Part shown: piece by piece, positions 1 through 64,000 of the stretch
Position numbering within the stretch: the first letter of the stretch is position 1
How the letters are laid out: each line of letters starts with the position of its first letter
The notes under the pieces: model-generated
What the model was told of the DNA's origin: nothing
Database searches by the model: none
What the model saw: the letters and a program-made list of their open reading frames with translations, nothing else
Translations under genes and position numbers: made by a program
Source of the DNA: Ascoidea asiatica JCM 7603
Taxonomy: Eukaryota > Fungi > Ascomycota
Assembly: GCA_001600695.1 (NCBI GenBank)
Contig: BCKQ01000014.1
Coordinates: 108,611-172,610, forward strand
Reading direction: 5' to 3'
Length of the DNA: 64,000 bases

Positions 1-1850
1 CACCAATAATAAGTCATAATCAAGTTTTATTAGATATGTATAATAATATTGTAACAAAATTTGTTTTAATTTTATCTAAAGAACAAGAAAAAGATAATTA
101 TGTTTGGAATGAATCTCAGATAATTAATGAAATTAGAAATAAATATATTAATTCCCAATTTAAGAAAAATAAAAATAATTCAAAAAAAAATTATTCAAAC
201 AATTTCAACAATGATAAATTTAGTATAAAAACATCAGATTCTTGGCGGGATAATAAAGAATTTACAATAAAAAATTTTTATCAAGAAGTTATGGAAAAAT
301 CAATGTTGGCAAGAGCAATACGTGATTGTTATGAACAAATTTCAAAATCAGAAATTTGTGAATTAAAATTAAGAGAAAATAAAAACTCATATTCTTTACA
401 GATTCCAATAATTACAAGTTATAAACATTTACCAGAAGAAACAGAAATTATTATTCCAGAATCATTCTTATCATCAATTAATGTTAATTCATTATTAATA
501 TCTAAAAAAGTTGTAAATAAGTCAAAATTAGTCAGAGAAAATAAAATCAAAGAAGAAATAAATAATAATAATAATGAACTATTATCAAATAATCATGATA
601 TAAAATCAGTAAGTCTGACAAATTATACACGTGATAGTAAAAGAAAAATGAACGTAAAAAATTTAAATGAAAATGATATTGATAATAATAATAATAATTT
701 AAATGAAGACGAAGAAGATTCAAATTTTGAGAAAGTTAATTTATTAAAAAATTGTCAATTAAGATATTTTGCGTTACTTTTATTAGATAGTAGAGAAAAT
801 ATTATTAAGGAATTAAAATATCATTCAGATTTTATTCAAAATATAAGACCAACAAAAAATTTATTAAAAATTGCATCAGATAATAACTTTTTAATTGAAC
901 AATGTGAAGAAATTGCGTATCATTTAATATTTTGGAGAAAAGCTAGAATAATTTTACCAATTCATAAAAATAATAATTTTTTAATATCACCAATAAGTCC
1001 AATAAATTATATTAATAAAAAATATAATGAATTATTTAGAAATGAATTTCCATTATTTTCAAATTTAGGAGATTTTTTAACAAATTTTAATGAACCAATA
1101 TCATGTTCAAAATTATCAAATAAATATTCGGGTAGAAAAGAGATTTATGTTAATATATTAAAATGGTTAATGCAAAGAGGTATAATTATGCAATTATTAA
1201 CCTATGCACAAATTAAAATTACTCCAAGAATTAAAACATTAGTCGAAGAAGAAGAAGAAGTTCATAATAGAAGAAAAAGTAATCAAAGTAATTCAAGTAT
1301 TAATAATAAAAAATTAAATAATGATAATTCAAATAATAATAGTACAATTATTCATAGAAGAAATAAGCTGATGTTAAATAGTAATGAAACAAATACTAAT
1401 TCAAGTAATATTAACAATAATTTAAATTTTAAACCAATGAAAAAACAAAGGTCCATGTCAGCAATTAGCAGAAGTGGATTTAATCTGAATTGGGGTGGAA
1501 ATATGTCAGCAATTGAAGAAGATCCATTTAATTCTTCAAGTACATCAGTTAATGAATTAGATAATTATGAGCATTATTATAAAAGATTTGAAGATGAACA
1601 TCCTTCAATAATCTCAGAACCTGATAAACCAACATTATTAGAAAAAAAATGGATACGAAAATTAATTGAAATTAAATTTAAAAAAATGGACTATGTAAAT
1701 CAAAAATTAATATTTGGAAAGATTTTAAAATATCTTAATGGAGTTAATCCTTTAGAATTAATCTCAATTCGAGAAGGAATTCGAAAAAAAGAACTTAATA
1801 AACTTATGGAAATCTTAGGAGAAAATATAGTCATAACTAAACATTGGTAG
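1..1850 (+). CDS. NPR3: Nitrogen permease regulator 3 (SEACIT/GATOR1 subunit), 5'-truncated by the window
   Basis: The frame is open from position 3 (PIISHNQVLLDMY...). It contains Npr3-type motifs (SMLARAIRDCYEQIS, AYHLIFWRKARIILPIH, LKWLMQRG, YLNGVNPLELISIREGIRKKEL) and the C-terminal ...ITKHW. Confidence 0.85.
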   Translation, partial: PIISHNQVLLDMYNNIVTKFVLILSKEQEKDNYVWNESQIINEIRNKYINSQFKKNKNNSKKNYSNNFNNDKFSIKTSDSWRDNKEFTIKNFYQEVMEKSMLARAIRDCYEQISKSEICELKLRENKNSYSLQIPIITSYKHLPEETEIIIPESFLSSINVNSLLISKKVVNKSKLVRENKIKEEINNNNNELLSNNHDIKSVSLTNYTRDSKRKMNVKNLNENDIDNNNNNLNEDEEDSNFEKVNLLKNCQLRYFALLLLDSRENIIKELKYHSDFIQNIRPTKNLLKIASDNNFLIEQCEEIAYHLIFWRKARIILPIHKNNNFLISPISPINYINKKYNELFRNEFPLFSNLGDFLTNFNEPISCSKLSNKYSGRKEIYVNILKWLMQRGIIMQLLTYAQIKITPRIKTLVEEEEEVHNRRKSNQSNSSINNKKLNNDNSNNNSTIIHRRNKLMLNSNETNTNSSNINNNLNFKPMKKQRSMSAISRSGFNLNWGGNMSAIEEDPFNSSSTSVNELDNYEHYYKRFEDEHPSIISEPDKPTLLEKKWIRKLIEIKFKKMDYVNQKLIFGKILKYLNGVNPLELISIREGIRKKELNKLMEILGENIVITKHW

Positions 1851-2441
1851 ATTAATCTAATGAACATTCACTGAACATTGAACTTCTCTTAAACTTAAAT
1901 CTTTCTATTTTTGTAATTAAAGGGACTAAAAATGAATAAAAAAAAACTAAAAATCAAAAAAATTGAAGCTTTCGAAATAGAGTTTGACCAAACGCGTTCT
2001 CTGCGTAAACTTGCATGTAAATACATTGGTTTACGTGTACCAGAGGTGTGGGTCGATTACGTAACTATTTTAATTTTTTTGGTTTGTTGTGGTTTTGGAT
2101 CGATTTCTTTGCTACGTGTAAAGAAGAAAGGAAAAACAAAGAAAGTTTACAGTAAAAGATACGGAGAGGAGAGATTTAGAGCATATATGATTTGGGTTAA
2201 TTTGAATACAATTGAATATAATAGAATAGTTGAATGAATAAATATAATTGACTTGGATTGGATTGAATATAATTAAGTGGATTTAATTGAATTGATTTGG
2301 GATTAAACAGAAGTGGATTTATTTGGAGATTAATAAATAATTCAGCTTTGTAAATTTTTTTTTTTTAATATTCTATCAAACAAAAAGTGATTCCATATCA
2401 TAAAAATAACAATAACAATAACAATAATAATAATAATTAAA

Positions 2442-3047
2442 ATGCGTTGTTTGTTTCTTACAATTTTTATTATATTTAATATAGTAATTATAAATGGACA
2501 TAATGTTTTATTACCATCATATGGTAAACAATGTTTTTTTGAAAAATTAAAAAAAGGAGATGAACTTGCTGTTAGTTTTCAAGTTGGTAATAGAGATCCA
2601 AAAGCCAGTGATCAATTAGCATCAGATTTTTGGATTTTTGATCCAAATGATAATATTTTAATTAAAAAACAATCAGTAAGTCATGGTGATGAATCTGTTG
2701 TTGCACAATCTTCAGGTAAATTTGGTTATTGTTTTTCAAATGAAGCTTATGGAATTTCAACAAAAGATGTTTCATTTAATATTCATGGTGTTATATATAT
2801 TGATGTTAATGATCCAAATGCAGATAATTTAGATGGAGCAGTACAAAAATTATCACAATTAACAAGAGATGTTAAAAATCAACAAAGTTATATAGTTGTA
2901 AGAGAAAGAACTCATAGAAATACAGCAGAATCAACAAATGCAAGAGTTAAATGGTGGTCATTATTTCAATTAATTGTTGTTGGAGTTAATTCTCTTTTTC
3001 AAGTTTATTATTTAAAAAGATTTTTTGAAGTTAAATCTCATGTTTAA
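2442..3047 (+). CDS. EMP24: p24/GOLD-domain COPII cargo receptor (p24 beta)
   Basis: Signal peptide, CFFE GOLD start, YIVVRERTHRNTAESTNARVKWWS, a TM segment and the RFFEVK tail. Confidence 0.95.
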   Translation: MRCLFLTIFIIFNIVIINGHNVLLPSYGKQCFFEKLKKGDELAVSFQVGNRDPKASDQLASDFWIFDPNDNILIKKQSVSHGDESVVAQSSGKFGYCFSNEAYGISTKDVSFNIHGVIYIDVNDPNADNLDGAVQKLSQLTRDVKNQQSYIVVRERTHRNTAESTNARVKWWSLFQLIVVGVNSLFQVYYLKRFFEVKSHV

Positions 3048-3440
3048 TTATTTAATTATTTAATTATTTAGTTATTTAGTTATTTGAATTGCTTACTTGT
3101 TTTTACTTGTTTTTACTTATTTTTACTTATTTTTTTTTGTAATATAAAATATAAAATATAAATTATGAAATACAAAACATCAATTTCATTATCATTATCA
3201 TTATCAATATCATTATCAATATGATTATCAATATCAATATCAATATAAAAGATTTAGATTGTATTAAGTAAATGGGGTATACTGTAAATGGAAATGAGAT
3301 TATCAATTTTAAGTTATAATATAAAAATATGTATGTATTTATTATGAATATATTATTAATATTATAAAGATTAATTTAAGATAAGTTAAGTTAAGTTAAG
3401 TTAAGTTAAGTTAAGTAAATTAAATTAAATTGAATTAAAT

Positions 3441-4297
3441 TTATTTTCTTCTGAAAGAACAACCTTCAGTTAATCTTGCTTTACCACCTGTTGGTTGACA
3501 TAAAACAGTTGTACAAGATTCACAAGCAACTGGAGTTTGAGCATGAGAGAATACAGTTGTAATATTTAAACAACCTGGACATTTAACATCCATAAAATAT
3601 GATCTTGGAGCTTGTACTAAAGTCTTTAATTTATGTTTTTTAGCTTCTGAAGCTGGAGAAGGATGTAATAAATCGACAACTAAAACCTATAATTAATAAT
3701 GAAAAAAATTAGTTAGTATTTTTGAAATTCATTTAAAATAAGTTAAAATTTACTTTGAAAAAAAACTTAAAATTGAATAAATTTGATAAAATGGAACATA
3801 TTATATGATTATATAAATTTGAAAGAGACAGAAACTCGGAATAATGTTGAAATTTTATACATTAGGATAAGATAGAATTTGAAATCTCGATACATTTGAC
3901 TATAATTGATAATTCATACATTTTTCATTTAAAATAGTCAATAACTATGTATATGTTTATAAATTTTTAAAAATATTTCCAATGATTATAAAAAAATAGT
4001 AAAAAAAATTAGGACTATTCATATTAAGTCCAAATTGGTAGAAATTAAAAGTTGAAATTTTAGGTATTCTTTCAATCAATTCTTTTGTTTTTGAGAAAAT
4101 AGTATATCATCTTCATATTGTTTATGTTTCCATTTTCATTTAAAATCTATGAACTATTAATCCTTTGATAAAATTTAAAATTTTTATTTGACGATTATCA
4201 ATTTATATTTGAATTTTGAGAAGTTTTTAAGACCCATTTTAAAATAAATTTATCAATCCATAAGAAATTTGGAGTATGAGGAACCTGTGCTTACCAT
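3441..4297 (-). CDS. RPS27: 40S ribosomal protein S27 (eS27), 82 aa; exon 1 is the ATG only (4297-4295), exon 2 is 3686-3441
   Basis: Manual translation gives M|[81 protein letters not shown]. Not in the ORF track. Confidence 0.97.
3687..4294 (-). other. Spliceosomal intron of RPS27 (608 nt)
   Basis: Donor GTAAGC directly after the ATG, branch point TACTAAC (3718-3712), acceptor TAG (3689-3687). Splicing restores the frame. Confidence 0.9.
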
Positions 4298-4554
4298 TTT
4301 GTATATATTATTATTACTATTATTATTGTATCTCTTTGATTATAGTTCTTTAGACTTATTATAATAATAAAGGTATTTAATCAATCAGATTGTTTAATAT
4401 CAAATAATAAAAATCTTAGAGTAAGAGCAGCAGCAGTAAAAGCTAGCTAGAATTGGTGTTCCCCATTGATTTGCAATTTGCGCTTTGCAATTTCCACTTT
4501 CCACTGCTAGTTAAACAGTTAAACAAAAACACTTTCAAGGAATAATTTTCAGTC

Positions 4555-4775
4555 CCGTGACGGCGGAGAAAGGCCAAAGCAAAGCACGGCACGTGAACTG
4601 ATATTTTTCCATAGTGATCCGGAATGGAAACCGCGGATCTCTTGGTAAAGAAACAAGCAGCAGATTCAAATTGGCAGCAGAGCACGTGCACACGCAGCAG
4701 TCACTCCTGTGATTTGGGTGTGTCACGTTTGTGCAAATAGGGCTCTTTCATGTAAACTGCAGGGCTCTTTTGCCG
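4555..4775 (-). promoter_or_regulatory. RPS27 upstream GC-rich regulatory island (CACGTG E-boxes, AGGGCTCTTT direct repeat, CAGTCAC)
   Basis: CACGTG at 4590-4595 and 4683-4688, CAGTCAC near 4698-4704, AGGGCTCTTT at 4739-4748 and 4761-4770. Confidence 0.5.
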
Positions 4776-5203
4776 TACTTTGTCTTTCGGTGATATCACA
4801 CTCAAAGATGGAAATGGAGAAAGAGAAAGAGAAAGAGAAACGTATCAACGAAGGCTTCAGAGTTGAGATTGAGTAATTTGTAGAAGACCCTTTTTTTATA
4901 ATTTCCCAAATTGTAAATATCCTCAAAGGTAAATAAACACCTTTATTTCCAATTTTAATTGGCTTGTTTTGAAAATGGTAAATATTTTCTTTTTATTCAC
5001 CATTTTTCATAGTATTTTTGCATTTAATTGAGATCAAGTAGGTGTGTATTTCCAAGTAATTACTATATAGTACGATTTAACGTGAAAATAAAAATAAAAA
5101 TAAAAATAAAAATAAAAATATAAAAATGAAAAGTAAAAAGATAGGAAGTGTAAAGTAAAATTGAAAATCACAAGAATTAAACAATAAATATATATAGAAT
5201 AAC

Positions 5204-5300
5204 AAAAATTGATAAAAATTGATAAAAATTGATAAAAATTGATAAAAATTGAAAAAATTGATAAAAATTGATAAAAATTGAAAAAAATTGAAAAAAATTG
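5204..5300. repeat. Tandem ~10-mer (ATAAAAATTG)n minisatellite
   Basis: About 9 imperfect copies are directly visible. Confidence 0.8.
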
Positions 5301-6020
5301 AAATAAAAGTTAAAATAAAACTAACAATGCTAGAAGTTATTTAAAAAATCAAAACACAAATAGAAAATTGATAAAATTGATAAATTTGATAAATTTGATA
5401 AAATTTAATTGAAATTTAATTGAAATTTAATTAATTTTGATTAGATATACTGAAAAAAGTTTAAATATTGTGATTTTAAAATAAGATATTATTTAAACTT
5501 GGAAAATGATTTATATATATATAATTGAGAAAAAGATAAGATAAATAAAAAAGATAATAAGAATTATTGAACAATAATTTATTGGAATAAATTTAGTTAA
5601 AGAAAACTTGTTAAGGAAAACATGTTAAGGAAATAAAAAAGATAATATTTTTCATTATTTGATATATTTAAGAAAAATTATAAAATTAATTAATCAATTG
5701 TAATTTCTCCAATAATTCAATTTGATTTATATCATTTATAGTTTAAATTAACAATTATATTTAGTTTATGATCATTAAACAATTAGGTGATTTTGATTTT
5801 GATTTTAATTTAAATTAGATTTTGAATTTGATTTTTTTAAGGGATTTTGTTTTCTTTTTGTTTTTAACTTCTTCAACTTTCTTTAAGAAAAATATATATA
5901 TATATAATGAATATATTGGAAATATATTAAATTTAATAAATAATTTAATAAATAATTTAATAAATAATTTAATAAATGATATAATAAATATAATAGATAT
6001 ATTAGATATAATAAAGTTAC

Positions 6021-7226
6021 TTATTTTATACCTTTTTTATTTTTTCTTGGAGGAGTTAAAGCAGAATTATTATTATTACCTAATTTATTATAAGTATACT
6101 GAGGTTTTTTTTCAGCAGGTTTTAAAATTTGAAAAGAACATAATAAACTATCATCAACAGACATCATTGCACCAGCATTATCAAATTCACCACAATAATT
6201 TGGAGCAGAAAAAAGTGTAACTAATTGTCTTTTTGCAAAAAATTCATAACCATCTTCAACAACTTGATGAGCTCTACAAATTAAATCCATATCTTGTCTT
6301 TGTAAAAATCTTGAAACAACATCAGGACCAAAAGTAAAAGAAACACCTCTATCATTTTCACTCCAACCAGTTATATCTTTATCAGGATCAGACCAAAGTA
6401 AATCACATAATAAACCAACATCAGGAATATCAGTTGGTCTCATAACTCTTCTAATTTGTTCCATTGAATTTAAATCAGGAGATAAACCACCATGCATTGT
6501 AAAAATTTTTTCATCTATAATTGCAGCAATTGGTAAACAATTAAAACAATCAGTAAAAGTTTTCCATAATTTAATATTATATCTTCTTTTACATTCATCA
6601 TAAAATCCATAAATTCTATTAATTGAAGCACATTCATGATTACCTCTTAAAATAAAAAAATTTTCAGGATATTTAATTTTATAAGCTAATAATAAACAAA
6701 TTGTTTCTAAAGATTGTTTACCTCTATCAACATAATCACCTAAGAATAAATAATTTGCTTCAGGTGGAAAACCACCATATTCAAAAAGTCGCAATAAATC
6801 ATAATATTGACCATGAATATCACCACAAATCTTTAATAATAATAATAATAAAAAAATAATAAATAAAAAGTTAGTAAATGGAAATCTCTAGTTAGTTATA
6901 ATTATATGGTTATATAGTTATACAGTATATATAAACATTTGATATATGAATATATAAGCGCTGAAAGATATAAATATAAATATAAATATAAATATAAATA
7001 TAAATATAAATATAAATATAATAAATGATATAGAATGAATACATACTTTAATTGGAGCTTCTAATTCTAGAAGAATTGGTTGTTGAATAAAGATTTCTCT
7101 TGCTTTAGTACAAAGATATCTAATTTCTTCTTCAGATAAATTTACTTGTTTACCAGGTCTTGAACCTCTAACTTCTAATAATCTATCAACAATAGAATCC
7201 ACATCAGGTTCTTTTTGTTCTGCCAT
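6021..7226 (-). CDS. GLC7: Protein phosphatase 1 catalytic subunit, 329 aa; exon 1 is 7226-7047, exon 2 is 6830-6021
   Basis: Exon 1 ...[12 protein letters not shown] joins exon 2 [17 protein letters not shown].... The GDYVDRG, RGNHE and SAPNY motifs are present. Confidence 0.97.
6831..7046 (-). other. Spliceosomal intron of GLC7 (216 nt) with an AAG acceptor
   Basis: Donor GTATGT (7046-7041), branch TACTAAC (6876-6870). The first AG downstream is AAG (6833-6831). The intron contains a (TATATT)n microsatellite. Confidence 0.92.
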
Positions 7227-8149
7227 TTTGATATTTATTAATACTTGAAGGGATATAAGGTATGAGATATATGATATATGATATATGATATATGATATAT
7301 GATATATGATATAAGTTATAGGTTATGAATGAAATGGAATAATATATTACAAATTTTTATTTCTTATGTATTACCTGGATATATGATTAAGGGAGGTATA
7401 AATAAACAAGTAAATAAGTAGGTAAGTAAAAAAAAGCTCTAATTTAAAATTTTACTTATTTACAGAATGATTTATGGGAAATATATCAAATTATTAAATG
7501 AATATGATTCTGATTGTGATTATAAAGGTGATTATAAAGGTGATCAAAGTGATATATTTGATGTATTGATATTAATATTGATATTGATATATTTGAGTTG
7601 TTTGATAAATGATAGATGATAAAAGATATATTGAGATGGATTGGATAAACAAAAGAATAATTACCTATAACTCTTAGTTAATAGACACACTACACACCGT
7701 AGCAGTAGTAGTAGCAGTAGCAGTAGTAGTAGTAGTAGTAGAAGAAGTGTTCCACGCACGAGTCAGTTCTGGCGGTAAGCACCAAACTCACTGCTGTTTC
7801 GTGTGTTCATTTCATTTCATTTCATCTCATTTCATTTCTGTTTCTTGTTCTTGTTCTGCCCGCCCCCCCGGCGCCACGGAGCCTGTCCACGGCAGGCTTA
7901 CTAATTCGGATTGTTTTTATTTCTACAGCCACAGCCACGTGACATGCCATGCGCCAGCTTTGTGGGTTTTGTGGGTTTTGTTCCTAGATTGCTCTTGAGC
8001 TAGCAATATATAAAAAACCCTTTTTTAAAGCTATTTAAGTTAAATTTGATAATTTAATTCAATTTTTATTTATTCAAATAAAAACATAAAACATAAAACA
8101 TAAAACATAAAGTATATTAAATAATAAAAGTAAATAATAGTATAAAACA

Positions 8150-8512
8150 ATGGAAGATAAAAGCTGTGATATTATCATACCAATAATAATCGTTACTACT
8201 TTATTATCATGTTTTAAAACACTACTTTCTATGGTGGCATATTCTGAAGCATATACAATATCAGCTGAAGATATGTCAAATGTTATAAAACAAATATTTT
8301 TTTTTATTAGTATATTTCATTATGAACCAATTTTATTAATATCCCATTTGATAATTTCACTTTTAATCTATATTATAATTTTATTAATTTATAAAAAACA
8401 ACTATTCATAAATTTTTTTAATAATAAAGGTATATTCTACAATATCCAGAATTGTGGTCTCGATTCTTTTGTACCTTTTTCTGCTGCACCAGCGTCAGAG
8501 TGCAGCAACTAA
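8150..8512 (+). CDS. Hypothetical small hydrophobic (membrane?) protein, 120 aa
   Basis: ATG in AAAACAATGG context, TATATAAAA about 140 nt upstream, A-rich leader, two to three hydrophobic stretches. No recognisable homology. Confidence 0.4.
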   Translation: MEDKSCDIIIPIIIVTTLLSCFKTLLSMVAYSEAYTISAEDMSNVIKQIFFFISIFHYEPILLISHLIISLLIYIIILLIYKKQLFINFFNNKGIFYNIQNCGLDSFVPFSAAPASECSN

Positions 8513-8830
8513 CAGAACAGGACCTGTATATGCATTAATACACAGTAATTTGCAGATGTTTGGTTTTTCTCAATTTTTTTTACTTCCGGTGGTAAATTGC
8601 ACGTGTGTCAGCTTTTCAACTATGTAAATTTCTGACCGGATGTTTCTCTTGGTTTTATTACCCTTTTTGACTCTGCTCTTTTTAAACCAATAAAGTAACT
8701 TTATTGAAATATTTCAATTCAATTCAATTCACTTTAATCATTAATCATTAATCATTAATCATTAATCATTAATAATTATAATAACAATAACAATAACAAT
8801 TATAATAATAGTAAAGGTAAACTTATTAAA

Positions 8831-10042
8831 ATGTCATTGGATATAGGTTCAAATAATGAACAATCATCAAATGATTTTTATAAAAATTTTGAAAATCTTT
8901 CATCAAATAATAACAATATTAAAAATAATTTTGATTTAAATTTAAATTTAAATTCAAATTTAAATTCAAATGAAAAAAAATTTAAAAAAGAAATTTTAGA
9001 TTTAAAAAATAATGAAATTCAATTAATTAAAAATCAACAATTAATTTCAATTAATGAACTTTTAATTAAAAATTCTTTAAAACCAGTAAAAATTAATGAT
9101 ATAAAAATTATTGGTATAAAAAATTATTTTAGAAAAAATTTTATTAAAAATCAATTAAATCCTATAATTTTAAATAATAAAAATAATAACCAAAGAAATA
9201 TTGGTAATGTAATATTACCTTATAATTTATCTAATTTCTTAAATGATATTGATGAAGTTAATAATAATTTCATAAATTCAAATTCTATAAAAGATATTAA
9301 TGTTACAATTAATACTATTAACAATAATAATGATAATAATAATAATAATAATTATAATGATACTTTAATTTTACAACCAATATTTAAAATAACTCCTGCA
9401 AATAAAATTATTGCTTCAACTGGTACTCAATTTGGTGATGGTGAAGCAAATGGGTTTTTAAATTTTCAATTTAAAAATTTTTTAAAAGGTTCTGAAAATT
9501 TATCATTTCAAGCTTCAACAAGTACAAATTCAAAATCTTCTTATCTTTTAAATTTAACTTTTCCAATTTTAAATAATTTAAATTATAAATTAGAAAATTT
9601 AATTTTTTTAAATTCAAAAAATTTACAATATATTTCTCATAATCAAATTATTAAAGGTATTTCAAATAAATTAATTTTAAATGATTTAAATAATTTAAAA
9701 AATTTTAAAAATTTTAAATCTGAATTTATTTTCTTAAATTTCTTAAGATCAATTTCAAATATTAATCAATCAACAATTTCAAATTATATTTTATCAAATT
9801 CATTTAATAATTTTAATTCTTCTTTAATTTATAATATTCAATATGATTCAAGAAATGATAAAATTTTACCAATTTTTGGAAAATTTTTTAAATTTCAATT
9901 TGAATTTTCAAATATTTTTAATTCAAATAATCCTTTTATAAATAAATTTATTAAAAATAATTTTCAATCAATTTTTTCTTATAAATTAAATAATTTTTCA
10001 TTTTTAAATTTCTCTTTTAATACTGGCTTTTTAAAATCTCTA

Positions 10043-10094
<52 letters not shown>

Positions 10095-10603
10095 GCAATT
10101 CTCAAAATAATTTTATGGATAATTTTAATATTGGTGGTCCAACTGATATTAGAGGATTTTCATTTAATGGAATTGGTCCAATTTCTCCAACATTGAATTT
10201 AAATCCAAATCCAAATCTAAACTTAAATTCAAATAATGATTTCGTTAAAAATATTCATAAAAATGGTGATAGAATTGGTGGAAATTTTTATTATACAACA
10301 GGTTTAAGTTTATTTACAATTATACCAAAATATTCAAATAATTTAAATTCACCTTTTAAATTTCATACTTTTTTAAATTGTGGTAAATTATTATCAATTG
10401 ATAATATAAATTTCACAAATTTAAATAATAAAAATAATATTTTAAATATTATTAAAAATCCAAATATTGGTACTGGTTTTGGAATATTATTTAAACATCC
10501 TTCAGTGAGAATTGAATTGAATTTTGTTTTACCAATTGCTGCAAATAGATCTGATTCTGTTCGTAAAGGTTTGCAATTTGGTTTTGGTTTCTCATTTCTT
10601 TAA
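8831..10603 (+). CDS. SAM50: Mitochondrial outer-membrane Omp85 beta-barrel, SAM complex core
   Basis: FNIGGPTDIRGF (IRGF motif), YDSRND, GDRIGG and the C-terminal RIELNFVLPI...RKGLQFGFGFSFL beta-signal. Confidence 0.93.
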
Positions 10604-11059
10604 TCATCATCATTATTTCATTCATTATTTCATTCATTCTTTTATTCATTCATACTTCTCTTTAATCTTTTAATCACTCTTTTATTCACCTTTTATCTTC
10701 AATTGTATATATATTCACTGTATAAATATCTTCTAATAAATCCTCTGCATTCTCTTTCATCGTCATCTTCTTCATTGTCTTCTTCTTTATCTTCTTCTCT
10801 TCATTGTCTTCTTCTTTATCTTCTTCTCTTCTTTATCTTCTCATCATTATCTTTCATCTCTTCTCATTGCCATTGTTATTTATTATACGTGTTTGTCACC
10901 GTACTAAATTTTCACTGCAGTCTCGGAGTTTCTGAACCAGTCACAAAAAAGGAGAAAAAGAAAAGTAAACAACAAACTATTATTTATCTTTAATCAATAT
11001 CAATATCTTTAATCAATATAATATTCATATATAATCAACCAAAGAAATAGATATTTTAA

Positions 11060-11719
11060 ATGAATAAGGATAAAGATACAGTAAAAGATAATCAAATTCC
11101 ATTTGAGAATAATTTTAGATTAAGAAAAGTTGCAGATATTGATTCAAAATCTTGTTTTATATGTTATAAACCAAGTAATTATGTTTTAGTTTCTTTAAAT
11201 AATTTAGATTTTTTTTATATTTGTTTTAATCATTTATCAGATAATAATTTTTCAAATCCAATTTATAATGATGATTATTTTAATTTAAATAATCAATTAC
11301 AAAAAAATAAAGATCGTATAAAAATTTTAAATTTTAAAATTAAAGATAAACAAAGATATGGTACTTGGGATAAAATAATAAATTTTAATAAAAAAAAAGA
11401 AGATAATGATAAAAAGAGTGATAAAAAAAGTGATAAAAAGAGTGATAAGAATGATGAGGAAATAATAATAAACGATAATAAAAAAAGTGTAGAAATTTTA
11501 GAAAAAGAATTAAATAATTTACAAAAAGAAGTAATAGAAATTGAAGAAAAATTAATTGAAATTAAAAAAAATTTAAAATTTTATAAATTAACTATTGATT
11601 TTTATAAAATTAGATTAAATCAATATTTTAAAAAAATTAAAGCTAAAAAAGATAGAGAAATTTATTTAAATAAATTAAGTAATTTACCTTCATTACCAGA
11701 TAATTTACCATCAATTTAA
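11060..11719 (+). CDS. VFA1: Vps4-associated protein 1 (DUF1742 family)
   Basis: PFENNFRLRKVA..SKSCFICYKPS..VL....DFFYIC..HL.D..F..P signature and C-terminal LPSLP. Confidence 0.85.
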   Translation: MNKDKDTVKDNQIPFENNFRLRKVADIDSKSCFICYKPSNYVLVSLNNLDFFYICFNHLSDNNFSNPIYNDDYFNLNNQLQKNKDRIKILNFKIKDKQRYGTWDKIINFNKKKEDNDKKSDKKSDKKSDKNDEEIIINDNKKSVEILEKELNNLQKEVIEIEEKLIEIKKNLKFYKLTIDFYKIRLNQYFKKIKAKKDREIYLNKLSNLPSLPDNLPSI

Positions 11720-11743
11720 TATATTATACTATACTATATATAA

Positions 11744-12727
11744 TTAATTAACAGATCTTTCATCTAACCAATTTTCCCAATGTTCAATATCATTTTTAAA
11801 TAAACTACCAGTATAAAAATCCATATTACCTTCTAATTGATCAAAAGAAAATTTTTCAGAAATATTTGTAAATTCTATATCTAAATTATCATCATCATCA
11901 TTATCATTTAAATTAAAATTATTTAAATTATTATTATTACTATTATTATTATTTCCATTATTATTATTATTATCATTATTACCTAAATTAAATCTTTCAT
12001 CATTTTCAATTGAAGTTAATGGATTTGATAAATTTTTAATATAATTACTTTTTAATAAATTAAATTGATTTTCAAAAAATTTTTTAAAATAAAAAATTGG
12101 TTTTGAACCAAAAATTTCAGATTTATTTAAAGCAAATAAAATATCTATACCATTTGGATTATATTTTTCAGTTTGTAAGATTAAATTAAATAAATCTTTT
12201 GAAATTGAAATTAATTCATTATTATCAGAAATATTTGAATCAATTAAAAAAATTATACCTTTAATATTAAGATAATTTTTTAAAATTTTTGGTATTAAAT
12301 TTAATGAAATTTTTTTATTACCAGGAATATCTAATAAAATATGAGTTTTTTTAAAACCTCCAGATAATGGAGCTTTAAATTTATTATTTATATTAAAAGT
12401 TGTTGAAGTTACAGTTGAAACTGGTAAATATGATTCTTTTTCATTATCATTATCATTATCATTATTTTTAGATTCATTTATTAAAGATTTTTTAGTTAAA
12501 TAATAAAATAAAGTTGATTTACCAGAATTTGAAGGACCAATAATTAAAAAAGTAGGTACATGATTTCTTTTAATTGAATCATTTGTTAATAAATGAGCAG
12601 GAGTAACTGAATAACTTCTCATGAATATTAAAAATATTGCAATTGAAAATAATCCTAAAATAATTGATAATATAATAATATGATTACTATTTACCACATT
12701 TTTCAGTTGATTTACTAATTGATCCAT
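11744..12727 (-). CDS. SRP102: SRP receptor beta subunit (Arf-like GTPase)
   Basis: N-terminal TM, P-loop GPSNSGKS, DIPG, NKSE and C-terminal WENWLDE. Confidence 0.9.
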   Translation of the reverse strand: MDQLVNQLKNVVNSNHIIILSIILGLFSIAIFLIFMRSYSVTPAHLLTNDSIKRNHVPTFLIIGPSNSGKSTLFYYLTKKSLINESKNNDNDNDNEKESYLPVSTVTSTTFNINNKFKAPLSGGFKKTHILLDIPGNKKISLNLIPKILKNYLNIKGIIFLIDSNISDNNELISISKDLFNLILQTEKYNPNGIDILFALNKSEIFGSKPIFYFKKFFENQFNLLKSNYIKNLSNPLTSIENDERFNLGNNDNNNNNGNNNNSNNNNLNNFNLNDNDDDDNLDIEFTNISEKFSFDQLEGNMDFYTGSLFKNDIEHWENWLDERSVN

Positions 12728-13800
12728 TTTTATTGAAATTGATTATATTTTTATCTATTAAAAAGACTATGATTACTTTTAAATTACTTTGCTAATAAAT
12801 GAATCAAAGCACACTTATAAACACCCAATGCTAACTTCAAAATCATTCAAATATTCAATCATTGTTGGTTATTCTCAGTGGAATACTCGACTTCTTCACC
12901 ACCATCAGACCTCAAACCTCAAAATTCAACAATTCTTGAAAAAACATCCAACTCAAAATCAGACGCAGCCCAATCGGGTAATTCCCAGCCACTGAACAAT
13001 AATTTCACTTGCCACAAACAAGGCGTATTTCAAAATGCAGTTCCATGCCTGCATCCGTCAGTTGATGTTTTCATGCACTTCCTCGCATATTTCTACATTG
13101 CACCCACTGCTCTGGTCCTTAATTATTGTTAGCATTACTCAAAATAAGTTAGTAAAAACTACGTATGTTTGAAATTTATGTAAAAAAAATTCTATTATAA
13201 CAACACCAAAAGTCAAAATTAATTGAAAAAAACAAAAGGAAATAACAAAAGCAAAATATTAATTTAAAATAAAAAAAATTAATTGAGTAACAAACAATAG
13301 TAAAATCAGTTTTTTTTTTTTTTTATAAAATAATTAATTTTGAGATTTTTTATAAAAGAATGAAAAAATGAATGTTAAAAAATGAAAAAAAGAATAAAAA
13401 AAATTGGATGATGAAAATGAAAATTTCAAAATTTTGAAAATTAAAATTGTTCTTAAAAATCTCAAAATAAATTTATAAATTTGTATATAAAAAAAAAAAA
13501 TGAAATATAAATACTTGTTTAAATATAATAAAAAATTGATTAATAAATAAGTTAATAAGTTAATAAGTTAATAAGTTAATAAATAGATAAATAAATGAAT
13601 AAATAGTAAAAAAAAAGGGTAATGTAAAATTTTTATGTAGAGAAGTCAAAAAAAATAAAAAAATAAAAAGAAATCTTAAACAATTTAACAATTTAACAAT
13701 TTAACAAAGAGAGAATGATAAGAAACGAATTGAAATATTAATTAAATGAATTAAATATAAAACATAATTAAAAATGTATGATTAAAATGACAAAAATGAT

Positions 13801-16800
13801 TTAAATATCATCTTTATCAGCCATTCTATTTCCAAGTAATCCAAAACTAACTGAACTACTTCTATATTTTTTTCTAACTTCTTCTTTTAATTTTCTTTTT
13901 TCAATTAAATTTGTTACAGTTCCTTTATAATGATATGATTTATTAAATGATAATTTAATTTCTCCCTTTTGATAATGATTTCTAAAATTATGTCTTTGTT
14001 GATTATATAATGATTCATATTTTGTTAAAATTATTCTTTTTGCTTCTTTTAAATATTTATCTTTATTTATTACATTTCTATAAGCTTGACTTAATAAATG
14101 TGTACTTTTTCTTGTATTTTTTAAAATTACTTCTGCTTTTCTAAATTTCTCATCTTCTGCTTCCAATGGTAATAATTGTCTTGGTTTATGTCCAATCATA
14201 AATCCAGAATCTTTATCAGAATCTGTATTATATGTACTATATTCACTTTCTTGACTTTTAAGTTTAAATAATGATGGTCCAAAATTATTGGAATTTAAAT
14301 TTGAATTTAAATAATTAATTTCTTCATCACTAAAATTATCTTCTTTATTAGAAAATATTCTTTCAATTGCATTTCCAATTTTTCCCTTTTTACCAAGAAT
14401 TTTTTCATCATCTGGAATTTCTCCAAATAATAAATTACTTGGATTTTCCCAACTACCAATATCTAAATCATCAAGATTAAATGGATTATCTTTTGTTCCC
14501 AGACCATCTTCATTACCTTCAATTTCCATAAATCCATGAACTGCTTTCAGTACTCTTGGTAAATTAGATTCACTAGTCATAAATCTTGTTCGAAAATCTC
14601 TTCTTGGTCCTAATGAAAGTGTTAATTCATCTCTTCTACCATTATCACTTTGATTATCTGTATCTTCATCTTCATCATCATCTTCTCTACTACTAACAGA
14701 TTCTTCTCCTAATCTAGAATATATAGAATGTCCATCATTACTTAAATCTACTGGAATATTTCTATCATTCATTATACAACTTGGTAATCTAAGTAATTGA
14801 TTACCACTAAGTTCTTCTGTTTCATATGGTTTTGATTTTATTTTTGGTGAATTTAAATTTATATTATTATTAAAATTTTTTGAATTAAAATCAAAATTAT
14901 TATTATGTTGAAAATCTGAAAAATGTGGAGAATTAATAAATCCTGTTCCAGGAATTGAACTTTGACTATTTGTACGATCATGTTTTGAAGATTCTTCTTT
15001 TAAATCACTAATTGATTTAGATTCTAAACGTTCAAAATTTGATAAATTTAATGGTTTTCCTAATTGTCCTGAAAAACTTTTTCTACCCTCAGATTCATCT
15101 TCATTCATATTTATAGTTGCTGTTGCTGATGAATTATTCATAGATTTTGACATTTCAAATGATGATAATTTTTTTGATAATGAATCTTCTTCACCTCTTG
15201 GACTCATACAATCATGAAAAGATGTTGGTGATAAAAGAAGATCTTCATTATTTATATCATTTGAATTTTTATTACATAAATCTGTTTCTGTATTTTCTCT
15301 CTCATTTTCAGTAATTACATCTACTTCATTATTATTACTTGATTGTTTATCTGTATTTAAATTTAAATTACTAATATTTTTACTAAGATTAAAATTAAGA
15401 TTATAATTGCTGAAATTTGTAGGAAGACTTAACTTATTCAATTTATTTATACTAAAAGTTCTTGCAAAACTTGGAATTCTATTAAGACTTGTAATATTTG
15501 TATAACTATCAATTTTATTTATATCTTTCTCTTGATCATCAAATAAATGAAATTGAGCATTATTACCAAAATTTGCAAAATTATTTAATGGATTAACATT
15601 AAATTTAGGAATTTTTAAAAGTTCTTCTTCATCAAAACTATTTAATGAAGCAAAACTTGTATTAATAGGCAATTGAACAGTTCCTTTATTTGAAAATGAT
15701 AAAGGATTGAAAGTTTCTGAATTACCTTTAATAGTTGGTTGATCATCTGAATTATTTTCTTCAAATTGATTAAATGAATTACTATTATTATCCATATGAT
15801 TAATAGTTTGATTATTTTGAAAATTCTGAGCAGAATCTATATTTGAATCATTATTATTATAATTATTCAAGGCATTTTGAAGAGGTGAAGTGAAATTATT
15901 GAATCTATTATTTACAGAACTTCTACGTGAAATTGAAAAAGAACTAGTAGATGGTAAGCTTCCTCTTCTAAATTTTTCAATACTTATATTATTATCCTTT
16001 TCAATAATATCATTAAGAGTATTAGCAGTTGGTTTTGTAGATTTAAAAAACCCCCCTTCAACAGAAGGTTTGACTTCTCCTAATAAAGGATCTGTTGTAG
16101 CTGTTGATGAGGTTGTCCGCCTATGATTTTGGAAACAAGATTTACTGCTTAAGCAAGTTGAAGAATTTAGCATACTAGAACTTGCAGTGGTTGTAGCACT
16201 TGTTGGATTAGAATTTAAATGAGACAGATTCACAGTAGAAGAACATGAAATTTGGGAAGGATGTTTTGAAATCATAGGTGTACAATTAGCATTATTCAGA
16301 TTTACAATACCTGTAGTTGAGTGTGAATATTCATTGCCAGGAACCATCAGATATGGAGAAGCACACCTTGAATTATCAGAAGCCAAAGCAGGTGACATTA
16401 ATGGTGTTCCTATTACTTCTGAAAGAATAACTGAATTATTATTAGAATTAAAATTTAAACTTGGTTTATGACTAACAGATTTAATAACTGATTGAGAAAT
16501 ATTAGATTGATGAGGGGGAACATATTCTGTATCACTTCCATTACTTGTAGTTGTACTTCCACTTGTATTACTTATATGATTTGAATTAAGAGACATATTT
16601 GATGGATTTGAATGAATTCTTGGAGAAGTTAGACCAGCTAACTGTAAGGCTTTAGCAAGTTTATGTTTAATTGTATGACCTATTCCAAGAACAGAATTTT
16701 TAACTTCTTCTTCCGTAACATTAATTATTTCTTCTGGAACTTGAGAAGTAGAAAATTCTTGAATTTCTTCATCATTTAAATCTTGATAAGTAAAAGGGTG

Positions 16801-19299
16801 AACTTTAATTTCTTGAATATCAATTCTTTTAACAGGATCTTTTTCTAATAATTTACTTAATAAATCTAAACATCTAATATATTCAACATTTGAAACTTTT
16901 GCATTATTTGGATTATCAGATCTAACTTGTTCAAGATTTGGAAAATCAAAATCTTCATTTAAAATTACGCCAAATAAATCAAATTCTAAATCAGCTGTAA
17001 AAGGTAAATTACCAAATAAAAGACAATATAATGTTACACCTAAAGCCCATATATCTATTTTTTTATCTATTGTTGGATCATTTTGACTATTATAGTTAGA
17101 TAATTTTGATGAAAGAGAATTATTAGAATATGAATCTTTTATGATATCAGTACTTGAATGACATAATTCAGGAGCAAAAAAAGCTGGAGAACCAGTAGTT
17201 TTAGATTCTCTATCATTTTCTAAATCATATTCATAATCATCATCTAAATTTGAAGAAAAAGAAACTCCAAAATCGGAAATTTTTACAGTATTATCATGAG
17301 ATAATAATAAATTTGCAGGTTTTATATCTCTATGAACAATTCCTTGATAATGAAGATATTCAAGACCTAAGATTACATCTCTGAAAATTGCTCTTGATTG
17401 TTTAAAAGATAATAAAGGTTTACCCATTTTTAATTTTGAAAATTGAAGTAATCTTTCATCTTTATCTTGATATTTATTTAATAAAAATAATTCAGATTCT
17501 GTTGGATTTAAAAAATCATGATTTTGCCATTTAACTTCACCATTTTGACAATATTCTAAAACTAAATAAATTTTTTTTGAATTAATATCATCTAAAACTT
17601 CTTTTAAACTTACAACATGTTTATGATTACATTTTTTCATAATTGCAATTTCTTTTCTAATTTTAAAATCATAAATTAAATTATTATTAATTTTTGTATT
17701 TATATTTAAATTTGTTTTAGTTTTTTGAAATTGATTATTTGAATTATAAATTGAATTTCTTCTTAGATTATTTGAATTAGAAATATTTGAATTAACAGAA
17801 TTTAAAAAATTATTTGAAGAATCATTATTATTTATAGAATCCATTATATTATTATTATTATTGTTATTATTATTTAAATTATTATTTAAATTATTATTTA
17901 AATTATTATTTATTAATTTTGAAGATTTTAATGGAATTTTTGGTTTATTAACAATTTTTATTGCAACTTTTTCACCAGTTTTTAAATTTTTACCTAATTT
18001 AACTTTACCATGTTGACCTTTACCTAATTCAGATAAAATTTCATAAGTATTTAAAATTTTAGTTTTATTTATAGGATCATATTCTAAAGAAATATGATGA
18101 GTTTCTTTAACTTTATTTAAATTTAAATTTAAAGATTTTTTTGAATTCAAAGGTGGTAAAGATTTATGATTAATTTTTTTATTATTGTTATGTATATGAG
18201 AATGAGAATAAGGATTAGAATTAGAATTAGAATTGGGATTAGAATTGGAATTAGAATAAGAATGAGAATGAGAATTATTTATATTTATATTATTTTTGAA
18301 TGAATTATTATTTAAATTTGAAAAAGAAGGTTGAGAGGATATAGTTGATAATAAATGAGAATGAGTTGTAGATAATATTGAATTTGAATCATTAAGATTA
18401 TTATTATTATTATCATTATTTGAATTTGAATTTGAATTTGAATTTGAATTTGAAAAAGATCTTGTTTTTAATGGAGAATTTAAATTTAAATTTGAGATTG
18501 AATTTGAAATTGAATTTGAATTTGAAGGTAATAAACTTGGAGAAGATATTATTCCACTAATATTAAAAGATGATGATGAAGATAATTTTGCCAATGAAGA
18601 ATCATTGATATTATTATTGGAACAAGTATTGGAACAGGTATTAGAATTGTTATTATTTGTTATTAGATTTGATAATTTTAGTTTATTTCTTTGATTTGAA
18701 GAATCTATTGATAATTGAATTGGATCTAAATGAGTATTTATTTGATTAATTTTATTTGAAGAAGGAGAAACAGATGATGAAGATGAAGAAGATGAGGAAG
18801 ATGAAGATGAAGATGGAGAATTAGGAGAATTAGGAGAATTTTGAAAATTTAAAGAAGTATTTGAATCATTTGATATTGAATTAGGAATTGAATTAGGAAT
18901 TGTAGATGGAATATAAGTTGAATTAGATAAAGATGGAGACATTATAGATTTTAATTTATTATTATTATTATTTTGAAATTTAAAATAATTTGAAAATCTT
19001 TGAATTAAGTCTAGATTAAATCTTTTAGTAATTGAATTGATTGAATTATTTGAATTTATAGAATTTATAGTATTTAAAGAAATATTTGATAAATTCAAAT
19101 CAATATGTTTGAAAAATGTATTATTTGTATTATTTGTATTATTTGTAATAGTTGTATTACTTGAGTTATTTATTTTATTATCAGTAGTAGTGGTTGTAGT
19201 ATTATCGGTGTTATTATCAGTATTTGAATCAGTATCGGTATCAGTATCAGAATCAGTATTGGTAATAGAATTATTATTAACATTATTTGATCTATTCAT
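13801..19299 (-). CDS. SAK1: Snf1-activating Ser/Thr kinase (CaMKK family)
   Basis: VKETHHISLEYDPI..KILNTYEI..ELGKGQHGKVKL, HRDIKPANLL, DFG and GSPAFFAPE, plus a long C-terminal tail. The exact start is uncertain because the N-terminus is low-complexity. Confidence 0.88.
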   Translation of the reverse strand: MNRSNNVNNNSITNTDSDTDTDTDSNTDNNTDNTTTTTTDNKINNSSNTTITNNTNNTNNTFFKHIDLNLSNISLNTINSINSNNSINSITKRFNLDLIQRFSNYFKFQNNNNNKLKSIMSPSLSNSTYIPSTIPNSIPNSISNDSNTSLNFQNSPNSPNSPSSSSSSSSSSSSSSVSPSSNKINQINTHLDPIQLSIDSSNQRNKLKLSNLITNNNNSNTCSNTCSNNNINDSSLAKLSSSSSFNISGIISSPSLLPSNSNSISNSISNLNLNSPLKTRSFSNSNSNSNSNSNNDNNNNNLNDSNSILSTTHSHLLSTISSQPSFSNLNNNSFKNNININNSHSHSYSNSNSNPNSNSNSNPYSHSHIHNNNKKINHKSLPPLNSKKSLNLNLNKVKETHHISLEYDPINKTKILNTYEILSELGKGQHGKVKLGKNLKTGEKVAIKIVNKPKIPLKSSKLINNNLNNNLNNNLNNNNNNNNNIMDSINNNDSSNNFLNSVNSNISNSNNLRRNSIYNSNNQFQKTKTNLNINTKINNNLIYDFKIRKEIAIMKKCNHKHVVSLKEVLDDINSKKIYLVLEYCQNGEVKWQNHDFLNPTESELFLLNKYQDKDERLLQFSKLKMGKPLLSFKQSRAIFRDVILGLEYLHYQGIVHRDIKPANLLLSHDNTVKISDFGVSFSSNLDDDYEYDLENDRESKTTGSPAFFAPELCHSSTDIIKDSYSNNSLSSKLSNYNSQNDPTIDKKIDIWALGVTLYCLLFGNLPFTADLEFDLFGVILNEDFDFPNLEQVRSDNPNNAKVSNVEYIRCLDLLSKLLEKDPVKRIDIQEIKVHPFTYQDLNDEEIQEFSTSQVPEEIINVTEEEVKNSVLGIGHTIKHKLAKALQLAGLTSPRIHSNPSNMSLNSNHISNTSGSTTTSNGSDTEYVPPHQSNISQSVIKSVSHKPSLNFNSNNNSVILSEVIGTPLMSPALASDNSRCASPYLMVPGNEYSHSTTGIVNLNNANCTPMISKHPSQISCSSTVNLSHLNSNPTSATTTASSSMLNSSTCLSSKSCFQNHRRTTSSTATTDPLLGEVKPSVEGGFFKSTKPTANTLNDIIEKDNNISIEKFRRGSLPSTSSFSISRRSSVNNRFNNFTSPLQNALNNYNNNDSNIDSAQNFQNNQTINHMDNNSNSFNQFEENNSDDQPTIKGNSETFNPLSFSNKGTVQLPINTSFASLNSFDEEELLKIPKFNVNPLNNFANFGNNAQFHLFDDQEKDINKIDSYTNITSLNRIPSFARTFSINKLNKLSLPTNFSNYNLNFNLSKNISNLNLNTDKQSSNNNEVDVITENERENTETDLCNKNSNDINNEDLLLSPTSFHDCMSPRGEEDSLSKKLSSFEMSKSMNNSSATATINMNEDESEGRKSFSGQLGKPLNLSNFERLESKSISDLKEESSKHDRTNSQSSIPGTGFINSPHFSDFQHNNNFDFNSKNFNNNINLNSPKIKSKPYETEELSGNQLLRLPSCIMNDRNIPVDLSNDGHSIYSRLGEESVSSREDDDEDEDTDNQSDNGRRDELTLSLGPRRDFRTRFMTSESNLPRVLKAVHGFMEIEGNEDGLGTKDNPFNLDDLDIGSWENPSNLLFGEIPDDEKILGKKGKIGNAIERIFSNKEDNFSDEEINYLNSNLNSNNFGPSLFKLKSQESEYSTYNTDSDKDSGFMIGHKPRQLLPLEAEDEKFRKAEVILKNTRKSTHLLSQAYRNVINKDKYLKEAKRIILTKYESLYNQQRHNFRNHYQKGEIKLSFNKSYHYKGTVTNLIEKRKLKEEVRKKYRSSSVSFGLLGNRMADKDDI

Positions 19300-20399
19300 T
19301 TCAAGATATATATTTATATATATATATATATATATAAAAGTTGGTATTAAAGAAAAGGATACTAAAGAATATATTGAAATATAGTTAGCATATTAATATT
19401 ATAATAGATTAATTGATAATATGATAATATGATAATATGATAAATATGATAAAATGATTGATTATATGAATAAATTTAGGAAAGTTCAGGAAAAATGAGG
19501 AATTTGTTAATAAAATGAAATTCAATTCTATTGAGGTTATTATTATATATATATAATATATATATTTTATATATAATTGATATAATAATTATAATTGATT
19601 GATATTAGCAGTGAAATAAAAAAAAAAATAAATAAAAAAATAAATAAAAAGATAAATAGAGTGCAATTGATAGAAAAGTAGATAGATTTAGAGATAAAAA
19701 GATAAAAAGTACAGTACTTTAATAGTATTATAATATTATTTTAATAGTGTTTTAATAGTATTTTAATAGTATTCAAGAAAGATAAAAGGATAAAATGCGT
19801 GCGATTAAGAAGAAATGTACGAAAAAATTGTCGATAATTATTTTTTAGGAGATTTGGAATTTAGCAGTTAAAAAGCGAGTGAGTACTGGAATAGTAGCGG
19901 TAGTAGTAATAGTAGTGGTATTAGTAGTGGTATTAAGTGGTGAGTGTTCAAGACTCAAGATTCAGGACACTGCGAGATAAACAGAACAAGAGACACAACA
20001 AGATCAGAGACAGAAATCAGACGCAGCAGGACAGGACCCGCTCAGGACAAGCCTGGTTGGTCCGAGCTCAAACGCTGTCTCGTTTCTGTCTCTTTTCTGT
20101 CTCTTTTCTGTCTCGGATTGCGTCTTGGATTCAATCTGGATTCTACCTCACTGCAGCTAAACGGCAGCCGCCTGTGGCCAAGGCCTGCTGAAACTGCTCA
20201 CAGTTTCCTCTCGTCTGCACGCAGAGTATTTGGCCAGAAGAACGGTCCACAGCAATGGCTCTAGCAGATTATATCCAGCGGTTGTCTGAAATAGGAATAT
20301 ATGTTTTTACAGGTACAAAAAAGCCCCTTAACTTAAAAGTAATAAAGCTTGGTTTACATTTAAGTACCGGCGTGCACTTTTATTTTATGAAGTGGTTGA

Positions 20400-20983
20400 A
20401 CGCGTTGCCCTGTTTTTATCAGTAGCCTAGCAACCGCAATCTTCTACAACTCGTTGCTGATACCTTCCAAGATACCGTTTAGTGTATGGATTTACCTGAT
20501 CTACCTGATTTTTCTAGTTTATCTTGTCTATCTGGTTTATCACTCTAGAATCACTCCTCCCACTTGATTCCGAGTCTGATAAAGTTGGGTAACTTGTATT
20601 AGAATTTGTGTTTTTAAAGTGAAATATAATTACACGTGATGAATTTCCTCACTTTTTGAAATTATTTGAGATCTGCGGCTCCAAATCTAAGTTTGCGACT
20701 CGCATGAAACCAATTTATGGTTTTTTTTTCAAATCTAATTGGAGATTAAGTTTGTAATCAGTAACGTTGATGTGCATTTCTCAAATATTGGAATTATTTG
20801 AGGCTAGTGAATATTATTAAATGTGGCTTATGAAATAATTACAAGCCTACTCGAGGCTTGTTTTTTTTCAATTCCAAAAAGGGTAATTTCCACAGAGGGT
20901 AACTGCAACGCGTCTTTTTTATTTTCTCTTTTTGTTTCTGTTTTTTCATTTCTTTTTTATTTCTTTTTATAACGCCGACGCGT
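20400..20983 (+). promoter_or_regulatory. Three MCB (ACGCGT) elements upstream of SWI6
   Basis: ACGCGT at 20400-20405, 20908-20913 and 20978-20983. CACGTG also occurs at 20633-20638. Confidence 0.6.
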
Positions 20984-21254
20984 CTTTATTCTGGGCACGC
21001 TTCTGATTTGGGTTTGTCCAGCTCTAGACAATAATATAATGCTTTAAGTACTGTAGGTAGAACTGAATAATGAAATAATAATATAATAATTAGAATACTG
21101 TAAAATATATCAAATAATCTATTATTCTCTTCAAAAGTAATGAAATGATATAAATATTTTATAATCAATAAATATCAAATATCAAATAACAAATAACAAA
21201 TAACAGATAACAGATAATAACTGCCAATTAAACTAATAATAATTATTATATATA

Positions 21255-23579
21255 ATGGTTTCTTTATCATTACCAAAATTGAATAAAATTGATGAAGAAA
21301 AAGAATTGGATATAAATTTAAATTCAATTAATAATTTAAATTCTTCATTAAATTTAATTATAAAAAATTTAAATAATCTTAATAATTTAAATAATTCAAA
21401 TAATTTTTCATTTAAATTATCTCCATTATATTCAATAAATTATTCAAATATTAATTATTTAGAAATTTTAGTTAATGATAATTATCCAATTTTAAGAAAT
21501 TTAAAAAATAATTATTTTAATTCAATCAATTTATTTAATTTAGCTTTATCAATTCAAAATTTTAATTTAAATAATTTAAACGATTTATTAATTCAATTAA
21601 ATGATTCTTTATTAAATTATTTCTTACCTGATTTATCAAATTCAAATAACTCAAATAACTCAAATAACTCAAATAAAATTATAATTTCAAATAATTCAAT
21701 ATCTAAATTAAATGGTATTTGGATTCCATTAGATTATACAATTAAATTAGCTAATTTCTTAAATATTTATAAACCTTTATCATTAATTTTCTTTAATAAC
21801 TTAAATAATATTAACTTAAACAATAACTTAAATAATAATATAAATAATAATTTACATTCAGATAGTACTAATTCAACAAAATCTGATCCAAATTTATCTC
21901 TACAAATTTCAAATTTTAATAATATTAATTTACAACTTAAAAATACTTTATCTCCTTTACCAACTAATATACCAAATTATGAAAATATAAGAGAATTAAT
22001 CACTCAAGTATTTTCAATAAATAATAATAATAATAATAATAACAATGATGACTTAAATCCAGAAACAAATTCATATATTCAATTAAATAATCAATTTTTA
22101 TCAAATGATAATAATAATTTAATCAATATAAATACTCCTTTAGATATTTTTGGTAATACTGCTTTACATTGGGCTTCTTCTTTAGCAAATCTTAATCTCG
22201 TGAAAAATTTAATTAATTTATTTAATTCAAATTTAAATTATGGTAATAATAATGGTGAATCTCCTTTAATAAGTGCTATTTCACATACTAATTATTTAGA
22301 TTTAAATAATAACAATAAATCAAATTCAAATTCGAACACAACTTCAAATACAAATTCAAATTCTTTTCAAGATTTATTACTTTTACTTTATCCTTGTATT
22401 TTATTAATCGATAATAATAATAGAACAATCTTACATCATATTGTTTTAACTTCTGGTGTTAAAAATAGAAATATTTCTAGTAAATATTATCTTGAATCTT
22501 TAATGGAATTTATTGTTAAAAAATCAAATTCAATTAAAAATTTTAATTTAAATTTAACTCAATTTATAAATTTAATTGTTAATGCAATTGATTCAAATGG
22601 TGATACTTCTTTAAATATTGCTGCAAGAATTGGTAATAAATCTTTAATTCAACAATTATTAGATGTTGGTGCTGATCCAAGAATTTCAAATAATGCTGGT
22701 TTAAAACCTTCGGATTTTGGTATAAATATTGATTCAATTAATTTACCTTTATTACCAATTAACAATTTAAACCCAAATTTAAATTCAAATTCAAATCAAA
22801 CAAATGATAAATTAATTGAAAATAATAATAATAATGATATCAATAATAACAATAACAATAATAATAACAATAATAATCAAATCACTCAAAATAATAAAAT
22901 TAATGATATTGAGAATCATAGTAAATCTTTAGTATCTTCAATAACTTCAATGATTCAAAATTTAGAAACTGATTTTAAAATTGAATTATCTGAAAAAGAC
23001 AAAGAAATAACAGATTTAAATAAAATTTTAAACCAAGCATGTATACGTTTATCAAATTCAAGAAAAAAATTAGAATTATTAAAACAAAGTGAAAATAAAT
23101 TAAATGAATTAAAACAGAAAAATAATGTTGTAGTTAAAGCAATTACTCAAGAAGATGAAAAATTTAAAGAACTAAATATGAAACCATTTGTAGATATTAC
23201 AGGTTCAGGCTATAGATATGACGCTGATCAACCTTTTAAAATTCCAATATTATATGAATTAATTGAAAATGAATTGGAAAGAAATAAAAGATCAATAAAT
23301 TCAGTAAATTTAACTGATGATATTAATTTCTTATACTCTTCTTTAAGAGTTGATAAACTAAATATCAATTTAAATTTACCTACTTCTAAGCAATTAATGT
23401 CAAGAATCAAAGCTTATAATGATAATGAAAAAGATTTAGATGACTATTTACTAAATTTAGAAGGTAATGCCAAAGAACTAGAATCGAGATTTAGACATAT
23501 TGTGTCTCTTTGTACAGGTGTTGATTCTGAATGTGTTGATGATGTATTAGATGATTTAGTTCATGCTATAAGTAATTAA
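21255..23579 (+). CDS. SWI6: SBF/MBF regulatory subunit (degenerate APSES/KilA-N, ankyrin repeats, coiled coil)
   Basis: GIWIPL KilA-N remnant, GNTALHWASSLAN and NGDTSLNIAARIGN ankyrins, YDADQPFKI, RIKAY and FRHIVSLCTGV C-terminal box. Confidence 0.85.
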   Translation: MVSLSLPKLNKIDEEKELDINLNSINNLNSSLNLIIKNLNNLNNLNNSNNFSFKLSPLYSINYSNINYLEILVNDNYPILRNLKNNYFNSINLFNLALSIQNFNLNNLNDLLIQLNDSLLNYFLPDLSNSNNSNNSNNSNKIIISNNSISKLNGIWIPLDYTIKLANFLNIYKPLSLIFFNNLNNINLNNNLNNNINNNLHSDSTNSTKSDPNLSLQISNFNNINLQLKNTLSPLPTNIPNYENIRELITQVFSINNNNNNNNNDDLNPETNSYIQLNNQFLSNDNNNLININTPLDIFGNTALHWASSLANLNLVKNLINLFNSNLNYGNNNGESPLISAISHTNYLDLNNNNKSNSNSNTTSNTNSNSFQDLLLLLYPCILLIDNNNRTILHHIVLTSGVKNRNISSKYYLESLMEFIVKKSNSIKNFNLNLTQFINLIVNAIDSNGDTSLNIAARIGNKSLIQQLLDVGADPRISNNAGLKPSDFGINIDSINLPLLPINNLNPNLNSNSNQTNDKLIENNNNNDINNNNNNNNNNNNQITQNNKINDIENHSKSLVSSITSMIQNLETDFKIELSEKDKEITDLNKILNQACIRLSNSRKKLELLKQSENKLNELKQKNNVVVKAITQEDEKFKELNMKPFVDITGSGYRYDADQPFKIPILYELIENELERNKRSINSVNLTDDINFLYSSLRVDKLNINLNLPTSKQLMSRIKAYNDNEKDLDDYLLNLEGNAKELESRFRHIVSLCTGVDSECVDDVLDDLVHAISN

Positions 23580-24249
23580 AAAAAAAATCCTATTTTAAAC
23601 CTTCTGACTGAATTTTTATTCCCAACTAATTTTTTATATTATTTCAAGTATTAATGATTCATTTGTGAGCAAGTCTATTATGAAAGCATTCAATATGTAA
23701 TTAACTCATAGAGAACTAAAGCAAATTGATTAGATAGAAATTTTCAAATGTTCTATACGAGCTCATGACAAAACTTATATTATTTTCATAAATACATAAA
23801 TCAAAGAATTTTAATGATCATACTCGAAGTATAGTATGTTTCTCGATAATAATCGAGTAGAGTCAACCCTATAATATACATTTGTAAAAAAAATATCCGA
23901 TCTAAAAGAATTTCAATATATATAATGAAAAAGTTTATATTTTAGGTTAACTAATAGTCCTTTATTTATGTGACTGTTTCAAAAGATAAGTTTGAAAAAG
24001 CGAATTCTGATGAAAATAAGAAAAGGTAGAAGCTTTTTACTGGCCTTTTTCCAATGAATCCAGATACCTGTTGTTAAATTAAAATTTGATCAACCTAAAT
24101 TTTGAAAAGAAGGTTTTGCTTATTATTGAAATTTCTTTCTATAACCTATATATTTAAACCTTTCAGGAAAATCTGTCAAATTAAATTCACTCTATATTCA
24201 ATAAAAAGAAACGTTAATAAAAACTTGTAACTTTTGAAAAATAAAATCA

Positions 24250-27200
24250 TTAAAAGAAATTATCCAAGATTGATTGGGCTTCATTAGAATAATCAAAGGT
24301 TTTTGTAGGCTCTTGGACATTATTGAAGTTAAATTTCTTAAAACTTTTAAGAGAACTACTATTTTCGACAACGGTACTGCTTGTGTTAACAGTCAAATAT
24401 TCCTTGACTTCTTCTTTTTGTAATTGACTTTTCTGAGGTTTATTGATAACTGGAGGAAAGAAGAACCAATTTGAAAGTAAATCCAAGGCTAAGTAATCAC
24501 ATCCCATTCTGTTATAAATATTTGCTACTTTTAATATGAAGTTAAATTCTACCTCACTGGATACAGATAGCGAACCTTCAAAATAATGAACATTTTTTTT
24601 TCGAAGATTGTTGTAAAGAATCATGAGCACTGGATCATCTACAATAAACGATAAACTTTCCGTTGAGAAAAGGCAAGGTATTTTTTTTGCTTTTTGGGGT
24701 AATGATTTTTCAAAATTTTCTGGAATCAAAAGTTTTGTTTTATCAGAATCGAGAGATTCATGAATATCCAAACATAATTCATATGGTGACTTAACTAGAG
24801 CTTGAATAGCTAATTTTTTTTCATGTAATGCCCAATAAATCCAACTGGCAGTCCATCTATCTCCATTTAATATTGCAGTTGGCAAAATATTATCACATAA
24901 CATTCTCTTAAGGCTTTCCGAATTATCACCTTCATAAACCCTTGCAACAGCAATGGCCAAATCAGTATCTTGAACCTGCTTAAGAAGAACTCTTAAACAA
25001 TCGTTCAATGAATCAGCAAGTAAGAAAAAACAAGCTGCATAGAGATATCGGTGTTTAGAAAGTAGTGCAAAAGCATTTTTTTTAGCTACACTTTTCCATT
25101 TTTTGTCATTGAAGTTATTACTTAAAAGTTTGACAGTTTTCATCTGTTCCGGATTTCCATAACATGTTTTCCATAATCCTATAAGAATATTCTTTTTCCT
25201 TAAAGCCAAGTAAAAAATTGTACATTTAATAGGATCTTTTTTATTTGAAAAATCTAGATCAGAATTATTGACAAATTCATTTCGGGCAATTATTTCAAAT
25301 TGCTTCTTAAGTTGAGATTCATTAACCCAATAATGAAACCCATATTTTTTGCAAGTAACCCAGTCAACTTTATAATTAACTTTTGTGTTAATAAGGTTAA
25401 TTAAAATCTCTTTATTTTCTGAATGCAATGCAAAATTAATATCCCTGATGTTTAGGGCAAACTGTAAAGAAGGGTGTGACTCTAGTAATTTCATTCCTAG
25501 GAAAAATTTTAATCCATTCTCATCTAAAGAATATCTATTTTTGTCTATTAATGTTAATGATTCCACTACTGAAACTAAGGTGATTTGTTGGTGTCTTGTT
25601 AAAAACGGTAAGGATGTTTTAGTAAGCTTATCCTTAAGTAACTCTGCTACTTTATCATTGAATTCTTTATATAATTCCTCACCTTCTGTAGATTTCTGAG
25701 CCGATATGTAATTTCCATTGACCAATTTCCTCAAAGGTTTCTTTTTTTCTGATAATTTTTTATTTAACTTTTCAGCAAAATTTGTAGTTGAAGAAGACCT
25801 GGAGCCATTAATTGATCGAGAAGATGAACAGCTTCGTACTGATACAGCTTCACTACTTCCTCTTAAAATAGAATTATTCATACTGGAATCTTCATCATAA
25901 TCATTGCTTTTAATATCATAAAATTCCTCTAAAGGAATACCTAAAAATTGATCTAGCTTATCAATTGTGAAGTCTGGATCAAGATCAAGCCTTCGTAGTC
26001 TTTTAAATAAATGCAACAATATTTTCTTAACTAAATCAAGTTTATTGGAATATAGACATTGAATTAAAAGTTGAGGATGGTAAACTGGCAAAGGACCATT
26101 AAGTAAAGAGCATAGATCAAAAATGGAGCTTATATTTGTAGTCACTCTATTTCCAATTGTTTTTTTTGTTATTTCATCTGAATCATGATCTAGAAGCTTA
26201 TTTGAAACAAATAATTGATTACCACAACCTATTATTAAAGAACCATCCTTCAACCATAATGAATCACCTATAGAATGAGAAGTATAATCTAAAAGAGAAA
26301 TTTTTTTAATTGGTTTATAGGAAGGCATATTATTTGTATAATCATATCGAATTTGAGAATAAAGCACTATTTCTTGGTCAAATCCAACAGATAAAATAGA
26401 TTGCTTCTTAAGATTACACGTCCAATCAATATCGGTTATTTTCCCTCTATCAGAAAACGATTCTCTATATTCAAGAATAGCATTTTTATTATCCCAAATA
26501 CTCAAAGAATTATTAGAAGAATCAATAATTGCTGTTCGGTTCAATGATGACTCTTTAATCAAAGAAGCATTTTTTATTCCTGTTTCAATTTTAAAACTGA
26601 CTTTTAATTCTAATAATTGCTTCTCATGATCTATAATTACAAAATAAGATTTCAAAAGGCCAGTTGACGATATAGTTGTTAAGACATCATTGTTGTATAT
26701 CTTATTTGAAGTATCAGACCAGCCTACTGGATCAACTGTATTTATACAGATAATTTCTTCGTCTTTATAATCAACTGGGAATGTGTTGATATTTGTACTC
26801 TTAATTTTATACGATTTTAAGTCAACTTGCCATGAAAAAATTGACTTTGTTCTAGGAAAGACAGCTATTAAGTGATGTGAATCATACGTTTTATCATCAT
26901 AAAATTCAGGAACATGAAAAAATGAAAATAAATCATCTTTATGAATATTTTCAGGTAAATTTATAGGAATATTAAACAATTCTTTGGCCAATTTTAAGCC
27001 TTTACATTTATATAATGATAATGATTGATTTTTTAAATAAGTTAAAGCAAATTCACCATCTGCTAGTAAGATGGCATTTATTATAGGATAACTGGTAAAT
27101 AGTAAAGTTTTTTTTAATAAAATTACTCTTTTCAAACTTGAATCGCGATTCGGAAGATTAAAAGGAATCCATATATGATTTTCATTGAATCTAGATGTAG

Positions 27201-28893
27201 AAAGCATGGCTTCACCATTATCTGTTTTAAATAATTTTTGAATTGACTTTTGATGACCAGAGAGTTTATCATGCAAAAAAGTTAAAAAAATTCTTTTTTT
27301 CTTAAAATGAGAATGAAAAGATAAACTTAAATGATCATTATCAATATTTTCAGTATTTTGTTTATCTTTATTTGTGATCATTGTATTTGACAAAGAATTA
27401 AATGAGGCTTGATGAACAATATTGTTAATATCAACATCATCAAATAATTCATCAAATTGTATTAATATATGCCTTATATTTTTATTTTTCAAATCATGAA
27501 TTAATAAAGAAAGATCGCCATTTAAATTATCAATATATTTATTCAGATGATACTGATTCTTGAAAGTAATTCTTTGATTTGATAAATTGAAATCTCCTTT
27601 TGTTGGAATAATATCACTAAAATTCAAAAATTCAGGAATTTTTGGGAAAGTCAAAGGTAAAAATTGAGAAGATATTGAAGAGATTTTAACAAATTTTATA
27701 ATTTTTGGAGGATTTGAATTTAAATTTTGTACTAAATAGAAAGATAAATTTAAAGATTGATCAGATATAACCAATAAATTTGAATTAAGATCTGATAATT
27801 TTAATAAAGAATCTATAGATTTATTTTTCGATTTATACCTTTCCATAGATTTTGATAAAGCATAATTGAACAAATGATTTTCAATAAAAAAAATAAAGAA
27901 CTTTTTCTGAGTTTTTTGATCATTTTCATTTTCATTATTACTATCCAAATTTAAAGTTGCCCAATGTTTTATTTTTTTTGACTTATTAAATTGAAAACTA
28001 ATGAATATTCTTAATATATTATCACTCGTTAAAGTATATAGGACGTTTAAGTTATCACTATCCTGACTTTGAAAACTTTCAAGATCATTAGAATTTATAT
28101 TTGATTTTGAGCTTTCACTGGAATTATCAGTAGAATTTGAATTCAGATTCGAATTAGAAGTTGAATTTGAGGTTGATATATTTAAGAATTTGAAATTAGT
28201 CAAATAAGAAGAATGATTCAAATAAGTTAAATCAAATTTTGTATTTGAGATATCAAAATTTGTTCTATTAAAAATTTTTAAAAAAGTATCAAATTTTGAA
28301 TAAACTGTTAATAACTCTGAGTTTTTTGAAAATTCAATCAAATAAATTGGATTCGGTTGTGATTTAAACCAAATTTTTTGAATACTTGTATAATTACCGA
28401 AATTTTCAAATAGATGATAAATTATTAAAGAATTATTTGTACCAATTGCTAATTCATTTTTATTTCCCCAGGATAAACTATTTATATGATTTTGATTTTG
28501 ATTTTGATTTGGAATTCCAATAAATTTCGATGAAATTGGTTTTGTAAAACTATTATCAAAATCTAAATTGGAACTGGAGTTAGAAATAGTTTCTTTATCT
28601 ATATCTATTGTGAATTTAGAAATTATTTGCCATTTTAAAGTTAATTCAATTGGAGAGATAAAGTAAATATAAGATAATGAGGATACAGCTATAAACCCAT
28701 TTTCAGGATTTATATCAATACAAGATAAATCATTATGAAAACAAATCGTTTGAAGAATATGGAAGTCCAATAATATAATTAAGTTATTTCCTGAAATATA
28801 AGCAATTATTGAATGATTCAACCATCTTTTTTGAGATACTGACTGAAGGGAAGAATTCGGTTCTCCTGGCGAAAATGATATAGACGCAGACAT
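24250..28893 (-). CDS. RAV1: RAVE complex subunit (V-ATPase assembly), WD40 plus Rav1p_C
   Basis: N-terminal F.PGEPN, LNGPLPVYHPQ, LPFLTRHQQITL, AKKNAFALLSKHRY and RMGCDYLAL. Confidence 0.93.
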   Translation of the reverse strand: MSASISFSPGEPNSSLQSVSQKRWLNHSIIAYISGNNLIILLDFHILQTICFHNDLSCIDINPENGFIAVSSLSYIYFISPIELTLKWQIISKFTIDIDKETISNSSSNLDFDNSFTKPISSKFIGIPNQNQNQNHINSLSWGNKNELAIGTNNSLIIYHLFENFGNYTSIQKIWFKSQPNPIYLIEFSKNSELLTVYSKFDTFLKIFNRTNFDISNTKFDLTYLNHSSYLTNFKFLNISTSNSTSNSNLNSNSTDNSSESSKSNINSNDLESFQSQDSDNLNVLYTLTSDNILRIFISFQFNKSKKIKHWATLNLDSNNENENDQKTQKKFFIFFIENHLFNYALSKSMERYKSKNKSIDSLLKLSDLNSNLLVISDQSLNLSFYLVQNLNSNPPKIIKFVKISSISSQFLPLTFPKIPEFLNFSDIIPTKGDFNLSNQRITFKNQYHLNKYIDNLNGDLSLLIHDLKNKNIRHILIQFDELFDDVDINNIVHQASFNSLSNTMITNKDKQNTENIDNDHLSLSFHSHFKKKRIFLTFLHDKLSGHQKSIQKLFKTDNGEAMLSTSRFNENHIWIPFNLPNRDSSLKRVILLKKTLLFTSYPIINAILLADGEFALTYLKNQSLSLYKCKGLKLAKELFNIPINLPENIHKDDLFSFFHVPEFYDDKTYDSHHLIAVFPRTKSIFSWQVDLKSYKIKSTNINTFPVDYKDEEIICINTVDPVGWSDTSNKIYNNDVLTTISSTGLLKSYFVIIDHEKQLLELKVSFKIETGIKNASLIKESSLNRTAIIDSSNNSLSIWDNKNAILEYRESFSDRGKITDIDWTCNLKKQSILSVGFDQEIVLYSQIRYDYTNNMPSYKPIKKISLLDYTSHSIGDSLWLKDGSLIIGCGNQLFVSNKLLDHDSDEITKKTIGNRVTTNISSIFDLCSLLNGPLPVYHPQLLIQCLYSNKLDLVKKILLHLFKRLRRLDLDPDFTIDKLDQFLGIPLEEFYDIKSNDYDEDSSMNNSILRGSSEAVSVRSCSSSRSINGSRSSSTTNFAEKLNKKLSEKKKPLRKLVNGNYISAQKSTEGEELYKEFNDKVAELLKDKLTKTSLPFLTRHQQITLVSVVESLTLIDKNRYSLDENGLKFFLGMKLLESHPSLQFALNIRDINFALHSENKEILINLINTKVNYKVDWVTCKKYGFHYWVNESQLKKQFEIIARNEFVNNSDLDFSNKKDPIKCTIFYLALRKKNILIGLWKTCYGNPEQMKTVKLLSNNFNDKKWKSVAKKNAFALLSKHRYLYAACFFLLADSLNDCLRVLLKQVQDTDLAIAVARVYEGDNSESLKRMLCDNILPTAILNGDRWTASWIYWALHEKKLAIQALVKSPYELCLDIHESLDSDKTKLLIPENFEKSLPQKAKKIPCLFSTESLSFIVDDPVLMILYNNLRKKNVHYFEGSLSVSSEVEFNFILKVANIYNRMGCDYLALDLLSNWFFFPPVINKPQKSQLQKEEVKEYLTVNTSSTVVENSSSLKSFKKFNFNNVQEPTKTFDYSNEAQSILDNFF

Positions 28894-29491
28894 ATTTTAT
28901 GAAGTTAGAAGGTGCTAATAATGATGAAGGAAACTACTTTGATGTCTTGAAGACATTTTCCAAATGGTTGAAGAGTTTAATAATTAAGTAAATGAATAAT
29001 TAATTAAATAATTGATCTATTAATTTGGTGAAAAAAAAGAATAAAAAAAAGGATTCATTTTCGATTTATATAAATAGGAAGTCAGCTCCTGGTGGTGTAG
29101 CGTTAATCACACTCTGCGATTGCCCAGTCGGCAATTCCACCCTCAGTCAAAACAATTCGAGCACTCAAAACAAGCCTACCAAACATAAGAATTCCAAGAT
29201 AAACATAAGATCAGACAAAAATTCTCCAACTATGATGATTACTTATATCAAGATCTACGAATAGAAATATAAAATGACAAACTAGGGTAATTTGATGTTG
29301 CCAGTAAGCTACTGTTGTTACTTTTTTTGTGTACTCGAAAAGATTTTGATTTTTGTTAAAAGGAAATCTAAAACATAAAAAAAAAGTAGATGATAAAATA
29401 AATGCTACAGCTAAATATAAATATTTTACAAAAAGTTCATTTGCAAGCTAACAAACGATAAAAGAAGTAAAGAAAACAATAAAGCACTTGA

Positions 29492-31126
29492 TTAAAACTT
29501 AGAGGTGTCATTGTTCCAGGTGGAAAATAAAGTGTATTCATCAGTATCTGGATAAATAGTGTATCCATCATCACTTGACTTACCTGAAGACAATGTTGAT
29601 CCTGATTGCCAGTAAAGTTCTCCTGTTAATCCACTACTTTCCATGGTAGTTAACCATTCAGTATATATTGAAACTCTGTCTGAATTGGTCTCTTTAATTC
29701 CAAATTCTTCAATAATAACAGGTTTTCCTAAAGTGGTTTGAGAACTTGCATGGTTCTCAATCCAACTTTCTCCCCAGGTTTCAGCATCACTAACACCCCA
29801 ACTTTCTGGATAAGAGTGAAATGTACCAAAATCAATAGAATCAACAGCAACATTAGCATCAAAGTCAACTCCATAATATCCAGTATACATGGAATCAGTT
29901 CCTTTGGTGGTATCATTCATGAAACCTTCATCACCAACAGCTACTAAATGATTTGAATCAATACTTTTAATGTATGATGACATTTCTGAAACCCATGCTT
30001 TCATTGTTTCTGTTGTACAAGTACCTGAATTGGTATATCCATCAGTTCCTGCATTACATCTTGGTTCATTCATTAATTCCCAAGCCATAATTGTGGAATT
30101 ATCTTTATATCTTCCAACAAATGCTTCAACATATGTTTTAAATGCACTTATAACTTCAGTATTAGTAAAGAAATAATCATGATATGTGGTTCCAGTTATT
30201 TTATTAACATAAGTTTTATCAACTCCACCATAATCCGACCAATTATTTGATAATGGAACAATAACTTTCAATCCAGCTTTTTCTGCTAATTTTAGGAAAG
30301 TGTCAAAGTATCCTAATCCTGTTGTTCCATAATTTATAGTAGCTGTTGATCCATCCCATGATTGGAAATAAATATTTGATTCATCTAAAGATTCACTAAA
30401 ACCCCAAGCTCTAACAACAGTTGCACCTGAACTTGCAATATCAGCTAAACCTTGTTTAACATCATCAGAACCCCAACCACCAACACTTAACCAGTATCCA
30501 TTTGTACCGACAACTCTGAATTTACTTCCATCCAATTGAAAATCTACACCAGAAGTTGTAACAAATCCAGAAGATGAACTGGAAGATGCTGTAGATGAAG
30601 CAGTGGTACTACTAGTGGTACTTGCTGCTGCGACATTTTCTGTATCTGTTTCTGAAGAAGAGGCTATACTTGATGCAATTGAAGCAGCTGAAGTAACTAC
30701 TGCAGAGCTTGAAGCAATAGAGCTAAATAATCCATATGTTACAGCTTCAGATGATTTTACTAAGAATTCAGTAGTAGAAGTTGCTTCCAATGCTTCTGTT
30801 GTAGAACTTGAAACTTCTGTTTCAGCTACAACTTCTGCAGATGATGTTTTCTCTAAAGTAGTGGTTCCTGTTTTGGATTCTGTAGAAGCTGTGGATAATT
30901 CTGCTTGTGTGGTTGTTGCAGCAGTTGTTGCTACTGCTGTTGTAGTTGCTGCTGTGGCAGTTCCTTCGACACATTGGGCATAATAATCATTGTAAGAAGA
31001 ACAAACAGCACCAGAAGCACATTCAGTGTCACCAGTATAATAAGCCCCACCACATTGATAATATAATTGAACTTCAGAAAAAGCTGGAGCTGCAAGTAGT
31101 GCTAAAAGAACAACTTTTGAAAGCAT
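29492..31126 (-). CDS. Secreted endo-1,4-beta-mannanase: signal peptide, CBM1, Ser/Thr linker and GH5 (subfamily 7-like) domain
   Basis: CBM1 QCGGAYYTGDTECASGAVCSSYNDYYAQC, GTNGYW, VVRAWGF, NNWSDYGG, AWELMNEPRC (acid/base Glu), TFHSYPESW and KPVIIEEFG (nucleophile). Confidence 0.92.
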   Translation of the reverse strand: MLSKVVLLALLAAPAFSEVQLYYQCGGAYYTGDTECASGAVCSSYNDYYAQCVEGTATAATTTAVATTAATTTQAELSTASTESKTGTTTLEKTSSAEVVAETEVSSSTTEALEATSTTEFLVKSSEAVTYGLFSSIASSSAVVTSAASIASSIASSSETDTENVAAASTTSSTTASSTASSSSSSGFVTTSGVDFQLDGSKFRVVGTNGYWLSVGGWGSDDVKQGLADIASSGATVVRAWGFSESLDESNIYFQSWDGSTATINYGTTGLGYFDTFLKLAEKAGLKVIVPLSNNWSDYGGVDKTYVNKITGTTYHDYFFTNTEVISAFKTYVEAFVGRYKDNSTIMAWELMNEPRCNAGTDGYTNSGTCTTETMKAWVSEMSSYIKSIDSNHLVAVGDEGFMNDTTKGTDSMYTGYYGVDFDANVAVDSIDFGTFHSYPESWGVSDAETWGESWIENHASSQTTLGKPVIIEEFGIKETNSDRVSIYTEWLTTMESSGLTGELYWQSGSTLSSGKSSDDGYTIYPDTDEYTLFSTWNNDTSKF

Positions 31127-32003
31127 TTTAAAATTTTTTTATGAAAAATATGAAATAAGTTTAGGAATTAAATTTTGAAGGAATGACTGTTTTAACTTAT
31201 TAATAATTTATTTAATTTTATATTAATTTGATTAAATATTTGGCAAATTCATAAAAAACAACCATTATTTAATAAAAAGGATAAGGCTCATTATTTATAT
31301 TCTTATTATTTTCCAACCCAATTTAATATTTCTCTTAGGATTTGGTCTGATACAATCATAGTAAATACTGGTCTTTCAATGGCCATTGTTAAGCTTTATT
31401 GATGACGATCTTTTTGCTGTTGACAAAACACATGTAACAATACTTTCTGGAAGTGAGTGTATTCATTTTGACTTCTAAATTCAAATTCAAAACATCTCTT
31501 CCTTTTCTGAAGAAATTGCGCACTGAAAACTCGAAAGCCCGGTAACGTTACTAAAAAAAAAATTATTCAAATAGTGGTTTATAGCTTTTTGCTAAATATT
31601 CAACTAAAGATAAATAGACACAGAAAAATAATTCGAAATTACAAGAAAAAAGAGAAGAAATTCAGTTCTACAACCTATTGAAACGATTTCAAATATTCAC
31701 TAAATTATTTTAAAATATAAAGGTTTGAAGCTTTGAAAATTTCGAGATTTTGAATTCTTTGAAATAATCAAACCCTTATTAATTTTACAAAGCAATCAAA
31801 AAATAGTAGCAAATTATTCAAAAACAAAATTTAAAAGTTTCTAATTACTGCCTTTTCTTTTTGTTCAATGATAATTTAAAATTTGTTTATTATAAAACTG
31901 CACTTATATTTAATTAAATCAGATTTGTATACTAGAAAAATTCACTCAAAATTGAAAAAAAAAATCAGAGGTATTTTCTAATAAAAGAAGATTCAAAATA
32001 CAA

Positions 32004-35000
32004 TTATAATTTGAGTCTTTCTAAATTGGCAATTGTTGCTTCTAAACCTTCAGTTTCTGCTGTAGCCTTTTCCAATTTCTCTAAATCGACAGCCTTAGCT
32101 TTCTCAGAAGCTTTATCATTATAATCTTTACCACTCATAACTTTTTCTACAGCAGCTTTAGATTTTCTAATTTTTTCTAATTTCTTAGAAAATTTTTGAA
32201 TTTCTCCATCAATATCAACTTGTCCTTTGATAAGAACATGAGCATTACAGTCCGGACTAGCTGATTGTAAAATACAACCAGAAGGAATTTCTCCTAAACT
32301 TTTTACAACTGTTACATTTTGAACAGCTTTAATTAAAGAAACTATAGAGCCTTGTTGTTCATGTACCATATTAAATGCGTTTTCTGAAGAACACTCAACA
32401 AATACTGTACCATTCTTCACAATATTATATTGACTTAATATTGATCTTATAGTTTTAGTTATATCTAATATTAAGTTATAATCCTTTTCTGCTTCTTCAA
32501 ATTCAAATGATTTAGAATAAATTGGATAAGAAGCAATAACAATTGAAGGAGTATAATCATTTTCTCTTCTAGGTAATCTTTGCCACATCTCTTCAGTTAA
32601 ATATGGCATGAATGGATGTAATAATTTCAAAGATGAATCAATACAAGTATATAAGGTGTTTTTGGCTGATATATCTGTTAATGATTTTGAATTTTCAATA
32701 TAAACATCACAAAGGTCATTTAAGAAAAAAGCATAAGCAGCATTAGTTGCTTCCATAAATTGTCTATTATCAATAGCATTATTAACAACTTTAGCAGTTT
32801 TATTAAGTTTACTTAATACCCATTTTTCAACTAATGATTCATTTCCACTTGGTAAAGCTGATGAAGGTGGTTTGTAATCATCACCTAAACGTAAAATTAC
32901 AAACTTTGTAGCTTGATATATTTTGTTACAAAACTTTCTATAACCTTCAACACGTAAAATATCTAAATTTATATCTTTTGAACCAGTACTATAATTACAT
33001 AACGCAAATCTTAATGCATCTGTACCACATTCAGGAATACCTTTAGGGTATGATTCTTTTTGCCCTTTTTTGGCAATTTCAATTTCTCTTGGATCCAAAT
33101 TACCGTTAAGTAATTGTGAGTTTAATTCTTCTAAACTAATACCTCTAATGACATCTAATGGATCTACAACATTTCCGAGAGATTTGGACATTTTTCTACC
33201 TTGTGCATCACGAACTAATGCATGACAATATACTTCTTTGAATGGAATATTATCGGTTAATTCAATAGTTAAAATAATCATTCTAAGAACCCAATTAAAT
33301 ATAATATCCCAACCAGTTTCTAAAACAGAAAATGGGAAGAAATTTTCCATATCCAATGTTTTTTTAGGCCATCCCAAAGTTGCAAAAGCCCATAATCCAG
33401 AAGAAAACCAAGTATCTAGTACATCTTCATCTTGCTCTAAAGTAAAATTTTTATCAGAGAATTTTAAGTTTGCTTTTTCTTGAGCTTCTTCTAAAGATCT
33501 AGCTACAATCCAATATTTTCCATCACCCTTTTCATGAAATTCATTTTCTATATTAACATAATAAGCAGGGATTCTATGACCCCACCATAATTGACGAGAT
33601 ACACACCAATCTTTTAAATTATTTGCCCAAGCCATAAAATCATGTTCTGCAAAACTTGGAACAATTTTAACTGCACCTGATTCAACAGCATTTGCAGCAT
33701 TTTTAGCCATTGTAGATTGACTAACCCACCATTGAGGTTTAAGATAAGGTTCAATAATATCACCAGTTCTACTACAAGAAGGAATTACCATAGGATTTGG
33801 CTTTTGTTCAATAAATAAATTTTTTTCTTTTAAAGCTTCAATTACTTTATTTCTAGCATCAAATCTTTTCATACCTTCCCATTCACCACAATTTTCATTT
33901 AATTTACCATCTTCAGTAAAAATATTTACAAATTCAAGATTATTTCTATTACCAGTAGCATAATCATTTTGATCATGAGCAGGAGTAATTTTTACAGCAC
34001 CTGAACCGAAATTCATATCAACAGCTTCTCTATCACAAATTATTGGAAATTTTCTATCAAGGAATGGATGTTGTACGAATTTTCCATGTAAATGAGTATA
34101 ACGTGGATCATCAGGATGTACAGCAACACCAGTATCACCAAATAAAGTTTCAGGTCTTGTAGTTGCAACAATAATTGTTTCATCGGAATCAACAACTGGA
34201 TAAGCAAATGAAGTTATTACACCAAATTGAACTTTTTCAGAATAACCAGGAACTTTAATTAATTTAGGTCCATCAATTTGAATATTTTCAATTTCAGAAT
34301 TACTTGTTGCAGTTTGAAGAGCAACACACCAATTAACTAATTTATTTTCCCTATAAATAATACCCTTTTCATGTAATTGAACAAAAGCTTCAATTACAGC
34401 TTCAGATAAATTTGGATCTAAAGTAAAAGCTTCTCTTGACCAATCATAAGAAGCACCTAATTTTTTAACTTGATTTTTAATTTTTGCATGATAAATTTCT
34501 TTCCACTCCCAAACTTTTTCAACAAATTTTTCTCTACCAAGATCTTTTCTATAAATACCTTTTTTAGCTAAATTTTTTTCAACAACACTTTGAGTTGAAA
34601 TTCCTGCATGATCAAAACCAGGTAACCATAAAGTTGTTTTACCTTTCATTCTATTATATCTAATTAAAGAATCTTGAATTGCAACAGTCAATGCATGTCC
34701 AATATGTAAAGCACCAGTAACATTTGGTGGAGGAGCAGGAATTGTAAAAGAACCTTCAGGTTTAATTTTACCTTCAGAAGTTAATTCTGGTTTAAAAAAA
34801 CCTTGTTGATCCCACCATTGATACCAAGATTTTTCAACATTTTTTGGAGAATAAGATTTAAAAGAAGGATGATCAAAAGAAGGTAAAATTTTTTTTTCAC
34901 CAGGTTTATTTATTGGATTCCAGTCAGGAATTTCAGAACCAATATTTTTATCTTTTTTATTTGGTTTATCTTTTGAATCTGAATTTTTTGATTTATTTTG

Positions 35001-35312
35001 ATCTTGTTTTTGTTTTTTAGCCAAAAATTTAGCCATTTTTTCTAATTTTTTTTTCTCTTTTTCTAATTGTTTTGCAGTTTTAGGTTTTGGAACCTCAGTA
35101 TTTGAATCATTTTGATTTTGAGACATTGTTGAAAAATTTAAATTAGATCTTATTAAATTAAGACTATATAAACTATTATAATTTTTTGAAATATATTTTT
35201 TTGAAATTTTATTATGAGAATTAAGTATATTACCGGTCTGAATGGAATTCAAAAAGAATGAAGCTGATATTGATGAAGAGATTCCTTTGGTAGAAGATAG
35301 CCAAATATTCAT
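32004..35312 (-). CDS. VAS1: Valyl-tRNA synthetase with an N-terminal mitochondrial presequence; second in-frame ATG at 35126 (cytosolic form)
   Basis: PPPNVTGALHIGH, DWCVSRQLWWGHRIP and KMSKS. The first 62 aa are Ser/Lys/Asn-rich and lack acidic residues. Confidence 0.96.
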   Translation of the reverse strand: MNIWLSSTKGISSSISASFFLNSIQTGNILNSHNKISKKYISKNYNSLYSLNLIRSNLNFSTMSQNQNDSNTEVPKPKTAKQLEKEKKKLEKMAKFLAKKQKQDQNKSKNSDSKDKPNKKDKNIGSEIPDWNPINKPGEKKILPSFDHPSFKSYSPKNVEKSWYQWWDQQGFFKPELTSEGKIKPEGSFTIPAPPPNVTGALHIGHALTVAIQDSLIRYNRMKGKTTLWLPGFDHAGISTQSVVEKNLAKKGIYRKDLGREKFVEKVWEWKEIYHAKIKNQVKKLGASYDWSREAFTLDPNLSEAVIEAFVQLHEKGIIYRENKLVNWCVALQTATSNSEIENIQIDGPKLIKVPGYSEKVQFGVITSFAYPVVDSDETIIVATTRPETLFGDTGVAVHPDDPRYTHLHGKFVQHPFLDRKFPIICDREAVDMNFGSGAVKITPAHDQNDYATGNRNNLEFVNIFTEDGKLNENCGEWEGMKRFDARNKVIEALKEKNLFIEQKPNPMVIPSCSRTGDIIEPYLKPQWWVSQSTMAKNAANAVESGAVKIVPSFAEHDFMAWANNLKDWCVSRQLWWGHRIPAYYVNIENEFHEKGDGKYWIVARSLEEAQEKANLKFSDKNFTLEQDEDVLDTWFSSGLWAFATLGWPKKTLDMENFFPFSVLETGWDIIFNWVLRMIILTIELTDNIPFKEVYCHALVRDAQGRKMSKSLGNVVDPLDVIRGISLEELNSQLLNGNLDPREIEIAKKGQKESYPKGIPECGTDALRFALCNYSTGSKDINLDILRVEGYRKFCNKIYQATKFVILRLGDDYKPPSSALPSGNESLVEKWVLSKLNKTAKVVNNAIDNRQFMEATNAAYAFFLNDLCDVYIENSKSLTDISAKNTLYTCIDSSLKLLHPFMPYLTEEMWQRLPRRENDYTPSIVIASYPIYSKSFEFEEAEKDYNLILDITKTIRSILSQYNIVKNGTVFVECSSENAFNMVHEQQGSIVSLIKAVQNVTVVKSLGEIPSGCILQSASPDCNAHVLIKGQVDIDGEIQKFSKKLEKIRKSKAAVEKVMSGKDYNDKASEKAKAVDLEKLEKATAETEGLEATIANLERLKL

Positions 35313-35766
35313 CTATTAATCAAACTAAAAAAAACAATATCAATTCAAAGGAGTGATACTGATAGAGATACTGATAGTAGTGATAGTGATAGTGATAGTG
35401 ATATTGATAGTTTCAATGCTTCCAGTAGTCGAATTACGTAGGTATTAGTTTTTATCAGTAAACACAAGAAATAAAAATAAAATTTCAATCCCAAACGTTG
35501 AAAAAGATTTGATGAGTCAAAAGCAAAAATATTATAAAGCCCTCGAACCAGGGCTGCGAACTATAAATTTAGGACGGAATGTGACCTAAATATGAATAGT
35601 AATAGAGAGACCACTTTTACGGGGGTGATCGATCTTATTCTGTTATCACGATGAGGTTTGCTTAGCAGAAGAAGACAAGAAAAGAGAAAGAAAGACAAGA
35701 AAAATATGTTTATTTAAGCTACAAAATTATGATTATATATTCAAGTATCAGAGTGAAAGAGAACTA

Positions 35767-37527
35767 TTATGAAGAAGGCGGTGGAGGAGGAGGTGGCGGA
35801 GAGGGAGGACCAGGAGGAGGAGGAGCAGCACCTGTTGAAGGACTGACTTCTAAGAAATTGAAGTCAATGTCCGAAAATGATGGAGGTGGTGGTGGTGGAG
35901 CTAAAGAAGAATCACTTTCAATTCCAACAACCATTGAAGGTGGTGGTGGAGGTGGCATTGAAGGAAATTCTGAGCTTGTTGTTAATGGGAGAGGTAAAGA
36001 TGAAGATACTGGAGGAGCTGGTGGTTGTGGTAATTTACTTGATATTGGAGTTAAAGGAAGTGATGAAGGTGTTTTAAAATTTGAATTCGAATAATTATTG
36101 AAATTATTTACTCCATTGGATTTATAAGGTCCTGAATATTCTGAATTTCTTTGATAATTATTCCTCTGGCGATTTTGATAACGATCTTCTTGTTGATATT
36201 GATTATTATTATTATTACCAAATTGATTACCATATTGATTTTGATTACCATACTGTTTTTGATTATTGTATTGATTTTGATTACTATATTGATTTTGATT
36301 TCCAAATTGAGTACCATTACTATTACCATTATTATTGTTATAAGAAATATTTCTTCTTTTAAGTGCAGGTTCTCCATTTTCTTCACTTTTAGAATATGAG
36401 TTATATGCAAGTGTACCATTTTTTATTACTCCGTTATTAATTCCATTAATGCTACTATTATTACTATTATTATTAATACTATTATTTATATTGTTATTAT
36501 CTATTTTGAAATTAGAATTAGAATTAGGTAATTCACCATTTATATCATTCATCATTTTTTCAAATTCTAAATCTGCATCAGATTTAGAGTTTTTCAATAA
36601 ATCTGGATTATTCTTAAATTTACAATCTTTTGAAAGATGACCTTTATTATTACAAATTGAACAAATTATTAAATTAATTACATTTTTAGTATTTGGACAA
36701 TCATATCTTCTATGACCTAATTCACCACAATTTACACAAGGTCTATTTTCAGGTTCTCTTAAAGTACCATTTAAAGCTGCTAATTCTCTTAATTGACCTC
36801 TTTTTAAATCATTTTGACCTTCTGGAGTTGAAATTGCTTTATTTATTATATCTTGACATAATTCAATTGCTTTTTGTAATTTAGCATTAGAATCTGCAGT
36901 TATTAAAACATGTAATTCTTCTTCTAAATTATTTTTTCTTTCACTTATTGAAGATCTATTTTTACCTTCTTTAACAGAACCTTTACCTCTAATTGCAATT
37001 TTTGCACCAGAAATTGCTTGATTTTTTTTTGATGTATTACCTCTTGGACCTAATAATAAACCAATAAAATTTATTGAATAAGTTTTTGGTATAAATATTT
37101 TTTTTATAAATATTGTCTTTTTTTTATAATCAATTGGTGGTATAAATCCAGGAATTGAAATTAGAGCAAATTCAATCAATGAAGCTCTTTCATTTTCTAG
37201 TTTTTTTCTATATCTATATTCTCTTGTATTTGTTCTTCTTCCACTTGAATCATATTGTGGAGGAGGAGATGGACTTCTTGAAGGTGGAGGATGTAATTGA
37301 AAAAGAGAACATTTTAATTTTTGAGTTATTTCTTCAATTCTAAATATAGTTTGATAAGCTTCTAATTGTTCTACAGTAAGAGCACTAAAAATTTCAGTTG
37401 GTAAACCAATGTTTTTTAAAAGTGAATTATTTCTTGGAGTTGTCCATTTTTCTTCTGATCTTATTTGCTTCTCAGAAGATCTACCTCTGAAGTTATTGTT
37501 ATTAGTTTGAAAATTAGATGTATCCAT
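35767..37527 (-). CDS. MSL5: Branchpoint-binding protein / splicing factor 1 (KH-QUA2, two CCHC knuckles, Pro-rich tail)
   Basis: RSPSPPPQYDSSGRRTNTREYRYRKKLE, GLLLGPRG, KIAIRGKGSVKEG, QNDLKRGQLRELAALNGTLRE and two CxxC..H..C knuckles. The first ATG is at 37527. Confidence 0.93.
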   Translation of the reverse strand: MDTSNFQTNNNNFRGRSSEKQIRSEEKWTTPRNNSLLKNIGLPTEIFSALTVEQLEAYQTIFRIEEITQKLKCSLFQLHPPPSRSPSPPPQYDSSGRRTNTREYRYRKKLENERASLIEFALISIPGFIPPIDYKKKTIFIKKIFIPKTYSINFIGLLLGPRGNTSKKNQAISGAKIAIRGKGSVKEGKNRSSISERKNNLEEELHVLITADSNAKLQKAIELCQDIINKAISTPEGQNDLKRGQLRELAALNGTLREPENRPCVNCGELGHRRYDCPNTKNVINLIICSICNNKGHLSKDCKFKNNPDLLKNSKSDADLEFEKMMNDINGELPNSNSNFKIDNNNINNSINNNSNNSSINGINNGVIKNGTLAYNSYSKSEENGEPALKRRNISYNNNNGNSNGTQFGNQNQYSNQNQYNNQKQYGNQNQYGNQFGNNNNNQYQQEDRYQNRQRNNYQRNSEYSGPYKSNGVNNFNNYSNSNFKTPSSLPLTPISSKLPQPPAPPVSSSLPLPLTTSSEFPSMPPPPPPSMVVGIESDSSLAPPPPPPSFSDIDFNFLEVSPSTGAAPPPPGPPSPPPPPPPPSS

Positions 37528-38030
37528 TAATATATTAATTTTGACTGTTTCACGTAAGTTGAAGTTTATGCTTGAAATCAGCAAAAGAAGATGAGTAAGA
37601 AGAAGAAGAAGAAAAAGAAGAAGATCAAATTCACCTCAGTTATTTTTGTATTTTTTCTTTGTTTTTATTTTTTTTTCGTTTTCGATGCGGTTCGGAGGTT
37701 TTTCACGGAAAACGGTATTGGATTCCGTTATACAACCGGGGTGGAGACCAGAAACACGGAGCCGCTGCAGTTTGAAAAAAGTAAAAAATTTATCATGACA
37801 AAAAAGCGGTTTTTTGGTTGCTTTGAAAGTTAAAAAATCAAATCTTTTTCGGGAAAGTTTTAAATTTTTGAAATAATCAAGAAATATTACTGTAGAAGTA
37901 ATAATTGATTAGGTTAAAAGCTGTCAATGAATATCAGATTCATCTTCGTGAATTTTAATAATATATTGAAATAATTTAAAAGTTATTATTTGAAGTGTAG
38001 CGTATAATAGTAATAATAATAATAATAATA

Positions 38031-39938
38031 ATGACCACAAAACTGAGGTTAAGCTTTAGTGGAAATACAGATAAGATATCTAATGATATAATTTCACAAA
38101 TTGATTTGAAAAGTCTTAAAGAGACAAATTATAATAATGATGATTTAAATGATGATTTAAATGATGAATTCAATGAAGATTTGAATGATGAATTTGATAA
38201 TGATAGTGATTTTGGAATGAAACCTGTTAAAGGATTTGTTAAAAGAATACAAAAGACTAAAAAAAATAATGATAGTAAAAAAAGAAAAGCTGAAGAGGAT
38301 ATTGAAGGTCAATTAGATGGATCTGTGAAAAAAAAACATAAACACAAGCACAAGCATAAGCATGATCACGATCATAAACATAAGCACAAGAATAAACATA
38401 AACATAAACACAAGCATAAGCATAAACATAAACATAAAAATGAACATGAATCCGAAGAAAAAGATAAAGATAAAGATAAAGATAAAGATAAAGATAAAGA
38501 GAATGATATAGAAAAAGAAAATAATTTAGATATTGATAAAGTGAATGATATAAACAAGATAAGTGATATTGATAAAGAGAATAATATAAATAAGAAAAGT
38601 AATAATGATAAAGAAAATAATTTAAATAATGTTATTAAGAAGAATAAAGAAAAGGATCAAATAATAAAAGTAAAAATAACAGATTTAAAAGGAATAAAAA
38701 AAAATAAAATATTAAAAATTAAAGTAATAGAAAATGAAAATAATTATAAAGATTTAAATTTTGAAAAAGAAAGTAGTATAGATCTTAGAAAAAAAGAATT
38801 ACCAATACCTAAACAATGTTCAGAATTTCCATATAAATTTAATTTAGGTCAACCATGGTGGCAAGATAATGAAAAATCAATTGATGGACTTTCATATAAG
38901 AATATTAATGAATTAATAACTGGATTAATGATTGAATTTGAAAATGAAAATGAAAATGAAAATGGGAATGGGAATGATGATATTGACAATGATAATAGAA
39001 ATGAAAATGAAAATATAATTAAAAAAAAGACAGGAAAAAAAAAAGAAGAAAGAATGAATTATTCAATTGATGAAGAAGAAATAATAATTTTATTTATTGA
39101 TAATTATGTTAAAATGAATGAATTAAAAGAAGAAGATATTCAAGAAGCAATTTGGTCATTAAAAAGATTAGAAAATTTATGGAATGGATTAGCAAAATTA
39201 TTACCAAATCGTAAAAGAAATAGTATTATAAATCATGTACGTTTAATGTATTTAAAATGTCGTACAGGAAAATTTTCAGAAGAAGAAGATAAAATTTTAA
39301 TTGAATTAATTAAAATTTATGGATTTAAATGGAAACAATTTGGAATGGTTTTAAATAGATTACCAGATTCATTATTTAGTAGATGGAGAGATGGATTAAA
39401 AATTCGAGATACATTTCAAGAAGGTAGATGGAATAAAGAACTTGAACAACTTTTAAGAGTTGTTGTTAAAGATAATTATTTTAGAGATTCATCATGGGAA
39501 CCAAGAATTGAATGGAATAAAGTTACAGAAGAATTTGGTGGTATTAAATCAAGAAGATTTTTTATTAGAAAATGGAATTCAATGATTTCAAGAGATATTG
39601 AATATTTAAAAAAAAAAATTGAAAAAAATATAAATTTGAAAAAAATTGAAAAAATTGAAATTTGGATTATAATGAAAATTAAAGAATATAATTTTGAAGA
39701 TCAAATTAATTGGGATTTTTTAGTTAAAGATTATGGAGATAAAAAAGTTAATATAAAAGTTTTAAAAAATATTTTAGAAATTTTTAAATTAGAACATAAA
39801 ATTATGGAAAAAGATTTAAAAACATTATTGATAACTTTAGATTCATTACTTTTAAATGATGAATATGTAAAAATAGCGTCAGAAATTATCAAAGAAGGTC
39901 TAGTTAAAAATGGAGAAGACTATGAATGTTTTCTATGA
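38031..39938 (+). CDS. Reb1/Nsi1/TTF1-like Myb/SANT DNA-binding protein (divergent) with (HK)n and (DK)n tracts
   Basis: LWNGLAKLLPNRKRNSIINHVR, GKFSEEEDKIL..L...YGFKWKQFG..LNR, RWRD, GRWNKE and IEWNKVTE tandem Myb repeats. Confidence 0.7.
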   Translation: MTTKLRLSFSGNTDKISNDIISQIDLKSLKETNYNNDDLNDDLNDEFNEDLNDEFDNDSDFGMKPVKGFVKRIQKTKKNNDSKKRKAEEDIEGQLDGSVKKKHKHKHKHKHDHDHKHKHKNKHKHKHKHKHKHKHKNEHESEEKDKDKDKDKDKDKENDIEKENNLDIDKVNDINKISDIDKENNINKKSNNDKENNLNNVIKKNKEKDQIIKVKITDLKGIKKNKILKIKVIENENNYKDLNFEKESSIDLRKKELPIPKQCSEFPYKFNLGQPWWQDNEKSIDGLSYKNINELITGLMIEFENENENENGNGNDDIDNDNRNENENIIKKKTGKKKEERMNYSIDEEEIIILFIDNYVKMNELKEEDIQEAIWSLKRLENLWNGLAKLLPNRKRNSIINHVRLMYLKCRTGKFSEEEDKILIELIKIYGFKWKQFGMVLNRLPDSLFSRWRDGLKIRDTFQEGRWNKELEQLLRVVVKDNYFRDSSWEPRIEWNKVTEEFGGIKSRRFFIRKWNSMISRDIEYLKKKIEKNINLKKIEKIEIWIIMKIKEYNFEDQINWDFLVKDYGDKKVNIKVLKNILEIFKLEHKIMEKDLKTLLITLDSLLLNDEYVKIASEIIKEGLVKNGEDYECFL

Positions 39939-40785
39939 GAATTTTAACATATTGTATAAATTATTAATAAAATAAAATGAAATTAAGAATAAAATTAAGA
40001 ATAAAATTAAGAATAAAAATAGAATTAAGATTAAGAATACGAAGTTCACACATTCTTCAAAGCATTGTTTGGTCGTGGTCTGAGCAGTAACGCCACTTTC
40101 CGTGCCACTTTATCCCAATTAAAACACAAATGGCTATGTAATTAGGAACGAGGTGTACGAAACCACCGCCACCGACAACACCGCCTCTTCTGCTCTTCTG
40201 TGGCAGTGCCGGCGGCAAGCAAACCATCCTCGCCATCCTCGCCATCCTCCACTTTTGCCACCTCTGCCACCTTCTTTTGCCACCGTTTTCCTCCTTCTCA
40301 GCTGCGACTCAGAAAAACGATCCTTTCGTTGCTGTTGCTGTTGTTGTTTCTTCTTCTTCTTCTTCTTCTTCTTCTTCTTCTCCTTCTCCTGCTTGCAATA
40401 TCACCAGAATCACCTTCTTCTCATAGTTAACACCCCTTCATTTGAACTTACATTGTCTTAGTCTCTCTTTAATATACAAATATTCCAATATTCAACTATT
40501 GTTTCAGTCATGTTATGAGCATAAATTCAAATTCCCTCTTATATTTTAATGTAATATGAAATATTAAATATTACAATAAACATTATATTCTCTTCTATAT
40601 CCATTCATTAAATGAATTATTGATTATGAATATGAATAAATGAATTAATGAATTCATCTTTTATTAACTAGATTAATGTCCTTTACTTTACTTTACTTAA
40701 TTTAATTATTTCATCTTAATACTGGAGTAGTATATAATATATTATATTTTATTCAATTTCTAAATCATTTTTTCAATCTTTCATT

Positions 40786-40830
<45 letters not shown>

Positions 40831-40944
40831 GTATTATAAATTCTAATAATCCATTCATTCATATTCAATTAATATATTTAATATAAGATTAATATTAATA
40901 TATTTTATATTCAATTAATATATTATTAATCTTTTAATTTAAAT

Positions 40945-42213
40945 ATGTCTAATAATGATGAAAATAATAAAAAAAAAAATTTTAAAGTAAATTTTAAAGA
41001 AAATTTAAAAGAAAATTTTAAAGAAATTTCAAAAGAAAATCTGAAAGATCTTCAAAAAATAAGTAAAAAAAGAAGAAGAGCTTGTGATAGATGTCATGCA
41101 ATTAAACAAGTTTGTAGTGGTAATTCAATACCTTGTGATAGATGTAAAAGAATGAATTTACCTTGTACTTTTAATAGACCAATAAAAAAATTAGGTAGAC
41201 CAAGATTATCAACAAATAATTCTTTTAATAACATTAATAATAATATAAGTAATTTAAATTGTAATTGTAATCAATTCAATAACATTAATAACAATATTAA
41301 TAATAATATTAATAATAATAATTTAATAGTTAAACCAATTTTAAATAATCAATCAAAATTAAAAAAAAAAAAAATTAAATCTCTGTTAGAAATTTCAAAT
41401 ATTTCTCCATTTCAAAAAATTCAATCTTTTACTGATAATGAACATAAATTAAATCAAAATTTTAAAAATGATTTAATTAATTTAAATAATTTAAATAATA
41501 TCTCAGATTTATCAAATATTACAAAACTTGAAGATATTCCTGATATTCAAAATATTCCTGATATTCAAAATATTCCTGATATTCAAGACATTCAAAATAT
41601 TCAAAATATTCAAGATATTCAAGATATTCAAGAAATACAGGATATTAATCAAATTAATGATATTTCAGATATTCAAAATATTCAAAATATTCCATATCCT
41701 CCATTACCAACTTTATCAAATTATGAATATTTACCAATAAATCATACTGATTCTGTATCTTCTAAATCTTCTTTTTCAAATACTTCTTCTTCAATTGATT
41801 TATTAAATTCTTTTATTGATCCTTTTCAACCTCAATCTTTTACTTTACAATCTATTTTAAATCAAAATCAAAATCAAAATAATTCTTCATTATCTCCTTT
41901 ATCTTCTTCATCTATTTCAAATAATTCTAATAATTCAAATAATTCAAATATTTCAAATAACTCTAATAATTCTAATAATTCAAGTATTACAAGTTCTTTA
42001 CCATTATCTTCTAATAATGATACTTTAATAGATTCTTCAATATTATCTTCTTCACTCTTTATTTCAAATGATGATACTAATATCAACATCGATAACAATA
42101 ATAATGCCAATACTAATAGTAATATTAACTTCAGTTTCAATAATATGAATATAAGTAGCTCTAATTCAAATTATGATAATTTAAATCAAAATGATAATAT
42201 TAATAGTATGTTC

Positions 42214-42299
<86 letters not shown>

Positions 42300-43644
42300 A
42301 ATCATAATTGATAATATTAATAACAATAATTTAAATCCAAATCAAATTCAATCAAAAAAACAAATACAAAGACAAAATACCTTTAATCTAATAAATGATA
42401 TAACTTATAATACTAATTTAAGTTTTGATAATAATTTAATTATTAAAAACAATTTCACTCACAAAGAAAGATTTTTTTTAAATTATTTTATATCTGATGT
42501 TTCTTCTTCAATATTTTCTGATTCTTCTACAACAAATTTTTTCATGAATACTGTAATTCCATTAGCTGTAAATGATAATAAAATAAAATATCCTATTTTA
42601 GCTATTGCATCTTCATATTTAGCTAGTATTGATCCTCATAAATTTCATAGAGATTCTGTTTTATTCAAATCTTATTCTCAAGCTGCTTTAGTTAATCCAA
42701 CTTCAAAAACTGATTTTTATTTTTCAAATGAAGTTTTATTATCAATACTTTTATTAATTTTAATGGAAATTTTAAATGGTTCCTCATTATATTGGTCTGC
42801 ACTCTTGGAAAAAACCTTTTTGATAATTCAAGCAAGAGGTGGTATTAAAAAGTTATTAGGTTCTAACTCAAAGGATTATTCACCTCTATTAATACAACTT
42901 TTTTGTTATATGGATTTAATATCTTCATTAAGTACTTGTCATTCACCATATGTTGAAAAAACAAGTTCTAGTGATGCTTCAAAAACAACTTATAAGATTC
43001 CTTTTGATCCTCTGATATTTCAAAATCATTCTGAAATTCAAAATATTTTGAACTCAAAATTTGGTTTTAAGTTTGGTATAGCAGGAGAAATATTTCAATT
43101 ATTAGGAAATATTTCAACTCTTGCTTCATTGAGGAAATATCGTCATTTATCTGTTGAAAATGAACAGAATTTTTTGAAATTGGCTCAAGTTATTGAAACT
43201 AGATTAAATAATTGGACTTTACCAAGTTCAATGAATTTCTTAAACTATGATGATGTTTATAAATCTGAATATGCTGTTTCTCTTCAATGGGCTGCTTTCA
43301 TTAGATTACATCAAGTTGTCAGTGGTTATAATAGAAATGACGCAAAAATTAAAACATGCTTGCTGACAATATTAAGAGCAGTAAGTTCTATTCCAGAGGG
43401 TTCAGATCTTGAAACTGGTTTATTATTTCCATTAATAATGGCAGGCTCTGTAGCGATTAATCAAAATGATAGAGATTTCATTATTACAAGACTACGGAAT
43501 ATTAAAAAAAAATTGAAGTTTCCTTATGTGAAACAATTTGAAGAATTATTATTAAATGTATGGAGTAAAGATTATAATGAGGCTAATGATGTTAATTGGG
43601 CTTCAATAAGGTATTATGAATTTCCAGGTCTAGTAATGTTTTAA
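40945..43644 (+). CDS. Zn(II)2Cys6 transcription factor with a fungal-specific C-terminal TF domain
   Basis: RRRACDRCHAIKQVCSGNSIPCDRCKRMNLPC followed by KKLGRPR, and C-terminal LLFPLIMAG...DRDFI. Confidence 0.9.
41533..41695 (+). repeat. 9-bp coding minisatellite encoding (D/N)I(P/Q) tripeptides
   Basis: GATATTCCT, GATATTCAA and AATATTCAA units. Confidence 0.75.
42214..42297 (+). repeat. (AAT)n microsatellite encoding poly-Asn
   Basis: About 28 uninterrupted AAT units. Similar tracts occur in SAM50, the KTR gene, ADA1 and WOR3. Confidence 0.9.
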
Positions 43645-44369
43645 AAGTAAAATTACATGTGAATTAAAAGTCAGCCCCTTTTATTTTCAGCTTTGAATGA
43701 TATTCTTTAATTGCATTTAGTGAGATTTGTAAGCAATTCCTCATTTATGTTCAATTAAGAGAATGAACATTTTTATGCATCTAGAAAAAGAGGGATTAGA
43801 AACTTTTGTATTACATAGAACTTTTTTGTATCTTAACGTTCTTTTTTGCAATTATTTTTGTCAGCAGCAGCTTTTTTTTGTTAAAACACTTGCGGTGTTC
43901 GAGATGTATACTCTCAAGAATAAATAATTTAGCTTTTAATGTTGGCCCAGCTAGTAAGAGCAACATTATAGTAATTTAACTGAAATATTTGTTCTAAAAA
44001 GTATTTATTATAATTTTATGATAGAAATATAAGAAACCTCAAAGTGAGATTCAGAGTTGAAAGAAAGTTACAATCTTGAGGTTAAATTTTTTTACAAGAC
44101 CAAGAAAAAGTTTTTTGAGCCGAAAACAATAGACTGATTTAAATTATAAAAGAATACAATCGCAAACAAGAAAACAAGGTAATTGTTGAAATCATTTTGT
44201 CAATTTGAAAATAGGGAAAGTTATTATACAGATATACATTAGACTGATTTCTTAGAAACAGAAACAAAAACAATAAATATAATGAAGCAGTAATGAATAA
44301 CGAAAAAAAGGAAGAAAAAATAGTAAAGAAATCAATAATAAACATAACGATTGTAGTTTATCATTTAAT

Positions 44370-47300
44370 TTATGCAGCAAGCTGAGCAGCTTTGATATGA
44401 TTCATAAAAGTAGTGAAAGTTCTTTCGACCTCTGGAATTGATTTGGTAAAAGTTAACTCATTGAATCCATAGTCATTATTTTTTAACAATTCACTGAAAA
44501 CAACAACAAGACCCCATGGTTGAGGTTTGTAAGTAACCATTCTTTCTAATAAGACTCTTAAAATCAATTGTTGAATATCCTGCTTTTTACTTCCCCATGA
44601 ATTACTCTTAAAAAAATGTAAAATTAAATGAGTAAACCACAAAGTTTGGGCATTTGGATATCTTAAGTTATTAACAATAGCAGAGATAAGATGATATTGA
44701 ACTTCGGAAGAATTACTTTCACTAATCATATTAGATAACAAAGTAACATGAGATGATTTTGAGTTGTAAAATGGCTCAATATTAAGACGATCTTCAATTT
44801 CATTAATACCAACATATAGAACAATAGCATTAATCAATTTAACATCAACATTAGTTTGAGTGAAACCAATACCTGAATCTTTTTTTGTTGTAGATATTTT
44901 GATACTGCTTAAAATATTTTTTAGTAAAGGACTGAATGGAACTCTTAAATAATTGTCAATAGGTTTTTTCAAGCTTATTTTTAACAAATCATTACCTGGA
45001 TTTATAGCAATTAATGGAATTTCCTTTATTCCATCAATTTTTTCTATACCTTTCAAGGTTACTCCAAATGGATCAGGAACAGACTTTGTTTCACTAGAAG
45101 GCATAGCTGATAACACAATATTTCTTAACTGTAAGAAGCTTGGTGGAATGGAATAACAAAGAGGATAGTGATATTCAACTAAAAACTCTGGATAATCATG
45201 AAGTAAAACGATAAATATTTGAACAAGTCCTCTATAACTTGTTACAATATCCTCAGGAATATCCTTTCCTTTAATATGAGTAGATTGAAATCTCAAAAGA
45301 GACATAAACAAAGTAATGAGCTTTTTCCAGCTTTTTTTATCTGGAAATTCAAGCATAACAGGCAAGAATAATCGATGAGAGATTAAAGAAATCCAAGCAA
45401 ACATAAAAGCAGGAAACATTAGTGGTTGAAATGAATTGAAGACATCGGCCAAATATAAATATATAGAAAAATCTAAAGCAATAAAATCTTTCCTTTCTTT
45501 TTCTTCGACAATATCTTCAAAAGTTACTCTAATGTCACTCCATTCACTCAAAATAGCAGAAAAGAGCCTGAAATATGGTCTTTCATTGAATGTAGTTGGA
45601 TTGTTTTCATGATCGTAAGCAAATTCAAGAGAAATAATTGTCACAACTTGTTTGAAAAATTGCATTCTTCTGTCATTTTTTGAATCTTGCAAAATTACTG
45701 TTTTAATTATCAACTTTGCTAATGAATCTGTAACTGTAAATACATCATTAGTAACCCTATCTTTATTATTGATTTCAGTATCTCTCAAGAATGAAGATAC
45801 AGAATATTCAATAGCTGATCTGAAAAATGAGGTTAAATAGTCAGCTTTGCTGAAAACATTTTTTTCAAATAATTGATAGATGAAAGCATGTAAAAGATCA
45901 TCTTTCACATTAGGGTGCTGAGAGAGTCTAACCCACTCTGCAAATACATATCTCATTTGTTCTTTTAAAGTAATTTTAGAATCAGAAGATAATACGGGAC
46001 CAGTAGCTGATTTCAAATCATTCATCAACAATACAGCTGCTTGATTTTTAACATCCGAATTCTCCAAGACCTTTCGAATGGCATCAATACTTGAAGCAAA
46101 ATCTGAACGTAAAGATACTGGATTTGTTGAAAGTACAATATTCTCTACTAAGCTACTTGCAAAAGTGATCCCCTCAGCATCATTAGATTCAACCAAAGTA
46201 GTTAAAGAAGAATCAAGTTCTGCTGGAGAAATAATTCCAATCTTTAATAAACTTGTCATGACCTTTGGATTAAGTTTGCGTATATCATCGTTATGAAGAA
46301 GCCACCAATTTATATCTTTGGCAGTTGTGGGTGATAATTCACAAAGTTGAGAAAGAATAAAAAATAGAACCTCACAGCAAAAAACACTTTCAAATTTAGA
46401 AAAAATGCATTTAATGATATATTCAGCAATTTTTGTATGGATTTGCTCACTGTTGATTCTTATAGTTGCACACATTGCTAGAATTTCATTTGCCTTTAAC
46501 TTCATTATGTGATCTGAAGGTAATTCCAAAAATTTAGTTTGTGACTTCATATCTTTCAAACTGTTTACTAAAACATCAATGGTTTTACATAATGAAGAAA
46601 CCACATTTGCAGCAGAATTTGCTTCTGTTTGAGGAGCTAATTCTTGTGCTTGGGGTACCGGAGTACTTGTTACATTTTGAGGATTGTTATTAGGGACGTA
46701 CGCATCAAAAATTGGAACACCATTTACAATCTTCTTTATCACTTGTGGAGAATTTTGAATAGGGACATTAGATTTTAGCATTTGTGGAGTCATTGACATC
46801 TGAGTTTGCTGACGTTGGGCTGAATGAACCAAACGGCCTTTACCGAAATTTTGATATACAGAAAGCTGCTGCTCTGTAAGGCCTCCAATCTTTAATCCTA
46901 GTGGTGAAGGTAAGTCAAGGGCATATTGAGAAGCATTCTGAGAGAAAAAAGGTTGATTTTGCATTTCGGCTTTGTACTGGCGACGTAATAATACTTGAGA
47001 GACTAATCTGTGTTCAACTTCATGAGAGGCCTTAAATACAGCAGCATTTTGAACAATCTCCAAAATTCCATCTATATTATCGCCGACAGCAATATTTAAT
47101 TGAGATTCATGCTCGGAATAAGAATTTCCTAACAAATTCATTGCAAGAGCATTCATTTTTTCAATAATAGCATCTCTACATGTAGTATGAGTGAATTCGT
47201 AAGTAACAGATCTTACATGGTTTCTAGCAGCAACAATTAACTTATTATCATCAGGTTCTAAGGCAAAATCCTTTTCTACTAAAGTTAAAGCAGTTGTAAC

Positions 47301-50300
47301 ACAAATACCCACAGTCTTGCCAATAATTGTGGTCAATATATCAATAATAGTTTGTTTTATAACTACCAGGAAAGCGTTTCTAAATTCAGGAAGTAAAACA
47401 AAAGCAGATTGACCACGTAAGGAATTCAAAAGAGAATCTAAACTTGGTGTGATATACTGAAACATAATTGCAACGCTATCGCTTTCTACCGGTTGTTGAG
47501 GAATATTTGGAAGAGCTGGTCTTTGAACATTCGAAGCTTCCTGTAGAACTTGTTGCCCTGGCAATGTTTGTTGCTGAGCAAGAAATTGCTGTGATGGTGG
47601 CTGAATTACAGGCTGACCTGATGCTATTTGTTGATTAAACATTATTTGAGCTTGTTGAACTGCGAGTGGTTCTTGGGGAATATTTAAAGACTTTTCATCA
47701 ACCGATTCTAAACTTCTATCTATTACTAATCTTGCCATATCTCTAGCTACATTCTGAAGGTTCATTTTGTGCCTTAATTTATCTTGGATATCATTAGTTA
47801 AAATACTAGAAGGAACGATATCTTTGAGTTTGATTTTAAAGTCATTACAAAGAACTTCAATTTCAAACTTTAAGTTCAATTTAAGATCAGCACACTCATA
47901 TAACTCTGCTAAAAGTTTTAAAATTCCTAATGTCCAAGGATTTGGAGGGTTAAAAATAGAAGGCTCTTGAGCTTGGTTTAAAACTTTGCAAATAAAAGGG
48001 ATAACAAAAACCAATTTCTTTTGAAAATAGGCTTCAATAAGTAAATCTTTGAATTCAATATTTTTATATAAAATAGGTAGATCTCTTGCAAGAGTTAAAC
48101 GTCCAAGCCAAGATCCAAGATTTTTTAAATGAGCTTTTTCTGATGGGGTTTCATTATAATCATTCAAGAGAGAAATGATTTGTAAATAAGTAACAATCAA
48201 AATATGTTGTTCAAATAATTCAGATTTTAGACCTTCAACTAAAGCACAATATAACGATTGATAATTAGGTTCGACTTTTGCTCTTGATTTAACCATATAA
48301 TCTGAAAACCATTTATAATACTTTTCTGTAAGTAACTTTTTAATATCTGGAATTTTTGAAGAAAGATTAGATAAAGTGATATTATTTACAATGAACAATA
48401 ATTTATCTGAGACTTCCTCATCTGGGACTTCTTGAACAGTATCACTGTCAATTTCTGTATCAATATTAACCGACTTGAAAGCTCTAACTTCTACAACTTC
48501 TTCAGTAGATGTTTTAGCATTAGTTGAAACAACAGCTGAAGATGATGAATCATTACCACCATGAATAGCCTCATAAAGAATTTTATAAATCATAGGTGTT
48601 CCTGAAATACTTGAAGATTGTAATAAAAGTGTACAATATTTAGGCCATTCAGAAAGTCTATTTTTACAAGCAACTAAAGCTTGCATAGTAAACTTAAACA
48701 TATTTGAATCTGGTTGTTCTCTTGAAGCCTCTAATAAATTATTTAAACAAATAGATAGAGTAAAACCTTTAATAATTTCAAATTGAATTAAAGATCCAAA
48801 TAAAAGAGAAGTTAATTGTAAAGGTTCTACAGGATATTGATAAAAAAATTTATATTCATCTAATAATGAATGAATAATACAAGCAAATAAATCTTGTTCT
48901 TCAGGTAAATCTGATTCTTTATATTTTTCAAGAATTAATACTAAATCTTTAACAGTATCACTTTTTCCATATAATTGACTAAAATAATTTTTCATTTTTT
49001 GTTCAGTTTCATCAGTAAATGATGGAGTTGGAGAATCAATTGCTGATTTTAATATAGCTTCATCATGACCATAACCATAATTAATAAGTCTTGGATAAGT
49101 TTCAATACATTGTTTTTGAATAATTTTAAGTTTTGTAGCTAATTCCGTAGAACCAACAGCATTTGAAAGTTGATCTAATAAACTTAAATGTAAATCAACA
49201 ATTTGTAAAGGTAAAGTTGTACGATATGGAATATTATCTATAGCATAATGATTTTGAATTAATTCATATTCTGTTTTAGCTTCTTTATCTAAAAAATTAT
49301 AAATTTTAGAAAAAATAATTAATTTAAAATTAGTTGGATTTAAATTATTAAAGGCAGAAGGAATTGGAATTGAAGATAATTGATTCATAATATTATTATT
49401 AAAAAAATCTTTAATAACATCAATTTTTCCACCTTGTCTAACATATTCAGCAGAAAAAATTAAAAAATTTTCAAAAGAGCCTTGCCACAGAGATTTAAAA
49501 ATAACTTCATCAAGTTTTAAATCTCTAACTAATCTTGTAATTGAAATAAAAATTGCATTATTTGATCTTGTTTCAATTAATCTTATAAGTAAATTTATAA
49601 TATGATCAACAGAAGATTTTCCTAAAGAAGAATATTTTTTTAAAATTAAAGTTAAAAATGCAGAAGAATTAACTTCAAGTAATTTATCAATAATACTATC
49701 AAGAAAATCAATAATAAAATCATTTCTTTCTTCAGGTTTTAAATCTAAAGCAGCTATAGCTAAATATTCAGGAGCTTCAAGAAAATCATTTCTTAAAATA
49801 GAAGTAATTTGTGATGAATTTGTATTTGCAGGATTTTTATAAACATTTAAAAAAAATTTAGTTAAATTTAAATAATATAATTTTGAACTTTTTTCATTAT
49901 TAAAAGTAATAATATTAGGAGGTAATAAATTAATTACATCATTTTTAATATTATCATTCATTGATTGAAAAATATTTTTTAAATTTGAACATTTAAGAAA
50001 ATTAAAAACACCATCATTTGGATATAAATAATGAAAATGATTAAATAATAATAATTTTAAAGATGGATTAATATTATTTAAATTTGATAATTTTTCAAGA
50101 AATAAATCAATAATTTCATCAGAAATTAAAGATGATAAAAATTGAGAAACAGAAGTATAAGTTGCTTGTAAAATTGTATAATTAATATCTTTTAAATAAT
50201 TTAATAAAATTAAATTTAAAATTATATTCCAATCTGGTTTTAAAATTTCATTTGAATTTAATTTCAATAATAAAATTTTTAATTGATTACCAGAATTTAA

Positions 50301-51584
50301 AGAATCAGATAATTTTTGTGGAGTTAAACTTGTTAAACCATCATTACTTAAAGGAGCTAATCTTTGAGATTTTGGTACTAAAACTTCAGATAAAATTATT
50401 GCAATACTTTCATTAAAAGAAATTGGATCATTTAATTGTTGTTGAACAATTAATAAATTACCTAAAATTTTATTTGGTAATAATAAATCATGTGGAATTT
50501 GTAAAATTTTTTCTTTAAAAGAATTTATTGTTGAAAATTTTTTTTTTAAATAATCATTTATAATTAATTTTAAATTTTTTATATAAATAATTAAATTTAA
50601 AGATTGAAAACGAGATTCAATATAAAAAGAAATATATAATTTTTCATTTAAAGGTAAAGAATTTGATTGAATTAAAATTTGAAAAAAATTTATTAAAGTT
50701 TGAGGATTATTTAAATTATGATTAATAAAATTTGGATTTTTTAAAATTTCAAATAATGAATGTAAATTATTAATTAAAATATGAGCAGATTGTTGAATTA
50801 AATTTCTATCATTTGTTGATTGAATTGAATTTTTATCAAAATTAATTGATAAACTTAAAACAGTTTTTTGATAAGGATCTTGATAAAAATGATTTAAGAA
50901 TAAATCCCATGAATGAAATTTTAAAAAATCAGGTTCAATTAATATTGTATTTGTAAATTTTGATAAAGTTGATAAATTTGAAGTAATTAAATTTAATTCT
51001 TGATAAATTAATTTTTCAGTTGAAGTTTTGAAGCTAATATTTTGATTAATTTGATTATTATTATTATTATTGTTAATATTATTTGGATGATTTGAATTTA
51101 CAATATATGAAGTTGAATTATTAATTAATCTACGTAAGAATTTAGCATAAATTTCCGGAGGATTATTATCACATAAATGATGAATTTGTCTTGTAGTTGA
51201 ATCCCAACGTTCATCATTAATTGAAGAAGCTAATAAAGATAATTGAGCGGTTATAGTAGTATCTAGACCTAAACTGAAGTTTGAATTATTTGAGTTAGAT
51301 AAAGATTGATTATTTGATTGTAAATTAATTGGATTAGATTTAATTGAAGAACTATTTGGATTATTTGGGTTAATGATATTATTATTATTATTATTATTAT
51401 TATTGTTGTTGTTATTATTTAGTTGACTGTTATTATTATTGTTAATGTTATTGTTATTATTATTATTATTATTAGAGATTGAAGATTGATTTAAACCATT
51501 GATTATATTATTATTATTAGATAAAATCGGATTTTGTACCGATTTATTACCTCCTAAAGAAGGAATTAAATTTGATTGAGACAG
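44370..51584 (-). CDS. CDC39: CCR4-NOT scaffold Not1, ~2404 aa, proposed CTG start at 51584
   Basis: YPRLINYGYGHDEAI, LKNLGSWLG, FNERPYFRLF, LQLRNIVLSA, NNLRYPNAQT and PQPWGL motifs. I checked by hand that the frame is stop-free from 51608 to the supplied ORF start at 50267. Confidence 0.9.
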   Translation of the reverse strand: MSQSNLIPSLGGNKSVQNPILSNNNNIINGLNQSSISNNNNNNNNNINNNNNSQLNNNNNNNNNNNNNNIINPNNPNSSSIKSNPINLQSNNQSLSNSNNSNFSLGLDTTITAQLSLLASSINDERWDSTTRQIHHLCDNNPPEIYAKFLRRLINNSTSYIVNSNHPNNINNNNNNNQINQNISFKTSTEKLIYQELNLITSNLSTLSKFTNTILIEPDFLKFHSWDLFLNHFYQDPYQKTVLSLSINFDKNSIQSTNDRNLIQQSAHILINNLHSLFEILKNPNFINHNLNNPQTLINFFQILIQSNSLPLNEKLYISFYIESRFQSLNLIIYIKNLKLIINDYLKKKFSTINSFKEKILQIPHDLLLPNKILGNLLIVQQQLNDPISFNESIAIILSEVLVPKSQRLAPLSNDGLTSLTPQKLSDSLNSGNQLKILLLKLNSNEILKPDWNIILNLILLNYLKDINYTILQATYTSVSQFLSSLISDEIIDLFLEKLSNLNNINPSLKLLLFNHFHYLYPNDGVFNFLKCSNLKNIFQSMNDNIKNDVINLLPPNIITFNNEKSSKLYYLNLTKFFLNVYKNPANTNSSQITSILRNDFLEAPEYLAIAALDLKPEERNDFIIDFLDSIIDKLLEVNSSAFLTLILKKYSSLGKSSVDHIINLLIRLIETRSNNAIFISITRLVRDLKLDEVIFKSLWQGSFENFLIFSAEYVRQGGKIDVIKDFFNNNIMNQLSSIPIPSAFNNLNPTNFKLIIFSKIYNFLDKEAKTEYELIQNHYAIDNIPYRTTLPLQIVDLHLSLLDQLSNAVGSTELATKLKIIQKQCIETYPRLINYGYGHDEAILKSAIDSPTPSFTDETEQKMKNYFSQLYGKSDTVKDLVLILEKYKESDLPEEQDLFACIIHSLLDEYKFFYQYPVEPLQLTSLLFGSLIQFEIIKGFTLSICLNNLLEASREQPDSNMFKFTMQALVACKNRLSEWPKYCTLLLQSSSISGTPMIYKILYEAIHGGNDSSSSAVVSTNAKTSTEEVVEVRAFKSVNIDTEIDSDTVQEVPDEEVSDKLLFIVNNITLSNLSSKIPDIKKLLTEKYYKWFSDYMVKSRAKVEPNYQSLYCALVEGLKSELFEQHILIVTYLQIISLLNDYNETPSEKAHLKNLGSWLGRLTLARDLPILYKNIEFKDLLIEAYFQKKLVFVIPFICKVLNQAQEPSIFNPPNPWTLGILKLLAELYECADLKLNLKFEIEVLCNDFKIKLKDIVPSSILTNDIQDKLRHKMNLQNVARDMARLVIDRSLESVDEKSLNIPQEPLAVQQAQIMFNQQIASGQPVIQPPSQQFLAQQQTLPGQQVLQEASNVQRPALPNIPQQPVESDSVAIMFQYITPSLDSLLNSLRGQSAFVLLPEFRNAFLVVIKQTIIDILTTIIGKTVGICVTTALTLVEKDFALEPDDNKLIVAARNHVRSVTYEFTHTTCRDAIIEKMNALAMNLLGNSYSEHESQLNIAVGDNIDGILEIVQNAAVFKASHEVEHRLVSQVLLRRQYKAEMQNQPFFSQNASQYALDLPSPLGLKIGGLTEQQLSVYQNFGKGRLVHSAQRQQTQMSMTPQMLKSNVPIQNSPQVIKKIVNGVPIFDAYVPNNNPQNVTSTPVPQAQELAPQTEANSAANVVSSLCKTIDVLVNSLKDMKSQTKFLELPSDHIMKLKANEILAMCATIRINSEQIHTKIAEYIIKCIFSKFESVFCCEVLFFILSQLCELSPTTAKDINWWLLHNDDIRKLNPKVMTSLLKIGIISPAELDSSLTTLVESNDAEGITFASSLVENIVLSTNPVSLRSDFASSIDAIRKVLENSDVKNQAAVLLMNDLKSATGPVLSSDSKITLKEQMRYVFAEWVRLSQHPNVKDDLLHAFIYQLFEKNVFSKADYLTSFFRSAIEYSVSSFLRDTEINNKDRVTNDVFTVTDSLAKLIIKTVILQDSKNDRRMQFFKQVVTIISLEFAYDHENNPTTFNERPYFRLFSAILSEWSDIRVTFEDIVEEKERKDFIALDFSIYLYLADVFNSFQPLMFPAFMFAWISLISHRLFLPVMLEFPDKKSWKKLITLFMSLLRFQSTHIKGKDIPEDIVTSYRGLVQIFIVLLHDYPEFLVEYHYPLCYSIPPSFLQLRNIVLSAMPSSETKSVPDPFGVTLKGIEKIDGIKEIPLIAINPGNDLLKISLKKPIDNYLRVPFSPLLKNILSSIKISTTKKDSGIGFTQTNVDVKLINAIVLYVGINEIEDRLNIEPFYNSKSSHVTLLSNMISESNSSEVQYHLISAIVNNLRYPNAQTLWFTHLILHFFKSNSWGSKKQDIQQLILRVLLERMVTYKPQPWGLVVVFSELLKNNDYGFNELTFTKSIPEVERTFTTFMNHIKAAQLAA

Positions 51585-52230
51585 TTTTAAAAGATATTTT
51601 TTAATAAATTATAATAAATTGAATCAATAATAATTTCCAAAAAAAAAAAAAAAATTTTTTTTAAAATTATTATTAATTTTTGTTTATTTGAATAATTATT
51701 CAAATTGTTTTTTTATATTGAAATATATAATAGAATTGAAATGTGATATATTTTTGTTGATGAACTTTATGTTATATGAGAATATATCAAAAGATAAGAT
51801 TAATATGATATATTGATGTATTAATGTATTTTAAATAAATTAATATAACTTGTTAATAGTTCTTTTTGAATACATAAATGATATTAGAGGTAATGAAAAA
51901 GGGTAATAAGAAATAAAGTGAGTAAAAATAAAGATGGATTATAAGTAATTGTGAATAAGGTAATTGTGAATAAAGTAATTGAGAATCTTGATGTATTATA
52001 CTAATGATATATGATTATTATATTATTTATTATATTATATTATATTGTAATTGATTTATTGTTGAATATATTTAATATATTTGATTTATTTAATATATTT
52101 GATGTATTTTACAATCGAAATGGAGTAATAACAATAGAAGAGTGCAAGTATTATTCCTGACAACACTCAGCGTTAATGCTAATGTTAGTATTAGTATTAG
52201 TATTGGTATTGGTATTGGTAGCAGCACAGA

Positions 52231-52290
52231 GGTCACATGCTGAGAAACTAGTAGGTCACGTGTGTGAATTATGTAATTTATTACATAATT
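52231..52290. promoter_or_regulatory. NOT1 upstream element: GTCACGTG (Cbf1-type) plus inverted pair AATTATGTAA/TTACATAATT
   Basis: GTCACATG near 52232, CACGTG at 52257-52262, and a 10-bp inverted repeat at 52267-52290. Confidence 0.4.
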
Positions 52291-52621
52291 GCTTCATTGA
52301 ACCCTTTGCAGTGGTTCATAAGGAATTTTGAATATCCATGTTACGGATAGCACAATCCGTTTTCAATCCGCTGCTTCTGTTTCTGCTTCTTCAGATTTTG
52401 CTTCTTTTGCTTCTTGTGAATCTTTCTCTATTGAAATTATGGCTAGAGTTCTATATTATAAACTAAATACTAGCATTAAAGGGTGTTTAAAGTCACTATT
52501 AACAGTCTTTATTTCAGATTATTTCAGTATGTAAGGTCAATTTAATACTATATTATTCTATAGATATAATTTCAGTTATTAATGTTTCTTTATTTAATGA
52601 TTAATGATTAATGATTGATGA

Positions 52622-54486
52622 TTAATCTTCTAAAACATCATTTCCATTTTTATTTGCATTTTCAATTTGAATTTGATTATCGTTATCATTCTCACTTTCA
52701 TTATCATTATCATTATCATTTTCATTTTCATTTTCATTTTCATTAATATTAACATTTTCAACAGCCTTTTGTAAATCTAATTCTAATTCTAATTCTGCAT
52801 CAATATTAATTTCATTTAATTCTGCATCAATTAATTCTTCATCATATTTACTTAATTCTTCTTCAATTTCTTTATCTTTTTTATCTTTTTCAATAATTTT
52901 ATTATATATATTCTCACTTAATTCATTAATTTCTTTTGGTTCTTCCCAATTCATAACTTTATAAAATTTATCAATACATAATAAATCTTCATTTTTATTA
53001 CCAATATTTTTATTACCAATATTATTATTATTTTTTAAAATTATTTCTTCAATATTAATATCTTCAGTTAATTGATCATTTTCATCTAAATCATTATTAA
53101 AATCTTCAAATAATTTCCAATTTGAATTTAATCTTGAATCACAAAAACATTTAAATTTTAAATAATTTTCATTTTTTAATGGACATGTATATATATTTTT
53201 TAATTTTTTTGTTGTCCAATTTAATTTTTTATTATTACCTTTTGAATTATAATAACCAATAAATTCATTTAAAAAAATTATTTCAGTTTTAAAATCTTTT
53301 AATAATAAACTTAAACCAATAGTTCTAATTAAAGAATCTGACCAATTTTCATAATAAATTCCACCTTTTAAATCAAAAAATTTAAAAAAATTTTCATAAG
53401 ATGAATTTCTTAAAAAATCTAAATTTAAAATTTCAAAATTTGTATAAAATGAACAATAATTATAATCTTTACCATTATTATCACTTAAAAAAAATTTAAT
53501 TAATTTATTATTTTTAATATTATTATTTAAATTATTTTCATTAATAAATTCATTTGTATAATTCCAAAATTTATTAATTGTATAATTTTCAATATTATTA
53601 ATTAAATTTGTACCAAATTTATAATTTTTTTTTTCAAAATTTTTAAAAATATCAAAATTTAAATCACATTGAAATTGAATATTTGGTTCAATTCTCCAAT
53701 AATATTTATAATTTTTTAAAATATTTAAATTATAAAATAAACCTGAATAAAATCTAGACATATGTCTAAAAGAATCAGTATTTGTATATTTTGCATTTAT
53801 AGGTAATTTTGAATAATTTTTTCTAATTTCAATTTTTCTATTTCTTGCTTTAATTTTTTCAATAAAATTTGGATATGACCAATAATCTTTTTTATCTAAT
53901 TGATAAAAAATTGTTTTACCAGATGTAAAACTTCCAATATTTTTTTTAAAAGTTGTAGTAAAAGCTTTATCAGTTACAAAAATCCAATCATAATTAAAAT
54001 TATGATTAAATCTATCTTCAACAGATCTTATAGTTGATAATATTGAAAATAAATCATTATTTCTAACTAAAGAAAATAAAGTTGCATTTGCTCTTTTATA
54101 ATTATTATAATTATTTAAATTAGGATTAATTGAATAAATTGGATCATAAATAACTAAATCATTATTACCAAAAGGTTTTAAAATTTTTTTAACTAAACCA
54201 AAATGAGTTGTAATAGTTTGATTATCACGATTAAAATTATATTCATTACTAAAAAATTGATAATTATTTTGATTAAAACTTTTTTTAAAATTATTTGAAT
54301 TTTCATTAAAATCAGATAATGAATTTGATATTGAATTTGATATTGAATTAGATTTCTCAAAAGTATTATCTTGATTGATATATTCCTTTTCTTCTTCTTC
54401 TACTTCATCTTCAATTTCATTATCTTTGTCAGGTTTTGTATCACTTTCTTTATTACTTTCCTTATCACTTTTTATAATATTATTAA

Positions 54487-54544
<58 letters not shown>

Positions 54545-54712
54545 GGGTATATTTATCTGAATTTTATCAGAAATTTTATTTTTTAAATTTATTGAATCAT
54601 TAGATGAAAAAGTATTTGAAAAAAAAGAAATATTTAAAAAACATATTATTATTATTATTGTTATCAGTATTATTTGTAAAGATTTAAAACTTCTTCTTTT
54701 TATTAATGCCAT
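52622..54712 (-). CDS. Golgi type II GT15 (KRE2/KTR family) mannosyltransferase-like protein, divergent
   Basis: N-terminal TM, NATLFSLVRN, SVEDRFNHNFNYDWIF, SFRHMSRFYSG, YKYYWRIEP and NFEI. Confidence 0.88.
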
Positions 54713-55254
54713 TATATTTATAAATTGTATTTATAGTTTATAACCAATTTTAAAGTTTTTTTGGGATTATATAAATTGAATTATAAATGATCTAAGATAA
54801 TTCCAGATTATCTTAGATTTATAAGAAATGAATATAATTACAATTGAAATGAATTTGATGATATAAATATGAATGAATATATTTAATCTTCAATAGTTTT
54901 TATTTCATTAAACCAATATATTTCAATATTTTCAATATTTTCCATATTTTCCACTAGTATATTCTACCTACACTCTGTTTCGCCACCACCATAACAACAC
55001 TGTTACTCTGTTTCTCAATTTCCAAACATAACACCAGACGCTGCCGGTGCCTAAGCCACCACACCTGCCACACTCTGCCTCGTCCGGGCTCGTTACTTTT
55101 CTCTCTCTTCTCTCTCTTCTTCCTCTTCTTCCTCTTCTTCCTCTTCTTCTTTCGCTCTTCTCAATTCAAATTCATTTCATTCCTCAAAAACAGCTGTTTG
55201 ATCTTCTTCTTCTTCTTCTTCTTCTTTAGACCTCCCCCAGCAGATTATCCCAAA

Positions 55255-55962
55255 ATGTTCTCGTTAACTCCTTGCTTCACTCCTTCGAAATCAATTGCTA
55301 TTCATCTTTCTTCCCTTCGCTGCTTCTACTCTTCAAAAAGACTTCTATCTTCAACAACCTCCACTACCTTAAATACCTCCACTACTTCAAATGATTCAAA
55401 ATTAATAATAAATTCAAAAGTAAAATTTGAAAAACAAATAATTTCAATATCTGATTTTAAACAATATATAAATAAAATTAAATTAAATTCATGGGATCCA
55501 AAAGATTTAATATCTTATTCAAATTTAAATTTAAATTTAAAATTTTTAAATATTAAAAATTTAAAAAATTTATTAAAATTATCAAATTTAAATTTTCCAA
55601 AAAATGAAAAAATTCAATTAAATTTATTAAATAATTTAAATAATCAAATTCAATTCATTAATAATTTACATTCAATTAATATAACTACTTATAATTCTTT
55701 AAATTCTTCAAATCAATTAATTAATAATATTCAAATTCCAATAACTTTTAATTCTTTAATTAATGATATTGAAAAAATTAATAATAATAATAATAATAAC
55801 CTTAGTAATAATAAATTAGAATCTGAAAAAAAGGGTGAATTATCAAATTCTTGGAATCCATTATCTTTAACTAATAATAAATCAAAATCAATTTCAAAAT
55901 CTGATAATTTTTATACAATTCATCAATCAATTTCTTCAATTGAATCAATTGAATCAAATTAA
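55255..55962 (+). CDS. GTF1: Mitochondrial Glu-tRNA(Gln) amidotransferase subunit F
   Basis: ATG at 55255 (CAAAATG) followed by a Ser/Arg presequence, LLKLSNL, QIQFINNLH and KKGELSNSWNPL motifs. Confidence 0.72.
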   Translation: MFSLTPCFTPSKSIAIHLSSLRCFYSSKRLLSSTTSTTLNTSTTSNDSKLIINSKVKFEKQIISISDFKQYINKIKLNSWDPKDLISYSNLNLNLKFLNIKNLKNLLKLSNLNFPKNEKIQLNLLNNLNNQIQFINNLHSINITTYNSLNSSNQLINNIQIPITFNSLINDIEKINNNNNNNLSNNKLESEKKGELSNSWNPLSLTNNKSKSISKSDNFYTIHQSISSIESIESN

Positions 55963-56263
55963 TTAAATTAATCTTAAAATATACTTTATTTCCCATATAC
56001 GACATTCATTGTCCTAGAATTTGTACAAACTTACCCTATATATATATACATACCTACATATAATTAAATATATAATTAAATATATAATTAAATATTAAAT
56101 TGAAACTAATAAAGAAAAATAAAAACAATGATTAAAACTATTGAGAAAAATTTATATATATATTGTATATTATACACTGGAGAAAAAAAAAAAAAAAAAA
56201 AAGAAAAAAAAATTATCATTAGATCTTTATTTAAAAAGAAGAATTATTACATTTTATTAATAA

Positions 56264-57084
56264 TTAATTAATTAAAATATCATGAATAAGTCCAATTAAT
56301 TCTTCTTTACTACCTTCTTCTTCATTTTCTTCTTTTATTTCTTGTTCATTTTTAATTCCATTATTGTTATTATTATTACTTATATTACTAGATTGATTTC
56401 TAATCATATTAATTGAATTTAATCCTAATTTATTAATATTTTCAATTTTTATTTCTTTTTCTTTTTCTTTTTCTTTTTCTTTTAATTCAATAATTTTATC
56501 ATAATTTTCATTAAATTCTTCAGGTTTAAAATATTTTAAAATTTCATAACTATTTTTATTTATTCTTCTTTTTTTCTTAAAAATTTCTTTTTTACTTAAT
56601 AATGTTGAAATACCTGATTTATCAATTGTATCAAGTTTATAATAATCATCATCTTTTAATAAATTTATATATAAATTATAAATTACACCTCTTTCTTCAA
56701 CTATATATGGTGATAATTTTAATGTATCTGAAATATCTTCAATACTTAAAATTATTTTCCTTTTACGTTTTTTATTATTATTTATAAAAATATTTTTATT
56801 ATTATTTGATAATAATTCAAATACATTTTCTTCATATTTTGATTTTCTATATCTTATAGTATCAATACTTTGTTCAATAATTTTTTTTAAATGACAATCA
56901 ATTGCCATTGACATAATTTTTAAAACATCATTATTTAAATTTCCTAATAATGAATATTCTCTCATGATTCCAATCATTTTTGATTTTAATATATTTAAAT
57001 CTGGTAATTCATAACTTTCACTTGATAATAATGTTTGAAATCCATTTTGAATATCTTGAGTAATATTTATATTATTATTATTGT

Positions 57085-57116
<32 letters not shown>

Positions 57117-57183
57117 GAATCTGGTTTTTGAATTGAAATTGAATTTGGTGATTGTTTTTGAACAAGATTTAAATTTTTTGAAA

Positions 57184-57220
<37 letters not shown>

Positions 57221-57836
57221 TATAGTTCCAAGTTGAGGAGTATTAACTTTTGAACCTTTTCCCGTTTTTATATTATTATTATTATTATTATTAGTAGTAA
57301 TAATATTATCATTATCAGTAGATTTTGAAACTTTTTGTTGTTGTTGTTGTTGTTGTTGTTGAAGAAGAAGAAATTTTTGATTTTGTTGATTTTGAAGTTC
57401 ATTAATTAATTTATAATCAGGAATTAAAGATTTTCTTGTAAGATAATAAGAAGATTTAAGTGATAATAAATTTTGTTTACCATTTTCTTTTTTAATATTT
57501 TTAATTCTTCTTCTTTCTTTAACAGATAAACTTAAAATATTTTTTTTTAAAATTTCAGATTGATTATCATTTTTATTAAGTTTTTTATTTTTATTATTTA
57601 AATTATTATTATTATTATTATTATTATTATTGTTATTAATATTATTTGGATCATTATTATTATTATTATTATTATTATTTGAATTAATATTATTTGGATC
57701 ATTATTATTTAAAGAATTAATACTACTATTATTATTATTATTATTATTATTAAAATTTATTATTAAATTATTTTGAGGACTAAATCTTATTGAATTAGTT
57801 AATATAGATAATAAAAATTGATTATGAAATTTTAAA

Positions 57837-57891
<55 letters not shown>

Positions 57892-58405
57892 ATTTTAAAA
57901 TTTTTAAAATTTCATTATCATATTCAAATTTTGATAATTTTGCTAATAAATATTTACTTATTAAATTTTGATATTTAATCCAATTTTTTTGACCTAAAGA
58001 ATTTTGAAATTGATTTAATAATGGAATTATATCTATTCTTTTTGAATTAATTATTGGATCATTTATATTTATAATTTGTTTTTGTTTTTTAATTTGATTT
58101 TGAATTTGATTTTGTTTATATTGTTTATGTTGTTTATGTTTTAATTTTGATTTTTCAATAATATTTAAATTATTTGTAGATAAATTTAATTTTATTTTTG
58201 AAGATTTTGTTGATTTTGATTTATTATTATTATTATTATTTATATTATTATTATTTAAATCGAAATTTGAAGAATTATAATTAGAAGAATTTGTAACCAT
58301 TGAATTAGTATTTGAATTTGTAGGATTAGTTTTATTAGAAGTTGAATTATTTATTGAAGTATTTCTATTAGCAAGTTTATAATTTAGCTGATGTATTGAA
58401 GCCAT
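56264..58405 (-). CDS. HFI1: SAGA subunit Ada1
   Basis: RIDI..L..QFQNSLG..NW.KYQ, HNQFLLSILTNS, ILSLSVKERRRIK and ESYELPD...LKSKMIGIMREYSL. Confidence 0.87.
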
Positions 58406-59301
58406 ATTTATTATTAATAATAAGAGAATGTGAATTTAAATTTAAATTTGAGATTGAGATTGATATTGAGATTGAGATTGAGATTGAAATTGGAATTGAA
58501 ATTAGATTTGAAACTATTTAGAATCAAAGATATGAAACCAGATAATTAAGAATATTAACTTTCATAAAATGGAGATATAGATATTTAATGAAACAATGGA
58601 GTATAAAACAATTGATATATGTATATGTTGAAAAGTGTTGAGATATAATATAATATAATATAATATAATACAATACAATAGTAGATTAGATTAGATTAGA
58701 TCAGAATAAAACCCAAAGAATAGAGAAAGTCAAGAGAGAAAGTCAAGAGTATAGCGAGTAGCGAGTGCAGGAAGTGACTATACCAAAACACACCAAAATA
58801 CGAAAGAAATACGAAAGAAATACGAAAGAAAGAGAAGAGAAAGAGAAGGAGAGAGAAAGGAAGAGAAAGGAAGGAGAAGGAGTATAAATAGAAGCGAGTC
58901 TGCTCTTGTTTTCGAGGAGCGGAGAAAGAGCAGAGCGGAAAGCAGAGGTTGGGAGAGGGAGCAGGTGGGAGCCGAGGGCAGGGCCGGCGGTCACGGGAAA
59001 GCAGGTCGGATTGCAGTCTGGAATGTGTGTTTATTACGTAAGGAGGCGTGACGGTGGAGAGGGTCTTGCTGTCTTGCTGATTACTAAGCAGCGAGGCGTT
59101 TTCGGAGATTTGAGTTCCTCCCGGTCCGCACGGAACATTTATACCCGTCCATTTCAAATTTGCCACTTTCCTTATAAAAGCAGAGAAAGATTCATGAATT
59201 GTGAACAATTTCATGAATATAAAAAAAACAATTGATTGCGAATTGAGAATTGTGAATTGAGAATTGTGAATTGTAATATTATAATAAATTGTATTGGAAT
59301 C

Positions 59302-60375
59302 ATGTCAAAGGAAATTGTTTTAGTTACTGGTGGTAGTGGGTTTGTTGGTGCATATTGTGTTCTTGAAGCTTTAAAAAGAGGTTTTCAAGTTAGAACAACT
59401 ATAAGAAATTTAAATAAAAAAGATTTATTAATTAAAAATTGGATTTTAAAATCAGGTTTAGATCCAATTTTATTTAATGAAAAAAATTTAAAATTTTTTG
59501 AAGCAAATTTATTAAATGATTTAAATTGGTCTTTAGCTATTGAAGATTGTAATTATATTATTCATACAGCTTCACCATTTGTTGCAATGAATCCAAAAGA
59601 TCCAAATGATTTAATTAAACCTGCTGTTGAAGGTACTTTAAGAATTTTTAATTTTGCAAAATTACAAAAATCAAATACTATTAAAAGAATTGTTTTAACT
59701 TCTTCTGTTGCTTCAATTGCTTATGGTTATGATAAATCAATTTTAAATAATGGAAAAATTTTAAATGAAAATAATTGGACAAATTTAAATAATATTTCAA
59801 ATTATTATATAAAATCAAAAACTTTAGCAGAAAAAGCTGCTTGGAATTTTATTAAAAATGAATCTCCAAATTTTGATTTAGTTGTAATTAATCCTGCAAT
59901 GATTTCTGGTCCACCTTTAGATAATAAATATTCAACTTCAATTACAATTTTTACTTCATTTTTAAAAGGTTTTTTTAAATTTGGTACTCCAAAAATTTAT
60001 ACTAATTTAATTGATGTAAGAGATGTTGCTAAAATTCATATAGATTCTTGTACAAATAATTTAGCTAAAAATCAAAGATTTTTATTAGTTTCTGGTAAAA
60101 TGATTTCAATTTTTGAACTTAGTAATATTATTGGTAAAAATTTAATAAAATATAAAAAATTAGTACCTTCATTTCAATTTCCAAGTTTATTAATTTATTT
60201 ATTATCTTTTATTATACCTCCATTAAAATCTGTTGTTAATGAACTTGATTATAAATATAATTGTGATAATTCAAAAGCAAGAGAAACTTTTAATTGGACT
60301 CCAATTACTATTGAAAAATCTGTTATTGATACAATTAATGGAATTGAATTAATTGAAAATGAATCTAAAAAATAA
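59302..60375 (+). CDS. NADPH-dependent extended SDR aldehyde reductase (DFR/CCR/GRE2-like)
   Basis: VLVTGGSGFVG, HTASPF, LTSS, YIKSK (YxxxK) and DVRDVA. The ATG is at 59302. Confidence 0.92.
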   Translation: MSKEIVLVTGGSGFVGAYCVLEALKRGFQVRTTIRNLNKKDLLIKNWILKSGLDPILFNEKNLKFFEANLLNDLNWSLAIEDCNYIIHTASPFVAMNPKDPNDLIKPAVEGTLRIFNFAKLQKSNTIKRIVLTSSVASIAYGYDKSILNNGKILNENNWTNLNNISNYYIKSKTLAEKAAWNFIKNESPNFDLVVINPAMISGPPLDNKYSTSITIFTSFLKGFFKFGTPKIYTNLIDVRDVAKIHIDSCTNNLAKNQRFLLVSGKMISIFELSNIIGKNLIKYKKLVPSFQFPSLLIYLLSFIIPPLKSVVNELDYKYNCDNSKARETFNWTPITIEKSVIDTINGIELIENESKK

Positions 60376-60456
60376 TTTACAATTTATATACTTTATATAT
60401 TTTATATATTTTATAACCTACATAAATAATAATAATAATAATAATAATAATACACT

Positions 60457-62076
60457 TTATTTTTCTTGAAGAGTTTTAGAAATTTGATCTTTCATACTTG
60501 GTGTTAATTTTTGAATTATTGAAATTAATTGATCAGATAATTGATCTTTATTTCTATTATCTTCTTGAATAATTTCTGGAGAAATAACTTCTGAAATTGG
60601 AATATTAATATCATTATTTAATTGATTATTTAATTGATTATTTAATTGATTTGATAATTCATTTGATAATTCATTAGTTAATTGATTGGAGAATTGATTT
60701 GTAATTTGTTGTTTAATTTTTTCATTCATTTTTTCAATCATTCCTTGATTAAAATGTATATCATTATTATCATTATTATCATTATTATCATTATTATCAT
60801 TATTATTTTTATTATTATTTTTATTATTTTGAATTGAATTTGAATATTCATAAGGAGTTGTAAATTTAAAATTATTTTTATTATTATTCGTTATATTATT
60901 ATTATTATTATTAATATTATTCGTTATATTATTATTATTATTAATAATATTATTATTAAATTTTAATAAATTTTTTTCATTAATTTTTATTAATCTTTGT
61001 TTTTCAGCAATTTTATTTTCAATATTCATTAAATAAGTTCTTTTTAATTCAATTGGTAAAGATCTATTATTTTTATTTCTTAATCTACAATTTAAACAAG
61101 TTTTTAAATTTTTTAAAATTTCATCATTATTTAAAAAATTTGAACATCTTGTACATTTACCTTGTTTTTGTAAATTAATTTTTCTTTTTTTACAATAATT
61201 TCTACATTTTAAACAACTTTTATAATTTGAAATTGAATCAATTTCATTTAATTTACTTGAACATTGTGTACATTTACCTTGTTTTGCTCTTTTTGCTTTT
61301 TTTTGTCTTGATCTTAATCTACAAATTGAACATAAAACAAAATTTAATTTTTTATAAGAATATGATAAATTTAATTGATTTGAATTTGAATTTGAATTAT
61401 TTTGATTAATATTCATTTGATTATTATTATCATTATTATTATTATTATTATTATTATTAAGTTCTTGATCTTGTTGTTGTTGTTGTTGTTGTTGTTGATT
61501 AGTTGGTAATAAATCACCACAATCTCTACAATAACCTGGATTTAAATTTTCTAAAGTTCTTTTTTGATATCTATTTTTTGTTCTTAATCTTTCTTTTTCT
61601 CTACAATTTGAACATAATTTATATTGTCTTGAATTAATTAATTGATTAAAAAATTTTCTACATTTTGTACATTTTGATTCAATACCTTTTTCAATTTCAT
61701 TTTCATTTTCATTTTCATTTTCATTTCCATTTTCATTTTCATTTTCATTTTTATTATTATTGTTATTGTTATTATTAGCGCTATCATTAGAGTTATCATT
61801 AGAGTTATCATTAGAGTTATCATCAACGTTTATATTCATATTTTCATTAGGAATATTATTTGAATTTGAATCAGTTGATTTCTTTGCTTCATTTTGAATC
61901 AATTGTTGTAATTGTTCAATTTGATGATGAGTAGCATCTATATTTTGATGATCATTATCATTATCATTATCATTATCATTTGTTGCTTCAGATAAATGAG
62001 AATGACTTATTAATTTCTCGATGGCAGCAAAATGAGCTATAAGAGCTTCTTTTGATTCTCCAGCTATTTCACTCAT
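60457..62076 (-). CDS. WOR3-family CxxC-repeat DNA-binding regulator
   Basis: Eight CxxC motifs in four pairs with Wor3-like spacers (FVLCSICR..RQKKAKRAKQGKC; YKSCLKCR...NLQKQGKC; KTCLNCR). Confidence 0.75.
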   Translation of the reverse strand: MSEIAGESKEALIAHFAAIEKLISHSHLSEATNDNDNDNDNDHQNIDATHHQIEQLQQLIQNEAKKSTDSNSNNIPNENMNINVDDNSNDNSNDNSNDSANNNNNNNNKNENENENGNENENENENEIEKGIESKCTKCRKFFNQLINSRQYKLCSNCREKERLRTKNRYQKRTLENLNPGYCRDCGDLLPTNQQQQQQQQQDQELNNNNNNNNNDNNNQMNINQNNSNSNSNQLNLSYSYKKLNFVLCSICRLRSRQKKAKRAKQGKCTQCSSKLNEIDSISNYKSCLKCRNYCKKRKINLQKQGKCTRCSNFLNNDEILKNLKTCLNCRLRNKNNRSLPIELKRTYLMNIENKIAEKQRLIKINEKNLLKFNNNIINNNNNITNNINNNNNNITNNNKNNFKFTTPYEYSNSIQNNKNNNKNNNDNNDNNDNNDNNDIHFNQGMIEKMNEKIKQQITNQFSNQLTNELSNELSNQLNNQLNNQLNNDINIPISEVISPEIIQEDNRNKDQLSDQLISIIQKLTPSMKDQISKTLQEK

Positions 62077-62857
62077 TGAAATGTTTGGGTGGCAATTGCA
62101 CGATCTGTTGTTACTGTTACTGCTACTGCTACTGCTACTGCTAATACTACTACTACTACTAATATTGCTTCTGCTGAATCTGCGATCTTCTTTTGTGCGG
62201 GTATCGGCTGCTGGCTGAGAAAAGAGAAAGAAAAGGTCTTGCTACACTTTTCCAGCAGCAAAGTCTTCTCTTTTCTTCTCTTCTCGTCTTCTCTTCTCTT
62301 CTCTTCTTTTCTTCTCTTCTCTTCTCTTCTTTTCTTTTCTTTTTTCTCAGTCGCGTGTTGAACAATTTTCATTTTCTCTCCAGCCTCATAAACCTATCAG
62401 GTGATATCACCAGCCATACCAGTTTTTTTTATTGTGGCGCTGCACTTTGAATCCATATTCACAGGTCATAAAAAAAAAAAACAAGCTTTATTCTATTCTA
62501 CCACCATAAATACATACTTAATACTTTAGTTATTACTCCCTTAAATTATAACTTTAAACAAAATCAAAAAAAAAATAAAGAAAATGAAAAAAAAATAAAA
62601 TTTTTGTTATTTATCTTATTTGAATCTCTGAAAATTTCTCATATCATCTCTGTTTTCAAAATTTTTAAAAAATTCTTAGATGATTAATTATTCCAACTTT
62701 ATCATTTAATACAGATCACATATTACTCCACTGATAAATTTAAATAAAAATTACAAAAATTCAAAATTCTTGAAATGATTTTCATTTTGAAGCATATGCT
62801 TCATTATCAATTACTTTATTGATTATATTTTTAAAGATTTAAAATCTTTATGAAATT

Positions 62858-64000
62858 TCATTTATCAATACATTCTTTTTCATAAATATCATTTATAATT
62901 TGAAAAACTTTAGTTATTTTACTTTTATTTAAATTATTTTTAATATCATTAATATCCTTTTTTTCAATTTTATTAAAATTTATTATCATTTTATCAGGAT
63001 GCCATCTAATTCTTTCTTTTTTAATAATATTTTTGAAAATTTCTTCTTCTTTAAATATTTTATTATCATATTTTTTATTAAGAATTAAATTTATACCATT
63101 TTTAAAAAAAATTAAAATATTTTCATAATTTAATTTATTACCCAAAGGAAATTGATTAATTGGAAATGAAATTTTTTTAAAATTTTCAAAATTTTCCCAA
63201 TTTTTACAATATATTAAATAATTATATTCTTCTTTAATTGAAATATTATTCTCACTTTTATTCTTTATTTTATCAATTTTACTTGGCTTTGATTTTGATT
63301 TTGGTTTTGATTTCGATTTCAATTTCAATTTTGATTTTGAAAAATCTTCAAAATTTGTATATGACCATTTATATGTATTTGTATTTATATCTATTTTTAT
63401 ATTTTCATTTTTAATTTTATTCTTAATTTCATTCTTTACTTCATTTTTAACTTCATTTTTACCATTTTTATTTTTACAATTTTTTAAACATTTAAATCCA
63501 TTTATTGAATTACCATATTCAATAAATGATATATTATTATTTAAATTATTATTTAAATAATTATTTAAATTATTTTTATTTTTAATTTTATTTTTTTTAC
63601 GTTTTTTAATTGGTGATTGAATATAATTATAATTAAAATTATGATTATTATAAAAATTATAATTACTATTATTATTATTATTTATATCATTTATATCATT
63701 TATATCATTTGATCTTTTTATTGAATTTAAATCATTTATTGGTTTTGGAGCTTTTGATAATGGTGTTTGATATATATTATTATTATTAATTATATTATTA
63801 TTAATGATATTATTATTATTAAAATTATTATTTATTGAATAATTATTATCAAATATAAGTGAAACTTCAGAATCTGTTTCATTATCAGAAACTGTATCAT
63901 AATTATTATCATTATTATCAATATCATTATTTATAAATATTTTTGATTTAAATTTTAATTTTGAATTATTATCTCGATTAATTTCTTGATTGAAATTATT
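62858..64000 (-). CDS. Hypothetical protein with a C-terminal ERIRWHPDK motif (J-like/NFKBIL1-type), 5'-truncated
   Basis: The frame is stop-free from 64000 to 62858 by manual check. It has an Asn-rich body and IIKKERIRWHPDK...TKVFQIIN. Confidence 0.65.
   Translation of the reverse strand, partial: NNFNQEINRDNNSKLKFKSKIFINNDIDNNDNNYDTVSDNETDSEVSLIFDNNYSINNNFNNNNIINNNIINNNNIYQTPLSKAPKPINDLNSIKRSNDINDINDINNNNNSNYNFYNNHNFNYNYIQSPIKKRKKNKIKNKNNLNNYLNNNLNNNISFIEYGNSINGFKCLKNCKNKNGKNEVKNEVKNEIKNKIKNENIKIDINTNTYKWSYTNFEDFSKSKLKLKSKSKPKSKSKPSKIDKIKNKSENNISIKEEYNYLIYCKNWENFENFKKISFPINQFPLGNKLNYENILIFFKNGINLILNKKYDNKIFKEEEIFKNIIKKERIRWHPDKMIINFNKIEKKDINDIKNNLNKSKITKVFQIINDIYEKECIDK

What the first reader, a model, noticed from the sequence alone, without database searches (positions are those of the whole stretch)
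49961..51611. Essential NOT1/CDC39 gene appears to start at a CUG codon: 541 Met-free codons upstream of the first in-frame ATG
Seen in sequence: the minus-strand NOT1 frame is open from a TAA at 51611-51609 down to 44370. The first in-frame ATG is at 49961, 541 codons after a CTG at 51584-51582. That CTG sits in the context TTTTAAAA-CTG-TCT, an optimal yeast start context (A at -3, Ser TCT at +4) like the ATG starts elsewhere in the window. The extension has coding-like codon use and encodes Not1-like N-terminal motifs (TITAQLSLLASSINDERWDSTTRQIHH...PEIYAKFLRRLI). I found no GTATGT donor and no TACTAAC close to an acceptor that could supply an ATG exon. The first AUG after the CUG (51499) is out of frame and gives ATG-GTT-TAA. 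Established knowledge: Not1 is an essential ~2100-2400 aa scaffold, and CUG is the most efficient near-cognate start codon. Inference: full-length Not1 (~2404 aa) depends on non-AUG initiation, which would tie CCR4-NOT dosage to start-codon stringency (eIF1/eIF5). Automated annotation would truncate this gene.
Basis: partly seen in the sequence, partly recalled or inferred. Interest (0 to 1): 0.9.

Follow-up and report, generated by a model that had tools for sequence, protein, structure and literature searches.

The report
Yeast NOT1 starts at CUG
This yeast seems able to make the scaffold of its main mRNA-decay complex only from a CUG start codon; related budding yeasts also use weak or non-AUG starts for the long form of this protein, so many database entries lack its first 200-280 residues.

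Summary
Observation confirmed. The single-copy NOT1 frame (genome very probably Ascoidea asiatica) is open from 51608; CTG 51584 has a strong context; the first in-frame ATG is codon 542. The extension is conserved Not1 sequence, and no consensus splice donor can supply an AUG.

All 11 other yeast NOT1 loci fetched share one design: a weak first start (8 near-cognate: GTG x6, TTG, ATT; 3 poor-context ATG), 645-970 nt without any ATG, then an internal ATG. This is the two-isoform leaky scanning proven for S. cerevisiae (PMC8970588), but mostly with a non-AUG start, which I found in no paper. Many deposited models begin at the internal Met.

This genome is the exception. The internal Met is lost and 19 out-of-frame ATGs follow the CTG, so a scanned mRNA can yield only the CUG-initiated form. 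Hairpins 22-61 nt after the CTG support a genuine near-cognate start.

The N-terminus is dispensable in S. cerevisiae, so dependence for viability is unproven. The scan noted this only on this same stretch.

The parts
44370..51584 (-). NOT1/CDC39 coding sequence if initiated at CUG, 2404 aa, single copy in the genome
   Evidence: (six CNOT1/Not1 Pfam families above cut-off)
51582..51584 (-). Proposed CUG start codon; A at -3, Ser TCT next, 9th codon after the in-frame TAA
   Evidence: relatives
51609..51611 (-). In-frame TAA that closes the frame upstream
51585..51717 (-). TATA-like element (51717) and probable leader, about 6% GC, no ATG; nearest upstream ATG is 291 nt before the CTG
   Evidence: transcription start not measured
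51550..51563 (-). Predicted 5-bp hairpin at +22..+35 from the C of CUG
51524..51545 (-). Predicted 7-bp hairpin at +40..+61, built with rare TCG and CCG codons (joint usage about 0.001)
51491..51499 (-). First AUG after the CUG: out of frame, AUG-GUU-UAA, T at -3
51270..51530 (-). Asn-rich linker (aa 19-105); only the NOT1 frame is free of stops (0 versus 5 and 37)
51123..51260 (-). Conserved first helices of the Not1 N-terminal domain; window aa 105/114 align to S. cerevisiae 21/30, the start of the Caf130-binding segment 21-153
   Evidence: (E 1e-7); PMC8970588
50523..50525 (-). Asn354, the column where relatives carry the internal start Met (M-S-F-K); lost here
49746..50519 (-). CNOT1_HEAT_N domain (aa 356-613); about three quarters of it lies upstream of the first ATG
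   Evidence: E 7e-27
49959..49961 (-). First in-frame ATG (codon 542), T at -3, unconserved column (S. cerevisiae 336), behind 19 out-of-frame ATGs

Best explanation
The CUG at 51584 is the real start of full-length Not1. Shown (sequence): open frame, strong context, conserved N-terminal domains upstream of any in-frame AUG, no consensus intron donor. Shown (comparison): budding-yeast NOT1 genes keep a weak first start, an ATG-free stretch and an internal AUG at the second domain; the weak start is GUG, UUG or AUU in most lineages sampled and a poor-context AUG in others. Inferred: scanning ribosomes initiate at the near-cognate codon with initiator Met-tRNA at low efficiency, helped by a hairpin 20-60 nt downstream, giving the long (Caf130-binding) isoform; the rest scan on to the internal AUG and make the short isoform. 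In this genome the internal AUG is lost and out-of-frame AUGs have accumulated, so ribosomes that skip the CUG make only 1-30 residue peptides and all Not1 from this mRNA is the CUG-initiated long form. Further inferred, untested: Not1 level then follows start-codon stringency, and skipped events may feed nonsense-mediated decay.
For: (anatomy). (extension is conserved Not1). L003, L004, L011, L012 ATC-GTG-TCT; L010 ACC-GTG-TCA; L002 CAA-GTG-TCA; L001 AGT-TTG-TCA; L008 ACC-ATT-TCT, each within 2-25 codons of an in-frame stop. L021, L023, L024 have ATG with T, T, C at -3. Zero ATG in any frame in the gap in all 11; for the 8 near-cognate loci 6.5-11.4 expected by rate, codon-order permutation P 0.0002-0.11 versus 0.32-0.93 for the next segment, synonymous null P 0.0005-0.14. 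Window: 9 out-of-frame ATGs before the lost-Met column, 8-10 expected. GCCC-N3..6-GGGC at +20..+29 in 6 of 8 near-cognate loci, none elsewhere in those genes, no structure in the 3 ATG loci; window hairpins P 0.0005-0.007. (PMC8970588): leaky scanning proven in S. cerevisiae; a downstream hairpin raises yeast CUG initiation from about 12% to 48% in vitro.
Against: No reads, RNA, footprint or peptide evidence. No Ascoidea relative was available; the two nearest rows in the tree (L023, L024; long branches) start with a weak ATG. Loss of the internal AUG is also what a strong AUG at 51584 would cause. In S. cerevisiae an M1-to-CTG allele behaves as loss of the long form, though in a poor context. 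One of 15 control genes shows similarly stable structure after its AUG, and per-locus folding tests in relatives are mostly not significant. The conserved 4-bp hairpin is weak (-5.6 kcal/mol) and could be an S-P-x-G protein motif. Starts in L002 and L008 were picked by resemblance.
Confidence: 0.78

Rival explanations
1. The genome really has (or recently had) AAAA-ATG-TCT; the C is an assembly error or a strain-specific mutation. A strong AUG ended leaky scanning, which let the internal AUG decay.
For: One base change gives a perfect AUG start. It explains loss of the internal Met and the ordinary number of out-of-frame ATGs. Runs of two studies hold 0.94-0.99 of sampled words, which cannot exclude one wrong base.
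Against: No other yeast locus fetched has a strong first AUG (11 of 11 weak). Hairpins of rare codons follow the CTG as in near-cognate relatives, and are absent in the ATG-starting ones. An error would have to hit exactly this base and give the best near-cognate codon.
Confidence: 0.09
2. CUG initiation gives the long form, but a shorter mRNA from an internal promoter (or reinitiation) supplies a truncated Not1 from ATG 49961 or 49388, so the cell does not depend on CUG alone.
For: The N-terminus is dispensable in S. cerevisiae. Codons 151-600 are 14-17% GC and could hide a promoter. A product from 49961 keeps the TTP-, CAF1-binding and Not1 domains.
Against: ATG 49961 has T at -3, is unconserved and cuts a HEAT domain. 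One NOT1 mRNA was seen in S. cerevisiae. No transcript evidence either way.
Confidence: 0.12
3. A 5' intron joins an upstream AUG exon to the frame, for example at CAG 51274 or TAG 51269 after the branch-like ATCTAAC.
For: A branch-like sequence and acceptors sit just before the conserved domain; 28 in-frame joins can be drawn. Some deposited models of relatives use such exons.
Against: Every join needs a non-consensus donor; this genome's intron in the window is canonical. The skipped stretch is an open, stop-free frame. Deposited 5' exons differ between records of one species (C. auris, P. kudriavzevii). A Debaryomyces-cluster transcript ORF (MMETSP, P0129) marked complete starts at the internal Met.
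Confidence: 0.04
4. Initiation is non-AUG but at another codon (ATT 51605 or 51566, ATA 51506, ATC 51503) or spread over several.
For: These in-frame near-cognates exist and two have A at -3; aa 1-105 are unconserved.
Against: CTG is the first in strong context, is followed by TCT as in all 8 near-cognate relatives, and sits 22 nt before a hairpin as they do.
Confidence: 0.05

Closest known systems
S. cerevisiae NOT1/CDC39 two-isoform leaky scanning (Pillet et al. 2022, PMC8970588)
   Same: Same gene; weak first start; long isoform carries the Caf130-binding N-terminal domain. The ATG-free gap and internal AUG are present in all 11 relatives fetched.
   Different: S. cerevisiae uses a poor-context AUG. 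Here the first start is CUG in strong context, and the internal AUG and the ATG-free gap are lost, so only the long form is predicted.
Exclusive non-AUG initiation of ISC1 in Kluyveromyces (bioRxiv 10.1101/2022.03.25.485750)
   Same: Near-cognate codon in strong context, different codons in different species (UUG/GUG), out-of-frame AUGs block the annotated AUG.
   Different: ISC1 has footprint and transcript-end support; NOT1 here has none. NOT1 is an essential scaffold and the non-AUG start spans several yeast orders.
Dual near-cognate/AUG starts of fungal aminoacyl-tRNA synthetases, TRZ1, FOL1 (PMC7049704)
   Same: Weak AUG and near-cognate codons replace each other during evolution; leaky scanning gives two proteoforms.
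   Different: Those add short mitochondrial presequences; here the extension is a 210-350 residue folded interaction domain.
Human CNOT1 long and short isoforms (review PMC12746107)
   Same: Long form carries the N-terminal module (CNOT10/CNOT11 docking), at least 235 extra residues.
   Different: Origin of the human isoforms is stated to be unknown; not tested here.

Membership tests
Not1/CNOT1 scaffold | HEAT_N, TTP-binding, CAF1-binding, DUF3819, ARM and Not1 domains in order | tested here: met
   all six above curated cut-off
Not1/CNOT1 scaffold | Sole NOT1 gene of the genome | tested here: met
   one match
S. cerevisiae-type two-isoform NOT1 | Weak first start codon | tested here: met
   CTG in the window; weak in 11 of 11 relatives
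S. cerevisiae-type two-isoform NOT1 | No ATG in any frame between first start and internal start | tested here: not met
   9 out-of-frame ATGs before codon 354, 19 before codon 542; met in all 11 relatives
S. cerevisiae-type two-isoform NOT1 | In-frame AUG at the start of the second domain | tested here: not met
   Asn354 in the M-S-F-K column
S. cerevisiae-type two-isoform NOT1 | Two protein bands; long form binds Caf130 | not testable with these tools
   needs western blot and pull-down; CAF130 was not searched in this genome
Exclusively non-AUG-initiated gene (ISC1 type) | Near-cognate codon in strong context heading a conserved N-terminus | tested here: met
Exclusively non-AUG-initiated gene (ISC1 type) | Out-of-frame AUGs block the first in-frame AUG | tested here: met
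Exclusively non-AUG-initiated gene (ISC1 type) | Near-cognate start conserved in close relatives | tested here: inconclusive
   near-cognate in 8 more distant loci; weak ATG in the two nearest rows; no Ascoidea relative returned
Exclusively non-AUG-initiated gene (ISC1 type) | Codon confirmed in reads | not tested
Exclusively non-AUG-initiated gene (ISC1 type) | Single transcript start and ribosome footprints from the codon | not testable with these tools
   no RNA run listed

The most novel reading that the evidence does not exclude
Across most budding-yeast lineages sampled the long, Caf130-binding Not1 isoform starts at a hairpin-assisted GUG/UUG/AUU codon, so CCR4-NOT composition is set by start-codon stringency; in this species the short isoform is gone and the whole supply of an essential scaffold comes from a CUG start.
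Probability: 0.55. Interest if true: 0.82.

Novelty: new variant of a known kind. Interest (0 to 1): 0.72.

Why it matters
First, it extends a mechanism shown only in S. cerevisiae to the subphylum and shows that the weak start is usually a non-AUG codon. The split between CCR4-NOT complexes with and without the N-terminal module could then respond to start-codon stringency or helicase activity. A 2025 review (PMC12746107) calls the origin of the two human CNOT1 isoforms unknown and suspects the feature is general. Second, it corrects annotation: 26 deposited proteins seen here start at the internal Met (Debaryomyces, Clavispora, Diutina, Cyberlindnera, Candida tropicalis, C. parapsilosis and others), and several others carry mutually inconsistent 5' exons. 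Third, this genome would be a rare case of an essential fungal gene with no usable AUG. Existing public proteomics (PXD009494) can test it at once.

Tried and rejected
The one run search returned DNA runs only. Exact look-up of the TTG-50267 product was blank and uninformative. Metagenome scan gave one distant, non-yeast locus. Single-sequence PDB search of the extension found only low-complexity noise. Searches for tRNA-CAG genes found none (incomplete, not evidence of absence), so species identity rests on contig number and codon usage. The two internal CTG codons do not settle the code. First tree run timed out; FastTree used instead. Ten paper searches found no report of a non-AUG start for NOT1; the library lacks most subscription journals. 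Rejected: pseudogene or frameshift (frame intact, single copy), paralogue supplying the N-terminus, canonical intron.

Full report
1. Observation. The minus-strand frame opens after TAA 51611-51609 and runs to the stop at 44372-44370. CTG 51584 is its ninth codon, in TTTTAAAA-CTG-TCT. The first in-frame ATG is 49961, codon 542 from the CTG. A Met-free run of this length has probability 0.0026 at the window's Met rate and 8.5e-5 at the rate of the rest of the gene. Nineteen out-of-frame ATGs lie between the two codons; the first gives AUG-GUU-UAA. A TATA-like element lies 133 nt upstream, the leader is about 6% GC, and the nearest upstream ATG is 291 nt away.

2. Organism and gene. The genome has 20.3 Mb in 71 contigs and one NOT1 match. 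The Ascoidea asiatica NRRL Y-17576 assembly has 71 records (PMC6041473). Window codon usage matches the published A. asiatica values (r 0.993, RMSD 0.10; A. rubescens RMSD 0.41; I inferred the column order of that table). The identification is therefore likely, not proven. The 2404-aa product carries six Not1/CNOT1 Pfam families. HEAT_N spans aa 356-613, mostly upstream of the first ATG. Residues 105-165 align with S. cerevisiae Not1 21-81 (BLASTP E 1e-7), the start of the Caf130-binding segment 21-153 (PMC8970588). The extension is therefore conserved coding sequence.

3. Intron. There is no GTA-N-GT, GTATG, GTAAG or GTGAGT donor between 52700 and 49950. A branch-like ATCTAAC with nearby AGs exists at 51300-51269. 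Enumerating every upstream-ATG, donor and acceptor combination gave 28 in-frame joins, all with non-consensus donors and introns of 420-1230 nt, while the PP1-gene intron in the window is canonical. The stretch that would be skipped is stop-free only in the NOT1 frame.

4. Relatives. Deposited budding-yeast Not1 proteins are often 1850-2010 aa, while prokaryote-style gene calls on the same genes are 2060-2290 aa. I fetched 11 distinct loci. Eight have no upstream in-frame ATG. Within 2-25 codons of an in-frame stop they show a near-cognate codon followed by a Ser codon: ATC-GTG-TCT in L003 ([Candida] anglica), L004 (Debaryomyces cluster), L011 (C. maltosa) and L012 (Diutina cluster); ACC-GTG-TCA in L010 (Cyberlindnera cluster); CAA-GTG-TCA in L002 ([C.] arabinofermentans); AGT-TTG-TCA in L001 (unnamed, next to Wickerhamomyces); ACC-ATT-TCT in L008 (Kuraishia). 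Seven have A at -3. Starts in L002 and L008 are my picks by resemblance. Three loci (L021 Pachysolen; L023 and L024, unnamed, nearest to the window in the tree, 99% SH-like on long branches) start with ATG but with T, T or C at -3. JGI calls that keep the first residue show V-S-S or V-S-L for further species.

5. The gap. In all 11 loci there is no ATG in any frame for 645-970 nt, up to an internal ATG. In most it falls in one column, M-S-F-K, at the start of the second domain. For the eight near-cognate loci, 6.5-11.4 out-of-frame ATGs were expected by rate. Codon-order permutation gives P 0.0002-0.11 per locus, against 0.32-0.93 for the next segment of equal length. A synonymous-codon null gives 0.0005-0.14. 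The loci share ancestry, so these values should not simply be multiplied. This is the architecture that Pillet et al. proved by mutation in S. cerevisiae: a weak AUG, no out-of-frame ATG, a second start at M163, and a minor long isoform that alone binds Caf130, Cal4 and Btt1 and controls RPL3/RPL4 mRNA. That paper and a 2025 review do not mention non-AUG starts, and my searches found no such report.

6. What is special here. The internal-Met column holds Asn354 (50525). Nine out-of-frame ATGs precede it, where 8-10 are expected by chance. The design for a short isoform has decayed. ATG 49961 has a poor context, is unconserved and cuts a domain. A scanned mRNA can thus give Not1 only from the CUG. 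The closest known case is ISC1 in Kluyveromyces.

7. Hairpin. Six of the eight near-cognate loci carry GCCC-N3..6-GGGC at +20 to +29, and the motif occurs nowhere else in those 6.2-6.7 kb genes. It is encoded as S-P-K/Q-G, S-P-K-E-G or R-P-L-E-G, using uncommon codons (joint usage 0.002-0.02). The three ATG loci have no structure there. At protein level an S-P-x-G-like motif lies in the first 50 residues of 89 of 107 full-length entries, mostly at residues 6-11 (many entries are near-duplicates). The window has two hairpins, +22..+35 and +40..+61, more stable than synonymous recodings (P 0.0005-0.007); one of 15 control genes is similar. In reconstituted yeast initiation a downstream hairpin raised CUG use from about 12% to 48%. 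This places the window with the near-cognate group and argues against a mis-called ATG. The conserved stem is short, per-locus folding tests are mostly not significant, and a protein motif is an alternative.

8. Mechanism and limits. Shown: anatomy, homology, conserved weak start, ATG-free gap, and its loss here. Inferred: initiation at CUG by initiator Met-tRNA, help from the hairpin, a single long isoform. Speculative: control by eIF1/eIF5 stringency, and decay triggered by skipped starts. No RNA run was listed. In S. cerevisiae the N-terminus is dispensable and an M1-to-CTG allele loses the long form in its poor context, so dependence of viability on this CUG is not established.

9. Verdict. 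A real feature and a new variant of a known kind. CUG start of full-length Not1: about 0.8. The wider pattern, non-AUG starts for long Not1 across several yeast orders with systematic mis-annotation, rests on eight loci from different species and is firmer than the species-specific claim. Interest 0.72. The scan's own notes held only this same stretch read in another window, which is not independent support.

Noticed in passing
window 44370-51584 (-): Strong GC3 gradient inside NOT1: 0.01-0.07 in codons 151-1050, 0.16-0.27 in the 3' half. Unexplained.
   Followed up: no
window 7046-6831 (-): 216-nt intron of the PP1 (GLC7-like) gene with GTATGT donor, TACTAAC branch, an AAG acceptor and a short tandem repeat inside.
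   Followed up: partly
window 52262-52179 (-): Upstream of NOT1: CACGTGA element at 52262, and GCATGT (52240) with TACTAAC (52190) and a TAG, an intron-like set that cannot rescue the frame because stops follow.
   Followed up: partly
window 40945-43644 (+) and 52622-54712 (-): Neighbours are a Zn2Cys6 transcription factor and a glycosyltransferase-15 mannosyltransferase; the NOT1-CDC50 adjacency of L001, L002, L010, L023 and L024 is absent here.
   Followed up: no
window 49490 and 47369 (-), NOT1 aa 699 and 1406: The two internal CTG codons face aliphatic or Gln residues, not Ser, in homologues; of interest in a species reported to decode CUG as both Ser and Leu.
   Followed up: partly
P0139, P0142 (Candidozyma auris); P0382, P0384, P0385 (Pichia kudriavzevii); P0177; P0397: Deposited NOT1 models of one species carry different N-termini, or appear fused to neighbouring genes, as expected when gene finders cannot find an ATG.
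   Followed up: partly
P0192 and P0369: NCBI records labelled Kocuria palustris (MCH0629631.1) and Asgard group archaeon (MCP8717299.1) cluster with Diutina and Candida tropicalis Not1; probably yeast contigs in prokaryote assemblies.
   Followed up: no
P0033, P0034, P0036 (Sungouiella-like): Called starts lie six codons before the V-S-S motif; the codon was not checked and may be a newly gained upstream start.
   Followed up: no
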